From assembly GCF_001194135.2 (NCBI RefSeq), contig NC_068987.1, positions 16,106,194 to 16,170,193 on the forward strand: DNA of 64,000 bases. Direction: 5' to 3'. This DNA comes from Octopus bimaculoides (taxonomy: Eukaryota). The first letter of the stretch is position 1. Every line of letters starts with the position of its first letter. Positions 1 to 64,000 of this stretch are shown here, piece after piece. Both the position numbers and the translations under genes were made by a program. Below the pieces are notes generated by a model that was not told where the DNA came from, searched no databases, and worked only from the letters and a program-made list of their open reading frames with translations.

Positions 1-75
1 CTTTGGTTTATGTCTATGTGGGTGTGAAAACTATCAAGCAGTGAAGGGTAGTGTCATTTGAATAGAATTATATGT

Positions 76-215
76 ATTCTCCTTTGCTCTTTTATGTATT
101 TCAGTCATTGGACAGTGGCCATGCTGGAGCACTGCCTTAAAGGTTTCAGTTGATCAAATTGACCTTGATGTTTATTTTTTAACTCTGGTACTTATTTTGT
201 TGGTTTCATTTGGTC
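76..215 (-). mobile_element. SINE family F1, 3' tail fragment
   Basis: Reverse complement of the F1 tail (ggccatgctggagcac...ggtacttatt) seen in many copies in the window. Confidence 0.75.
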
Positions 216-220
216 AGACT

Positions 221-577
221 GACATCGAGGGTTACAGTCGATCCGATCAATGGAACAGCCTGCTCGTGAAATTAACGTGCAAGTGGCTGAGCACTCCACA
301 GACACGTGTACCCTTAACGTAGTTCTTGGGGATATTCAACGTGACACAGTGTGACAAGACTGATCCTTTGAATTACAGTCACAACAGAAACAGGAAGTAA
401 GAGTGAGAGAAAGTTGTGGTGGAAGAGTACAGCAGAGTTCACCACCATCCCCTGCCGGAGCCTCGTGGAGCTTTAGGTGTTTTCGCTCAATATACACTCA
501 CAACGCCTGGTCTGGGAATCGAAACCGCGACCCTATGACCGCGAGTCCGCTGCCCTAACCACTGGGCCATTGCGCCT
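221..577 (-). mobile_element. tRNA-derived SINE family F3 (tRNA-Arg-like head), near full length
   Basis: Minus strand starts ggcgcaatggcccagtggttagggcagcggactcgcgg...ggtttcgattccc (A and B boxes); body matches copies at 2831-3267, 11596-11898 and 62032-62243. Confidence 0.85.
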
Positions 578-774
578 CTAGTGTTGGAAGGAACAAACAA
601 AATCATGAAGCTAGTGATAGAGACATTTACATTCATATACATACATATAGGCACACATTGGCATACACATAGACAAACACACATATGTATATATATATAT
701 ACATGACTCTATATAATAGTTACTGATATGAATGTCAGTTGATTTCTCCAGCCATGCTTTAAAAACCAGTGTTG

Positions 775-1075
775 TCAATTTAGAGGAAAAAAAGAGTGTG
801 AGCGACATGACTGAACACTTAGGTACACCCGAGTCGAGGAGAGAAAATACGATGTGCTGATGAGAGCTCTGTCAACAGATGCTGCAGAGCAGTAATCTGA
901 TGATAACTTCCGATGAAGGGGAAGTAAAATGGACGTAGTTGTTTGGAAACCAGATACAGTTGAATCTTTGCTGCTAAAGTTCCCAAGAGTGACAGAACAC
1001 TTGTTGTAAAATAGGAGAGCGAGTTTCCCACAGATCTGATGCTATGGAAACTATATCGGTGGTTACTGAGCATAT
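775..1075 (-). pseudogene. Decayed non-LTR retrotransposon reverse transcriptase fragment (CR1/Jockey-like)
   Basis: Minus-strand frames give LSNHRYSFHSIRSVGNSLSYFT (cf. LSDHQYGFRxxRSTGDLL), then VDRAL and DSGVPKCSVMSLTLF (cf. GVPQGSVLSPTLF); frameshifted; homologous to 39886-40170. Confidence 0.75.
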
Positions 1076-1080
1076 GTGTA

Positions 1081-1530
<450 letters not shown>

Positions 1531-1920
1531 ATTGGTAAATATACATAGAGAGTCAATCATTCAGACACTGTTGTAGTGATGATGATGAGGCTGTGGGGAG
1601 AGGAGGATTTTACAGAGATTTTCCTTTAGCTGTCAGTTAAGGATAATGGTCGGAACATGAATTTTTTTTTGTTCTTTTTTTGTTTATATTTTATATTTTT
1701 TAAAAATTTATTTTTCTATTTATGTTTTTGTAGGGCAGATGTGAAGTGGAGAGATGGTCCAGGACGATGGAGACGACAAGAGATAGTAAAACAGATTTCT
1801 GTTATTCAATAAACAGGAAATTGGCTTAGAACCTTCAAATGATAAACTTTCTAGCAGCCATTATCATCTTATTTGGTTAAAATCACTTCCTTCTGGTTAA
1901 TGGGGATGGCTAAGTTCGGA

Positions 1921-1945
1921 TATGATGATGATATTGATGATGATA

Positions 1946-1980
<35 letters not shown>

Positions 1981-2370
1981 AATTTATGTGGGGAAGTGGT
2001 GGGGATGGTAGTATTTATCTATTTATGCCTCTTTCTCTCTTTCATTCTTTTACTCTCTTTCTTTCTCTCTCTCTCCCTGTTTCTCTCAATATCTATCTAT
2101 CTATATATATGTGTGTGTATGTATGTATGTATGTGTATGCATATATGTATATATAGAAACATGTATATATTTACATATCTTCCTCTCTCACTCCCTCTCT
2201 CTCTCTCTGTTTTTCTGAATATGTTTCGTTTCTAACACATTTTTTTCTGCTTCTGTCTATTTCTATCTCTCTCCCACCCACACCGTCCCCGTTCTTTATC
2301 TCCTCTCTCTTTCTCTTTCTCTTTCTCTTTCCCTTTGCCTTCCTCTTTCTCTCTCTCTCTCTCTGTTGTT
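1921..2370. repeat. (GAT)n and (CT)n simple repeats
   Basis: Seen directly. Confidence 0.9.
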
Positions 2371-2830
2371 TTCCAAAATCTAGTTCTTTCATCATCTCTA
2401 GAACTGGACCAGAAATCCTAGGCACCAACTTACAAAAAGCTACAAACATTAGCAAAAAAGATTCATGCAAGGTTTGAAATCAGAACATATTTATGTTGAG
2501 GGCTTATCATTAATAACATCAACTGCATAGCATCATCATCATCATCATCATCATGTGTTGCTGTCAGCGTTGTCATCATCATCATCATCATTTTCGTTGT
2601 TGTCATCATTGTCATCATTATCATCATCGTTGCAATCATCAATATGCCACTAAGCATGTTTGTCCGGTGTGCTAATGATTCTGCCAGCTTGTTGCATTAA
2701 GATAAAATAAAATAATGCCATGGAAGACAAAAATATAATATAATCATAGTTATTTGGTGCACATTCACAGAAACAGAGATTTCTTTGATGTTTTCGTATG
2801 TAATCCATTAACCAGAGAGATAGGTAGGTA

Positions 2831-3267
2831 GGAGCACTCCGTCAGTTACGACGTCGAGGGTCCCAGCTGATACAACCAACGGAACAGCCTGCTTGTGGAA
2901 TTAACGTGCAAGTGGCTGAGCACTCAACAGACACGTGTACCCTTAACGTAGTCCTCAGGGAGATTCAGCATGACACAATGTTAGACAAGGCGTCGATCGT
3001 AAGGTCGTGAGTTCAATTCCCGGTGATGCATTGTATCCTTGAGCAAGACACTTTATTTCACGTTGCTCCAGTCCACTCAGTTGGCAAAAATGAGTAGTAC
3101 CTGTATTTCAAAGGGCCGGCCTTGTCACGCTGAGTCTCCCTGAGAACTACGTTAGGGGTACATGTATCTGTGGGTTGCTCAGTCACTTGCACATTAATTT
3201 CATGAGCAAGCTGTTCCGTTGATCGTATCAGCTGGGACCCTCGACGTAGTAAGCAACGGAGTGCTCC
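2831..3267 (+). mobile_element. F3 SINE with an inverted copy of its own 3' tail at the 5' end (fold-back)
   Basis: 2831-2991 is the reverse complement of 3119-3267; termini ggagcactcc / ggagtgctcc; 5'-truncated head begins about 2994. Confidence 0.85.
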
Positions 3268-3891
3268 ATTGGCTATAAGGAGAAATTCTCTCTCAAGGCA
3301 GTCACTGCTGTGAAGGTCTTTCCATGTACATGAACATGTAGAATATAACTGTCCACAGCTTTATTTTAATCATTACTGCTTAAGATGCCATTAATTAATT
3401 AATTTATCATTTATGTTTTATGTTTCCGTCATTAGACTGTGGCCATGCTGGAGCACTGCCAATGATATTCTTGTTTAAGAATAATAAATTTATGCTCTAC
3501 AGAAGTATACAACAACCCATAAAACTAATGTAAAGTCGTTTTTATTACGACTAAACATAAACACACACACACACACACACATGCAGGTGTGTGCCTATCT
3601 ATGTGACTTCAAAACTGTAGATAAAGTAAGCTCCAGAGATGTGATTCTGTATCAGGGCCAAGCAAGCAAAAGGCTCTGGAGACATGTCTGACGTTAAATT
3701 TAAAGGTTAGAGAAGGATGTCACAGATGTGGCAGTGGGAGGGGGAGGGAATTACACAAGTTTAAATATCATATTTGAAAATGAGAGCAGCCTTAGTCAGC
3801 CCTTGGATCACATTATATATATGTGTGTGTGTGTGTGTATACATGCATGTACATGTGTGCGTGTATGTTTATGTGTGTGTGGTGTGTATGT

Positions 3892-3928
<37 letters not shown>

Positions 3929-4712
3929 CACATACACACACATATTATTATCATTGTCATCATCAATTAATATCCGTTTTTCATACTGGAATATATATAA
4001 TATATATATCATCATCATCATCATCATCGTTTAGCATCCGCTTTCCATGCTGGCATGGGTTGGACGATTTGACTGAGGACTGGTGATGTATATATATGTG
4101 TGTGTGTGTGTGCTATATAAGTTTCTTTCAGTTTCCATCTACCATACCCTTTGGTTGGCGAGGCTATAACAGAGGACCCTTGCCTAAAGTGCTGTGCAGT
4201 GGGACTGAACCTGAAACTTTTCCCAGATAGCCATACAGTTTTCAGCTTCTCTGACAAAACTGAAACCTTATACAAATCCTATAGCAGTACCGAGACCAAG
4301 TTGTTAAATAATAAATAATGCAATAAAGTGACAGACAACACTTAGCGAATGAAAATGCCAAGGAATGACAAGGTCTTGTGACAGCCTTGCCTTATTGGGT
4401 TTCACCAGCAGTACACACCATTTACCTTTCGCTAAATGATGTGTCAGTTGTCTTTGTTCAAATGACTGCCTGCTGGCATTTTACCATTTTACCATTTTAC
4501 TTTGTAGCTAGTTGAGAAATATAAAACTATATATTACACAAAAATGCGAGTTTTCTTAAGTTTGCAATCATTCTTGAAAATAATACTGCCTGATAAGAGA
4601 AGGTAGTTGGAAGATATACAACTTATATACTGGTATATTTCATATATACTACGCATTTAATTTGTGGAAATGATATTTGGAGCTAAAGTAAAATGGTAAA
4701 GAGCAAGCATAC

Positions 4713-4852
4713 TTTAAGCTGTAAGTAGATTAACATTTCAACTGTACTTGTATAAAGTTCTTGATATCCTGCCACCAAATTCATTCGTTGTCCTGGGGCA
4801 TCAATCACAAATATTTTATTTTCTACTTTATCTGTATATGCCTTGGAATTTG
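4713..4852 (-). CDS. Candidate coding exon, unidentified protein (ANSKAYTDKVENKIFVIDAPGQRMNLVAGYQELYTS...)
   Basis: Open frame of about 67 codons in non-repeat DNA; possible acceptor ttgcag and donor aaa/gtatgc; no homology recognised. Confidence 0.3.
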
Positions 4853-4880
4853 CTGCAATTTTGTAGTTGAAATAAATTAA

Positions 4881-5485
4881 TTAACCCTTTTTTTACCATA
4901 GATGCTGGCTTAACTGTGTGGTAAGAAGTTTGCTTAGCAACCACATTGTTCCAGGTTCAGTCCCACTGTGTGGCACCTTGGGCATGTATTTTCTACTATA
5001 CTAAGGCTTTGGACTGAACAAAGCCTTGTGTGTGGATTTGGTAGGCACAAACTGAAAGAAGCCCATCATATATGTGAGTGTGTGTGTGTGTGTGTGTTCC
5101 CCACTACTGTTTGACAACCAGTGTTGGTGTGTTTACATCCCCATAATTTAATGGCTCAACAAAAGAGACCAATAGAATAAATAGCAGGCTTAAACACGAA
5201 TAAGTAGTGGGGTTGTTTCATTTGACTAAAAATTCTTTAAGATGGTCCACAGTCTAATGATTGAAACAAGGAAAAGATAAAAGATATTTTTGTTGAAAAA
5301 TATTGCCTTTGTTTCAATTATTTTGGAAATAATAAAGAATTTAGTACAATAACTTTGTCCTTATTTACCAAATTTTTGGAGCATAAATTAAAACAAAAAT
5401 TTGATGAAAGATTTTATTTCAGATTATTTTCTTTTATAGAACCAACCAAAGGCAGTCTTGGGATGTTTGTCATGAAAAGGGTTGA
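4881..5485. mobile_element. piggyBac-like MITE interrupted by an F1 SINE
   Basis: ttaa-ccctt left end and aaaggg-ttga right end; body resembles 50729-50954; SINE occupies about 4901-5283. Confidence 0.7.
4901..5283 (+). mobile_element. F1 SINE, full length, CpG-decayed
   Basis: Head ctgtgtggtaagaagtttgct...ggttcagtccc, internal (TG)n, tail aaagataaaaga. Confidence 0.85.
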
Positions 5486-5709
5486 ATTTTGATTGAATTG
5501 AAAAATTGTAAATTATTCTGACCCAAAGTATTCTATTTTTCAAATATCCATATACAGGTGTGATATTGGAGGTAAGTAGACGACTATTTTGTGCTTTCAA
5601 GTAAATGACTAAACTTTGTATGTGATATATTTAATGCTTTTATTCAATCTTTGACGTATAAAATGTGTTAGAACTCAAAGACCAAACATGTTATACTATA
5701 AACATAGAC

Positions 5710-5897
5710 TCATGCTGGTGCCATGTTAAAAGCACTCAGCACCCACTGTAAAGTGGTTGGCATTAGGAAGGGCATCCAGCCATAGAAACCAGGCGAAATC
5801 AGACTGGAACCTGGTGCAGCTCTCTGGCTTGCCAGCTCTAGCCAAATCATCCAACCCATGCCAGCATGGAAAATGGACGTTAAAGGATGACGATGAT
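5710..5897 (+). mobile_element. RTE LINE 3'UTR end (family F2)
   Basis: ggcattaggaagggcatccagc...ggacgttaaa followed by degenerate (GAT)n tail. Confidence 0.8.
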
Positions 5898-6414
5898 AGA
5901 CTATAGACATTAATGTGAAATGTAGGCTTTAATAAAACTCATACAGACATCAGTAAGTGTATACATGAAAGAACATATCTGACCATGGGAAAATATTACT
6001 TTGCATGGAAACAGGTGAGGGTTGGCAATAGGAAGGGTATCCAGCCATAAAAAAATCTGCTTCAACAAGTTCCATCTGACCCATGCAAGCAGAGAAAAGT
6101 GGAGGTTAAATAATGATTATCTCTGTGAACAGTTAAGCGAAGCTCTCAAATGCTTAAACTTAAAACTCATGCAGCTGATTCCTCTTTTTCAATCCATGAA
6201 TATATTGTGTATAAAGATATGTTAGTTATATCTGTCCTTTACATACACTGTTGACTATTATCTATGAATATATTTAGAAAGGTTTTATCATACGGAATAA
6301 TATTGAAATGAAACACTGTTAACATAACTGACAAAAGTTGAATTCTCAAAGTGCCTAAAATTCTTTTATGACAAGACTAATTATTTCCAGTTGTCTGTCT
6401 GTCTATTCATACAC

Positions 6415-6465
<51 letters not shown>

Positions 6466-6685
6466 NNNNNNNNNNNNNNNNNNNNNNNNNNNNNNNNNNN
6501 NNNNNNNNNNNNNNNNNNNNNNNNNNNNNNNNNNNNNNNNNNNNNNNNNNNNNNNNNNNNNNNNNNNNNNNNNNNNNNNNNNNNNNNNNNNNNNNNNNNN
6601 NNNNNNNNNNNNNNNNNNNNNNNNNNNNNNNNNNNNNNNNNNNNNNNNNNNNNNNNNNNNNNNNNNNNNNNNNNNNNNNNNNTCT

Positions 6686-7055
6686 GCAGGAGTGGCTGTG
6701 TGGTAAGTAGCTTGCTTATCAACCACATGGTTCCGGGCTCATTCCCACTGCGTGACACCTTGGGCAAGTGTCTTGCACTATAGCCTTGGGCTGACAAAAG
6801 CCTTGTGAGTGGATTTGGTAGACGGAAACTGAAAGAAGCCCGTCGTATATATATACGTATATATATATATATGTATGTGTGTGTGTTTGAGTGTCTGTGT
6901 TTGTCCCCCCAACATCGCTTGACAACCGATGGTGGTGTGTTTACGTCCCCGTAACCTAGCGGTTCGGCAAAAGAGACCGATAGAATAAGTACTAGGCTTC
7001 CAAAGAATAAGTCCTGGGGGGCGATTTTCTTGACTAAAGGCGGTGCTCCAGCATG
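6686..7055 (+). mobile_element. F1 SINE, young copy
   Basis: Well-preserved head, internal (TA)/(TG) microsatellite, CpGs retained; 3' end truncated at gctccagcatg. Confidence 0.9.
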
Positions 7056-7321
7056 AGCTTGTACGAGGCATGCTACCCTTTTTAACCCAGAGTACCAGTA
7101 GAATCCTTTGAAGAGAAACAAGATCGTAATGATCAGAGTCCAAAATCACGTGGTAAGGATATGTCTGTATACTTCATTTTATGAGTTCATCTCACCGTAG
7201 AAAGGTGCTTTTAGCTTGCTCACTCACATTCTGTCAATTTCATCAGGTTAGTGCTTCGTGGCTACTTGAGTCCTTTTTTCACTCTTATTTCCAGCAATTG
7301 CCGGTACTAATTTGTACCCTC

Positions 7322-7362
<41 letters not shown>

Positions 7363-7922
7363 CACACATACACATATATAAATATAAATTTAAATAGAGG
7401 TTTAAAAAGCCACCTTAAGGGGATAAAAAATATCCAATGAATTACTGGTTTGTTACCTATTATTTTGCTGTGAATTGTAATATTCCTAAAATAATAGGTT
7501 TAACTATAAATCTTGGATTTTAATTTGAGTATATATATATATGTATATATGTATATATGTATATATATATATATAAGAAAGAGAGAGAGAGAGACTGATG
7601 CACACACATCCTTCAAATCATCCATCCATCCAACCATGATTACATATACAATACATTGTCTAAGACTCCATGTCAGAAAAAATATGCACTCATATATTTC
7701 TCAATAGAGTATATTTCTCAATTAATCAAAGTGTACAGTATTATGTAGCCATTACAGCCAACCTTATCAATCGGTTTCATGGTGGGAGTTCTACAGAAGA
7801 TTACAAGGTTACATAATCAAGCTGTTACCTAATACTCCATTGAACTCCAAGAGCAAAACCCATTGGTAAGATCAGCTGTAATGGATATATAATACAGTAC
7901 ACTTCAAGTAATATATATATAA

Positions 7923-8070
7923 TTCCTGGAACCACCACTGACGCTGGCTTATGCTTATTGTCCAATCCCCATTATACTTCACTAATATTCCTTGTGCTTT
8001 CCATTGCGTTATTGCCTTTATTAAACTCATAATGCAAAATATGTTGAATATGCTCCTTTGTCACTTCCAT
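7923..8070 (-). pseudogene. mariner transposase N-terminal (HTH) remnant
   Basis: MEVTKEHIQHILHYEFNKGNNAMESTRNISEV, +1 frameshift, then YGDWTISISQRQWWFQE; typical mariner N-terminus. Confidence 0.8.
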
Positions 8071-8608
8071 TATAGCTTTAAAAAATAACTGTTAAAATCG
8101 AATTACACTCTTCAAAATTTGCACTAAGAATAAGGTTACAGAGTTATAACAAAGTTCACTCTTCACTAAAAGGTAAAATTACTACCTCCTTTTATAGCAA
8201 TTTGATGCAGGTAGTTTATCCCATTCCCCTCTGACTTTTAGTCCATGCAACTATCTATTTATTTTTGTGCTCCATTTTGAGAAAAATGTTTCCATTACTT
8301 CATTAGAATTAAGCTAATTTACTATTCTATATTTAATGATGCCATATTATATCTTATTATGAGAAGTGATATGTCTGATAATTGCTGTGTAGACATTTCT
8401 GAGGAAAGATAATTTTTAATTATATTCTGTTTACTGGAACCGTTTCACTGATGCATGACTAATTGTCAATTTTACAATATTTCTTTTCCAGCCTTAGTAG
8501 TTTAGCAACATACAAGATAATGTTAATCAGTTAAAATTTGCTATTTCCTGTTAGCCTTCCTTTAAGGTTTAAAATTGCCTTATAATAATTAAAGAAAAAA
8601 AATTCAAC

Positions 8609-8694
8609 CTTCGTCTTCTTGGACACACCATGGATTTTTGAAACTGATATTTGGATGAAAAATTGTGTCACTGATATCAAGAAATAAGACAGAT
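8609..8694 (-). CDS. Candidate coding exon (SVLFLDISDTIFHPNISFKNPWCVQEDE, or an alternative open frame)
   Basis: Acceptor gtatcag, weak donor aag/gttgaa; two frames open. Confidence 0.2.
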
Positions 8695-9004
8695 CTGATA
8701 CAATATATGTAGATTTTCAAACATATTATGTTCCCTAGCAGACAGTCAGTACAAGGGAGATAATCATTTCTTCATAACATTTGGCAGGATCAGAAATTTG
8801 AATTTGAAATTAAGGAATGAGGAAGTAGATATGCAGAATACACATACATATGTATATATTTTTTTTGCTTACTTATTATGAACGTCTTAAAATCCATAGT
8901 CTTAGATAATTATGTGTAGCACCATTTCATTCTTTTTAGAAATCATCAGTGTGACATAACTGTGACATAAATTAAACATTATGATGCATGACATTTCTTA
9001 TAGA

Positions 9005-9049
<45 letters not shown>

Positions 9050-9054
9050 AAATA

Positions 9055-9207
9055 GTTGGCATTAGGAAGGGCATCCAGGTATAGAAACCATGTCAAAACA
9101 GACAATTGGAGACTGATGCAGCTTCCAACTTCCATCCTGTCAAATCATCCAACCCATGCCAGCATGGAAGAAGGATGTTAAATGATGATGATGATGATGA
9201 TGATGAT
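9055..9207 (+). mobile_element. RTE 3'UTR end (F2)
   Basis: F2 core plus (GAT)n tail. Confidence 0.8.
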
Positions 9208-9302
9208 GGTGTAACTTTCATAGAATAAAACCATCTTAAACACACCTTACTTTACTTTTTGTCTTTCGATCAATTTGATATTTTCTACAGATATATATAA
9301 GT

Positions 9303-9689
9303 GCATTCATGACTGTAGGTCAAGTAGCTTGCTTTGAAACCATGTGGTTTCAGGTTCAATCCCACTCTGCAGCACCTTGGGCAAGTGTCTTCTAGAGTCC
9401 TGGGCTGACCAATGCCTTGTGAGTGAGTTAGGTAGATGTAAACTATGTGAAAGCCTGTCATATACATGTGTGGTGTATGTTTGTTTGTCCCCACCTCCAC
9501 TACCACTGCCACCACCACCACCACCACTTGACAACCAGTACTGGTTTGTTTACATTCCTGTATCTTAACAGTTCAGCAAAAGAGACTGATAGACTAAGTG
9601 CCTAACTTTAAAAAAAAAATGCAAGTACTAGAGTTAGTTCATTCAATTAAACCTTTCAAAATAGTGCTTCAACATGGCCACAGTCCAAT
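9303..9689 (+). mobile_element. F1 SINE, decayed
   Basis: Head and tail motifs match other F1 copies. Confidence 0.75.
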
Positions 9690-9690
9690 C

Positions 9691-9900
9691 ACCTGACTGG
9701 CCTTCGTGCTGGTGGCACGTAAAAGCACCCACTACACTCTCGGAGTGGTTGGCATTAGGAAAGGCATCCAGCTGTAGAAACTCTGCCAAATCAGATTGGA
9801 GCCTGGTGTAGCCACCTGGTCCACCAGTTCTCAGTCAAATTGTCCAACCCATGCTAGCATGGAAAGCGGACGTTAAACGATGATGATGATGATGATGATG
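9691..9900 (+). mobile_element. RTE 3'UTR end (F2), young
   Basis: ctgactggccttcgtgctggtggcacgtaaaagcaccc...cggacgttaaacgatgatgatg. Confidence 0.85.
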
Positions 9901-10298
9901 AAGAAAAGTGAGACTTTAGTACTTAAATGGTGGTGCTCCAGCAAGACCACAGCCTTTGTGCTGGAACATATAAATAAAGAACAAAAATAAGGAAAAAAAA
10001 TTAAAGGAAAAAATGTATTCAATATAGAAAATTGGGGAAATGAAAGAAGCAAACAAACAACGAAACGAGATTGAAAAACATGTCAACTCTATAATGTTTA
10101 CAAATACCGAGAATAAAACTGTTCGTTTAAGCAAGACACAGCAAAACATAATGAATGACTTTCCTTTATATTTTTTCTATATTTAAAATGGGTTTACTTT
10201 GGAAAACAAAAATGATAATTCAGCTTGTTAGCCAAGTCAATAGAAGTGTTGAGTCGTTAAACCTAATATTTACTATCCGATTAATTGAAAGTAGGTAC

Positions 10299-10375
10299 TT
10301 TTTGTGTCCTGTCTCTGACACAATACTGATTCCCTTAACAAAGATACAGCTCTCCTGATGACTCGCTCCACTGAG
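10299..10375 (-). CDS. Candidate coding exon (frame ambiguous: SVERVIRRAVSLLRESVLCQRQDTK or LSGASHQESCIFVKGISIVSETGHK)
   Basis: Good acceptor ctcttatatacatacttgcag; weak donor a/gtacct. Confidence 0.25.
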
Positions 10376-11595
10376 CTGCAAGTATGTATATAAGAGGATG
10401 GTTTATTAATATAACATCAATTATATATACAATGTTCTACATAGGAAAAATTTGAAGCTAAGTTTTCAGTGAATTCCTGTTTAATATTTGATCCCTGCTT
10501 TTTAAGCAATGATCAAGCACAGTTTTGATACTCATGGGATATGTGGATATGTAGTTAAATTAGTTGTAGCAATTATAATTATGCAAGAATTACTGAAAAA
10601 AAAAAAGCTAATTAAAAATGAATATGCAGTGACAAGAAAGTGAAATATGAGTCAAAGACTAATGCTATTTTAATCAAACACACATGCACAGACACACACA
10701 CATTTGTGTGTGTGTATGTATTGTTAGACATACATATGGTTAGACATACATATATACATATGTGTATGTATGTATATATATATATATATATATATATAAG
10801 ATACATAATTATTTAAATATAATTATAATAAGAGCTCCAATGAGTAGCAGCACATGCTAGAAAAATAGGTGCCTAACGGCTCTAAGAACTACAATATTTA
10901 CCCTTTTAGCACAGGCTGAAAGCAAGGGAAGTCAACATAACAGAGTTTTTTAAAAAATGGTTTAACTATAGATCGATTTCTAGTTTAGAGATGTAAATCC
11001 CTTAACTGACATCAGTATAGAGTAACTCAATGCACATAATTATAAACATACATACTCATATGAATAACAGGTATCAACAAGTGCATATACAAATGTTCAC
11101 ATTTATATACAAGCTAAATTTAATTCATTCACCTCAATCACATGTGTATACAACCAAAATAATACCAGAGTGAATATATTGGTCAGAGTAATTCATATTT
11201 ATATATAATCAAGGTTAAAATCTTTATAAGATTTTATCAAATAGCCAGCATGTAATAAAACCATATAGGTAACAATTAATACAATATATATAATTACATA
11301 AATACAATTATAATAAGGGCACTATTGAGTAACGCTACATGCTAGAAATAGACGCTAAATGGGTCTAAGAACTACATTATTTACTCCTTTAGCATGGGCT
11401 GAAAACAAGGGAAGTGTACAAAAAATATTCTTTATATTATATGTTTCCTACCAACACTCGATGTATTCAATGTTGTCTGTTTCAGTGTGAGCTCTATGTC
11501 ATCATACCTAGCCTTTTCTAGTGTCAGCACACCTATTTGTTTATTTGTACACATGCACATACATGGGCTCACATAATCTTATGCTCGTCTAAATG

Positions 11596-11898
11596 GTTAG
11601 GGTAGTCAGTTCATGATTGTAAGATCTTGAGTTTGATTTCTGGCAGCACATTGTGTCCTTGAGCAAGACACTTTATTTCCCATTGCTCCAGTCCACTCAG
11701 CTGGCAAAAATGAGTTGTATTTGTAATTCAAAGGGCCAGCCTCGTCACATTCTGTGTCATGTTGAATCTCCCTGAAAACTATGTTAAGGGTACGCTTGTC
11801 TGTGGCATACTCAGCCACTTGCGTATTAATTTCACAAACAGGCTTTTCTGTTGATTGGATCAACTAGATCCCTCATTGTTGTAACTGATGGAATGCCA
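11596..11898 (+). mobile_element. F3 SINE, decayed
   Basis: tgtgtccttgagcaagacactttattt...gggtacgcttgtctgtgg matches F3. Confidence 0.8.
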
Positions 11899-12443
11899 AT
11901 AAGTTTGTGAGTGTGTGTGAGCATGATGTGTGTGTGCATGTGTGTATATATGCATGTGTGTTTTTGTGTAGTTTGTTGAAGATGTAACAGATTTTTCAGA
12001 GTAATTCTAATTTTCTCCTCTGACGCTATCTCTGTTGTTTGTGCAGCAGGATGTGTTGTATTACATTAAACTATCCCCCAGTGATAGTGTTTAAGAGAGT
12101 GTTAAAGTGCTAGTGATGCTGCTAGTATTATGTACATACATTTATTAACAACAAGAAATGTTAATGAGTTTCTTTATTTTGAGAGCTGACTGGTGATGGT
12201 AATGTTTCTTGTTATTGTTGGTGATGCTAGAAGACTGTTTGTATTCTCAAAGTTATCAACAGCGATTGTGTTGTGGGTTGTTAACTATAGGTGAACTGTT
12301 AGTGGTTAGTGGTGGTGATGGTGGTGGTGGTGATAGTGGTGGCGGTAGCAGCCACAGTGATGGTAATGATGGTGGTGGTGGTGGTGGTGGTAATAATAGT
12401 CGGCATGCAATTTCAGAACTAGTGTTACTGCCTAAGTATGAAT

Positions 12444-12655
12444 GTTGTTGCTGTTGTTGTTGTTGTTGTTTAGCCCTAGACCAGATGAGCCTCCACTGAG
12501 CAGACATATGCTTAAAGACTCTCCAGTCTAGACAACCCTGTCATTTTTTCAAGTAGCATAAACTATCCAGTCTATCATTTTCTTAAAGATAGCTGAGTGT
12601 GATTTGAGATAGATGTGGGGGTTCTATTTCTAGCAAACTGAGCAACCAGGTAGAC
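12444..12655 (-). mobile_element. F5 SINE-like element with (CAA)n tail
   Basis: Minus strand has gctagaaatag motif and ends ctagggctaaacaacaac. Confidence 0.65.
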
Positions 12656-12774
12656 ACGCTTTCTGTTTATGTGCATGCGTTTCACTGCTGATTAATGGTG
12701 ACATTGTTGTAGATGTGATCTTAATGTGCACATACACACACACATACACAAATACACATGTAAGTGTGTGTGTC

Positions 12775-12935
12775 TGTATGTGGCTGTGTGGTAAGAAGCT
12801 CACTTCCCAACCATATAGTTCCAGGTTCAGTCCTACTGCATGGCACCTTGGGCAAGTGTCTTCTACTATAGCCTCAGCCCGACCAAAGCCTCGTGAATGA
12901 ATTTAGTAGACAGAAACTGAAAGAAGCCCGTTGTA
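12775..12935 (+). mobile_element. F1 SINE 5' half
   Basis: gtggctgtgtggtaagaagctc...gaaactgaaagaagcccg. Confidence 0.8.
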
Positions 12936-13345
12936 TATATATATGTGTATGTATGTATGAATGAACTCTGGCTGAAATACGATTGATATAAAATAAAGCT
13001 GAAGCAAATGAACACCCAATATATAGTGCGTGTGTTTTCATTGGCTAAACTGACAACATGATTGTCCACAAATACAACAATATATGTTTCAACACACGAA
13101 TTCACATCAAGAATCTTGCAAAACGAATATATAAATTCATATACATACATACATACATACAAAGGTTGCAAGACGCAGCAAAAACTTTAGGAAAATAAAA
13201 ATAAGGAATAAGTGAAAATTTTACCGGGGAGTATGTTAAATTACAAGGCACAAAAAGAAAATGACTCTCCCCAGACACACCAGAATATGCTTCAACACAC
13301 GAACTCACATAAAGAATCTTGCAAACCAAATCCCANNNNNNNNNN

Positions 13346-13379
<34 letters not shown>

Positions 13380-13675
13380 TACATATACATATACAGATAT
13401 ATACATGTATGTTTGTATATGTGTGGGTTACAGTGTGCATGCACGCTGCAAAAATATGTGTACGTGTGTGCATGCTTATGCAAGTCTGTGTGTGAATGTT
13501 ACAATTGATGGTCGCGATGCTGGTGGTGCTAGGCTGTAATAACAGTGCGTGTTTGCACGTCTGAATCCTGATGGGATGATTGGTGAGGCTACTAGTGTTA
13601 CATATGCATATATATATGTGTGTGTATATATAGAGAGAGATAAATAGATAGATAGATAAATAGAGAGATAGATAA

Positions 13676-13706
<31 letters not shown>

Positions 13707-14564
13707 TATTAATGGTGTGTGGTGCATGTGTGTGTGTGTGTGTGTGTGCATGTGTATATCTATTAGTCGCAGTGATGGTGGAGATGGGAGGTGAAAGTGG
13801 AAGGAGTAGGACAGAAAAATAAGTAAACATCTGCCTCCAGTATTCTAAAGTAAACAACTGTGGTGTACTTTGCGTTGGGGAGTGGTGGTGGTGGTGGTGG
13901 TGGTGGGGGTAATGGTAGAATGGGTTTGCACTGAAATGGGAACGTTTAATGCTGGTGGTGGTGGTGGTGGTGATGGCGATGCTGTTGTAGTTGTTGTTGT
14001 TGGTGGTGGTGGTGGGGCTGAGGAAATGAGAGGGTATCATAATAGGGATGNNNNNNNNNNNNNNNNNNNNNNNNNNNNNNNNNNNNNNNNNNNNNNNNNN
14101 NNNNNNNNNNNNNNNNNNNNNNNNNNNNNNNNNNNNNNNNNNNNNNNNNNNNNNNNNNNNNNNNNNNNNNNNNNNNNNNNNNNNNNNNNNNNNNNNNNNN
14201 NNNNNNNNNNNNNNNNNNNNNNNNNNNNNNNNNNNNNNNNNNNNNNNNNNNNNNNNNNNNNNNNNNNNNNNNNNNNNNNNNNNNNNNNNNNNNNNNNNNN
14301 NNNNNNNNNNNNNNNNNNNNNNNNNNNNNNNNNNNNNNNNNNNNNNNNNNNNNNNNNNNNNNNNNNNNNNNNNNNNNNNNNNNNNNNNNNNNNNNNNNNN
14401 NNNNNNNNNNNNNNNNNNNNNNNNNNNNNNNNNNNNNNNNNNNNNNNNNNNNNNNNNNNNNNNNNNNNNNNNNNNNNNNNNNNNNNNNNNNNNNNNNNNN
14501 NNNNNNNNNNNNNNNNNNNNNNNNNNNNNNNNNNNNNNNNNNNNNNNNNNNNNNNNNNNNNNNN

Positions 14565-14836
14565 CTATGAAAAATGAACCTCCACCAATTACTCTCCCTA
14601 TGTATCTGTGCACATCTTTGAATGCCATGTATGCCATAAGGTCTGCAATCTAACGGAGGCCTCAAAAGACATTTTAAGATCCACAAAGATCAGAACTTAA
14701 CTACAGCTCTTGGTGGTCCAAATCAGATATGCAATCTATGTGAGTGTCTTTTCAATACATTATCTGGTTTAAAAAGCCACATCAGACACCATGATGGATC
14801 TAAGATGTAAGTACAACAACAACAACAACAACAACA
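14565..14836 (+). pseudogene. LINE ORF2 3' end with two C2H2 zinc fingers and (CAA)n tail (RTE-like)
   Basis: FECHVCHKVC[fs]SNGGLKRHFKIH...ICNLCECLFNTLSGLKSHIRHH, stop at 14808-14810, then (CAA)n; no TGEKP linker. Confidence 0.6.
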
Positions 14837-14984
14837 ACATTCATACTTAGACAGTAACACTAGCTCTGAAATTGCATGCCGACTATTATTACCACCACCA
14901 CCACCACCATCATTACCATCACTGCGGCTGCTACCACCACCACTATCACCAACACCACCATCAAGAGTAGACAACTACCGTATA

Positions 14985-15496
14985 TACGAGGTTTGGTCAG
15001 TAAGTATCCAGACTGTTGCCATAGTAACAAAGCTAAAGCATGCAGAGTAAAGCTACTTGGCAAAGACTGACCTTGAACTCTGCTGTGCATGCACACTAAG
15101 TTTTAACATTCTAGCTCACTTCTGCTGTTTACAGCAATGCTTGGAAGGAAGGTGTGTAGCATGTGATTGTTGCATTGACAATCACAGAGAAGGTTGTCAT
15201 GGCGTTACCTGTTCAGAGGCCTACGCAAAGTTGCAGAAAGTGTATGGAGAGGAGCGTATGTGCCGCACACATGTGTACAAGTGGTTCAGGCATTTCCACG
15301 ATGGCTAAAGAAATGCTGACATTGATGAACGTTCTTGGAGACTCACAATCAGTAGAACTGAGAAAAGCATCACAGGTGTACGTGCAGCTGTGAGGGGAAA
15401 TCATTGAATCACCATCCATGAGTTATCAGAGGATGTGCAGATTAATTATGGTTTAGTTCAGTCCAACGAAAGCTTTTTGAAAACTTTGCATAGCCC
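14985..15496 (+). mobile_element. Non-autonomous mariner derivative, left part with transposase remnant
   Basis: TA + cgaggtttggtcagtaagtatcc TIR; TCSEAYAKLQKVYGEERMCRTHVYKWFRHFHDG*RNADIDERSWRL...ITIHELSEDVQINYGLVQS with two in-frame stops. Confidence 0.85.
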
Positions 15497-15735
15497 TTTG
15501 ATGTAGCAGCTGTGGGCTGGAAAAGGTCTCATGCCAAGTCCCGCACCAGATGGCTGTCCGTAATTGGGGAAGATCTCCAGAGGCTCAACATCACCTTAGA
15601 GGATGCACAGGGGCTGGCATGAGACCACCAGCAATGGAGCACACTGGTAAATCTGGTTTGCTCTGTGCATGATAACATGTCTGGGACCACTAACCTGGAT
15701 GACCCCCAGCCTCATCAAACAAGAGCATGAAGCAA
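15494..15735 (+). pseudogene. RTE LINE ORF2 C-terminal fragment
   Basis: FDVAAVGWKRSHAKSRTRWLSVIGEDLQRLNITLEDAQGLA*DHQQWSTLV (cf. WKRPRGRPRTRW...DRxxWR). Confidence 0.75.
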
Positions 15736-15938
15736 ACACGCACACACACATTGTAACTATTTGTGTCAGAATACATGCATAAAACAAAACATACAAATCT
15801 GTACATATACATACAGACAAAAATACTCTGTTGATATTGAAATTCCAATGATGGAGCCTTGGATCTAGATTAGAAACCAGTCTTTCTCTACTAGCCAGAA
15901 ATCTTGAAATAAAATTGAATAGTGATACACGTACATAC

Positions 15939-16390
15939 ATCATCATCGTTTAACGTGCGTTTTCTATGCTGGAATGGGTTGGACGGTCTGACTGGAGATT
16001 GGCAAGCCAAGAGGCTGCACCAGGCTCCAATCTGATCTGGAAATGTTTCTACAGCTGGATGCCCTTCCTAATGCCAACCACTCCGAGACTGTAGGGGGTG
16101 TTTTTATGTACCACTGGCACGGGAATCAGTCAGGCAGCACTGGCATCGGCCACGCTTGAACGGTGCTTTTTACCATGCCACTGGCATCAGTCATGCTTCA
16201 ATGGTGTTTTTACATGCCACTGGCACAGGTGGCACTGGCATTGGCCACACTCGAATGGTGCTTTTTACATGCACTGGCATCAACCACACTTGAATAGTGC
16301 TTTTTACGTGACCACTGGCACAGGTGACAGTCAGGTGGCACTAGCATTGGCCACACTCGAATGGTGCTTTTTACATGCCACTGGCATGGC
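15939..16390 (-). mobile_element. RTE 3'UTR (F2) with about 5 units of a ~60-nt tandem array
   Basis: (ATC)n tail at 15939; repeated ccactggca...ggtgctttttac units at 16100-16390. Confidence 0.8.
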
Positions 16391-16679
16391 TGCTAGTCAG
16401 AGCTTGTAAATGAATTTGGTAAGACAGCAACTATAATTCAAATACCCCAACAATATCACATATTGTGTCACGTTGATTCAGTCTGAGAATTTATGTTGGA
16501 AGGCAAGACATCTATATGATATACTCAGCTGTTTACACATTAATTTCACAACTAGGAATTCAGTTGTCAGAACAAGTCAATTCTCATCACCATCAGGCAG
16601 AACAACTGGAGACTGGCAAGCCAAGAGGCTGCACCAGGCTCCAATCTGATCTGTGCTATTATTGATGGCTAATAGAGAA

Positions 16680-18430
16680 GATAGTGGTGATGTTGATAGT
16701 GGTGGAGGTGATGCTAGTGGTGGAGGTGATGCTGGTGGTGGTGGTGGTGGTGGTGATGGTAGTGGAGCTGGTAGTGATGGCGGTGATGGTGATGGAATTC
16801 ATCATCTGTGTCCTTCCTATTTTCAAGACAGCAAAGTGTAATTCGAGAGAGGTGGTTGCTGTTTCCGGCATGTCATTCGACTGGGTAGAGTCTTATTGAT
16901 TTTGTTGTTTAGTGTCATGTTAGTCACAATCAAGCAGATCTGTGATCAAGGATATTCTAATCATGCCCATCCCATCGCATCCCAGTCTTTTCCCTATGTG
17001 AACAGAATTCAGAAACACATGGTTCAGCGTGTTCTTTACTACTATGGCAGTACTGAGGTGATTTGAGGGAAATTTGGTTGCTATTTCTAGCATTTTGAGC
17101 GACCACATACAAGATTGTCATTGGTATTGGTGGTGTTGGTGATAATGATGGTAGTAGTGTTGGTGGTAGTAGTGTTGGTGGTAGTAGTGTTGGTGGTAGT
17201 AGTGTTGGTAGTAGTGGCAGTGACAGAGGTGGATGGTGATGGAGGCAGTNNNNNNNNNNNNNNNNNNNNNNNNNNNNNNNNNNNNNNNNNNNNNNNNNNN
17301 NNNNNNNNNNNNNNNNNNNNNNNNNNNNNNNNNNNNNNNNGTGATGGTGGTGGTAATGGTGGTGGTGGTGGTGTGGTTGGTGGTTCTGGTGATGATGGTG
17401 GTGGTGGTAGTGCTGTTGTTGTTGTTGTTGGTGGTAGTGATGGTGGTGTGGTGATGGTGATGATGATGGTGGTGGTGGTAGAGCTGTTGTTGGTGGTGGT
17501 GGTGGTGGCGATGATGGTGACGGCAGTGTTGGTGGTAGTGGCGGTAGTGCTAACGGTAAAAGTGGCGGCGTTGGTGTTGGTGGCGTGGGCGATGGTGGCA
17601 GTGGTGGTTAATACGGTGTTGGGGTGGGTTCTTGGAATTAATGTTTGTTTTCACAACAGTATGACGCAATAGAAACTTAATGTGATCTGTTAGTATAAGC
17701 CTGATGGGATGTAGGTGGCTGTGGCGATGATGCTGTTCGTAGTGCAGATGATGGCGTTGGTGGTAGGAGTAACAATGGAGTCGGTGATGGCGATGAAGAC
17801 GGCAGGCAGTGATGCTGTTGATGGAGGAGACGATGGCATTGTTAGTGATGGCTGATAGCGAAGCTGGTGATGATGTTGATGGTGGAGATGAGGATGATAG
17901 GGACGATGATGGTGGTGGAGGTGATGCTGGTGGAGGTGGAGGTGGTGGAGGAAGTGGTGGTGGTGGTGGTGGTGGTAGTGGAGCTGGTGGTGATGGTGGT
18001 GGTGATGATAATAGCAGTGATGGTGCTGGTAGAAGTGGTGTTGATAGTGGAAACTATAATGATGGTGGTGGTGGTGATCGTTGTGATGCTGGGAATGATG
18101 AAGATGATGGTGATGATGATAATGATGATGATGGGGATGAGAGTGGGGATGATGGCGGCGATAGGGCTTGTACAAGTGATGGTGATGGAGATGATGTAGA
18201 CAATAGTAGTGATGGTGTTGGCGACAATGATGATGATGATGATGATGATGGCGGGAATAGTGTTGTTAGAGAAGACAGTTTTGGTTGAGGCGGTGTTGGA
18301 GATAATGGTCGTTGTGGTGCTGTCTATAACGGAGATGTTGGCGACAGTGGTGGAGTTAATGGTGGTGACGATGGGGTGGTGGAGTGATTTTAGTGCATGT
18401 GTGTGGGTGGAGGTAATGCCAATAACATGA
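16680..18430. repeat. Cryptic (GGT)n/(GAT)n/(GTA)n trinucleotide field
   Basis: About 1.7 kb of degenerate trinucleotide repeats with short unique interruptions and one gap. Confidence 0.9.
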
Positions 18431-18555
18431 AAATATAAATACAAATATGAAAAAAAAAATTGTAAAAATAACAAACAAAGCTGGTGGTGTTGGAAAGTGA
18501 TACAGAAGTTTGATCTCTGTCCACTAGGTGGCGGTGTGATCACTGTTGTAACATG

Positions 18556-18557
<2 letters not shown>

Positions 18558-18648
<91 letters not shown>
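18558..18648. repeat. (GA)n microsatellite
   Basis: Seen directly. Confidence 0.95.
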
Positions 18649-19601
18649 GAGTGTGTTCAGAGAAATATCACAGTTGATGGAGGAAACAGATGTCACAGTA
18701 GTAATAGTTTTGCATCCTTCTGATGATCGTCAACTGAACTGTTGTAGAATTTGAAGGAAAAGTGTGTGTTTATGTGTGTGTATGTCTGTCTGTATGTTTG
18801 TGTGTGTGTGTCTGTGTGTGTGAGTGAGAGAGAGAGATGAGGTATCTAGTGTTAACAGTATCTTATTTTATTTTTGATGCATATGTCTCTCTTCTATGTG
18901 TTGTACACATGTGCAGGATAAAGTTGTTAGAGTATTGGACAGACTGTTCCCCTGTATTTGTTCTGACCATCACCACTGACTTTTTATTTCCACTCCCTTC
19001 TCCTATAAGACTACATCTTTCTTTCCACAGGCCACCCAACTGATCCACGGTGCTTGGTGCCGATAGAATAAGTACTAGGCTTACAAAGAATAGGTCATGG
19101 GGTTGATTTTCTCGACTAAAGGCGGTGCTCCAGCATGGCCGCAGTCAAAAGACTGAAATAAGTGAAAGAGAGTAAAAGAGTAAAGAGTATGTGTTTTATC
19201 ATGCGGCTCTTTCCCACTTTGAAATGGTATGATGCAGCGCCCAGTTGACGAAAAGTTGCCCATCCCTAGTTTAAAGGTTAAAACAAGGATGCTTTCCTTT
19301 ACAACCTTGCAACCAAGTCGGCTAGTCAAAATTTATTTTAAATCAAAAAGAGAAAGATAGCACATACATACAGAATACATACATACATACACACACACAT
19401 ACACACAGACATGCACATCCATACATACACACACATAAACACAGACATGTACGAAATCTATTTAAATTTTAATTTCTTTTATTTGCCTTCTGTTCCGAAG
19501 ACAATTCTGCTTATATTTTGTAAATACACCTAACTCCAAGAAAAACAAAGTCCTGTTTATTTTNNNNNNNNNNNNNNNNNNNNNNNNNNNNNNNNNNNNN
19601 N

Positions 19602-19639
<38 letters not shown>

Positions 19640-19969
19640 TAAATGAGTATATGCATATATACATACATGTACGTACATATTGACATCTACCTGTATATAT
19701 AGATGCATATCTGGGTACAGGACGTTGCAAACAAATCGTAGACAAAAAAAATAATAAACGGAGTACAGAAAACACACAGGCCACATAGAGAACATTTTCC
19801 TTCATCAGCTGCCACCATTCTAACAGTGGCGTTTCGAAGAGTTAGGGCAGGATGCATCGTTAAAATGGCTCTTCCCACAGACCACAAATTAAATTTGTAC
19901 CATGGAGGAATGTAGTGGCGGACAGAAAACAAGACAGGCAAACAAACAAGAAAGGCTATACGGCCATAC

Positions 19970-20113
19970 GTCGTCGTCGTTTAATGTCCGCATTCCATGC
20001 TAGCATGGGTTGGACGATTTGACTGAGGACTGGTGAAACCAGATGGCTACACCAGGCTCCAATCTGATTTGGCAGAGTTTCTACAGCTGGATGCCCTTCC
20101 TAACGCCAACCAC
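19970..20113 (-). mobile_element. RTE 3'UTR end (F2)
   Basis: Near-identical to 21157-21300. Confidence 0.85.
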
Positions 20114-20240
20114 GTGAAAGAATATGTGTATACTGAACGCTAATTTGTTACCTTGATTTGTTTATTATTCAGGTGGTCCTACATAACCATTATTTTGCTT
20201 CACGTTGTTCTAAATTATCATGTCTATGATTCCTGATTAC

Positions 20241-20460
20241 CCATTTATATTTTTGAATAACCACGCTATGTTGGAAAAATATATTTGTTTGCATTTTTCA
20301 GAGCAAGGAAAGTTAATATCTTTCGAAACATTGTCAGCTGAGCAGTCAGGTAAGTTATGTTCTTGATGAGCCTTAAGAAATGTAAAACTAGTCAGCTGAT
20401 TCTCACTCTCATCTGCTGAGCTCATGTTGTCTATCAACAGGTTATATTTCGATAACGAGA
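20241..20460 (-). CDS. Candidate coding exon (SLSKYNLLIDNMSSADESENQLTSFTFLKAHQEHNLPDCSADNVSKDINFPCSEKCKQIYFSNIAWLFKNING)
   Basis: 73 open codons in non-repeat DNA; acceptor cttatag, donor gg/gtaatc. A competing 48-nt plus-strand exon (20302-20349) has better splice sites. Confidence 0.3.
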
Positions 20461-20611
20461 CTATAAGTTTATTAATAGATTATATGTAACTTCCGTATGC
20501 ACCACACGAATACATGCACTTATACATATAGGGCTTTTCAACTCAGCATTTACATGCAATTATTTATAGTTTTATGTGTGTGCTCTGAGATATTTCCAAA
20601 AAGAATTCTAC

Positions 20612-20644
<33 letters not shown>

Positions 20645-21124
20645 NNNNNNNNNNNNNNNNNNNNNNNNNNNNNNNNNNNNNNNNNNNNNNNNNNNNNNNN
20701 NNNNNNNNNNNNNNNNNNNNNNNNNNNNNNNNNNNNNNNNNNNNNNNNNNNNNNNNNNNNNNNNNNNNNNNNNNNNNNNNNNNNNNNNNNNNNNNNNNNN
20801 NNNNNNNNNNNNNNNNNNNNNNNNNNNNNNNNNNNNNNNNNNNNNNNNNNNNNNNNNNNNNNNNNNNNNNNNNNNNNNNNNNNNNNNNNNNNNNNNNNNN
20901 NNNNNNNNNNNNNNNNNNNNNNNNNNNNNNNNNNNNNNNNNNNNNNNNNNNNNNNNNNNNNNNNNNNNNNNNNNNNNNNNNNNNNNNNNNNNNNNNNNNN
21001 NNNNNNNNNNNNNNNNNNNNNNNNNNNNNNNNNNNNNNNNNNNNNNNNNNNNNNNNNNNNNNNNNNNNNNNNNNNNNNNNNNNNNNNNNNNNNNNNNNNN
21101 NNNNNNNNNNNNNNNNNNNNNNNN

Positions 21125-21156
<32 letters not shown>

Positions 21157-21159
<3 letters not shown>

Positions 21160-21300
21160 TCATCATCATCATCATCGTTTAACGTCCGCTTTACATGCTA
21201 GCATGGGTTGGACGATTTGACTGAGGACTGGTGAAACCGGATGGCAACACCAAGCTCCAATCTAATTTGGCAGAGTTTCTACAGCTGGATGCCCTTCCTA
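21157..21300 (-). mobile_element. RTE 3'UTR end (F2)
   Basis: (ATC)n tail and F2 core. Confidence 0.85.
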
Positions 21301-21469
21301 TATATATATATGTATATATATAATTAATAATTAAGGGTGCTACAAGCAGCACCAGCATGCTAAAAATAGCAGCCAGAAGACGACGACAACCACAAATTTT
21401 CACTGATGCACATTGATTGCATAGCACTTGATATTAGTGTAAACAATAATATACTTATATATATGTATA

Positions 21470-21675
21470 TCATCATCATCATCGTTTAACGTCCACTTTC
21501 CATGCTAGCATGGGTTGGATGATTTGACTGAGGACTAGCAAGCCAGAAGGCTGCACCAGGCTCCAATCTGATCTGGCAGAATTTCTACAGCTGGATGCCC
21601 TTCCTAACGCCAACCACTCTGAGAGTGTAGTGGGTGCTTTTATGTTCCACCAGCACGAGGGCCAGTCACACGGTA
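21470..21675 (-). mobile_element. RTE 3'UTR end (F2)
   Basis: (ATC)n tail, F2 core, start of array unit. Confidence 0.85.
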
Positions 21676-21853
21676 CTATATATATATATATATAACAGGT
21701 AATGTTAATCACCACATCAAAGCGGCTGTTCCATGTTACTACTAGTTTAACCCCAGGCAGATCTTCCGCCATCTGGTTATCAGTGCAGTGCTGCACCCTA
21801 TATATTGCTAGTAGGGAGAGCAAATCTCTATTATCCTCTAGCAGACAACAGGA

Positions 21854-21902
21854 TCATGAGACTGATTCAGTTTCAAGGTGGTTGGTTCATCCTCAGTCGT
21901 GA
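21854..21902 (-). ncRNA. Type I hammerhead ribozyme motif (C3-G8), helix II decayed
   Basis: tcacga CTGAGGA t gaac caacca cctt GAAA ctgaatcag TC tcatga; GUC site; palindromic helix III actga-a-tcagt. Confidence 0.7.
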
Positions 21903-22100
21903 GCACCTGGCTACCAGAGCGATATCCAGGATCTGCTCCAGCCAGCATTATATTGTGAACAAAGAGACCATCAGTCACTGATTTGCAACAAGCAAAATAG
22001 CTATTTGTAAAATCTCAAGAAAAGATCAGAGTAATAACTATACTAATGAGTAAAGCTAATTGCCACATCAAAGTGGCTGTTCCATGTTACTATTAGATGT

Positions 22101-22149
22101 TCATGATTGAGAATGAGCGAACCAGCTTGAAATTGAGTCAGTCTCATTA
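22101..22149 (+). ncRNA. Type I hammerhead ribozyme motif, U3-A8 variant
   Basis: tcatga TTGAGAA t gagc gaacca gctt GAAA ttgagtcag TC tcatta. Confidence 0.6.
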
Positions 22150-23139
22150 TCCTGTTGCTTGCTAGAGGATGGTAGGAGTTCACTCCCCCTGCTAGTAATA
22201 TATAGGGTGCAGCACTGCACCGATAACCAGTTGGCAGAAGATCTGCCTCGTGTTAAACTAAGCATTTTGCCTGGTGTGCTTACAATTATTCCAACTCACC
22301 ACCTCAAAGCCAGAAGAAATACTGCTAAACATTTTGTCTGGCATCAAACGATCCAGCTAGCTCGCCACCCTGACAGACAGATTGCTAATACTCAATATAT
22401 TTATTGGATCAATTAATATCAAGAAATAAAAAAGACATCAAACATATTAACATAAGAATGGCTCAGATAAAAACTAAGAAAAAGAGATATTGAAGTATTG
22501 AAGAACCACATTACATTGAAAACATCTTCACTTCTGGTTTGTGAAAAATAAATTGGCTTCATTTTTGATATCTCAACATCAAAAACAATTTTCTTTTAAT
22601 GTCAGAGCAACTTAGATGCTGTCTTTGGAGTCTAACGGATTTGTTCTTTGTTTTTAAAATAACAAGGGTTATTATGGGGAAATAAGACAGTTGACAACAA
22701 TTAATATGGATCAATTTCTAAGTTCACAGGCATTAGTATGGAGAAATAAAAAACGTACTGACATAAATAAAATTGATAATAAAAAAAAAGATTAAAAAAC
22801 TGAAGAATTTCGTTCAAAACAACTCTACTAAAAATTATTGGAAAAAAACCCCCCTCAAAAACTTTGTTATTTCATTTTTGAAAAAGTCATTTCTAACATC
22901 ATGGTGATGATAATGATGATGAAGACAATAAAAAAACAGCCGTCATCCACAAACAAGTATGACTTGGTATCATGTACCATGGAGTCAGTAATGTTTTAGG
23001 TAACTTTTGTAGTTGTGAGTGGATATAAACACTCTCTTGACTCTCGGTCAATAACTGATGAAGAATTAGGGTTCTTCTGTGTTTGTCCTATGCTTATGTT
23101 TTTTAGTATTTAATGCATTTTTCATTTATTATATATATA

Positions 23140-23344
23140 TTACGGAGATGTACTTGCATAGCAAGTGACCTGATCTGAGATCGTGTGCTGGAACGAAAAC
23201 AATTGCAGCGTGGAAGGTGTTTATAAGCCATTTAGAATAACACACAAAAACCGTCAGATTCACTTCAACATTTAAATTTAATTTGTCAAAATATTTTCGT
23301 CGCTTTCAGACCGCGACCTGTTCACTGACAAAATTGTGCTGCAA
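23140..23344 (-). mobile_element. Young ~200-nt repeat inserted in (TA)n, Penelope-like pLTR candidate carrying a hammerhead
   Basis: (TA)n on both sides, CpGs intact, hammerhead motif near its 5' end; PLE assignment is inferred from the known PLE-hammerhead association. Confidence 0.6.
23282..23332 (-). ncRNA. Minimal type I hammerhead ribozyme, G3-C8 variant
   Basis: tttgtca GTGAACA g gtcgc ggtctgaaa gcgac GAAA atat T T tgacaaa; perfect 7-bp helix I, 5-bp helix II, palindromic helix III AATATT. Confidence 0.75.
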
Positions 23345-24065
23345 TATATATATATATATATGATGAGTTTTCACACAGTTTCTATCAAATTTACTCACAA
23401 AGAATTGGTCTGCTTAGGGCTATAGTAGAAGACATTTGCTCAAGATGTCACAGTGGAACTGAACCTGATACCATGTGGTTAAAAAGCATGCTTATTAACC
23501 ACACAGTCATGACTACACCTTTATGTGTGTGTGTGTGTGTATACATACATATGTGTATGCATATATATATAAAAGTAAAATTTATTACTTAATTTATTCT
23601 AATATGTGCAAAACAAAAACAAATTGAAAATAAAACTAACAAAATATGTACATAGAAGTTCAGCATAATGTATATTCATGCAAAAAAATTATTTTACACA
23701 CTATTCATAAACAAATTTAAATTATAAAATGTAAAAATTAACTTGTTTTGAAACTTGTTTTTAAATAGCTGTCAGACTGGATGAAGTCTTTTCACGAAAT
23801 GTTTGTTACACTAGACAAGTCTGGGTATTTATTTTTAATTAATTACACTAATTGTGTGAAAAAAAACATTATGAATTTCTGCTTTTATGTTTCCATCTCT
23901 CAATTAATAGTTCTGGGGTTACGAAGGAAAAATGTTTTACTTGGCAGTTTTTCTTTCAGAAAATGCTCAGTTCATTTTATTTAGGAAAAAACACAAATTT
24001 ATGATGTAGTAAAATATATAGCTGATGTAATCCTGTATAGTAATCTAAGATAGCAATCATTTGAA

Positions 24066-24421
24066 TTTCTATCCCCTGACCAAAAGGACACTCGGGTTTC
24101 AGCCGCACAAGATCTCATTGATTGTGTCAAGAACAATGAAAACTTTTTGAAAACTTTGCATAGGCTTGAGCAGGTATCGGCAGGCTTTTGGCAAAATTAG
24201 ATGCAGATTCTCTGTTCAACTTTCTCTGTCATGGTTAATGCAACGATCACACACCTTCCTTCCAAGTACTGCTGTAAACAGGGGAAGCACGCTAGAACGT
24301 TAAAACTTAGTGCGCATGCACAGCAGAGTTCAAGGTCAATCTGTGCCTAGCGGCTTCACTTTGCGTACTTTAGCTTTGTTACTATGGCAACAGTCCGGAT
24401 ACTTATTGAGCAGACCATGTA
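24066..24421. mobile_element. Same mariner derivative, right part (internal ORF piece fused to an inverted copy of the 5' end)
   Basis: Plus strand LSPDQKDTRVSAAQDLIDCVKNNENFLKT; minus strand TIR, 5'UTR and MTEKVEQRICI*FCQK; ends in TA. Confidence 0.85.
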
Positions 24422-24774
24422 TATATATATATATATATATATATATGTAATTAGTATTCAGCTAATTAAATGATCTGTTATATTATTATTTCCATTATTA
24501 CAGAAGTGGTGAAAGTATCATAGATCATAGCAATTAATTGCTTTTGATGTGAATGTCAGAGGAGGGAGATAGAGAGGACATACGACAAATGAAGATATTC
24601 TGCGGCTGTTAATGATATTACTAGATTAATTAGATAATTGCTAACACCATAGACAATAATTAAACATGACTTCAATTTAGAGTTTATCCTTCTTCAAATT
24701 CCATTATAGTATAAGCTGTTTAATTATAATAATTTATTAAAGTTTATGCAACATCATTCTTTTAGCTTTCATCT

Positions 24775-25165
24775 CATATTTGTTCCAGTCATTGGTCTTT
24801 GGCCATGTTGGGGCATCACATTCAAATGATTTTAGTCAAACAAATTAGTCCCAGTACTTATTTTTTTAAAACCTGGTGTTTATTCTATTGGTCTCTTATG
24901 CCAAACTGCTAAGTTGCAGGGATATAAACAAACGAATACCAGTTGTCAAGTGGTAGTGGAGGCAAACACAAACACAAATGTATACACACACATAGATTTA
25001 GGCATACACACACACACATACATTTGATGGGTTTATTTCAGTTTATGGTAACCAGATCCACTTGCAAGGTTTTGTTTGGCTCAAGGCTATTGTAGAAGAC
25101 ACTTGCCCAAATGGGACTGAATCTTGAACGAGGTTGGGAAGCAAGTGACTTACCGCACAACCATG
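24775..25165 (-). mobile_element. F1 SINE, decayed
   Basis: Reverse-complement head and tail motifs. Confidence 0.75.
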
Positions 25166-26102
25166 CTTGGATATTTTTCAGTTTTGTTGTAGTTTGTTGG
25201 AAGCTAAATACAAAGAATAAACAGAACCCCACCACCACCACCACCACACCATTTGAGCGTGATCGTTACCAGCGTCGCCTTACTGGCACTTGTGCCAGTG
25301 GCACATATATATAAATTTCAGAAAATGGAGATGTAGCATTAATATAATTTATTAATTGCGAAAGAGAATATGTTGGATTTTTGCAGTTAATGAATTATAT
25401 TAATGCTACATATCCATTTCCTGAATTTTATTTTGAATATTTATAAACCAAGATTTATACATAGACCTATTATTTTATGAATATCATTATTCACAAAAAA
25501 ATAATTGAGAATGAACCAGTAATTCATTGGATATTTTTATCCCCTTAATAAGGCTAAATTAACCTCTAATTAAATATATATATATATATATATGCTGGTT
25601 TTCTTTCAATTTCCATTTACCACTTACAAGGCTTTGGTCAGCCTAGTGTTACAGAAGATATTTGCCCAAAGTGCCATGCAGTAGGACTAAACTCAAGACC
25701 ACATGATTGAGAAGTAAGCTTCTTAACCACACAGTCATGTGTGTGCCTATGCAAAATATCAAAAGAATGTTTGCTCGTCTATTTGATAATTTTACAGTTC
25801 AATATAATAGTCTAGCATACTTTGTGTGTATAGAATGGAATCTAAAACCAGGTTGTTCTTCAAACTAGCTTCATTTTACTAATAGAATTGTATGATTTCT
25901 GTCTCAAATATCCTTTGAAGAAGTATGAATATCTCAAATTCGAATCACTGTCCTGTTTCCTATATAAATCATGTTTCTTTATTCAGATGCATGACAACAT
26001 TTTCTGAGCAGAAGACAAACATGAGCAATGTTAATGTTTTCTTTAAAGAACCTCAGTGATGTGACCAAAACATAATTGTTTGGGAAAATGAACTGAAATA
26101 GG

Positions 26103-26345
26103 TTAATACATACAGGCACATAAGGTGGCCCTCTGAATTGAGCCTAAGGGCCTGTTCAGAAATGTGGGTATGAATTCTGGTGTGCAGATCCAGTTAGAAT
26201 ACTTGTGTCTCTTGTTACCGGCTATGGCTTTGTAGTCTCTGTTGCAGCTGTCCATGATACATCTTACAGTCTTTACAGTGTTCACAGAGCATTCAGCTGC
26301 TGTCATGATGTCAGAATTTTGATACCTGACGAGAATCATCACAAT
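26103..26345 (-). pseudogene. Tc1/mariner (maT-like) transposase N-terminal remnant
   Basis: ILVRYQNSDIMTAAECSVNTVKTVRCIMDSCNRDYKAIAG...WICTPEFI resembles the maT HTH region from recall; no TIR confirmed. Confidence 0.55.
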
Positions 26346-26737
26346 ACAGATTCCAATATTCCAATATTTGGATCTATTTCAAAACGGGGGCACCAGTATT
26401 TTCTTGAAATAGATCCCAATATTTTTGTTTTCCAGTCCTCTATGTCAGTTTTTACTCAATTATAACTTAATCTTTATGCCTTTCCAATGCCACTGACTGT
26501 TCACCAACACATCAAACTGTTCCAGATAAAAGGAGTTGATAAAATAAGTATCAGTTGAACGACTTACCCACCTCCCGCTAACTTACTGGCCTTGTGCCAA
26601 AATGTGAAACCAATATTATACGTGTGGTGTTTATAGACGTGTGCATGTAGAATGACATGTTTATTATTAAAAAAAAAAAATTGAAGGGCCTGTATTTTAC
26701 AGGAACAATAATTTTTCTTACTTTTGGTCCTTATGTT

Positions 26738-27314
26738 AAAAATCCTTATTGTTGTTGCTGACTTTATAAAAGCACAGCATCAAAGGCGACAGAGCAGTCA
26801 CTGCCATGACATTTCTTTTGTACGTCAGCGACGACGTGGAGTTCTATTGTAGAACTTTCTTTTCCTTCGAGGTAAGGCGCAGTGAGAACTGAAAATAAAT
26901 ATATAAATAATAGGAAGACAAATTGCAATGGTTAATAGAATCAGGATGGTTTTTAAATATTTAAAACTTGTCCAACACCTTGGTAAAGAAAGAAGAGTTT
27001 ATATGAATGCAAAGTCAGTTTTTTTTTTCCTCAAGAGCAGGGTACAAAAATATTTACTGATATTTTCTTCTTTGAGAACTATTGTTGTACACAGCATAGT
27101 ACACGAGCAAAACAATCATTTTTAATTTTTGCACAGCGGGAGGGACTGGGTAAGTCAATAGCATCGACTCCAGTGTTCTACTGGTACTTTATTTTATCGA
27201 CTCCAGTGTTCTACTGGTACTTTATTTTATCGACTCCAGAAGTATCTTTACCATTTATTAAAGAATATTTTCTCGAAGTTCTCTATTTGAATTATGACCA
27301 GACACAGGCACATA

Positions 27315-27354
<40 letters not shown>

Positions 27355-28684
27355 TTAATATGGTCTATTTCTAGTATAATGGATGTCCACTTAGTGGTCA
27401 TCCCTTCTCATATATATATATATTTCGCTTGCATTATATTATTTGAGTATGCAACAACATTTTCATTCATAAACGTAACAGAGGCATCTGCATTTCATAT
27501 TTTCCCAAAGCCAAACCGTATGCACTTATATACTAAGTATTTCATAATTGAATACACGTATTTTCATTATTTAAAATTTCCCAAAAGGCGCAGAGCTGGC
27601 AATAGTTACTACGCTAGGTTCAAACTCGCTGAAGTTAACTTTTGCCTTTTAGCCATTTGGGATTGATGAAATAAGTATCAGTTGAGTATGAGGTCTTAAT
27701 TTTGCTTGTATCGAGCTGGCAGGATCACTAGTGTGTCGCGCAAAATGCTTAGCGGCATTTCTTCCAGCTCTTAACATTTTGAATTCAACTTTGCCTTTCA
27801 TTCCTCAGGAATCGATAAATAAAATATCAGTCAAATACCGGGTAAATGATATCAACTAACTCTGCTTCCCACTGAAAAGAAGGAAAAAAACAAAGAAAAA
27901 GGCCTTGTGCTTAACGTTAATTATTGACATTGTGCCTAAAACAGAAATCATGATTTTGCTCGTGTAAAGCGGGTGAGCTGACAAAATCGCTTGAGCATCG
28001 GAAGAAATGTCTTGTGATATTTGAGATCAAATCCCACTGAGGTCAACTTTGCTTTTCATCCGTTCATGATCGATAAAGTACAAGTGAAATACTGAGGTCG
28101 ATGACATCGACTTATCCTCTCCCCTCAAATCAGTCCAGAGTAAAGACAACGAGCTGGTAGAACCATAAGAACATCGGAAGAAATCTATTGCGGATCTGAC
28201 GTTTTACTTTCAAGTTTCTCATCCGGCCAAAGTTAACTGTGCCTTTCAACCCATCCGGGGGCTAAAAAAATAGTGCCGACGAAGTGTTGGGGTTGATGGC
28301 TTCAACTTAACTTCTTCCCTTAAAATTGCTATTGTGCCTAAATTAGAAACTCGTCTATTATGCAAAACTAGTTCTCAAGGAAGAAAATATTTGTGAATTT
28401 TTATTTTGTACCCTGCTCTTTAATAACGAGAAAGCAAAATAGTTTACATCCATATAACTTCTCTCTTCCACATGTTGGACAAATACAAGTTTAAAACCAT
28501 CTTTGTATTATTAACCATAGCAATTTGTGCCCCTTTTTTTTTTCAATATTCACAGCGCCCTACCCTTGTAAGAAACATTACAATGCAGCCCCATATCGTC
28601 TCAGACGTATAAAAAACTGTCACTCAGCGGAGGCTTAACTGCCTTTGATCGTGGGCCTCTGTAACAACAACAATACGGATTTTT
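26738..28684. mobile_element. Old fold-back element with ~330-nt diverged inverted arms; interior filled with F4 SINE fragments
   Basis: 26738-27085 aligns in reverse complement with 28365-28684 (blocks aaaaatccKtattgttgttg, atcaaaggc, tacgtc, aagagcagggtacaaaa, tattttcttcYttgagaacta). Confidence 0.75.
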
Positions 28685-28799
28685 ATAGAAACGTAGTCGA
28701 TATTATCAATGATTCGTGAAAGAAATAGTATCCATAATGAGTTAAGACAACATAGGCTGAGGGTTTCATTGCAAACATGTTAAGGAAATAAATGAGGAA

Positions 28800-28985
28800 A
28801 GAGCTTCGGGAAGTTTTCGCGGGTCCATTTTTAAATATTAGCTCCGCCTTTTCAGTGTCCATGACAAATGATGCATGACGTCACGGCTACTGGTTGAGGT
28901 GATTCCGTCATCCGGGTAACTCTGACTCAGAGCAGTAAGGAGGGGGAAGAAAGGGGGGAGGGGCAATACCTGAGACGCACACACA
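28800..28985. promoter_or_regulatory. Candidate promoter/enhancer: CpG-retaining segment with CRE (TGACGTCA), AP-1 (TGACTCA), E2F-like (TTTTCGCGG) and GGGGAGGGG motifs
   Basis: Motifs clustered within about 150 nt of non-repeat DNA; function not demonstrated. Confidence 0.35.
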
Positions 28986-30959
28986 TACACATCAACGGCA
29001 ACACTTGCATACATACACACGCATAAAGCGCTTCATACATAGACACACTCACACGTACGAATAAAGCGCCACACACGCACAACTATGCATAAAGTGCTAC
29101 ACATATACAGACACAAAGTGCTATACTCACATACATACAGACACTCATACACATAAAATGCTACACTCACACATACATATACACACTCACACATTAACGT
29201 CTACGTGCAGTCACAAAAGTATGTGACAATAGAAATGACAAGCCAAACGAAGTACCTTCCAACTGCTAGAAATAACAGTTGAATCTCCTAAACAAAAATC
29301 ACACTCACCCTTCTTAAAAACAGAAAGGAAACGTTGGGTAATAATATCAATGTAATCATAAATAACCCTGTAATCGATGGGATAGACACGGTTGGAATGC
29401 CTCTAATCATATGTCTGCTCGATCCAACAAAAATGCAGCAGTCCACTTACACACACACACACACACACACGCGCGCATATATTGATAGATAATGTAGAGG
29501 AAACAGTGTGGAAGACCGTCGTGTTTATGTATGTGTGTGTCTGTATTTGTCCCCTACCGCTTGACAACCAGTGTTGGTTTATTTACGTCCCCATGAATTA
29601 GCGGTTCGGCAAAGTGTCCAATAAAATAAGTATTAGACTAAAAAAAAAAAAAGTACTGGGGTCGATTTGTTTGATTAGACTCCTTCAAAGTGGTGCCTTC
29701 AGCATGGCTATAGTCCAGTGACTGAAGAAAAAAAAACCAAGTGAAAGAAAAACACACACACACAATCATATTATATACAAAGGACAATATAAACGAAACG
29801 AAATCTGCACGTACATATCACAACGAACACACACACACACGATATGATGGTGTATAGCGAAGTGTAAAACATTCAATGACACAGACACAAGGAAAGTTAT
29901 ATACACAGAGAAGAATATACGTACTAAATAGACTGTAGTACGATGTGTGTAAGTATGTGCATGGAGGAGGTGATCTGTTGACTGCCGACGACACATTTCC
30001 CTGACACACATATACCCACACAGCGACTCATTGTTATATACACGCACATATACATACTGAATAGTTAGTGTGTGTGTGTAAGTAATTATATATGTGGGGT
30101 TTGAAGCTGTTGACTGCTAACACATTTGCCTGATATATATATATACCCACACAACTATTAATCGTTACATACATGCACGCACAAAGATAAAAAAAGCTTA
30201 TATATATAAATAAGCTCACACACACAAACAAAAGAAAACTCTCACACACAGAGCTCTCTATCCCTCTCTTACACACACAAAAGTTCAATATACATGATAA
30301 AGCTCACACACACACACACACACACAGCTCTTTACCTCTTCGTCTCTCTCTCTACACACGATAAATCTCACACACACGTACACAAATAAAACGCATACAC
30401 ACACATACACAAACAAAACGCATATACACACATAAACAAAATCTCTCACACATACACACGACAAAGCTCTCTCTCTCACACATATACACAAAGAAAAAGC
30501 CCCCTCTCTCTCTCTCTCACACACACATTAAATACATAAAGTGTATATGTGTGTGTGTAAGTAAATTATATGTCTGAGAGGGGGTGTTGAAGCTGTTGAC
30601 TGCCGACACTGACATAATTATTACAGACACACATACTAATCCACACTCATATATACACTCACAGACTAAGGGCACACAGCAAGTCGACAGTTGCGGGCAG
30701 AGGCAGTTGAAACAAACTTTTTTTCTTTAACATTGCCATAAGTGAGAGAGATTTTGTGAGGACAACCTGCTTGCTTTTTACCAAACGTGGCCAGCCGAGC
30801 ACTCGAAACCAAACATATATTACTGTATGTATATATAGACAGGTTAGTTAAACGTGATTATTTTTTTTATAATACACACAGCATGCACGTGTGGTTGTGT
30901 TTTGTTTTTCTTATAAATTTGTACATGCATGCACGTATATATGTAATGGATGTGTGTAT

Positions 30960-31088
30960 GTAATATATGCACGCATGTGTATATATATGCATTATGTGTA
31001 TGTTTGTGTATATATATATATATATGCATTATGTGTATGTTTGTATATATATATATATATATATATATGCATGCATTATGTGTATGTT

Positions 31089-31122
<34 letters not shown>

Positions 31123-31160
31123 TGCATTATGTGTATGTTTGTATATATATGCATGAGTAT
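30960..31160. repeat. Minisatellite gcattatgtgtatgtttg(TA)n, about 4-5 units
   Basis: Seen directly. Confidence 0.85.
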
Positions 31161-31245
31161 ATATACCCCTGCCTACTCATTCACCCCTTTATTTGTTTTT
31201 GTAATAAGCTTATTGTTTGATACGCTCACTTCATATATTCATGTG

Positions 31246-31286
<41 letters not shown>

Positions 31287-31899
31287 TATACGTGAGTGTG
31301 TATACATTCACTATAAAATATTCCATTTATGTTTTGATAACTATGGTGCTAAGAGTTTTGCATGCTAAGTCGTGTATTTCTGTTAATCTGCAGTGTATGT
31401 GCATTCAACACAGGTACTATACACACACACATAAGTGGGAACTTTATTGTTTCAAACTCATAAAATATGAAAATTAAATTATATTCCTATCAATAATATA
31501 TTGTGTGTGAAGATGGTAACAATTAAATACCTCTTTATGATTTTGGCAACTTTACAGGGTTACAAAGAAAACCTATTTCTCATATAAAAAGTTGTCAAAG
31601 AGAGTACAAAGTTTGTTGTGAATGTCACAAAAGTTGTCATGTACTCTAGATTTGGTTTCTTATTTCCCTTCTGCAAGAATAAAAGGAAAGTTTTAATTTT
31701 CAGTATTTCTTCTTTGAAGTTTGTATGGGCAGCTACCACCAAAATGTAACATTGTCAGGTAAAAGTACTTTCTCTTTAGTGTTAAAACCAAGTAGTTTCG
31801 ATTGGATGAATGGTAAATTAAGAGAATTTATAGTAAAACTTCGTAGTTGCAAAAACTTCACTGTGTATATATATGTATGTATGTGTGTGTGGCTATATA

Positions 31900-32169
31900 T
31901 AATACACATACTCACATACAGATATATGCATATACAAAACATATATAATACACATACACTCACATATATAATACAGATATATGCATATACAAAACGTTTA
32001 TATATAATACACATACACTCAGATATATGCATATACAAAACATGCAGATATATGCATATACAAAACATATAATACACTCATAGATATATGCATATACAAA
32101 ACATTGTATATGTATATGCATATATATAATATACATACTCGCATACAGATATATGCATATACAGAACGT

Positions 32170-32222
<53 letters not shown>
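31900..32222. repeat. ~45-nt minisatellite (cagatatatgcatatacaaaac...) followed by (CA)n
   Basis: Seen directly. Confidence 0.85.
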
Positions 32223-32227
<5 letters not shown>

Positions 32228-32287
32228 CGAGCACATAAGTGCAAAACAAGGTGGAAAAAATAGTACTCGAATACCAAAGGTATTCGC

Positions 32288-32334
32288 AACTGTCCGACGA
32301 ACGGGAACGTGAAACTCTGAGTAAATAAATAGTC
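32288..32334 (+). ncRNA. Degenerate minimal hammerhead candidate (U4C, helix I disrupted)
   Basis: aactgt CCGACGA acg ggaa cgt GAAA ctctgag TA ...; near-palindromic helix III actc-t-gagt; 3' strand of helix I poorly matched. Confidence 0.35.
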
Positions 32335-32741
32335 TTGTGATAATCTTGCAGCATTAATGTGTGTGTGTGTATGTGTGATGCACACAGCATTCAGTGACGA
32401 TATTTTACACAACTAACTCTCCACGATTCCGCCTCTACATTGTCAAGCTGACCTATTATCATAGGCATTTCGGTGACCATCACCATTCCTTGATCGAAGT
32501 CCTAACCTCAAATATCACCTTTTCAATTTAACTTGCACGACATTAACGTGTTCCCTTTCGTAAGATTGTAAAGGTGTGATTTAAGAGAGATTTGGTTACT
32601 ATTTCTAGCACATCAAATAACTACGCTATCTTCTGTTTCTTCATTAACTGGTTTAGTTTATATTTTGAATTCAAATCACACCAAGAAAAGCTTTGCATCT
32701 CATTCTTCGAGACACAAATATATTTCCTATAGAACTTGAGT

Positions 32742-33133
32742 CATACCTACGCAAGTGTGTTCTCCTTCGACTTTGTTTCCTCATAACTTTCAGAAAAATG
32801 AGTATTTTAATGAAATTTTCTGAAAATACATTTCAAATAATCACGATTATATTGGAATTTAATGTGAAAAAAAAAGTTGGGTGCGTACAGCACGCACACA
32901 CACGCACGCACGCACGCACGCACGCACGCGAAATGAAATTTGGAAAAATATTATGTGATGTGTGTTAGTATGTATGTGTTCGCGCCTATCATTTCCTTTT
33001 GCCTCGCACTAAATTCTGGTGTAATCTACACCATCTGAAAGGTATTTGCAGAAAATTTCATTAAAAAGTACCCATTTTTTAAAAAGTTATGAGGAAACAA
33101 AGTCGGGGTGGGGAGCACACTTGTGTAGGTGTG
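32742..33133. mobile_element. MITE with ~125-nt TIRs
   Basis: catacctacgcaagtgtg...cgactttgtttcctcataacttt versus aaagttatgaggaaacaaagtcg...cacacttgtgtaggtgtg; (CACG)n centre; no clear TSD. Confidence 0.8.
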
Positions 33134-33239
33134 CTAAATTTGAATCAGTCAGTTTTGCGTTCTTCATTATGGTTCCATTATCTCCAAAACCACATTCGTA
33201 TAATGGCAACAAACGGATAGTAATTACATTGTCATCACT

Positions 33240-34180
33240 CTGCCTGTTAGAAATAGAAGCCAAATCTCAAATCACATTCTACCTGTATAAGATAGAATAA
33301 GGATTAAAAAAAAAGAAAAAAGAATGGAGAACATATTAGATAATGTAGTCCTGGGTAAAATGTCTGAAAAGACGGAGTGGTCAAGGTTTAGAATGCTTTT
33401 GTCATAGATCTGCTCTATCGGGTTCGATCTAGGGCTACCCGATAATACATAATATTAAATCTATAAAGCCAACTAGGGAGCTGTAATGTGGTCCCGACCT
33501 GCTAGAAATAGCAACCTAATCTCTCGCAAAAGATTACGCTGGATAATTGTGAATTTAGATAAAACATAGGAAGAAATTATCGAAGTTGGTGCTTATTCTG
33601 AAACTCCTCCGCAGAAGGTGTCTTTAAAAAGAACAAAACCCCAAACAAGAGCTATCCTGATCAACGTTTGAAACCTATGGTCATAGGTCTACTTGAGCAA
33701 AGTTGTCCTGGGCTAAACGATAACAACATCTACAGTATAGCATATTCATTCAGTTCATGTCACCCACGCCTATCGTATCTCCATATAATTTCTCCTAAAT
33801 ATACATCTATATACGTATACCCTGTCACATATAAATATACACGCTCTACATATCACTTTACACATGTATGTACACGGTATAGCATCGCTCCATGTAATCT
33901 TTTCATTACATACATGCTTATATTTTCACATCTCACGTATACCTAAACATGTTTACATGTGCGAGGGTGGCCTCTCCGTGATCGCTCGCTCGGTTAGAAA
34001 TAGAAGCCAAATTCTCTGTTTTTCATCCCCACCGTTTTAGAATAGAGTACTTTGGATTATATGGTCCTGGCTTTCTCGCACATAGGACAAAAAGCAACAA
34101 AGCAAAACTCGGGGTTGTCACGGTTGGAATGCCCCTGATCATAAGCTTTAATTGATCAGAGCTGACCTGGAGTTAACAAC
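33240..34180 (+). mobile_element. Cluster of three decayed F5 SINE-like copies
   Basis: Repeated ttagaaatagaagccaaat head region and ggctaaac/(CAA)-type tails near 33440, 33715 and 34170. Confidence 0.65.
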
Positions 34181-34854
34181 ACAGCATGTGCTCATTCATA
34201 CATACACACATCACATGTCCACATTTTGGAAGATATGTACTCCCTACACACACACACACACAATGTGCACGCACACACATTTACATACATCACGTGCACC
34301 CAGTTATTCAACACAAAATGTGTACATATATATCTCCCTCTCTCTCTATATTTATATACATATGCACACCACGCTGTTTTGCTATATTATAAAATACAAT
34401 AATACAGAATAGTTAGGCGCTAACACACTTTTATATGGCAAACACGATAACCAATCGATCTAGCTACACTATGACTATACCAGCAAAAGTAAACATCGAA
34501 TATTGCTTCATTCAACTTTAAGGCAAATCGACCAACAAGGGAGCCTCTATGTGGTCGCTCTATATGCTAGATATAACAACCAAGTCGTCCTCAAACCAAG
34601 CACTCATAACCTCCGTTTCGAAGTCGGAAGTACGTATTGGAATTCTGTGTAGCCCTCGGTATGCAAAATAAGTGCATGGTCACGGTTGGAACACCCTGCC
34701 GTTTCGGGGGACGTATTGGACTTACGTGCAGTCCTTGATGTACAGAGTGACTGAATGGTCAAGACTGGAATTCCTTTCATCATACGTATGTTCCTAATCG
34801 GGCCTAACATACGCCTAATAAACAGCTACAGGTACAACATTGATTGGCGGAGAC

Positions 34855-35239
34855 GGACTATATGTAATCTGAACCTCCCCCCCCCCTTATTTATTAATTT
34901 TTTTTTTACGGAATCCCACGTTTTAGACTATGGAGATTCCGATTCTGAATTAAAATTGTTTGAAAAATTTCAATTCCCCCCCCCACCAAGCAGGCTATTT
35001 ACATGCTAGAAATAACAGCCAAATCTCACAAAACTAGTGTTAGGGTTAGGGTCAGGGTTAGGGTTTGAGTTAGGGTTAGGTTTACCCTGTGGATCTATAT
35101 AAGGGGCGGGGGCGGGAATCGAAATTTTGAAATTGAGATTTTTGAAAATTTTATTTCAGAATCGGAATCTCCTTAGCCTAAAACGTGGGATTCCGTAAAA
35201 AAAAAAGGGGGGGGGGAAGGTTCAGATTACATATAGTCC
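34855..35239. mobile_element. MITE with ~130-nt TIRs and internal (TTAGGG)n
   Basis: ggactatatgtaatctgaacct...acggaatcccacgtttta versus reverse complement at the right end; about 6-7 degenerate TTAGGG units at 35040-35080. Confidence 0.85.
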
Positions 35240-35819
35240 ATATGGACCGTCACCTTGGTCAACACGCTCTATATTAAATAAATATTAAATTTACTTCAAT
35301 AATTAAATGAACTAGAGGCACCTGTACGTTAGTATAAATGATACAAGTTTATTAATACTGTGCCGTGTAAGGTACCAGTTAACTAATACTGGCGGCCGCG
35401 GTAATTTGAAGTTTTTACTTGTACAATTAGTACGGATTATAAGATGTTCCGGAGTATCGGTGTTGTACGATAGCCATCTATAGATTTCTTCTCCTCTCTC
35501 ATATTACCTGTGCACAACCACGGTAGCAATAAACACACCTATAACGATTAGGCACAAAGCCACACCTTTCCGTCTAGGATATATACTCGATTAGGTAGAT
35601 TGTCAACATTTAGCGTTTATTGTATAGGTATTATTTTCACGAAACGCCCTGTTCTTTTTTCCTCTCTCTCTTTCTCGACGAACGACTAACGTCTTTTACT
35701 CCTGTATGTTGTGTTGATCGATCCAAGTACCAGAATGAATAGGTAATAACTTTTATTGACTGCAGAAAGTTGAGTGATAAAATTGCTTCCTGTACTCCAA
35801 ACGGCTGTTATGTTGAGGC

Positions 35820-36150
35820 CCAGGCGTGGCTGTGTGGTTAAGAAGCTTGCTTCCCAGTCTTGTCGCTATGAGTTCAGTCCCACCGCTTGGCATTTTGGGC
35901 AAATGTCTTCAATTATAGCGCTTTGCCGACCAAGGCCTTGTGACTGGATTTCGTGTGTGCGCGCGTCTTTGTTTGTCCTTCACACTGCTTGACAACAGGT
36001 ATCAGTTTGTTTATATCCCCGTAAATTAGCAGTTCGACTAAAAAGACTGAAAGACAAAGTACCATGCTTTCAAAATATGCGTACTGAAGTCGATTTTTTG
36101 ACCAAATCCTTCAAGTTGTACCAGCATGGCTACAGTCTACTTATTGAAAC
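35820..36150 (+). mobile_element. F1 SINE
   Basis: Head and tail motifs. Confidence 0.8.
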
Positions 36151-36184
36151 AAATAAAACAATATATGTGTACATATATATATAT

Positions 36185-36550
36185 ATTCTTTTATTTGTTT
36201 GTCATTTGACTGCGGCCATGCTGGAGCACCGCCTTCAGTTGAACAGATTTACTCTTTGTAAGCCTAGTACTTATTCTATCGGTTTCTTTTGCAGAACCGC
36301 TAAGTTACAGGGACGTAAACACACCAACATTCGGTTGTCAAGCAGTGGTGGTGGGGGGAAACACAGACACACAAACGTATATATACCGCTGGCTTCTTTC
36401 AAGTTCTATCCACCAATTCCACTCACAAAGCTTTGGGTCATCCTGAGGCTATTGTAGAAGACACTTGCATAAGGTACTACGCAGTGGGACTGAACCCAGA
36501 ACCATGTGGCTGGTAAGCAAGCTACTTACCACACAGCCACTCCTGTGCCT
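36185..36550 (-). mobile_element. F1 SINE, young
   Basis: Near-consensus, CpGs retained. Confidence 0.85.
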
Positions 36551-36982
36551 ATATATATATATATATATATAGTGATGTTCATTGTTAGAACACTTACCAT
36601 GGCCCTGCTCAATGATGGCTGGCTCAGGGCTAAAAGAACAGCAGCATTATAGAGATTTCTAACACTGCAATCTCAGTATTTCTGTTTCCTATAACAGTAA
36701 TAACATTAACACTGATCATTCTGCTCTTCTATTTCGGTCTCTTTACCGTACCAGTTATGCTGTTTCCAAAGTATCTTTCTAACTAATCTGTCTAAGTATT
36801 TCTAAAATACTAACCTAACAAGTCGATCTACTACTGTTACAGCTTTAGGCTGATATAGAGAAAACTACAATAACAAACACTGACAGAAGCTACAATATCA
36901 ACAAACAAAAAAAGTGTTAATGTTTCAGAAAACTTGTGTGTTTGTTCATCTTCCTCTCCCTCTTTCTTCCCTTCTCTCTCTC

Positions 36983-37019
<37 letters not shown>

Positions 37020-37206
37020 GTATATATTGAGTGAGAGATAATTAGGAGTAGATATGACTTTGTTGTGAAGAAATTCACTTTGGAACCATGTAGTTTTAGG
37101 TTCAGTCCCTCTGCACAGCATCTTGAGTATGTGTCTTCTATAGCCATGGGCTAACCCATGCTTTCTTAGTGAATTTGGTTGAAGGAAATTGCAGGAAGCT
37201 CATTCC

Positions 37207-37237
<31 letters not shown>

Positions 37238-37629
37238 GACAGACAGACACACAAATATGTATGTATGTATTAATTATTGAATAACGGACAGGAATTAGAA
37301 AATCAACTTCATTAGCTTACAGCTGTTTCTGCTGTATTTATGTGTGTATATTAATTTACATATGATCATTAAATAGCAAAAAAACTTGGAAAGGTTGGTT
37401 GAAAAGCTTGTTACTAACTCCAAACAAAATGCTACAAAAGGCAGTGGATTGACTCAGAATCTTTACAACACAGATAGAATACTTTGTGATATTTACTTCC
37501 AGCCTTTGACTTTCTGAGTTCAAATCCCATTAACATCAACTTCACCTTTTCAGCTCAATTTTTCAAGCAGTACTAGATTTACCTATAGGCTTGGCTGGCT
37601 GAAGCATGGACCTCAAAATCTGTCACAGG

Positions 37630-38062
37630 GAGCCACTGACACAGGAGCCAGTCAGTGGCCCTGGCAATGATCACGCTCGAATGGTGCTTCTAACGTTCCA
37701 CTGGCACAGGTGCCTATAGGCGGTACTATCATTGGCCACGACAACGATTTCACTTGCCTCAACAGGTCTTCACAAGCATAGTTTATTGTCCAATGATTGA
37801 AGGGTACTCTTAAATGGGCTGGTTATGCTGCACAGGCATAGGCCACGGTTATGGTCTCACTTGGCTTGCTGGGTCTTCTCAAGCACAGCATATCACCAAA
37901 GGTCTCGGTCACTTGTCATTGCCTCAGTGAGGTCCAATGTTCGAAGGTCGTGCTTCACCACATCTTCTTGGGTCTACCTCTTCCACAGGTTCTCTCAACT
38001 GCTAGGGGGTGACACTTTTTCACACAGCTGTCCTCATCCATTTGCAGCATACACACATCTCA
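37630..38062 (-). mobile_element. RTE LINE ORF2 C-terminus plus start of 3'UTR
   Basis: MDEDSCVKKCHPLAVERTCGRGRPKK..VVKHDLRTLDLTEAMTSDRDLW*YAVLEKTQQAK* (stop at 37857-37859), then UTR matching 59590-59800. Confidence 0.85.
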
Positions 38063-39115
38063 ATGACAGGCTTCTTTCCATTTCTGTTTTTTTTAAATTC
38101 CCTCTCATAAGGGTTTAGTTGGCCTGGGGCTACAATAGAAGTCACTTACCCAAGATGCCATGCAATGGGGGACTGATCTTGAGATCACATGGTTGGAAAG
38201 AAAGCATCTTAACCACATGGCAACACCTGTGCTGAGATTTCATTGATTTAACTGGGGAAGAAAGTTTTGAATATCTCACTACTTAATGTCTTTCTTATAT
38301 TTCATTCCATTCCACCATTTGTTGAAGATTCAACAAGATCTACTTGTTGAAGATTCAACAGATTATGTTGGTTTTAGGTCTGTCTAAACTGATTGTGGAT
38401 TGGACAGTTTACCTCTGTTAGGGTGAAAAAGTCTTGGACAGAATTTGAATTCAGAATGCAAAGAACCAGAACAGATACTACATGGCTTGTCCGATACTCA
38501 TACAATTGTGCTTATCCATCCTCCTGGGTCAGTATTTTATTTACCAAGCTTGAAAGGATAAAAAGCAAAGTTGACCTCTGAGATTTTGGTGCAATGTTGT
38601 AAAGCATTCAATCCAATGGTTTCATGATCCTGTTTATTCACTTTCTCTTTGGTTGATCTGGGGCTATAGAAGATACTTGCCCAAACATAGTCTTTAGTTC
38701 AGTCCCACTATGTGTGTGACACCTTAGGCAGGTTTCTTCTCAGCCCTGAGCTGACCAAAGCTTTCTGTAGACAAACTGAAGGAAGCTTGTTTGATTTATA
38801 TATATATATATATTTCTCAAATTGAATTGGGTATGGAAACAATTGTAGGTTTTATGAGTTTGATATTGTTTGGAATTGAATATATATATATATATATANN
38901 NNNNNNNNNNNNNNNNNNNNNNNNNNNNNNNNNNNNNNNNNNNNNNNNNNNNNNNNNNNNNNNNNNNNNNNNNNNNNNNNNNNNNNNNNNNNNNNNNNNN
39001 NNNNNNNNNNNNNNNNNNNNNNNNNNNNNNNNNNNNNNNNNNNNNNNNNNNNNNNNNNNNNNNNNNNNNNNNNNNNNNNNNNNNNNNNNNNNNNNNNNNN
39101 NNNNNNNNNNNNNNN

Positions 39116-39415
39116 GAGGGGTTTTAGTCAAGCAAATTGACCCCAGGACTTATTTTTTAACTTAGTACTTATTCTATCAGTCTCTTTTGACAAACTGCTT
39201 ATTTACAGGGATATATCCCTGTAAATAAGAGCAAACACACACACACACATACACACACACACATATATGACCGGCTTCCTTCAGTTTCTGTCTACCAAAT
39301 CTACTCAAAAGGCTTTGGTTAGTCTGAGGCTATAGTTGATAGCACTTGCTTAAGGTGCCTTGCAGTGAGACTGAACCCGGAACCATGTGGCTGGGAAGCA
39401 AGCTTCTTACCACAG
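39116..39415 (-). mobile_element. F1 SINE
   Basis: Head and tail motifs. Confidence 0.8.
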
Positions 39416-39630
39416 GAGCTGGTAGAAACGTTAGCACACTGGGTGAAATGCTTAGCAGTAGTTTGTCTTTACATTCTGAGTTCAAATTTTGCCGAGGTCA
39501 GCTTTGCCTTTCATCCTTTTGGGGGTGGTGGTGGTGATAAATTAAGTACCATCTGCATACTGGGATCAATCTAATCGATTGGCCCCCTCCCCAAAAATTT
39601 CGGGCCTTGTGCCTAGAGTAAAAAAGAATA
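39416..39630 (+). mobile_element. tRNA-derived SINE family F4
   Basis: gagctggtagaaacgttagcac...gagttcaaat (B box)...gcctttcatccttttggg...gataaattaagtacc. Confidence 0.8.
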
Positions 39631-39739
39631 TTTTTATCCTCTTCTTAGTCACCAGGCTCTTCAAGACGCCTAAGATTAATATTTATATTTAGCTATAGGG
39701 TGAAAATGTGGGCAGGAAGAAAATTCCAGTGGTTGATGT

Positions 39740-39860
39740 CAGTGGTTCTCAACCATTTTTTGCCTATTGACCCCTCTGATTCCTATTTTACTCTGGGAGG
39801 GGGACCCTAATAGCCTCTCTATGTCTAAAAGCTATTATAATTTTATGATTAAATATTATT
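39740..39860 (+). mobile_element. hAT (Charlie-like) MITE left end
   Basis: cagtggttctcaacc terminus; homologous to 43118-43349. Confidence 0.6.
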
Positions 39861-39885
39861 AGGAAATGTATAAAAATGTCAGATT

Positions 39886-40170
39886 GAGAGCTCTGTCAGT
39901 GCACACTATGATGGTGCAATCCGGAAGCAAGTTTCCAATTTAGGAGAGAAGAGATGGATGAAATCCATAGATGGGCAGTTTAACTAGGAGATTCTTGTTC
40001 CAGACACAGTCAAGGCTGATGCCAAATGCAGTGAGATTACTTAAGATCAGCTTCTCAAGGGTGTGGAACCACTGGTGAATGAGCTAAAAGAATCCCAGGT
40101 CTCCCATAAATTTGGGTGTACAGATGTCATACTTGTGGCGTTGAGGAGAAAGTGAGTCTCACCTCAGAAC
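39886..40170 (-). pseudogene. LINE reverse transcriptase fragment (CR1/Jockey-like)
   Basis: HKYDICTPKFMGDL..LIHQWFHTLEK...LDCVWNKNLLVKLPIYGFHPSLLS*IGNLLPDCTIIVCTDRAL (cf. AFDRVWHxxLLxKLxxYG). Confidence 0.8.
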
Positions 40171-40224
40171 AGAATGTTCAACTTGTGTACTAGTAACAGG
40201 TGGGTTCTAGATTGGATCAAAATT

Positions 40225-40768
40225 ATGCCTCCATTCATCTGCCCACACGGCCTCTGACTAAACACGGAATCCTACATGAAGTGCCTGGAGGAGGTAGTGC
40301 TGGCCTGAGACGCAAGCTGCTGGATGACCCTATGTCTGGCAACAGAAGTCTGCTCCATGCTTCACAAACAGGAGAACCCAGTCATGGCTGTCAGACAATT
40401 TCTGTGACCACATCACCCTTAACATCTGGCCACCTAACTCCCCACACTGCAACCCCTTTATTATCATGTGTGGGGTGCTGTTGAGCGAGAGACCAACAAA
40501 ACTCCATGTAACACCAAAGATGAACTGAAGGCAAGGATTATGGCAGCATTCACCAACTTAAACAGGAGACCGTCCAGAAGAGTTGAAGGAGATTCTGAAT
40601 TCGTCTGGAGGCGGTAGTTGAAGCGAATGGCGATTTTATTGAATACATTTATTCTTAAATATTTCAAGATATTTTTATGTAATTTTGGTAAATATATCTG
40701 TTAAAATGCGATGTCAATGTTATTTTCATTTTTGCGTAATTTAGACAGTTTATTCACCGCACCCTGTA
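40225..40768 (+). pseudogene. maT (DD37D) transposase C-terminal half with right TIR
   Basis: MPPFICPHGL*LNTESYMKCLEEVVL..PYVWQQKSAPC..WLSDNFCDHITLNIWPPNSPHCNP..VWGAVERETNKTPCNTKDELKARIMAAF..RLEAVVEANGDFIE; 37-residue spacing; ends gcaccctg-TA; stops and frameshifts. Confidence 0.85.
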
Positions 40769-41149
40769 TGTGTGTGTGTGGTTTCTAATAAAAACAATGA
40801 TTGTATACAGTGAAAGTTTGTCAATTGTTTCTGTTGTTTAGCTCCAGGTCTGCCCTGGTTAAATATACGGTAAGTTAAACGCGTGGGGGTGTGATTGTAA
40901 AAACAATTATCAAATATACCTTTTACGAAAGCGTCCTAGTCACACATAGCCCGCATCTTTTCAGATCACTGTATCTAGGGTCTCTGCGATAAGTAGCTTT
41001 TGTTTTATTTTATGATCTGAGAGAGATTTGGCTGCTATTTCTAGCGCCGAGGCTCCCTCATTGGCTCTAGTAATATGAAGTTAGGCGCTGCTTTGCTTGT
41101 GTGGGCATTTATTCAATATACACACATATATACGCGTTCATTGACATCG

Positions 41150-41335
41150 CCTAACCAACAACATACAGGTATTGGTTATCCAGAAAGATAGACAGACGTA
41201 CGTCGAGATCCAATGACTGTCTAAACTTTTATACAACTACAACACCAACAACAACATTAAATTTCCGGTTTATGAAACACTGAAAAATACCAATTATTAA
41301 TTGTCAACCTGAATTGTCTCTGCTGTCAGGTAAAA
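41150..41335 (+). promoter_or_regulatory. Candidate promoter / non-coding first exon
   Basis: CpG-retaining unique DNA with CCAAT, ETS-like ttccgg and donor-like tcag/gtaaaag at 41329. Confidence 0.2.
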
Positions 41336-43117
41336 GTTTATTTTGTAAACAGTTGAATATGCGTGTGTCCTAATTAGTGTTTGTTTTGCAAGCATTTGTG
41401 TGTATCTTTGTAAATTTCATATATACATACATACATTTATATATTATATATATATATATACGTGTATATATACGTGTGTGTGTGTATAATTTACTTATTC
41501 GAAGCTGCAAGTTCCTTTTATTGCTACTCTTTAAGTTTCGCTAATTTCGGAATAGTGGAGATACGAAAAATAAACTCTTCTTATATACGTTTTTGAATAC
41601 TTTCCACACCTGCATGTGAATTCAAACTTGTGTGTATGTGTGAAATATTTACATATGTAACCTTAGAAAATTGATTTACGCGTGTGTATATGTAAATATA
41701 ATTTGAAAAGTTGTTTGAATGTGTATGTCTGGTCCATGAGGAAACACCCTCCCTCTTTTTTCTGCTCATCAGGATTCATGTTTATATTCTGATCTCATCT
41801 ATTTTACAGTGAAATTTTCTAATATTTAAAACGTATTTCAGTTCTTCTTATTTAAGCTTTATGCATAAAATGACATTTTATATAGACACACACACCCACA
41901 CACACACATATATATGTATATATATATATATATATAAAGCTAAGGCTTTGACAATGTCTAATACTGTAATCTCTCACCATATAGCGGTTTATTATTTGAG
42001 CTTACGTCGATTCCTCTTGGTGTTGTTTTGCATTTATAATAAAATAAAGCCGATAGATATATACAAATTATAAAAATGATAATAAAAAAAATACAGTACT
42101 GTTTCTACTTCGGATTTTCACCTATCGCGAGGTATTTTGGAATATAATACCCGGGATAACCGAGAGATTAGTGAACACACACGCACAGATGCACTCGTTC
42201 AACCTGTTGAATTTGTATGTGTTGCTTGTAAGTTGGAGTGTAAATAAAGTATTATATAAATACGAACTGCTGGTAACTTTTAATATTGAACGCTATAATT
42301 TTATATTAGATCTTATATTAAGCTCGCTCGTGTGTATATATGGAAACGTTTATACATCAACCTACGCCTATAGAAGTATTTCAGTGTGTAAAGATACCTG
42401 TATGTGAGCTCGCGCGCGCACGCAGAGGCCTCTCTATATGCTTCGTTGCTCTTCAGAGGTATATTTTCGTTTCAGAAGACGAAAATAAAAAGGTTAATAT
42501 TTTTTTATTCGTATGTGTGTGTGTGTCCGGACATTGACTGAAGATCTGAACACTAACTGGATTATTTTACACGCTATTTATATACCCACACAATGTATGG
42601 TCGGTCGGATCTTCAATCTTATGTCCGGACTTTTTAAAAGTTGACGTACGTAAAACGCATGACGCCTGCCTGCCTGATAGCGATTGTGGTGGCTTGGTGA
42701 TGGAAATATAGTGAGTGTGAATATGGTCATGGCTGGAGACATTTCAGTACACTTCTGTTAATTGCCTGTTGACGCCCGACTTGTAAAAGATATACACAAC
42801 TCCAACCGCCTCTGAGCCATCCAGAAATGAAACGATAATAGCGTTTCATTTTACTTAATTGCCACCAGCCAACGAGACGAGCTCTTAACCATTCGCACGA
42901 CCTGTTAGAAAATAGCACTCTAAATTTTCCTCTGTCTTAAAAAATACAAAACAAAAAACACTGGCAGTGTAGTTTCTGATATATAAAGATACAGGATGGT
43001 CATGGCTGAAATACCTTTAATCTCAAGTCTGATTAATCAAGGTTGATCTGGGACTAAGCAACAGCATTATTGCTGTCGTTCGAATCGCTAGAAACAGCAG
43101 TCAAATATATTTTACAT

Positions 43118-43130
43118 CAGTGTTTCTCAA

Positions 43131-43168
<38 letters not shown>

Positions 43169-43349
43169 TATGGACCCCCTGGATTCCTATTTTATTCGGA
43201 TGGACCGTCCTATTAATATTTTTGTAAGTAAATATTAGGAATTATATGATAATTATTAAAATATTTTGTGTATTGTAGAAATATAATCAATTTATTGCCG
43301 GTAAATTTTAACAACAAAATCTTACATGGACCCCGGCTGAGAAGCCTAC
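43118..43349 (+). mobile_element. hAT (Charlie-like) MITE
   Basis: cagtgtttctcaacc left end and degenerate gctgagaagccta right end. Confidence 0.6.
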
Positions 43350-44253
43350 CTTGTATACGTATTTATTTCTGTTCCGTTCTTGGTTGGTTCCAAAAGTGTT
43401 AGTTTCTCTGTCAGAGGAATTCCTGTCCCAACACGTTTAATTTCTGGAGAAGGGAATGCTGTGTGTGTGTATGTGTGTATAGTCTTCCCGATTCTGAGAA
43501 AAAGAAGTGAGGGTTGGCGCCAGCATCTCGCTAGTATTTTATCAACCACAGAAATATAGAAGGTGGAGTTGAATTCGGCAAGATTTGAACCCAGAACGCA
43601 AAGAACAGGAACAGGAACAAATATCTCAATTCAAGCTGTCTGACATTCTATCAACTCTGTTGATTCAAAGGACATGTTTGACAATGTAGTTCGAGAAAAA
43701 AAAAACAAAAAAACGACACTGTAGTTAGAAAGAAGGGTGAGTTTTGGAATAGCTGTTTTTTAAAATTGCATATCATATGAGAAAAGAAGAAAACTTGTTT
43801 TTTTATCTCTTTATTCTCCGTCCTATAGTATTTCAGTGTTTCATACAACGGAAATTACTATTGTGGAAAAAACAAAAAAAAAAAAACAAAACAAAAACGA
43901 AACAAATAACAAAAAAAAACAACTTTTTCCCCAAATTCCAATTTTGTTTCTACATTTCCTCAGTCATTTCCATTCACGACTTTTTCCAAAATTTTGCTGA
44001 AAGAGGACGTCTTAAGAACGGCTGGGAATCCTAGGGTTTATTTAATCTGTTCAATTTTGTTGCTCTTAAAACTCATGACAAAATTTCTTGAACGTCACAT
44101 CTCCTCATTTGCTCTTTAATAACCAGTGTCAGATTCAGAGTAACTCATGACCCAAACTGTCCTCTTGACCCATCTATTGTTCCACTGACAGTAAGACATT
44201 AAATGTTGGGTGTGAAATAGATTTTAAAAGAGAATTTTTTTGTTTTTGCCCAG

Positions 44254-44343
44254 GATGTTCTTCTGGTCTTGCTTCGTGACTATTATTATATAGATCCAAA
44301 AGAGTGGAACCCGCTAAACACACCCAAGAGGTGGCATGTAGTG
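44254..44343 (+). CDS. Candidate coding exon (DVLLVLLRDYYYIDPKEWNPLNTPKRWHVV)
   Basis: Strong acceptor tttttttgtttttgcccag, donor gtg/gtatgt, 90 nt, only frame 0 open throughout. Confidence 0.4.
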
Positions 44344-44761
44344 GTATGTTAAACCGAGTAGTGGATTAACTCCACCACCCCAATATTATCTAGCTACTGC
44401 CCGTCTATGTCCAGTTTGTTATTTTTTTTCAATTTTATTATTTAACATTAAATGACAGTAATATATCAAATTATTTACGACCTTAACAAGAAAAAAAATC
44501 TGAAATTTAAACACTTTTGTATTTTTATTTTTTATTTCAATAGCTGAACTGCGACCATGCTGAGACACCATACCGCCTTGAAGTGTTTAGTCGAACAAAT
44601 CGGTCCCCAGTACTCGTTTTCTTTTTCTTGATGCTCCAAGCATGTGATTATTTTGTTTAATGCTTAACCCAGTCCTGATAGAAGGTCAAATTAAATACGT
44701 GTATCCGTGAGCGAAAGCGTGAACTAACCGAAGAAGTGGCCTTTCTGAATGAAACGTCAAA

Positions 44762-44977
44762 ATTCGCCATTCCTTACTTACAATATTCGTTTCATTATGC
44801 ATCATCTTTTCTTTCACATGTCAGGTATACTGAAGACCCTTTTTGTCATTGCTTCAGTCCATGTCAATAAAGTTTTGGTAAAAGCAGGGAATTGTCTGAC
44901 TTAAGACAAAAAAAAAAGGTCTTCAGTATACCTGAAATGTAAATGATGGATAATGAAACGAATAATGTATGGCGAAT
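44762..44977. mobile_element. Small MITE-like inverted repeat (~80-nt arms)
   Basis: attcgccat...tcaggtatactgaagacc versus ggtcttcagtatacctga...atggcgaat. Confidence 0.7.
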
Positions 44978-45764
44978 GTAATGTATGCAGACTATTGCTA
45001 GTTTTCTCTTCGTGTATTGCTAGTATTGTCAAGTATTTCAATATATGAAGAGAAAACTAGACCATTGCTAGCTTTTTTCTTCCTCTATTAAAATACTCGA
45101 TAGTGTTTATTGTGCTTTAAAGGATCATTTCTTAAATACGTATCAGTGTGGTCAAGACGGTCTCTTTGTTACTTACCTGGTTTCTGGTTCAGCCTCATTG
45201 CGCGGCACCTTGAGTATGTTGTCTTCTAGCATAGCTTCGAGTTGGTCAAGGCCTTATGAATGGAGTTTGGTAGATGTTCGTTAGAGGGACCATTTCATTT
45301 TTTGGGGGGTGGCGGAGTTAATCCACTACTCAGTTTAACACCTCACTGCATATCACTTCTTGGGTGCCTACAGCAAGTTCCACTTTTTTTGGATCTTTTT
45401 CATTGAATATGGTGGATCCACAAAGGCCATGAACACTGCACTTTTTCTGATATTGCTATTAAAAAAATAAGCAAAAATCAGTTGAGTGGTACAGCTGGAG
45501 AAACATTGTGTAGTGACATAAATATATTTGGTGATTCGAACTTGTAATTCAGTTTTAGTTACTAGATTGAACCTGACATTCAACAAAGTGAGCTATAATT
45601 TCAGTTGCTGTAGTGGAAGCGAATAAGTTAATGTTTCGGGTCTTCACCCTTCATCTGTTAGTAAAAAAAAAAAAACGAAAGAAATGTCGTCACTATGGAT
45701 GTTAGGCAAAGCCAATTAAATTTTGATTTCTAACATTGGTAAAGACCGCATATATGGAAAGAGA

Positions 45765-46140
45765 AGATGCAGGCTTGACTATGTAGTAAGAAGTCTGCTT
45801 CCCAGTCACATGGTTCCAGGCTCAGTCCCATTGCGTGGCACTGTGGGCAAGTGTCTTCTATTATAATGTCAGTTCGACCAAAACCTTGAGAGTGCATTTG
45901 GTTGACAGACACTGAAAGAATGCCGTTGTGTGTGCGTGTTTGTGTCCCGCTACTACTTGACGACCAGCGTTGGTGAGTTTACAACCTCGTAACTTAGTGG
46001 TTCGGCAAAACAGGCTGATAGTACTAAGTACTAAGCTTTAAAAAAAAAAAGTACTAGGGTCGATTCATTTGACTAAAAATTCTTAAAGACGGTGCCCCAG
46101 CATGGCCGCAGTATAATGGCTGAAACAAGTCGAAGTAAAA
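45765..46140 (+). mobile_element. F1 SINE, full length
   Basis: Head, internal (TG)n, tail; CpGs largely retained. Confidence 0.85.
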
Positions 46141-47378
46141 TGAATTTCAGTATTTGATTGGTTTGTTATTAAAGTAATTGACCACGTAAAGACTGAAAAC
46201 AAAATTAACCCCGGCTTCATTTGAATTCTGAATCTTAATGAGCAGTGAAAATATGCCGATTCCGCCATGTTTTGAAACTCCCTAAAGCTATTCTTGATGT
46301 AGAATCGAAAACCAGATGCAATTATTTGTTCAGAAGTTTTGTTTTATATCTGACAAACAAATTATCCTTTTTAATCGTTCATGAACTTTTTGGTAACATA
46401 TTTTTTTTTTCGACTCTTCGGATAGATTTTTATGATAAGGCTTCCTGCGGCTTGTCATATAAAATATAATGTGTGTGTAAAATTCGATACTTAGCCCATT
46501 TAATCTTATCGGTTAAATCTTTGATATCACGTCTCATTCATTTTTTCTATCGTCTCTTTTTATGTACGTATACACACTTGTATATTGTGTATACACAGAC
46601 ACGCGCACATATACTCAATCAAACACGTGTAGAAGTTTGAGTGTGTGTAATTTGTAATTATAAGGTTTGCTTGTACCATGTTAGCTGTCACTGAGAAATA
46701 TATATCAGAATGTGATTTTTATGAATGTATATAGATAAATGTATGGCGAAAATGTAGTTTTGAAACGTTAATCTCCAGTATCATTGTTTCATGTTCTTTT
46801 TCCTTTGCCCTCTTTGTGATTTTAAACCAATTGGTTTCTCTCTCTCAATAATAGACTATAAATAAGTCCCATTTAAATCTATTGCTTTTACATATATGAA
46901 AACACGTCCAGTTTCATTTCATACCTTAGTCATGGCATCAATTTTAATATACCCCCTCCTTTTTTTCATATATGAAAACACGAAGAGGTTCTTTACGAAT
47001 GTAAACTTGCAAGATGTCACTGGAATATAATTTATGCTAATTTATGTCTAACAATCAGCGGTTGTGTGGTGTGTGTATGTACACATGTGAATAAATAACC
47101 TCTCGTTCCTTCACTACTTCCGAGACCATATTGAGAGTTTGGGCGTCGACTTTGCCTTTCATCCTTTCGAGGTCGATAAAATAACTACCAGTTGAATACT
47201 GGGTCGATGTGATCGACTTAGCCAATCTCCCGAACTAGCTGGTCTTGTGCCAAAATTTGAAATCAATCTTGTTCAATATGGGCGTATCAAACGTCTTTGA
47301 TCTTGGATACGATTCGGAAAGGGGCTTCTATAAATGAAGCTTCAGCTTCAATATGTACATGTTCGACAACATAAGCGT

Positions 47379-47484
47379 TTATTATTCAGGTCACTGCCTG
47401 GAATCGGACTCAGAATCTTGGGGTTAGTAGCCCTCACTCTTAACCACTACGCCATATGCCCGTGACCTGAATAATAATAATAAT
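47379..47484 (-). mobile_element. Short tRNA-derived SINE (F6) with (TAA)n tail and an inverted tail copy at its 5' end
   Basis: gggcatatggcgtagtggttaag...gagtccgattccaggca-gtgacctgaataataa on minus; gtgacctgaataataat again on plus at 47462-47484. Confidence 0.75.
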
Positions 47485-48154
47485 TATTAGCGTTTGTTTC
47501 TAAAATATTATAAAATGGTAATTAAACCAGTTTAATCTTAGTAGTCACATTCGTTCTCGTTGGTTCACAAAGTATTATTCAACACCACATGCGCGAAACA
47601 GTACTGCATTTGCCGACTGAATGGCTACAAAAATAAAATCCTAGAGTATTGTAGTTTTGTGTTTTGTAAGATATACTATAAAACTAGTATAATTAACTCA
47701 GTTTAATCAATCTCAGTAGTCACTTATATAAAATGTTTTATTTGTAAAAGTCGCTTCCGGTTTGTACCAGAGATCAAGAACTTTCAATATGTAAACCTTC
47801 GACATTTCCACCATTTTTTAGACCCCGCTGTATATGTGTGTTTCGGGGAAAAATATAAATACCTTATCTTATGTGTTCATGATCTTTACATTGAGTTCAA
47901 CTTAGCGTTTTTCTTGGTGCAAGTCAAGTATGAAGGTCTATGGTATCGACTTACCCTCTGTCCTTAAAATTGTTTTCCTTCTGCCTTAGTTTAAAGCATA
48001 TTTGCTATATACAACTACTTATATAATAGATAGGAATAATGATTGTATACATTTAATTATTATAGGCTTACAACTGTTTCAGATATACATTTTGGTGCGT
48101 TTAGGGTTCAATTTTATTCATCGATCGAGTAAATCGACTGAAAATATAACGAAC

Positions 48155-48291
48155 CACGCGCAGGCGTAGCTGTGTGGAAGGAAGCTTGCTTACCAACCAC
48201 ATGGTTCCGGGTTCAGCCCCCCACTGCGTGGCACATTGGGCAAGTGTCTTCAAAGCCTTGTGAGTGGATTTGGTAGACGGAAACTGAAAGA

Positions 48292-48296
<5 letters not shown>
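48155..48296 (+). mobile_element. F1 SINE 5' part
   Basis: Head up to gaaactgaaagaag, then (TA)n. Confidence 0.85.
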
Positions 48297-48357
<61 letters not shown>

Positions 48358-48359
<2 letters not shown>

Positions 48360-49183
48360 GGATCTGTTCAGCTTTGCTCACAGATTTTTAAAATTATTAT
48401 TTTTTTCAACTAAACAGTTTGAAACTGTGTATACTGCTGTAATTTCTTATGCTCAACGCAGTTCACTTAAAATATTTTTGACAAAATTTCGTATTTTAGA
48501 AGTTATTTCATGTTAAAGTTGTATTTGGGTAAGTTCAACCAATCAACAACGTGTATTCACTTGAAGAAAGCTATTGCTGTTTGCGAAAGTAATCAAAGAG
48601 GAACAATTTCTGGGTCATCTCTACTAAATTTCACCACTCTGTTCTATTCGTATGTCAGGCGAAGGACTGCAGGAAAGATGATGCCACTGTTATCCTTTCT
48701 TCCTTTCTAGTCAGCACCGTGCATTCCTTACTCTTTCCTTCTCTACTGGCAGACAACCATTTCTACACTATCAACTACCAACCAGCGAGGGAACTTGTCA
48801 CTGCCACTACAATTACTGCTCTATCTCTAACTACATGTCAGGCAAACAAATATATGTAAATAATATTTCTTCCTTCTTGGTGTTGATTCTTTGATGTTTA
48901 CTGGTTACTCTGAAGTGAGAACCAAAAAAAAAAAAAGACGTGTAATATGCAACACAGACAGTAAACAAACATAGAATAGAACAGTGGTGATATTTAGTAG
49001 GGATGACCTTGAAGTTGTTCCTCTTCGATTACTATAGCAAACATCAGTAATTTTCTTCAGCTGAATACACATTATTGATTGGTTAAAATTACCCAAATAC
49101 AACTTTAACATGAAATAACTTCTAAAATACGAAATTTTGTCAAAAATGTTGAAAGTAAACTGTGTTAAACTGAATAGATCCTA
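48358..49183. mobile_element. ~820-nt TA-flanked DNA transposon with ~230-280-nt TIRs inserted in (TA)n
   Basis: TA-ggatctgttcag...ctgaatagatcc-TA; arms 48470-48650 and 48965-49150 align; left arm has a ~90-nt insertion. Confidence 0.85.
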
Positions 49184-49616
49184 TATANNNNNNNNNNNNN
49201 NNNNNNNNNNNNNNNNNNNNNNNNNNNNNNNNNNNNNNNNNNNNNNNNNNNNNNNNNNNNNNNNNNNNNNNNNNNNNNNNNNNNNNNNNNNNNNNNNNNN
49301 NNNNNNNNNNNNNNNNNNNNNNNNNNNNNNNNNNNNNNNNNNNNNNNNNNNNNNNNNNNNNNNNNNNNNNNNNNNNNNNNNNNNNNNNNNNNNNNNNNNN
49401 NNNNNNNNNNNNNNNNNNNNNNNNNNNNNNNNNNNNNNNNNNNNNNNNNNNNNNNNNNNNNNNNNNNNNNNNNNNNNNNNNNNNNNNNNNNNNNNNNNNN
49501 NNNNNNNNNNNNNNNNNNNNNNNNNNNNNNNNNNNNNNNNNNNNNNNNNNNNNNNNNNNNNNNNNNNNNNNNNNNNNNNNNNNNNNNNNNNNNNNNNNNN
49601 NNNNNNNNNNNNNNNN

Positions 49617-49686
<70 letters not shown>

Positions 49687-49944
49687 ACATAGAGAATTAT
49701 AGGTAAAAAGACCCCACCACCATCAAACAAGGAATATCAAATGAACAAAGGAGTCATATATGTTAGTGTCTAATATAAATTCTTGTCTTGGACTAGAATT
49801 GCTGTTGGTAGCTCATTCAAACTCTGTGTGTTGTCTACCAACATAGAAATAGAGCAGATACATCAAGGAGAACATACACACACACACACACACACATGCA
49901 TATATATATATACTTCATTCTGTATTTACATAGAAGCTTGATAA

Positions 49945-50245
49945 ATGCACTTTTTTACTTGTTTCAGTCATTTGACTGCGGCCATGCTGGAGCACCGCCT
50001 TTAGTCGAGCAAATCGACCCCAGGACTTATTCTTTGTAAGCCTAGTATTTATTCTATTGGGTGTCTTCAGCCGAACTGCTAAGTGATGGGGACATAAACA
50101 CACCAGCATCGGTTGTCAAGCGATGTTGGGGGGGCAAACACAGACACACAAACATATACACACACACTGCCCAAGGTGCCACGCAGTGGGACTGAACCCA
50201 GAACCATGTGGTTGGTAAGCAAGCTACTTAGCACACAGCCACTCC
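49945..50245 (-). mobile_element. F1 SINE, young, internally deleted
   Basis: Near-consensus tail and head. Confidence 0.85.
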
Positions 50246-50728
50246 TAAAAAGTAAAAAAAAAAAATTAAAAAAAAAAAAAAAAAATTCGTATATTCAACC
50301 TTTACCAATGATGGATGATTGATATATAATCAAAATTGACTGACATTAGCTATCACGTTTTCCAACATATATCTATCATCCATCATTGTAAAAATCTATT
50401 AGTCAAAATTGACTGACATTTTCCATTTATGTTGTTGAAGGGACAAGCATGGCTGTGTGGTTAGGAAACTTGCTTTGCAGCCATCTGGTTTCAGGTTCAG
50501 TCCTGCTGTGCCGACCCAGGCTGCCCAGTTCCTTGTGAGTGAATTTGGTTGCCAGAAACTGTTGTATATATCACACATGCACAGAGACATATATATGTAT
50601 ACATGTATATGTAAATATATTTAGAATAGTAAAAATTAAAATTTCACAGATGTTTCGTAATTTCATTTAAGGTTCTGCAGTGATTTCAAATAACTAAAAT
50701 ACAAACACTGTTTAAGCACAAACAGTGC

Positions 50729-50954
50729 TTAACCATTTTGTTACCACATTTCTGTTGAGATGATTTGTTTCTTTCAATTAATTTTAAATATAACAAAGAA
50801 TTTAGTAAAATAACTTAGTTATCGTTAAGCATGTTAGGAACGTAAATTGTGACTAAGGTTTAGGGGAAGATTTTAATTGAGAACTTTTGCAAACCAGACA
50901 TTTGTACTACAGAGCCAGAAGCGGTTTCAGGCAGGTTGGTATCAAAAGGGTTAA
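50729..50954. mobile_element. piggyBac-like MITE
   Basis: TTAA-ccattttgttacc...ggtatcaaaaggg-TTAA. Confidence 0.75.
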
Positions 50955-51449
50955 AAAACTAATTTAGTAAATTATATATATCTGTTTAAATGCACAAATC
51001 TGTAAGATTGAGGCACTGTTTTTATGTCTGGATATTTTTCTTGTCAAGCTATTCAGGTGGAGATAGGGTTGGGGGAGAATTATGGGCAATACCAGAGATG
51101 GACAAAGCAAGAGTTGGTGATGAGTGACAATAGAAGTGGCTCAGATCAGAGAGAGTCATGTCTGACAGTACACAAAGGGTGAAGTTAGACATACATAATA
51201 TATATATATATATATATGTATTTGGAAACAGGTTAGGGTTGGCAGCAGGCAAAGCATCCAGCTGTAGAAAACTTGCCACACAAATAGTGCTGCACACTAT
51301 ATATCTATGTGTGTGTATGTATATACGTATACGCAATTCTCCTTAGATTTTCTATAACTTTATCTGATTTTGAATTTACTGTTCCAAAGGGTTTGGATAG
51401 AATATCGACAAGTTCTTTAACCCAAATATTTACTCGCTATTATTTATAG

Positions 51450-51521
51450 CGTTATCTGCTTCAAGATCCACCACTCCAAAAAAGAACTGACTTTCTCTCA
51501 AAGTTTATAAATTCATACGAG
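51450..51521 (+). CDS. Candidate coding exon (RYLLQDPPLQKRTDFLSKFINSYE)
   Basis: Acceptor tattatttatag, weak donor gag/gtcaac, 72 nt phase 0-0. Confidence 0.25.
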
Positions 51522-52388
51522 GTCAACTTTATATTAATATCTATCTATTACATTGTGTGTGTGTGTGTGTCTGAGGAAGCCAATAGCATGAGTGGTTCTA
51601 ATTGACTGAACAGAAGCTGGTGATCCATCAGCTATTATTGTATTACTTCTTGGTTCTGGCTGACCTTCCATTTTTCCACTTAGGAATTGTTGCATTTACA
51701 AGTTTCTCTATTTATATGGTTTCCTTATTTTTGAACTCCCTCCCTTCTCACAACCATTCCTTCCTGTTTGACTTTCCTCCCTCCCTTTCCTCATTATTAC
51801 TATACATCTTTTCTCTCTCCATTTCATCCAAGCAAATTCTCTTACTCTTTCTCTCTCTCTCTCTGTCCCATCAGTTCTTTCTCTCTCTCTCTCTCTCTCT
51901 TCAGTCACTTCCCTTCCATGCTTGGGAAACTCAGCAGCCACAATTCTCCCCACTTCCTGTCCCTGTTACCTTTCTTTATTATTATCTTCCGTTGTGAACT
52001 GGTTGGCTTTTCATTTCTCTCAATGAAGGGCAGGTAGTCTGAAATGTTGGACACATTTCCACTTACAATGGCATACATACCATCATCATCATCATTTAAC
52101 ATCTGTCTTCTATGCTTGCATGATTCAACAGAATTCAGAAGCTGCATGAACTTGAACGTTGGCTTTGGTATGATTTCCTAACCAAATACTTTACATAACG
52201 TACTGGGTACATTTTGTTGTGACACCAGCATTAGTGAGGTTTCCATGTAACTTATAAGACCAAAAGAAAGCTCTGTGTTGCTGTGTAGTAGAAAGGGAGG
52301 TGCTTTCTTTAGGCATTATGTGTTGAGTGGCCAACTTAAATATTTTACTTTTACATCGGTTATTGTACCTGTGTGACTTTTTCTAAAG

Positions 52389-52423
52389 GTTCATAACCCC
52401 ACTGAAGTTTATTTTAGAACAAG
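52389..52423 (+). CDS. Candidate coding exon (VHNPTEVYFRT)
   Basis: Acceptor tgactttttctaaag, strong donor aag/gtgaga. Confidence 0.25.
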
Positions 52424-52949
52424 GTGAGACACATTTCTTGGTGCAACTGATGCCTGAGATTAGTGACTGATACCGTTTTCGGAGTTTAGTGTTTAGCCCC
52501 AGGTATCTCAGATATGAACTCGGAGACCAATGATCAAAGGAATCGTTCCAGTTCTGGCTGTCCCCTAATTTTTTTTCAGATTTGTTACCCTCTTTTTTTT
52601 TTTTTTGTAACAGTAGGATGATTTGAGAGAGACTTGATTGCTATTTCTAGCAAGTCAAGTGGCTATGAGTAGGCTCACTTGGTGGCTCAGTGTTGTTTTA
52701 GAACAGCAGAATCGGGATGGTGGTTGTAGTGGTTGTGTTGGTTAGGAAAGGAATGGTGATTGCAATAGTTGATTATCTTACTTTTGAACTCCCCCCCCCT
52801 TGCATCCTTACAATCATTCCTTTTTCATTTACCCTCTGCTTCCTTAATCACCACTGCCTCTCTTCCTCTCCTTATTCTCTCTGTCTTTTTCATTTTAGCA
52901 AATTATCTTAATCTCTCTGTTTCATCACCCCTCTCTCTTTCTGACTACT

Positions 52950-53177
52950 CTAACCCTTTAGCATTTAAATTGACTATATCCAGTCCAAGCATTCCACTTG
53001 TTTTATGTTCAGACCAGCCAGATCTGACCTCTCACACTTATCCTACAATGTTATTTTAAATATAAACAATCACATCATTGAAATTTCAAAGCTATGAGGT
53101 AGTACATGATTAATTCAACACATTGTGAATAAATAAGCATTACATTTGACAGAATCATCTGAATAATAAAGGATTAA
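52950..53177. mobile_element. piggyBac-like MITE, second family
   Basis: (c)taa-ccctttagcattt...ctgaataataaagga-ttaa. Confidence 0.65.
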
Positions 53178-53704
53178 ATAACCATAAGTTGTCCATCAGA
53201 TGACTACATGTTATTTATCATATACCACATAGTGAGAGATGAGGTAACTTAGTTACAATTATAGTTTTAAGCAAACTCAGATGCTGGTGGTGGTGGTGCT
53301 TGTTGTGCTAGCTTGCTGTGGCAGTGATTGAATCTAATTAATGGTATTTAATTAGGTTAAGTATGATTGCAGTGGTTGCAAAAAAACTTAGTGTCAGAAG
53401 TTCAAATTCAATATTTGGAATTAGTCACATATTTCATTTCGATGTATATTAGAGTGAGCAAGCCTGCTTGCCTCTGCCTGCCTCTGTTTTCATGCTCCAT
53501 CACTAGATAAATACAGCTTGTGGGAAGCAAGAGTTTGTATATCTTCACTCTAAATCAGTGGTGGTGGAAGCTAGCCCTTGGGGTGTACATATGGTTTTAA
53601 AATAGGGACACTATGATCATGTATGCAAATGTCTTCTAATTTAGTCCTGGGCCGACCAAAAGTTTGTCAGTGGATATGGATGATGGAAACCGAAGAAGAC
53701 AGTC

Positions 53705-53737
<33 letters not shown>

Positions 53738-55981
53738 CACAAGGTGTCCATATATCACCTTTACAATTTGAAACATTCAGCGAAAAATAGGTTCACTGTG
53801 ATCCTGTAGGTAAACGTCTTCTACTTCAGCCCTGCGCTGACCAAAAATTTGTCAGCAGATATGGTTGATGGAAACTGAAAGAAGCTTGTTCTTCATTTGA
53901 ATTCCTTCCCTGTTCTGCTGCAGGCTTCACTTTTGTACACTATATTTAGGTCATCAAATGTCCATTTTATATATAAACCTTGCAGTTCCATGCAGTGGAA
54001 CTGAACCTGGAATCATGGTTGGGAAATGTATATATTTATGTGTCTGTGTTTTCCCCCTACTATTGCTTGACAACGATGTTGGTGTGTTTACATCCCTGTA
54101 ACTTAGCAGTTCAGCAAAAGAGAATCAATAAGTTCAGGTATCGACTTCTTCGACTAAAAATTCTTTAAGGCATTGCTCCAGCATGGTCATAGTCAAATGA
54201 CTGAAACAAGTATAAAAAAAAGAAAATTAAATGATGTCTGAACAAAGGTATGCACAAATATACACACACATACCTGCACACACACATTGGGCTTCTCTGG
54301 GTTTCCTTGCACCTTCCTAATTCACTCAGAAGGCTTTGGTTAGCAGGAGACACTGGCCTAAGGTGCTGCACAGTAGGATTGAACCCAAGGCCACATGGTT
54401 GGGCAGCAAGCTTCATAACCATATGACTATGCCTGCATCTATAAATTTAGTAATTATTTGTCTCTTATGATTAATCACACATCTGAGTGTAGAGTTAGCA
54501 AATAATTTGAATGTCAGAAAAACCATGTCTACAATGGCTCTAATAAAATTTGAATCCTTGACCATTCGCCACTAGTCAATCTGTCTCAGACATTACTTAG
54601 ATTGATAAGACATCAGTCTACTAGAAGTTAGCAGTTATTATGTCCATGTACTCCATCCCTTTTTCCTAGCTCAAGTACTGTCAGATGTATGTATATATAT
54701 GTGTATGCAATTTTAACGTTATTAATTAGTTTTGCTTTCTCTCTCTAACACTTCAAAGTGCCTCTATTGTGAACTACCAATTCTATTCAGAGCAAATATG
54801 CTTGAATTGAATAAGGTCAAGTGTTATATCAGTACACATACTGTAGAGTATCACATGTGTAATATAGTGACTCTGTCCGTCTGTCTCTCTCTCCGCTATA
54901 TTGTTTACATCAGTATAGCTTTAAATTGACTCATAGACTTCCTGTCAGTAAGAATTTATTAAAAGTTCACCTGCTTCTATCACTTCTCGTCTTCTGCCTC
55001 CTCCCCCTCCTCGTCGAAATTAGAAGCATTTTTAATATTTAATTGTCTGTGTTAGATCACTAGCTCTCGTTTTTGTAGGCTTACATCTTCACCAATCTCG
55101 CACATAGATACACACACACTTATACATACATGCATCCATACACAAGTGCACACACGCCCACAGAATCATCATCAACGCCACCATTCTTTTTTAACATCCA
55201 TTTTTTTCCATGTGTGTATGAGTCATCGGGATATTAGTTGAGGCAGATTTTTTTCACACCTTGATGCCTACCCTGTCGCCCACCCGTAACTGCTTTCCAA
55301 GGGAAAGGGAAAGGCAAAGACCAATACAGCTTGGCACCAGTGATGCCACAACTCATTTCTACAGCTAAGCGAACTGGAGCAATGTGAAACAAAGTGTCTT
55401 GCTCAAGAACACAACACACAGCCCAGTGTGGAAAATTGAACTAACTACTTCATGATTGTGAACCTGATGCTGTAACCACTGAGCCATGTACCTTCACACA
55501 CACACTCTCACACACACACACAGACACACACACACACACACACACACACATTAATTAATAAAAAACGAAGTTAAAAGGAATTATTAAATTCAGGCAGACA
55601 TCTAGGAAGCACTCTCTGTTGAGCAAACTTGGTTAACTATCTCAAATGGACACCGATAAATTCAAATAACATTAACTTCCAAGGTAATTCTATGTGTGTA
55701 AACCATTCCTTGTGATTAGTTGGGATGAAGACTTTTTGATAACAATAAGCAACTGCTGATAGCATAGAACAAATAAAGACTGAGATTTATTACTAGTTTT
55801 GACAACTATTGGTTAATAAACATTATCTATGTCACAAGAGGTGGTTTCTCCTGTGTTATATGCAAATTAGTGGACTAAGCTTTTTTTGATAGCATGGGAA
55901 CCCCCCCCCCCAACATTACCATATGATGTCATAGCATAAATTAGCCTCCATCTCCCTTGCGATATGACCTGATACTTGAAG

Positions 55982-56200
55982 GCTGTGAGCTGGCAGAATT
56001 GTTAGCATGCTGGGCGAAATTCTTAGTGGTATTTCTTCTGGTTCTTTACATTCTGAATTCAGATGTTGCCAAGATTGACTTTGTCTTTCATCCCTTTCCC
56101 AGGTTCATAAAACCAGTACCAGTTGAGCACTGGGGATGATGTACTCAACTTAACCTCTCTCTGGAACTTGCTGGCCTTGTGCCAAATTTGAAACCAATGT
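55982..56200 (+). mobile_element. F4 SINE
   Basis: gagctggcagaattgttagc...tttcatccc...ggccttgtgccaaatttgaaacc. Confidence 0.8.
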
Positions 56201-56215
56201 GACTCTGTACTTGGT

Positions 56216-56500
56216 TCACTTTCTTCCATGTCTTTTTCTTTCTCCTTTCCCTTTTTCTCTCTGTTTCTTTTTCTTTCCTTTTTCTGTTTTGTCATCATTC
56301 CTTTTTGTCTTTCTTCTCTCCTTTCCTTTTCTTTCTTCCCTTCCTTCCTTTTCTTTTTTCTCTTTCTTGCTTCCCCCCCTCCTCTCATCTTCCTGTCTTT
56401 ATACCTTTCTCCCCACTTCACTTTCCTTTTTCTTTCTACCCTTCTCTTTTTCCTATTCACTTTCCTTCTCCCTCTCTCTTTACCCCCCCCCTCCCTCTCA
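56216..56500. repeat. Polypyrimidine (CT-rich) tract
   Basis: About 285 nt almost entirely C/T. Confidence 0.85.
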
Positions 56501-57802
56501 AAATAGAACTGTGCCGATGACTTGAGGTCATGCAATATAAATGTTATCCCCATTGTTAAACATCGTTGGTTGGGTTTATGTTTGTTGTAGTCATCATTAA
56601 CTCTCTGTCCTGTGTGATAACATCATAACAATTTGCTGGAGTTGTGATTGCTGTTCAGGTGGTGGGTGTCTAGATGAAGTATGTGTGTGTGTGGTGGGGG
56701 AATTAGTTGTAAATTAGTCCAGTAACTTCATTGTGTTGACTCTCTGATTAATTAAGTTTTCACCACCGAAAATGAAATGTTTACTTTTTGTTAATTACAA
56801 ATGAAGCTGTGTGTGTGTGTGTGCCTGATTCTGTGTTTTAATTCCACGCTGTTTACAATTGTTGACACTGTCTGTGTCTGTAGCGTGGCTACCAGTTGTG
56901 TTTAATTTTGCTATTCTTAAATTTAAAGAGTAACAAAATTATAAAGTGTTAATTCCAGCCTCCTCCTCCTTCTTGTCTTCCTCTCTTGAAAGCAATGAAT
57001 CGTCAGGTTGTTAGATGCTCTGCTGCTAGAAATAGTGACCATATCATTCTCAAATTACCTTAAATAATAATAATAAAAAAAGATTAATTTTTTTGTTGTT
57101 TTACAACATTGATTGGCTGGAAAATTTTAAAACTATATTTCATCATTTAATATCCACTTTACCATGCATGGGTTAGACAGAATTTGTTGAAGCAGATTTT
57201 TTGTGATCAGATGCCCTTCCTGTCTCTAACCTTTCCTAGTTCCAAGCAAGGTTAATATTTTCCAATAGTATAATACAACCTTACTTGTATTGAGATGGTA
57301 CTCATTTAATGACTGTGTGGTTAGAGGCTCACAGAGGCCCTAAGCACTTAAAAGATTTAACAACAGGGTTAAATATCTCTGAAATAACATTTCACTTCCT
57401 TCAGAGAAAAGGACATGTTTGAGAATATGGTTCTAGATTATATATTCTGTCCTCACATTAAAGACAGGATGTCCATGGCTTGGGTGTCTTTGATGGTAGA
57501 TTGTGATATGGGCTGATGTGAAGCTAAACATTTGTTGGTTCCAATTGAATTTTAGATTCAACTCTACATGGCTGACAGTCGGTTTTCCATCAATCACTGC
57601 GGAATGTTGCCATTTTGAGATCCTTCTAATAAAGTAAATAGTCATCATTGGCATCATCATCATTGTTGTTTTAATGTCTACTTTTCCATGCTTGCATTGA
57701 TTGGATGGAATTCATTGAAGATTTTCCATGGCTAGCTGCCCTTCATGTTGGCAATCCTCACTTGTTTCCAAGCAAGGTAATATTTCTCCTTACACAAAGG
57801 TG

Positions 57803-58015
57803 GCGGGCTGGCAGAAATGTTAGCGCACCGGGTGAAATGCTTGGTAGAATTTGAACTCAGAATGTAAAGACAGACAAAATACCACTAAGGTTGATTTTTT
57901 GTCTTTCATCCTTTCGTGGTCAATAAATTGAGTACCAGTTGCATACTGGGATCAATCTAATTGACTGCCCCCTCCCCCCAAATTTCAGGCCTTGTGCCAA
58001 GTGTAGAAAAGAATA
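57803..58015 (+). mobile_element. F4 SINE
   Basis: Head and catcctttcgtggtcaataaa domain. Confidence 0.75.
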
Positions 58016-58140
58016 TTTTTCCTTCCACAGACATATTTTGCATGGAAAATTGGAAACTTTTTTTATATATTTGGTGGTGATGCTTGTTTACAACTGTTGT
58101 GCAATGTTCATGTGGGGAGACACAACTACGCGCGCGCGCG

Positions 58141-58195
<55 letters not shown>

Positions 58196-59589
58196 ATATC
58201 CTCAATATCATTTAACATCTGTTCTCCAGGCTGGCATGGGTTGAATGGTTTGACAAGAGCTGGCAAGCCAGAGGGCTATGCCAAGTTCTATTTATTTTGG
58301 CATGGGTAATTTCTATTGTTGGATACCCTTCCTAACTCACCCACACATATCTTTACACATATTTCTTTCGCCTTTCATCTATCATATCCACTCACAGGGC
58401 TTTGGTTGACTCAGTGCTATACTAGAGGATATTTGCTCAAGATGCTCAGCTGTGGGACTGAGCCCCATTACCTTGTGATTGTGAAGCAAACTTTTTAATT
58501 ATTCATCCATGCTGCATCCATACAATAGCAGTACATATATTTCCAGTATATCTTTATATCAAGAATTTATTCTTTGTATTTCATTTCTTTATGTTAGACT
58601 TATGTTATAACCCCAAGTAATTCGTAATTCTTTGTTGAGCACTTTCTGTGAGTTATACGTTGCATAGATGAGATTTACTCCTTTCAATTCTTGCGGACCT
58701 TATGGCCCCCATAGCTAAACAACAACTGTCATTTCCACCTTCATTACATCTATTGTTGTTGTTTGGTTTCAAGTTGTTGCTGATCGAGCAGATCTATATA
58801 AAGACGCTCCAGCTGTGACCAACACATCTTATTTTTTTTTTATTTACTTACATCATGTTAAAAACAAAATTTAAAATGAAAAATTCAATAACCTACATAT
58901 TGCATACAACACTTCTCAGTCTGTCCCACAACAGATATCCTACATTTAGCCTAATGTGTTTAATAGCTAAATTTGTCTCTTTTTCTATTTTTAAGACGTT
59001 AATATATGATTTGAGGGAAATTTGGCTGACATTGCTAACAAGTTGAGTGACTACATAGAGCAACCATTCTCAACAGTTGTATTTTTGGGGAGTGGGGTGG
59101 GGTCTATGGCTCCCTCACACACACACACGAAATGGGTATGAGTGTGTGGACAAACCAAAGAAAAGGGCACTTAACACATTTATTAGAAGTCACATGTATT
59201 TGATTTGGTTCCATGCTACTTCACATTTTGCAGGCTCCTGTTAGGGGCATTCAAAACTTGAAGTAACAGGGAATTGAATCAAACTGTTTTAAATAATATA
59301 TATGATGTGTGTGTGTGTGTGTCTGTGTGTGTGTGTGTATATACATGCATATATATATGACAAGAAATAATTTTTGTTTCTTTGTATGGAAACAAAAAAA
59401 GATATATAGGACTGTAAAAAAGAAGTGTTCAAGTGAAATTGAGATATACACAGAATAATCATTGATTAGAGAACAAACAACAAATTTGGGCCGTCTTTTA
59501 TATAACCCAACGCTTCTATACATTTCATCACATACAAATAATACCATGGCCTTCAACATCTAAAAGAAATACATATACAAGCACAGAAG

Positions 59590-60169
59590 GTAGTGGGTGT
59601 AACCAGCCCACTTATGAATACCCCTCATTCATTGGACAATAAATTTTGCTTGTGAAGACCTATTGAGGCAAGTGAAATCAAAATCGCTGACGTGGCCAAT
59701 GACAGTACTGCTTGATTGGAACTTGTACCAGTGGAACGTTAAAAGCACATCCTAGTGTGATCGTTGCCAGGGCCACAGATTGGCTCCTGTGCCGGTGACA
59801 TGTGAAAAGCACCATTAGAGTGTGATTGTTGCCAGCATTGCCTTACTGGCACATGTGCCAGTGGTATGTGAAAAACAACATTTGAGTGTGGTCATTGCCA
59901 GTGCCGCTGGACTGGCTCCTGTGTAGGTAGCACGTAAAAATACCTTTTCAGTGTGGTCATTGCCAGAACCGCCTGACTGGCCCTCGTGCTGGTGGCGCGT
60001 AAAAGCACCCACTACACTTGGAGTGGTTGGTGTTAGGAAGGGCATCCAGCTGTAGAAACTTTGCCAGATCAGATTGAAGCTTGGTGCAGCCTCTGGCTCA
60101 CCAGTTCTCAGTCAAACTGTCCAACCCATGCCAGGATGGAAAGCTGGCGTTAAACGATGATGATGATGA
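59590..60169 (+). mobile_element. RTE LINE 3'UTR (F2), near complete, with 5-unit tandem array and (GAT)n tail
   Basis: 5' part matches the UTR following the RTE stop at 37857; array at 59700-60010; tail at 60156-60169. Confidence 0.85.
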
Positions 60170-60928
60170 ATTGACTAAAAATAGGTAATCAAAATGAATT
60201 ACTAGTAATTTTAGTAATTCATTTTGCTCACCTATTTTTAGATGATTTGTATATACTTTTTCTTGACAGCCCCTTCTATATTTTTTGTATTTTTATATGT
60301 GCATATATTTTTTTTACCTTCTATGCTTGTATATGTATTTCTTTTATATGTTGAAGGCCATGGTATTATTTGTATGCGATGAAATGTATAGAAGCGTGGA
60401 ATTATATAAAGTCGTTGGCCCGAATTTGATGTTTGTTCTCTAATCACTGCTATATATATATATATACACACACATATACATATACACCTGTGTGTGTGTC
60501 TGTATGTATGTGCATATGTACCTGTCATACAAGTGGTGTTTTTCATTTCTAATCTTCTATGAGAGTATGCCCTGCCTTTGGGGAAAATTGCCTTGCTTTG
60601 AAACAGGTGAGGGTTAGTGACAGCAAGGGCATCCCGCCATGCAAAATCTGCCTGAATAAACTCCATCCGACCCATGCAAGCATGGAAAAGTAGATGTTAA
60701 AACGATGACAATGATATTGCCAATGTTTTACAATCTGGTTCAGTTTCACTGAGACCGATGTCAAAGGTCTCTTGATGTTTGTTTATTTTATTTGACTTTT
60801 TTTTTTGTTGTAACATGATCGTGTTACTCTGTGTGTATGTGTGTGTGAACATGTATTTGCATGTGTGTAATTAGTTATCTTTGTTTGTGATTATGTACTT
60901 GTAATTGTGTGTGGTTGTGATTGTGTAC

Positions 60929-60962
<34 letters not shown>

Positions 60963-61738
60963 TCATCGTCGTTTAGCGTCCGCCTTCCATGCTAGCATGG
61001 GTTGAACTTCTAGCATGGGTTATGTGTGATAATGTGTGTGTGTATGTATATACGTGTGATAATGTGTGTGTGTGTATGTATATACGTGTGTGTGTGTACA
61101 CTACTTGCTACATTTTGAAGTTTCTATGTCTTTACATCCCAGGTCATAACGACCCTCTAACAATAAGGTCACACTGACCTCTGTTGTATTAAGGGAAGCG
61201 GGGGGGGGGCTCATTACTGCCTGTTAACTGTGATACTTCTCTCTCTTCCTTGCTATTAGACCCCCCCCCCCNNNNNNNNNNNNNNNNNNNNNNNNNNNNN
61301 NNNNNNNNNNNNNNNNNNCCCCCCCCCCCATCCCCTGATGCTTTCTCCTTCTTTTGCTCCGAACCCTTTCCCGAAAAGGAAACCTCTGTTATGCCTGCAT
61401 ATGAAGTTATTAAATAAAGTATATTGTTCATGTGAAGAAAAAAAATCATATATTACATTTATGACAATGCCTCGGGGAGTGTAATTAATAGATGGGAGTA
61501 GTGCAGAAGCCTATTGTGTGCGTGTGCGTGTGCGTGTGCGTGCGTGCGTGTGCGCGTGCGTGCGTGCGTGCGTGTTAATCTCTCACCACTTGATAACCTG
61601 GGTTGGTTTGTTTCTGCCCATGCACACACACACATATATTAAAAGTAATTGAGTCGATGACTGGACATAGACTCAAATACGTTACTGCTCTCTGCTTTAG
61701 AGTGTGTTTCTTTTTCGGATATATGATACATTGACGAT

Positions 61739-61955
61739 ATACAGGGTTTGCCAAAAGTCACCCGACAGTAAATCAAAGCTCCATAAATACCTAATATTCA
61801 ATTTTATTTATTCCTTCCATTCATGAATGTTTAACAGTTGAATGCTGTGAGTTAAAATCTCTGTCTTTAATATTTGTCTATTTATTAGCAAAATCTCATA
61901 AAATAATTTTTTGTTTTAATCTTGGAATTAAATGGTTTTGAGGACAGCCATATAT
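61739..61955. mobile_element. Tc1/mariner-type MITE
   Basis: TA-cagggtttgccaaaagtcacc left end; degenerate ttttgaggacagcc-(TA)n right end. Confidence 0.45.
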
Positions 61956-62031
61956 ATATATATATATATATGTTGGTTGCTGTTATGTTGATACATATTA
62001 TTGATGTTATGTTATATTTATCTTTTGTGAA

Positions 62032-62243
62032 GGCGCATGCCTCAGTGGTTAGGGTATTCGGCTCACGGTCGTAAGGTCAGGAGTTCAATCCCTGGCAACA
62101 TGTGTCCTTGAACAGGACACTTTATTTCATGTTGCTCCAGTCCACTCAGCTGCCAAAATGATTAGTACTTGTATTTCAAAAGGGCCAGCCTTCTCACATT
62201 GTGTGTCACGTTGAATCTCCCTGAGAACTATGTTAAGGGTACT
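62032..62243 (+). mobile_element. F3 SINE, 3'-truncated by an F1 insertion
   Basis: ggcgcatgcctcagtggttagggtattcggctcacgg...gagttcaatccc head. Confidence 0.8.
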
Positions 62244-62694
62244 TTTTGCTGAACTGGTAAGTTGTGGGGAATACACACACACAAACTGCAGGCTTTTTTT
62301 AGTTTCTGTCAACCGAATCCACTCACAGCACTTTGGTCAGCTTGAAGCGATAGTGAACGACCCTTACCCAAGGTATCGCATATCAGCAATGATCCCGGGA
62401 CCATGCAGTTGGGAAGTAAACTTCTTACTACACAGCCACATGATTTATGTTCTTAAATAAATGTGTATGTACATATGCGTATGTATGTGTGTGTATATGT
62501 GTGTATGCATGTGCATATATTGCTGGCACTCCATTGATTATGATGATGAGGGTATTTGTATGTGTATGCACGTGTGTGTGTGCGTGTGCGTGTGTGCGTG
62601 CGTGCGCGTGCGTGTGCGCGTGCGCGTGTGTGCGTGTGTGCGTGCGTGCGTGCGTGTGCGCGGCAAGCATCTCCAACTAGCAGGCCATTGCTAC

Positions 62695-62737
62695 TCCAGA
62701 CTGATTACGGGCAAAGACTCAGAAACATGTCTCTGGA
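62695..62737 (+). ncRNA. Type I hammerhead ribozyme motif, copy 1 (G8U)
   Basis: tccaga CTGATTA cggg caaaga ctca GAAA catg TC tctgga; palindromic helix III ACATGT; GUC site. Confidence 0.75.
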
Positions 62738-63037
62738 TACAGGCTTAGCTAAGTGGGGATGCTTGTCTCCCACTTGTAAACAAGGACACAGGTGTCAAGG
62801 CTGACAGGAAGCGGTGCTGCTTCCTAGGGCTAAATAACAGTAGCATTATTTCCTTCATGGGACTGTCACATTAAATTGACAGCATACAACTACTTTGTCG
62901 CATCACTGCTGCATAAATCTCTCTGAGAAATTTAGAAATGTATTATTTCTATTTTTGAAATCAGTGAATGTGTTTCACTAGAATTATTATGTTTATGAGA
63001 GCTTGACAGGCATCTGCAACTAGCAGGCCATTGCTAC

Positions 63038-63080
63038 TCCAGACTGATGACAAGCATAGACTCAGAAAAATGTCTCTGGA
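63038..63080 (+). ncRNA. Type I hammerhead ribozyme motif, copy 2 (intact core, helix III mutated)
   Basis: tccaga CTGATGA caag cataga ctca GAAA aatg TC tctgga. Confidence 0.75.
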
Positions 63081-64000
63081 TGCAGGCTTAGCTAAGTGGG
63101 GATGCTTGTCTCCCCCTTGCAAACATAAAGACACAGGAAATGTGTCAAGGCTGACAGGAAGTGGTGCTGCTTCCTAGAGCTAAATAGCAGTAGTATTATT
63201 CCCATCATGGGACTGTCACATTAAGTTGACAGCATACTACTTTATATATANNNNNNNNNNNNNNNNNNNNNNNNNNNNNNNNNNNNNNNNNNNNNNNNNN
63301 NNNNNNNNNNNNNNNNNNNNNNNNNNNNNNNTATATATATATATATTTATATAAAATCTACTGTGACTCTCTCATTCCCAGGATACCATAGAAATTCACA
63401 TTGATTTGTCTATCACATTCCTCACAGTCTACTCCACAAAATTATAACTACAAGAACAGTCTCGTCCTTCCTATTTTCCATTTCTCTCTTCTTCCTGGCA
63501 ATACAATTTGTCAAGATTTTCAGTGAAACCCCTATGACTTCTAATTGTAAGTGAATTCGTGTATGTAGTGTGCACGCATGTGTGTGTGTAGGTGGTTGAA
63601 TAAAGTTGCATAGTGTATCGTTGTGTTTACAGGTGTGAGGGTTGTGCGGTGTCTGTGTTGTGGAGGTATGATCTCTGTTCAGTTTCACTAAATTTCTTCA
63701 TGCTAGTTAGATAGACAAACAAACAACATATGTATAAGGGTGAGATTGTGTATCAAATTAGTTAATGTCAGTGCCATACTAATGTTGTACTGTAGAATGA
63801 TATATAAGATGCAGGATAGCAGGTGGTGGAATTGGTTAGCAGCCAAATTAAACACATGTGGTATTGAGTTAAATCTTGAGGTCAATTTCTGCTAGGGGTT
63901 GACTTCCCTTTCATCCCGGTAGGGTACAGTCATACACTTGGAGCTGATTCAATTGAAAATATCTCTCTGGGTCTGTACTGAAACTCTTCTCTTCCTGTCA

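What the first reader, a model, noticed from the sequence alone, without database searches (positions are those of the whole stretch)
21712..22260. Second retrozyme-like family (R2, ~351-nt unit) with a head-to-head inverted copy
Seen: on the minus strand a 35-nt segment recurs at a 351-nt period, enclosing a type I hammerhead (21854-21902, CTGAGGA...GAAA...GTC, palindromic helix III actga-a-tcagt). Its helix I extends through cagg/cctg and tagc/gcta pairings. A second hammerhead-bearing partial unit starts on the plus strand at 22098, directly head-to-head, making a ~160-bp inverted repeat. The sequence differs from R1 but has similar unit size and architecture. Inference: an independent retrozyme family whose insertion left an inversion of the kind typical of Penelope-like integration.
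Basis: partly seen in the sequence, partly recalled or inferred. Interest (0 to 1): 0.85.

Follow-up and report, generated by a model that had tools for sequence, protein, structure and literature searches.

The report
Decayed hammerhead-bearing retroelement insertion, octopus genome
This is one old, dead insertion of a short (~351-nt) non-coding retroelement carrying a hammerhead-ribozyme-like motif, of the Penelope-associated "retrozyme" kind already known from mussels, corals and amphibians; it is a diverged relative of the other such array in this octopus-type window, so it is a real but fairly ordinary find.

Summary
A 47-nt segment recurs at 351 nt (87% identical). A 166-nt inverted repeat is 83% identical. 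Each arm carries a hammerhead (HHR)-like motif at the stated coordinates.

The array is only 1.13 units, TRF does not call it, and each strand has a single motif. Neither copy is an intact ribozyme:
- Copy 1 has a canonical core but no helix II.
- Copy 2 has all three helices but a TTGAGAA core, the U3-A8 variant known from Penelope-like element (PLE) hammerheads.
- Rfam finds no hammerhead even at E<=10.

New here: R2 is not independent of R1 (62664-63241). The two units align co-linearly at 67.5% identity (0 of 1500 real-sequence controls score as well). They keep CUGAnGA, GAAA and UC, swap two helix I base pairs compensatorily, and end at the same homologous 3' position against a (TA)n tract.

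The inverted arm and the sense array abut on the template, as in twin priming of one ~1.6-unit RNA.

Best reading: a decayed retrotransposed copy of a retrozyme/PLE-associated element in an octopod genome. It is a new member of a known kind. Genome-wide copy number and ribozyme activity could not be tested.

The parts
21677..21694 (.). (TA)9 microsatellite abutting the 3' end of the sense array; likely insertion target or priming site
   Evidence: TRF. Only 3% of the window lies within 10 nt of a (TA)>=6 tract. R1 also ends against (TA)n at the homologous position.
21699..21745 (-). Segment A: first 47 nt of a second unit (partial tandem; 'tail'-like extension at the 3' end of the sense array)
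   Evidence: 87% identical to 22050-22096 at a spacing of 351.
21746..22096 (-). One complete 351-nt unit in the order A' (22096->22050), C (22049->21909), B (21908->21746)
   Evidence: GC 41.9%. RNA MFE -109.8 kcal/mol with z=-3.72 on this strand, against -92.1 and z=-2.12 for the antisense strand.
21800..21960 (-). Long imperfect hairpin (52 bp, 6 of them G-U) carrying the hammerhead-like motif at its tip; it is the extended helix I
   Evidence: z=-4.13, 0 of 200 shuffles fold as well.
21854..21902 (-). Hammerhead-like motif, copy 1. Helix I 21902-21897 / 21859-21854; core CTGAGGA 21896-21890; extra t 21889; helix II region 21888-21875 (not paired); GAAA 21874-21871; helix III 21870-21862; UC 21861-21860; predicted cleavage 21860|21859
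   Evidence: The hammerhead secondary structure evaluates at +4.4 kcal/mol.
22095..22260 (+). Inverted 5'-truncated copy of segment B. It starts 12 nt upstream of the core and ends at the B|A boundary
   Evidence: 83% identical to the reverse complement of 21743-21908.
22101..22149 (+). Hammerhead-like motif, copy 2. Helix I 22101-22106 / 22144-22149; core TTGAGAA 22107-22113 (U3-A8); extra t 22114; helix II 22115-22128 (gagc/gctt, 4 bp); GAAA 22129-22132; helix III 22133-22141; UC 22142-22143; predicted cleavage 22143|22144
   Evidence: Only hit of the PLE-type descriptor in the window. Structure energy +0.2 kcal/mol.
62664..63241 (+). R1: related array of 1.68 units (period 343) with two hammerhead-like motifs on one strand. 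It is a diverged homologue of R2 and ends against (TA)n at the homologous 3' position

Best explanation
The locus is a single, old retrotransposition product of a ~351-nt non-coding, hammerhead-bearing element. The element is of the metazoan non-LTR retrozyme / Penelope-like-element (PLE) associated kind, and the host is an octopod genome.

Shown:
- On the minus strand the locus reads: inverted segment B (166 nt), then A'-C-B-A (398 nt = 1.13 units), then (TA)9.
- The 3' end of the inverted arm and the 5' end of the sense array are neighbouring positions of the unit, overlapping by 'cta'. Together they cover about 561 contiguous nt (~1.6 units) of a multimeric template.
- R1 is a 67.5%-identical co-linear relative. 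It ends at the same homologous 3' position against (TA)n and spans 1.68 units.
- The core boxes are kept between R1 and R2, and helix I covaries.

Inferred:
- A longer-than-unit RNA, either a tandem-array transcript or a circular RNA read round, was copied by target-primed reverse transcription started at a fixed 3' site on a (TA)n target.
- The other DNA end primed internally at the B|A boundary (twin priming; the PLE endonuclease is reported to nick and extend both strands). This inverted the 5' 166 nt.
- The enzyme was most likely supplied by an autonomous PLE.
- In master copies the hammerhead would cut multimeric transcripts into unit RNAs that a host tRNA ligase circularises.

This copy cannot do that. 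It has one motif per strand and both motifs have decayed. The cDNA spans uncleaved hammerheads, so ribozyme cleavage was not needed for this insertion.
For: Anatomy and significance of the repeats.

Motif:
- Chance level 0.037-0.053 per window.
- PLE-type hallmarks listed in PMC4209133 are present: an extra nucleotide between A9 and 10.1 in all four copies, a palindromic helix III in all four, the U3-A8 core variant in copy 2, and motifs on opposite strands 100-700 bp apart.

Comparison with R1:
- With R1 as outgroup, the R2 ancestor reconstructs as a complete hammerhead using only observed states. Its structure evaluates at -8.4 kcal/mol, against +4.4 and +0.2 for the present copies.
- R1-R2 homology: 210 of 311 aligned positions identical; 0 of 500 shuffles and 0 of 1500 real 343-nt controls reach the score; the rotation profile peaks only at the hammerhead-anchored phase.
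- All 12 specified core nucleotides are identical between R2 copy 1 and R1 unit 2, at 67.5% overall identity.
- Helix I is tcatga/tcatga in R2 and tccaga/tctgga in R1, which is two compensatory pairs.
- Both arrays share the homologous 3' end at (TA)n.

Other properties:
- RNA structure is specific to the hammerhead-sense strand.
- Unit size and GC match mussel retrozymes of 350-390 bp and <45-50% GC.
- Partial tandems, an inverted 5'-truncated copy, a tail and (TA)n targeting are described for PLEs.
- Penelope elements are annotated in Octopus vulgaris, and the window shares repeats with O. vulgaris.
Against: - No Rfam hammerhead match at E<=10 in R2 or R1.
- Helix II pairs in only one of four copies and in no register common to R1 and R2.
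- The G10.1-C11.1 pair, highly conserved in PLE hammerheads, is G-U in both R2 copies.
- The hammerhead region is no more conserved between the two arms than the rest (9 of 50 against 28 of 166 differences).
- No other family member was found in 64 kb plus 20 kb of O. vulgaris, in the protein databases, or in metagenome and viral contigs.
- nhmmer and blastn do not detect the R1-R2 relation.
- No PLE reading frame lies nearby.
Confidence: 0.6

Rival explanations
1. R1/R2 are a mobile SINE-like element with a ~350-nt unit that is copied by target-primed reverse transcription, possibly by a LINE. The hammerhead resemblance is not a working ribozyme; the conserved boxes serve another role or are chance.
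For: - Helix II is not conserved, and only one of four copies pairs it.
- Rfam finds no hammerhead.
- The present motifs have positive or near-zero structure energies.
- The motif region is not more conserved than its flanks between the two arms.
- The inversion is explained by twin priming without PLE-specific features.
Against: - 12 of 12 core nucleotides are kept across 33% divergence.
- Helix I shows two compensatory pairs.
- Helix III is palindromic and an extra nucleotide follows A9 in all four copies.
- The U3-A8 pair matches a described PLE hammerhead variant.
- The outgroup-polarised ancestor is a complete hammerhead.
Confidence: 0.25
2. The locus is a fragment of an autonomous Penelope-like element, namely its pseudo-LTR and 3' end heavily 5'-truncated, rather than a separate short non-autonomous element.
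For: PLE insertions are often strongly 5'-truncated and carry the hammerhead in the pseudo-LTR. Retrozymes resemble PLE pseudo-LTRs.
Against: - Segment A recurs 351 nt upstream, and R1 repeats at 343 nt. The repeating unit is therefore ~350 nt, not several kb.
- No RT or GIY-YIG reading frame was seen in the window.
Confidence: 0.08
3. The locus is a local duplication-inversion of unique DNA (a replication template switch) with a chance motif, or a foldback/MITE DNA transposon with 166-bp terminal inverted repeats.
For: No second copy of R2 itself lies in 84 kb of sequence. The junctions show 2-3 nt of microhomology.
Against: - R1, 41 kb away, is a co-linear homologue with the same 3' end at (TA)n.
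- A MITE cannot explain segment A lying outside one arm and inside the other.
- No target-site duplication is visible.
Confidence: 0.05

Closest known systems
Metazoan non-LTR retrozymes (Cervera & de la Pena 2020, PMC7229834), e.g. Mytilus galloprovincialis repeats of 350-390 bp
   Same: - Unit size of 351 nt and GC of 41.9%.
- A type I hammerhead-like motif whose helix I opens into the rest of a highly self-paired RNA.
- Head-to-tail repetition.
- Co-occurrence with PLEs in a mollusc.
   Different: - The locus has 1.13 units and one motif per strand, so no unit RNA can be released from it.
- The motif is of the atypical PLE type, not a canonical hammerhead with loop-loop contacts.
- Helix II is poorly kept.
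- Expression and circular RNA are untested.
PLE minimal/atypical hammerheads in pseudo-LTRs (Cervera & de la Pena 2014, PMC4209133)
   Same: - An extra nucleotide between A9 and 10.1.
- A small palindromic helix III.
- The U3-A8 core covariant.
- Pairs of motifs on opposite strands 100-700 bp apart.
- High sequence variability.
   Different: - Helix II is 4 bp at best, against 6-8 bp in most PLE motifs.
- The closing pair is G10.1-U11.1 instead of G-C.
- No RT/GIY-YIG reading frame is associated with the motif.
Penelope-like element insertion architecture (Craig et al. 2021, PMC8557442; Frangieh et al. 2024, PMC11167929)
   Same: - A partial tandem.
- An inverted 5'-truncated copy abutting the 5' end.
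- The 3' ends of the two copies differ by 44-47 nt, which is tail-like.
- Insertion next to (TA)n.
- The cDNA was made from RNA uncut by the hammerhead.
   Different: - The described tail is 30-40 bp.
- The (TA)n preference is reported for Naiad/Neptune, and Naiads lack hammerheads.
- No autonomous partner was identified here.
Twin-priming inversions of LINE-1
   Same: - The inverted 5' segment and the direct 3' segment are adjacent on the RNA template.
- They are joined with short microhomology.
- The inverted part lies upstream of the direct part.
   Different: The template here is a multimeric short non-coding RNA, and the enzyme is probably a PLE RT/GIY-YIG rather than L1 ORF2p.

Membership tests
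Hammerhead ribozyme, type I | Conserved core C3U4G5A6N7G8A9 ... G12A13A14 ... U16.1 H17 | tested here: met
   Copy 1 has CTGAGGA...GAAA...TC. Copy 2 has TTGAGAA (U3-A8, a described covariant)...GAAA...TC.
Hammerhead ribozyme, type I | Three helices around the core, with II and III closed and I open | tested here: inconclusive
   Copy 2 has helix I 5 of 6, helix II 4 bp (one G-U, with a bulged U) and helix III 4 bp. Copy 1 has no helix II. R1 has helix II of 3 bp or fewer and out of register.
Hammerhead ribozyme, type I | Match to Rfam hammerhead covariance models | tested here: not met
   No hammerhead family appears at gathering score or at E<=10 for R2 or R1.
Hammerhead ribozyme, type I | Self-cleavage after H17 | not testable with these tools
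   This needs in vitro transcription of monomeric and dimeric constructs.
PLE-type hammerhead (PMC4209133) | Nucleotide inserted between positions 9 and 10.1 | tested here: met
   The inserted base is t in both R2 copies and c in both R1 units.
PLE-type hammerhead (PMC4209133) | Conserved G10.1-C11.1 pair | tested here: not met
   Both R2 copies have G...T (G-U). The C would sit in a CpG with G12, so decay is possible but unproven.
PLE-type hammerhead (PMC4209133) | Palindromic 15.2-16.2 / loop 3 | tested here: met
   R2 has ctga-a-tcag and ttga-g-tcag. R1 has catg (aatg in unit 2).
PLE-type hammerhead (PMC4209133) | Families with covariation and compensatory changes | tested here: inconclusive
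   Two compensatory pairs occur in helix I between R1 and R2, and C3-G8 against U3-A8 between the R2 arms. Only four sequences are available.
Metazoan non-LTR retrozyme | Tandem repeat with at least two consecutive units each holding a complete hammerhead (criterion of Li et al. 2026) | tested here: not met
   R2 has 1.13 units, TRF is silent, and there is one motif per strand. R1 has two motifs in tandem but neither is complete.
Metazoan non-LTR retrozyme | Unit of 170-400 nt, low GC, highly self-paired RNA | tested here: met
   351 nt, 41.9% GC, z=-3.72 on the sense strand.
Metazoan non-LTR retrozyme | Many genomic copies; expressed as linear and circular unit RNAs | not testable with these tools
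   No octopus genome or transcriptome can be searched by DNA here. The only relative found is R1.
Penelope-like element (autonomous) | RT plus GIY-YIG endonuclease reading frame | tested here: not met
   No long non-repetitive reading frame exists in the window. The element would be non-autonomous.
Penelope-like element insertion signature | Partial tandem plus inverted 5'-truncated copy at the 5' end, with a tail at one end | tested here: met
   compared. The tail-like difference is 44-47 nt, against 30-40 bp described.

The most novel reading that the evidence does not exclude
Octopus genomes may carry an undescribed and possibly still active superfamily of ~345-351-nt hammerhead retrozymes. 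It would have at least two subfamilies (R1, R2), including U3-A8 core covariants. The elements would be mobilised from uncleaved multimeric RNA by a (TA)n-targeting Penelope-like element and might be expressed as abundant circular RNAs.
Probability: 0.3. Interest if true: 0.5.

Novelty: new member of a known kind. Interest (0 to 1): 0.35.

Why it matters
Hammerhead-bearing retrozymes and PLE hammerheads are known in many animals, including a bivalve mollusc. Two full-text searches of the paper library found no report of them in cephalopods.

The locus adds two small points of mechanism. The inserted cDNA spans uncleaved hammerheads. The inversion is what twin priming on one ~1.6-unit template would give. 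Both agree with recent in vitro work in which unprocessed RNA is the substrate of a PLE.

In practice, such elements are probably filed as unclassified SINEs in octopus repeat libraries.

Tried and rejected
Searches that found nothing useful:
- Protein-database route to other R2 copies, using ORFs across R2 in two frames. Nothing for R2; one hit to the neighbouring SINE, which identified Octopus vulgaris.
- Profile search of 1.84 billion protein representatives. The only hit was a spurious tandem-repeat protein.
- Exact-pattern scans of metagenome contigs (two scans) and viral contigs (one scan) with the best-conserved R2 blocks. No match.
- Look-up of a window ORF to identify the assembly. 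Not on record.
- nhmmer with an R1+R2 profile against the window and the 20-kb O. vulgaris locus. It returned only the training sequences.

Tests that failed or misled:
- Single-sequence nhmmer and blastn do not detect the R1-R2 relation.
- MAFFT misaligned the four hammerhead regions, so the pairs were compared by hand, anchored on the core.
- No target-site duplication could be defined. The right flank is a diverged copy of another repeat and the left flank is (TA)n.

Models rejected:
- The MITE/foldback model does not explain segment A.
- The truncated autonomous PLE model conflicts with the ~350-nt unit length.

Full report
**Host genome.** The window is AT-rich (37% GC), full of microsatellites, interspersed repeats and assembly gaps, and has no long coding frame. 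A peptide read from the SINE next to the finding is 93% identical to a predicted protein of Octopus vulgaris. A 20-kb O. vulgaris locus shares many repeats with the window, up to 93.5% identity. The window therefore comes from an octopod genome; the species was not determined.

**Observation.**
- Segment A (21699-21745) recurs at 22050-22096: 47 nt, 87% identical, spacing 351.
- The arms 21743-21908 and 22095-22260 are 166 nt long and 83% complementary.
- On the minus strand the locus reads: inverted segment B (22260->22095), then A'-C-B (one 351-nt unit, 22096->21746), then A (47 nt), then (TA)9, then a SINE.
- TRF reports no 351-nt array, because there are only 1.13 units.
- No other copy of R2 itself lies in the window.

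**The motifs.**
- Copy 1 (minus strand, 21902->21854) has a canonical core, GAAA and UC, and a palindromic helix III (ctga-a-tcag). Helix I pairs at 5 of 6 positions. The helix II region (gaac caacca cctt) does not pair.
- Copy 2 (plus strand, 22101-22149) has helix I at 5 of 6, a 4-bp helix II (gagc/gctt, one G-U) after one unpaired U, and a 4-bp helix III. Its core is TTGAGAA.
- A descriptor that ignores helix II is expected 0.037 times per dinucleotide-shuffled window. A full descriptor allowing the PLE features is expected 0.053 times, and its only real hit is copy 2.
- Rfam finds no hammerhead family at gathering score or at E<=10.
- The hammerhead secondary structure evaluates at +4.4 kcal/mol for copy 1 and +0.2 kcal/mol for copy 2. 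Neither present copy is a credible active ribozyme.

**Match to Penelope-type hammerheads.** Cervera & de la Pena 2014 (PMC4209133) list these features as unlikely to arise by chance:
- a palindromic 15.2-16.2 / loop 3 (present here);
- G10.1-C11.1 (here G-U in both copies);
- families with covariation.

They also describe a U3-A8 core covariant in Schistosoma Cercyon elements, and motif pairs on opposite strands 100-700 bp apart. Copy 2's TTGAGAA is exactly U3-A8. Given 22 transition differences in 166 nt, two specified sites both differing by a transition has a probability of about 0.018. I noticed this only after looking, so I treat it as suggestive.

**RNA structure.** The unit RNA in the hammerhead sense folds at -109.8 kcal/mol (z=-3.72, 0 of 100 shuffles fold as well). 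The antisense strand gives -92.1 kcal/mol (z=-2.12). The motif sits at the tip of a ~150-nt hairpin of 52 bp, 6 of them G-U (z=-4.13).

**Relation to R1 (new result).** R1 (62664-63241, period 343, 1.68 units, 89% identity between its units) carries its hammerhead-like motif at the tip of a ~100-nt hairpin.
- I rotated the R2 unit to start 37 nt upstream of the core, as the R1 unit does. The two units then align end to end with 210 of 311 aligned positions identical (67.5%).
- No shuffle (0 of 500) reaches the score, and no randomly drawn real 343-nt segment from the window or the O. vulgaris locus does either (0 of 1500). In full-global mode the score is 30, against a null of -62 +/- 17 with a maximum of 2.
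- The score peaks only at that phase, and the reverse complement scores 12.
- blastn and nhmmer miss the relation.
- R2 is therefore a diverged subfamily of the same element as R1, not an independent family.

**What the four motifs show together.**
- CUGAnGA is intact in R2 copy 1 and R1 unit 2. R1 unit 1 has G8->U.
- GAAA and UC are present in all four copies.
- All four have the extra base after A9 and a palindromic helix III.
- Helix I changes from tcatga/tcatga (R2) to tccaga/tctgga (R1), which is two compensatory pairs.
- All 12 specified core nucleotides are identical between R2 copy 1 and R1 unit 2, at 67.5% overall identity (0.675^12 is about 0.009).
- With R1 as outgroup, the R2 differences polarise to an ancestor made only of observed states: tca(t)ga CTGAGGA t gagc-Naacca-gctt GAAA ctgaNtcag TC tcatga. 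This is a complete hammerhead at -8.4 kcal/mol.
- Against this, helix II pairs in no register common to R1 and R2. The motif is also no better conserved between the R2 arms than its flanks.

**Insertion mechanism.**
- Both arrays end at homologous positions directly against (TA)n. R2 ends ...aacattac-ctgtta-(ta)9 and R1 ends ...gcatactac-ttt-a(ta)n. The internal units read on past that point.
- Only 3% of the window lies within 10 nt of a (TA)>=6 tract.
- The 5' ends vary. R1 starts 37 nt upstream of the core. R2's inverted arm starts 12 nt upstream of it.
- The 3' end of the inverted arm (...gttaaacta) and the 5' end of the sense array (ctaatagtaac...) are adjacent positions of the unit, sharing 'cta'. 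The head-to-head junction shares 'ag'.
- The two pieces thus cover about 561 contiguous nt (~1.6 units) of a multimeric template, much like R1's 578 nt.
- This is the topology of twin priming. One DNA end primes at the 3' site, and the other primes internally.
- It also fits what is described for PLEs: partial tandems, an inverted 5'-truncated copy at the 5' end, an optional 30-40-bp tail between two RT start sites, an endonuclease that nicks and extends both strands, a (TA)n preference in Naiad/Neptune, and unprocessed RNA as the substrate.
- The cDNA spans uncleaved hammerheads, and no junction lies at a predicted cleavage site. The locus therefore gives no evidence that ribozyme cleavage was part of this event.
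- Arm divergence (K2P 0.20) and A/A' divergence (K2P 0.14) do not differ (Fisher p=0.65). This fits one old event. If the template was a transcript of a diverged tandem array, however, part of the difference, including U3-A8, may predate insertion.

**Comparison with known families.**
- Unit size, GC and self-pairing match metazoan non-LTR retrozymes, including mussel repeats of 350-390 bp.
- Li et al. 2026 report that such retrozymes derive from PLE pseudo-LTRs. [quoted passage not shown] R2 fails that test and is a dead 'monomer' derivative.
- Penelope elements are annotated in O. vulgaris, some as recently active.
- Two full-text searches of the paper library found no report of retrozymes or hammerheads in cephalopods.

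**Limits.**
- No octopus genome can be searched by DNA with these tools.
- ORF-based and pattern-based attempts to reach other copies failed.
- Copy number, family consensus, the autonomous partner, expression and cleavage all remain untested.

**Verdict.** The locus is a decayed, retrotransposed, hammerhead-bearing element related to R1. It is a new member of a known kind and of moderate to low interest.

Noticed in passing
window 62664-63241 (+): R1 is a 1.68-unit tandem (period 343, 89% identity between units) lying between a (GTGC)n tract and (TA)n plus an assembly gap. Its hammerhead-like motif (tccaga CTGATGA ... GAAA aatg TC tctgga) sits at the tip of a ~100-nt hairpin. Helix II pairs poorly, unit 1 has G8->T, and Rfam gives no hammerhead hit. 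R1 is homologous to R2.
   Followed up: yes
window 21138-21300 and 21449-21677 (also 3991-4086, 5709-5897, 9692-9902, 15938-16132, 19971-20113, 59965-60169): An abundant SINE headed by (CAT)n. It contains CTGAGGActggtGAAAccag, which looks hammerhead-like but is only a short hairpin. Two copies lie 307-311 nt apart just left of R2. The family is shared with Octopus vulgaris at up to 93.5% identity.
   Followed up: partly
window 22258-22363: The right flank of R2 is a diverged copy of another repeat family (also at 39416-39635, 55987-56198, 57798-58021, 47148-47274). It carries an internal duplication of ctaagcattttgcctgg / ctaaacattttgtctgg. The 'cta' shared with the end of R2 makes the exact boundary ambiguous by 3 nt.
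   Followed up: partly
window 20645-21124: An N-run (assembly gap) flanked by (TA)n produces spurious 270-nt 'inverted repeats' in the repeat finder (I1-I7). These are an artefact.
   Followed up: yes
window 2831-2975 / 3123-3267; 48455-48655 / 48969-49166; 59460-59592 / 60315-60449: Other head-to-head inverted pairs of interspersed repeats (85-90% identity, arm starts ~290-860 nt apart). They could be further twin-priming or PLE-style inversions, or foldback elements.
   Followed up: no
window 25311-25431, 32742-33133, 35816-36550, 44779-44969: Self-complementary (palindromic) stretches found by self-BLAST, 63-82% identity. Their nature is unknown.
   Followed up: no
window 43963 (-): A relaxed hammerhead-descriptor hit in T-rich low-complexity sequence (CTGAGGA ... 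GAAA aagttgttttt TT). It is judged a chance match and illustrates the background of the relaxed descriptor.
   Followed up: partly

What the first reader, a model, noticed from the sequence alone, without database searches (positions are those of the whole stretch)
62667..63243. Tandem 343-nt hammerhead repeat: a probable non-LTR retrozyme family (R1)
Seen: two direct copies 343 nt apart, each reading helix I (tccaga/tctgga), CUGAUGA core, helix II, GAAA, short helix III and a GUC site. Predicted cleavage is after 62731 and 63074, giving a 343-nt monomer. Helix I extends through an internal loop (aggcc/ggctt, then tagc/gcta), and the rest of the monomer is a chain of hairpins (aagtggg/cccactt, aggaagc/gcttcct, ctgtca/tgacag). 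The copies carry different lesions (copy 1 G8U; copy 2 a broken ACAUGU palindrome), and helix II fits CpG decay from CGAG/CTCG, so the consensus rebuilds a complete ribozyme. Established: 170-400-nt tandem repeats with type I hammerheads that yield circular RNAs are known as non-LTR retrozymes in other metazoans, and minimal palindromic helix III motifs cleave as dimers. Inference: this is a decayed member of an octopus retrozyme family. I cannot tell whether it has been described.
Basis: partly seen in the sequence, partly recalled or inferred. Interest (0 to 1): 0.9.

Follow-up and report, generated by a model that had tools for sequence, protein, structure and literature searches.

The report
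Decayed octopus hammerhead retrozyme repeat
A 580-base stretch holds 1.7 tandem copies of a 343-base non-coding repeat that carries a mutated self-cleaving hammerhead ribozyme: most likely a dead copy of a "retrozyme" mobile element, a kind already known from corals, mussels and salamanders, so it is a real but expected find.

Summary
Two direct copies lie 343 nt apart (62664-63243, about 89% identical). Each carries a type I hammerhead layout in the same register, with predicted cleavage after 62731 and 63074.

Rfam's own models give no hit. A covariance model I built only from three published, experimentally cleaving retrozyme hammerheads (coral, mussel, axolotl) ranks copy 1 first (18.5 bits, E about 0.005) and copy 2 third in the 64-kb window. 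A descriptor scan found no such motif in 300 simulated windows.

The GAAA-CAUG-UC helix III and cleavage site of copy 1 match axolotl HHR_Amex1 exactly. That ribozyme cleaves efficiently only as a dimer.

Size (343 nt), GC (41%), absence of coding capacity and a self-paired fold (z about -3) all fit non-LTR retrozymes.

Both copies look dead. Copy 1 has G8U; copy 2 has a two-pair helix II and a broken palindrome. The ribozyme has diverged as fast as the rest of the unit.

I could not test whether a genomic family exists, because no octopus genome was searchable.

Verdict: a new, decayed member of a known kind, of modest interest.

The parts
62664..63243 (+). Whole array: about 1.69 tandem units of a 343-nt non-coding repeat
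   Evidence: Direct-repeat families D3 and D4, alignment A1, blastn self-hit at 88.9% over 235 columns.
62664..63006 (+). Unit 1 (complete, 343 nt, GC 40.8%). It includes the AT-rich part 62896-63006, which is seen only in this unit.
63007..63243 (+). Unit 2 (partial, 237 nt), truncated at (TA)n and the assembly gap
62695..62737 (+). Hammerhead copy 1. Helix I 62695-62700 pairs with 62732-62737. Core CUGAUUA 62701-62707 (G8U at 62706). Helix II module 62708-62721 (C.A, G-C, G-U, G-C; loop CAAAGA). GAAA 62722-62725. CAUG 62726-62729. U16.1 62730. C17 62731, with predicted cleavage between 62731 and 62732.
   Evidence: Sequence; descriptor hit; model R1 top hit in the window, 62692-62740, 18.5 bits, E about 0.005.
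63038..63080 (+). Hammerhead copy 2. Intact core CUGAUGA 63044-63050. Helix II module 63051-63064 with only 2 of 4 pairs. GAAA 63065-63068. C15.2 changed to A at 63069, which breaks the ACAUGU palindrome. C17 63074, with predicted cleavage between 63074 and 63075.
   Evidence: Sequence; descriptor hit with exact core; model R1 hit 63035-63083, 14.8 bits, E about 0.06.
62678..62694 (+). Distal helix I 5' strand (TAGC-AGGCC 62678-62686) plus the 5' side of internal loop 1 (AUUGCUAC 62687-62694). The UAC sits at positions 2.7-2.9, the same offset as in the Schistosoma-derived N79 ribozyme.
   Evidence: Sequence; fold of the domain; comparison with the N79 sequence printed in PMC12550524.
62738..62751 (+). 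The 3' side of loop 1 (UACA) and the distal helix I 3' strand (GGCUU-A-GCUA)
62732..63074 (+). Predicted cleavage-to-cleavage 343-nt RNA monomer, with its ends joined by extended helix I. Linear MFE -100.4 kcal/mol (z -3.0); circular MFE -94.7 kcal/mol (z -2.8); 61% of bases paired.
62450..62660 (.). Left flank: (GT)n/(GTGC)n microsatellite that abuts the start of the array
   Evidence: Tandem Repeats Finder rows; sequence.
63244..63353 (.). Right flank: (TA)n microsatellite that contains the N gap 63251-63331

Best explanation
This is a dead genomic copy of a metazoan non-LTR retrozyme, about 1.7 units long. A retrozyme is a short, non-coding, tandemly repeated retroelement whose RNA carries a type I hammerhead ribozyme.

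In a live element the steps would be as follows (all inferred from the family, PMC7229834 and PMC7761336):
1. The + strand is transcribed as a multimer.
2. Each hammerhead cuts after its GUC, here after 62731 and 63074. Helix III is only A15.1-U16.1 capped by the palindromic CAUG, so two neighbouring ribozymes would pair their ACAUGU stretches and cut as a dimer, as shown for axolotl HHR_Amex1.
3. The 343-nt monomer, with a 5'-OH and a 2',3'-cyclic phosphate, has its ends held together by the long helix I and is circularised by a host tRNA ligase.
4. A reverse transcriptase supplied in trans, probably from a Penelope-like element, copies the circle for more than one turn.
5. The longer-than-unit cDNA integrates. 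Here it sits between a (GTGC)n and a (TA)n microsatellite.

Shown here: the repeat, the ribozyme layout and its similarity to validated retrozyme ribozymes, the fold, the lack of coding capacity, and the lesions.

Inferred: transcription, cleavage, circularisation and mobilisation in the ancestor, and the present inactivity of this locus.
For: 1. Repeat: two units 343 nt apart, about 89% identical.
2. Independent model: R1 was built only from the coral Amil224, mussel Mg353 and axolotl Ax353 ribozymes printed in the PMC7229834 supplement. It ranks copy 1 first (18.5 bits, E about 0.005) and copy 2 third (14.8 bits, E about 0.06) in 128 kb of searched strand. Both hits are full length and in the expected register.
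3. Simulation: no such motif in 300 simulated windows.
4. Match to the axolotl ribozyme: from the core to the cleavage site, copy 1 matches axolotl Ax330 at 22 of 31 positions without gaps. This includes the whole GAAACATGTC, the same 14-nt helix II module, and loop 2 CAAAGA against CAAAAA.
5. Match to the Schistosoma-derived ribozyme: N79 has loop 2 CAAATA, helix I ATCCAG/CTGGAT and a UAC at the same offset.
6. Palindromic helix III: all four published retrozyme ribozymes have one, ACAGTACTGT, ACGCGCGT, ACACGTGT and ACATGT.
7. Family features: 343 nt lies within the 150-450 bp range. GC is 40.8%, below 45-50%. No open stretch longer than 70 aa exists, and there was no protein match in 5.8 billion sequences. 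No LTR, PBS or PPT layout is evident in the sequence. The fold is stable and self-paired with joined ends.
8. Length of more than one unit: this is what reverse transcription of a circle predicts (PMC7761336).
9. Host: an octopod. Cephalopod genomes hold Penelope-like elements, and the giant squid genome holds Hammerhead_1 loci (PMC8557442, PMC6962438).
10. Decay: 6 of 49 ribozyme positions differ between the copies, against 19 of 181 elsewhere, so the ribozyme is under no detectable constraint. CpG is nearly gone.
Against: - Rfam's curated hammerhead models give no hit at gathering score, nor at E<=10 on 761 nt.
- Model R1 skips helix II in both copies. Helix II is weak: its base pair 10.1-11.1 is C.A in both copies.
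- MFE folds of the present copies form helix I but not the canonical helix II.
- There are only 1.7 units and no other copy in 64 kb.
- No family member was found anywhere I could search. Those collections hold almost no octopus DNA, so this null result is weak.
- No Penelope-like ORF is present in the window.
- E-values from R1 are rough: the calibration is short and the model rests on three sequences.
Confidence: 0.75

Rival explanations
1. The repeat is a remnant of the pseudo-LTR region of an autonomous Penelope-like element (PLE), not a separate non-autonomous retrozyme. PLE insertions form partial tandems whose pLTRs carry type I hammerheads.
For: - PLE pLTRs carry type I hammerheads that act as dimers, and PLEs prefer to insert into microsatellites, (TA)n included (PMC8557442; PMC7761336). 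This array sits between (GTGC)n and (TA)n.
- A 2026 preprint finds vertebrate retrozymes nested among PLE pLTRs (10.64898/2026.07.22.740005). The two readings therefore overlap.
Against: - No RT or GIY-YIG-like ORF, nor any long ORF, lies anywhere in the window.
- The period is 343 nt, not the 3-4 kb of a PLE body.
- PLE ribozymes are described as minimal variants without helix III or loop-loop contacts. This motif has a 4-position helix II with a 6-nt loop like CAAAUA, and an internal loop 1 with UAC at the canonical offset.
Confidence: 0.12
2. The hammerhead resemblance is a coincidence inside an ordinary local tandem duplication. No ribozyme was ever encoded here.
For: - Rfam finds nothing.
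- Helix II is not properly paired in either copy.
- A relaxed descriptor that allows G-U pairs and any spacing finds other loci in the window.
- Model R1 gives other hits of 14-15 bits in the window.
- The two copies are not independent observations.
Against: - The top-ranked R1 hit in the window lies exactly in the tandem unit.
- Scaled to the 580-nt array, E is about 5e-5 (arithmetic).
- There were 0 hits in 300 simulated windows.
- Non-core details match validated ribozymes: helix III and the cleavage site are identical to Ax330, the module lengths are the same, loop 2 is similar, and UAC sits at the same offset.
- The unit ends are joined by a helix I that extends well past the motif.
Confidence: 0.08
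3. The locus is still functional. Transcripts from it cleave, with copy 2 acting alone or paired with copy 1, and yield a circular RNA.
For: - Copy 2 keeps the full CUGAUGA...GAAA...GUC core and a perfect 6-bp helix I.
- A copy 1/copy 2 intermolecular helix III would still form 5 of 6 pairs (read from the sequence).
- Axolotl HHR_Amex2 works despite a mismatch at the base of helix II.
Against: - Copy 1 has U at G8, a catalytically essential base (own knowledge of hammerhead mutagenesis), so at most one cut is possible and no monomer can be released.
- Copy 2's helix II has only 2 pairs.
- The ribozyme has diverged at the same rate as the rest of the unit.
- Unit 2 is truncated.
Confidence: 0.05

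Closest known systems
Metazoan non-LTR retrozymes (Cervera and de la Pena 2020, PMC7229834), in particular the axolotl Rtz331 repeat carrying HHR_Amex1 (construct Ax330)
   Same: - Tandem, non-coding, low-GC unit of about 330-350 nt.
- Type I hammerhead with a 6-bp proximal helix I and a 14-nt helix II module with a CAAAnA loop.
- Identical GAAA-CAUG-UC: a one-pair helix III capped by a palindromic tetraloop that forces dimeric cleavage.
- Predicted self-paired monomer.
   Different: - No sequence similarity outside the ribozyme.
- The base of helix II is C.A rather than G-C.
- Only 1.7 units here, against arrays of many units.
- Both ribozymes are mutated.
- Expression and circularity are untested.
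Mussel (Mytilus galloprovincialis) retrozyme Mg353, the only mollusc retrozyme characterised in the papers read
   Same: Same phylum, similar unit size (353 nt), a type I hammerhead in a tandem AT-rich repeat, and a palindromic helix III (ACGCGCGT).
   Different: - The mussel ribozyme has a more stable helix III and cleaves well as a monomer.
- Its helix II module is 13 nt.
- The mussel ribozyme lacks most of the canonical loop 1 and loop 2 nucleotides, whereas the octopus motif resembles the Schistosoma-derived N79 and axolotl Ax330 in loop 2 and N79 in loop 1.
- No shared sequence was seen outside the ribozyme when comparing by eye with the printed construct. This comparison was not aligned formally.
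Schistosoma mansoni Sm-alpha hammerhead (engineered N79 variant, sequence in PMC12550524)
   Same: Helix I ATCCAG/CTGGAT against TCCAGA/TCTGGA. UAC at positions 2.7-2.9. A 4+6+4 helix II module with loop CAAAUA against CAAAGA. A GUC cleavage site.
   Different: N79 has a long (engineered) helix III and a G-C pair at 10.1-11.1. The octopus motif has one extra A-U pair next to the core.
Minimal hammerheads of Penelope-like elements and Terminons
   Same: Type I topology, a near-absent helix III, dimeric action, tandem context and association with microsatellite targets.
   Different: They lie in pLTRs next to an RT/GIY-YIG reading frame and lack loop-loop elements. Here no reading frame is nearby, and loops 1 and 2 look canonical.

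Membership tests
Hammerhead ribozyme, type I | Conserved core CUGANGA ... GAAA ... UH around a three-way junction, with helix I open | tested here: met
   Copy 2 has CUGAUGA, GAAA and GUC in the right order and spacing. Copy 1 has the same apart from G8U at 62706. Met for copy 2; copy 1 has one lesion.
Hammerhead ribozyme, type I | Helix I pairs the sequence just 5' of the core with the sequence just 3' of the cleavage site | tested here: met
   Six Watson-Crick pairs in both copies, extended by 5+4 further pairs beyond an internal loop.
Hammerhead ribozyme, type I | Paired helix II closing on positions 10.1-11.1 | tested here: not met
   Positions 10.1-11.1 are C.A in both copies. Copy 1 pairs 3 of 4 positions and copy 2 pairs 2 of 4. 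R1 skips the module and MFE folds do not form it. A mismatch at the base also occurs in the validated HHR_Amex2, so copy 1's helix II may be tolerable.
Hammerhead ribozyme, type I | Helix III, or a palindromic surrogate for dimers, with A15.1-U16.1 | tested here: met
   Copy 1's ACAUGU is identical to Ax330. Copy 2 has AAAUGU, which breaks the palindrome.
Hammerhead ribozyme, type I | Score at or above the Rfam gathering threshold for a hammerhead family | tested here: not met
   No hit at gathering score, nor at E<=10 over 62500-63260.
Hammerhead ribozyme, type I | Significant match to a model built from experimentally cleaving retrozyme hammerheads | tested here: met
   R1 gives 18.5 bits (E about 0.005, rank 1) and 14.8 bits (E about 0.06, rank 3) in the window. 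The E-values are rough.
Hammerhead ribozyme, type I | Site-specific self-cleavage | not testable with these tools
   This needs in vitro transcription.
Metazoan non-LTR retrozyme | Head-to-tail repeats of 150-450 bp, dimers to multimers, each with a type I hammerhead | tested here: met
   343-nt period and 1.69 units, each with the motif.
Metazoan non-LTR retrozyme | Low GC (below 45-50%), no LTR, PBS or PPT, and no coding capacity | tested here: met
   GC is 40.8%. The longest stop-free stretch is 70 aa, and no protein match was found. No long terminal repeats flank the unit.
Metazoan non-LTR retrozyme | Monomer RNA predicted to be stable and highly self-paired, with the ribozyme split across its ends | tested here: met
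   Linear MFE -100.4 kcal/mol with z -3.0. Circular MFE -94.7 kcal/mol with z -2.8 and 61% of bases paired.
Metazoan non-LTR retrozyme | Multi-copy family dispersed in the genome | not testable with these tools
   No other copy in the window. No octopus genome can be searched by nucleotide. Indirect attempts returned nothing.
Metazoan non-LTR retrozyme | Expression as linear and circular RNA of unit length | not testable with these tools
   This needs RNA-seq, northern blots or RNase R treatment.
Metazoan non-LTR retrozyme | Co-occurrence with Penelope-like elements in the host genome | not tested
   Literature only: Octopus spp. carry PLE (Naiad) families and the giant squid genome has Penelope elements. 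No PLE ORF is in the window.
Penelope-like element pLTR hammerhead | Location in the pseudo-LTR of an element that encodes RT and a GIY-YIG endonuclease | tested here: not met
   No such reading frame or remnant was seen among ORFs of at least 90 aa or among stop-free stretches of at least 70 aa that lack N-derived residues and pass a complexity filter. Only 757 nt lie downstream before the window ends.

The most novel reading that the evidence does not exclude
Octopus genomes carry a live retrozyme family of about 343 nt whose hammerhead combines Schistosoma-like loops with the amphibian-type one-pair palindromic helix III. Cleavage would then depend on dimers, a mode the papers read report for amphibian retrozymes, while most invertebrate ones cleave as monomers. 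The base of helix II would be unusual, either a C.A mismatch or a reversed C-G pair. Intact copies elsewhere would yield abundant small circular RNAs in cephalopod tissues. Two further sub-threshold hammerhead-like motifs next to (TA)n in the same 64 kb hint that such elements may be dense in this genome.
Probability: 0.3. Interest if true: 0.45.

Novelty: new member of a known kind. Interest (0 to 1): 0.3.

Why it matters
If the family is confirmed genome-wide, it would add cephalopods to the animals with retrozyme-type circular RNAs.

It would also be an invertebrate example of the dimer-dependent helix III described for amphibians. That is useful for tracing how these ribozymes and their Penelope-like partners evolved.

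This locus by itself is a neutral fossil. It changes no current view, because hammerhead repeats are already known to be widespread in metazoans, molluscs included.

Tried and rejected
1. Rfam at gathering score and at E<=10 gave no hammerhead hit. The only hits were spurious miRNA, IRES and snoRNA matches on the (GTGC)n microsatellite.
2. Tandem Repeats Finder did not report the 343-nt period. The repeat finder and blastn did.
3. I looked for other copies in four ways:
   - blastn of the unit against the window found none.
   - A concatenated six-frame translation of the unit against 5.8 billion predicted proteins found none.
   - Pattern scans of JGI metagenomes and of IMG/VR found none.
   - Exact look-up of four window ORFs, to locate the source contig, found nothing on record.
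4. These null results say little, because the collections are not octopus genomes.
5. Including Ax330 and N79 in the training alignment failed. MAFFT misaligned helix III and the 14-nt helix II. I therefore used only the three sequences that aligned correctly, which also kept the closest relative, Ax330, out of the model.
6. I looked for a Penelope-like reading frame in the window and found none.
7. MFE and cofold of the present-day ribozyme domains form helix I. They do not form the canonical helix II or the intermolecular helix III as the best structure. That is uninformative for decayed copies.
8. I rejected assembly duplication as the origin, because the copies differ by 11% and a 7-nt indel.
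9. I found no evidence of a second ribozyme on the minus strand: there is only a 10-bit R1 hit with E about 1.5, and Rfam finds nothing.
Full report
**1. The observation**

The stretch 62664-63243 contains two direct copies of one sequence.
- The repeat finder gives 62664-62782 against 63007-63125 (92%, spacing 343) and 62792-62891 against 63142-63241 (92%, spacing 350).
- The shift between the two spacings comes from a 7-nt insertion in copy 2.
- blastn gives 88.9% identity over 235 columns and finds no third copy anywhere in the 64-kb window.
- Copy 1 starts directly after a (GT)n/(GTGC)n microsatellite (62450-62660). Copy 2 breaks off at 63243 against (TA)n, which contains the assembly gap 63251-63331.
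- The array is therefore about 1.69 units of 343 nt.
- The AT-rich last third of the unit (62896-63006) is seen only once.

- Helix I: TCCAGA/TCTGGA.
- Core: CTGATTA in copy 1 (G8U at 62706) and CTGATGA in copy 2.
- A 14-nt helix II module, then GAAA.
- CATGTC in copy 1 and AATGTC in copy 2, with C17 at 62731 and 63074.
- The distal helix I (TAGC-AGGCC pairing with GGCTT-A-GCTA).
- The three internal hairpins.

**2. Is it more than chance?**

Rfam release 15 gives no hammerhead hit at gathering score over the window. It gives none at E<=10 over 62500-63260 either. That is a real negative, and it needed an independent test.

The supplement of Cervera and de la Pena 2020 (PMC7229834) prints four retrozyme constructs that were transcribed and shown to cleave. 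I aligned the ribozyme domains of coral Amil224, mussel Mg353 and axolotl Ax353. I gave the alignment the canonical three-helix structure and built model R1. None of the window's sequence went into it.

With filters off over the whole window and both strands:
- Copy 1 is the best hit (62692-62740, 18.5 bits, E about 0.005).
- Copy 2 is third (63035-63083, 14.8 bits, E about 0.06).
- Both are full length and in the expected register.
- Helix II is skipped as a local end in both, so it adds nothing to the score.
- The calibration is short, so these E-values are good to within about a factor of five.
- Scaled to the 580-nt array, the expectation is about 5e-5.

A hand-written descriptor gave a separate check. 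It required a core with at most one mismatch, a 12-16 nt helix II module, GAAA, a 4-8 nt helix III, UH, and at least 6 Watson-Crick pairs in helix I. It found only these two sites in the window, and none in 300 first-order-Markov windows of the same composition. A looser descriptor, allowing G-U pairs and any spacing, does pick up unrelated loci. The specificity therefore comes from the spacing and from helix I.

**3. Resemblance beyond the core**

- From the first core base to the cleavage site, copy 1 aligns without gaps to axolotl Ax330 (HHR_Amex1) at 22 of 31 positions.
- The last ten positions, GAAACATGTC, are identical.
- The paper describes that helix III as a single base pair capped by a palindromic tetraloop. 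It reports weak cleavage by the monomer and efficient cleavage by dimeric constructs.
- All four printed retrozyme ribozymes have a palindromic helix III: ACAGTACTGT, ACGCGCGT, ACACGTGT and ACATGT.
- Loop 2 is CAAAGA (copy 1) or CATAGA (copy 2). Ax330 has CAAAAA, and the Schistosoma-derived N79 ribozyme has CAAATA (PMC12550524).
- N79 also has helix I ATCCAG/CTGGAT, against TCCAGA/TCTGGA here.
- Both carry UAC at positions 2.7-2.9 on the 5' side of the internal loop of helix I.

This looks like the canonical metazoan type I ribozyme with loop 1 and loop 2 elements. It does not look like the stripped-down variant described for Penelope-like elements.

**4. The unit as a whole**

- GC is 40.8%.
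- The longest stop-free stretch in any frame is 70 aa. A concatenated six-frame translation finds no protein among 5.8 billion.
- The cleavage-to-cleavage RNA 62732-63074 folds to -100.4 kcal/mol (z -3.0), with its ends joined through the extended helix I.
- As a circle it folds to -94.7 kcal/mol (z -2.8), with 61% of bases paired.
- The minus strand is about as structured (z -3.3), as expected for a mostly helical sequence. It has no ribozyme hit.

These are the listed features of metazoan non-LTR retrozymes. Those are tandem units of 150-450 bp with GC below 45-50%, no LTR, PBS or PPT, no coding capacity, a type I hammerhead and stable self-paired RNAs. An insertion longer than one unit is what reverse transcription of a circular template predicts.

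**5. State of the two ribozymes**

- Copy 1 has U in place of G8. From my own knowledge of hammerhead mutagenesis and structure, G8 is essential.
- Copy 2 has an intact core. However, its helix II keeps only A-U and G-C (positions 10.1-11.1 are C.A and 10.2-11.2 are A.C). It also has A in place of C15.2, which breaks the palindrome.
- Six of the 49 ribozyme positions differ between the copies, against 19 of 181 elsewhere. There is therefore no sign of constraint since the copies diverged.
- CpG is nearly gone. Copy 1 has two CpGs in the shared region, both TG or CA in copy 2, and copy 2 has none. Observed/expected is 0.21 and 0.0, against 0.49 for the window.
- Present-day folds form helix I but not the canonical helix II.

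I conclude that the locus is a fossil.

**6.

One of the needed changes (CG in copy 1, CA in copy 2 at 62708-62709) is a CpG-type difference that is actually seen. The G at 11.1 is in neither copy.

With two copies there is no consensus. Choosing the working base at each differing site is not evidence. The repair would also give C10.1-G11.1, the reverse of the usual G-C (own knowledge).

A simpler reading is available. Validated HHR_Amex2 has a U.U mismatch at the base of helix II above three pairs. Copy 1 has the same shape, C.A above G-C, G-U, G-C. Only a genome-wide consensus can decide between the two.

**7. Host and literature**

A SINE-derived peptide from 6781-7173(-) matches a hypothetical protein of Octopus vulgaris at 87% identity. 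The window therefore comes from an octopod.

In the searchable library, no paper describes an octopus hammerhead or retrozyme. Related facts exist:
- 235 Hammerhead_1 loci and Penelope elements in the giant squid genome.
- Penelope-like (Naiad) families in Octopus spp..
- A mussel retrozyme.
- A 2026 preprint that places vertebrate retrozymes among PLE pLTRs.

**8. Rival explanations**

- *PLE pLTR remnant.* This overlaps with the main reading, and the flanking microsatellites fit it. Against it: there is no reading frame in the window, the period is 343 nt, and the ribozyme is not of the minimal type.
- *Pure coincidence.* Sections 2 and 3 make this unlikely, but it is not excluded. The two copies are one observation, helix II is poor and Rfam is silent.
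- *A still-active locus.* G8U in copy 1 and the weak helix II in copy 2 make this unlikely.

**9. What I could not do**

It needs a nucleotide search of an octopus genome or transcriptome, and none of the available collections holds one. All indirect routes returned nothing, and these null results are weak.

**10. Verdict**

The element is a decayed new member of a known kind. Interest is modest (0.3), because the class, its mechanism and its wide metazoan distribution are already established.

Noticed in passing
window 21699-22096 (minus strand); hammerhead-like motif at 21851-21905(-): This is a second candidate hammerhead element, unrelated in sequence to the 343-nt unit. It reads UGCUCACGA-CUGAGGA-[15 nt]-GAAA-CUGAAUCAG-UC|UCAUGAUCC. 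The core is complete and helix I pairs 5 of 6 positions; the C.A mismatch fits CpG decay. Helix III is ACUGA-A-UCAGU and helix II is poor. R1 scores it 11.8 bits, and a more degenerate 14-bit hit lies at 21747-21792(-). The element has a 47-nt direct repeat at both ends, spaced 351 nt (about 1.13 units), and it abuts (TA)n at 21677-21695.
   Followed up: partly
window 8896-8958 (minus strand): This is a third hammerhead-like motif: GUCACA-CUGAUGA-UUUCUAAAAAGAAU-GAAA-...-AUC|UAAGAC. It has an exact core and a 14-nt helix II module with loop UAAAAA. Helix I pairs only 4 of 6 positions. R1 scores it 15.1 bits (E about 0.05). It also lies next to a (TA)n run, at about 9000-9045. It may be chance or another fossil.
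   Followed up: partly
window about 62040-62440: A tRNA-like SINE head lies just upstream of the microsatellite that precedes the array. It has box A/B-like sequence, gcctcagtggttagggtattcggctcacggtcgtaaggtcaggagttcaatccctgg. ARAGORN and Rfam call no tRNA there.
   Followed up: no
window 62500-62730: The (GT)n/(GTGC)n microsatellite produces spurious sub-threshold Rfam matches (mir-297, L-myc IRES, SCARNA2, sno_ZL1), all far below their gathering scores.
   Followed up: yes
window 6781-7173(-), 36077-36457(+), 12866-13171(-): A dispersed SINE-like repeat translates to ...KPSTYSIG(L/F)FCRTA(R/K)L(R/Q)GRKHT... One copy matches a 'Hypothetical predicted protein [Octopus vulgaris]' at 87% identity. 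This suggests that some annotated octopus proteins derive from repeats.
   Followed up: partly
window 19971-20102, 21138-21300, 21449-21606: Another repeat family recurs at least three times within 2 kb, next to (TA)n/(ATC)n runs. It reads ...gtttaacgtccgctttacatgctagcatgggttggacgatttgactgaggact....
   Followed up: no
window, ten N runs (e.g. 6466-6682, 14051-14564, 20645-21124, 49188-49616, 63251-63331): The sequence has ten N gaps (2124 N in total). Those whose flanks I read sit in microsatellites: (TA)n at 20645-21124 and 63251-63331, and (GT)n-coded runs beside 49188-49616. Microsatellite-flanked repeats such as this array may therefore be truncated or collapsed in the assembly.
   Followed up: no
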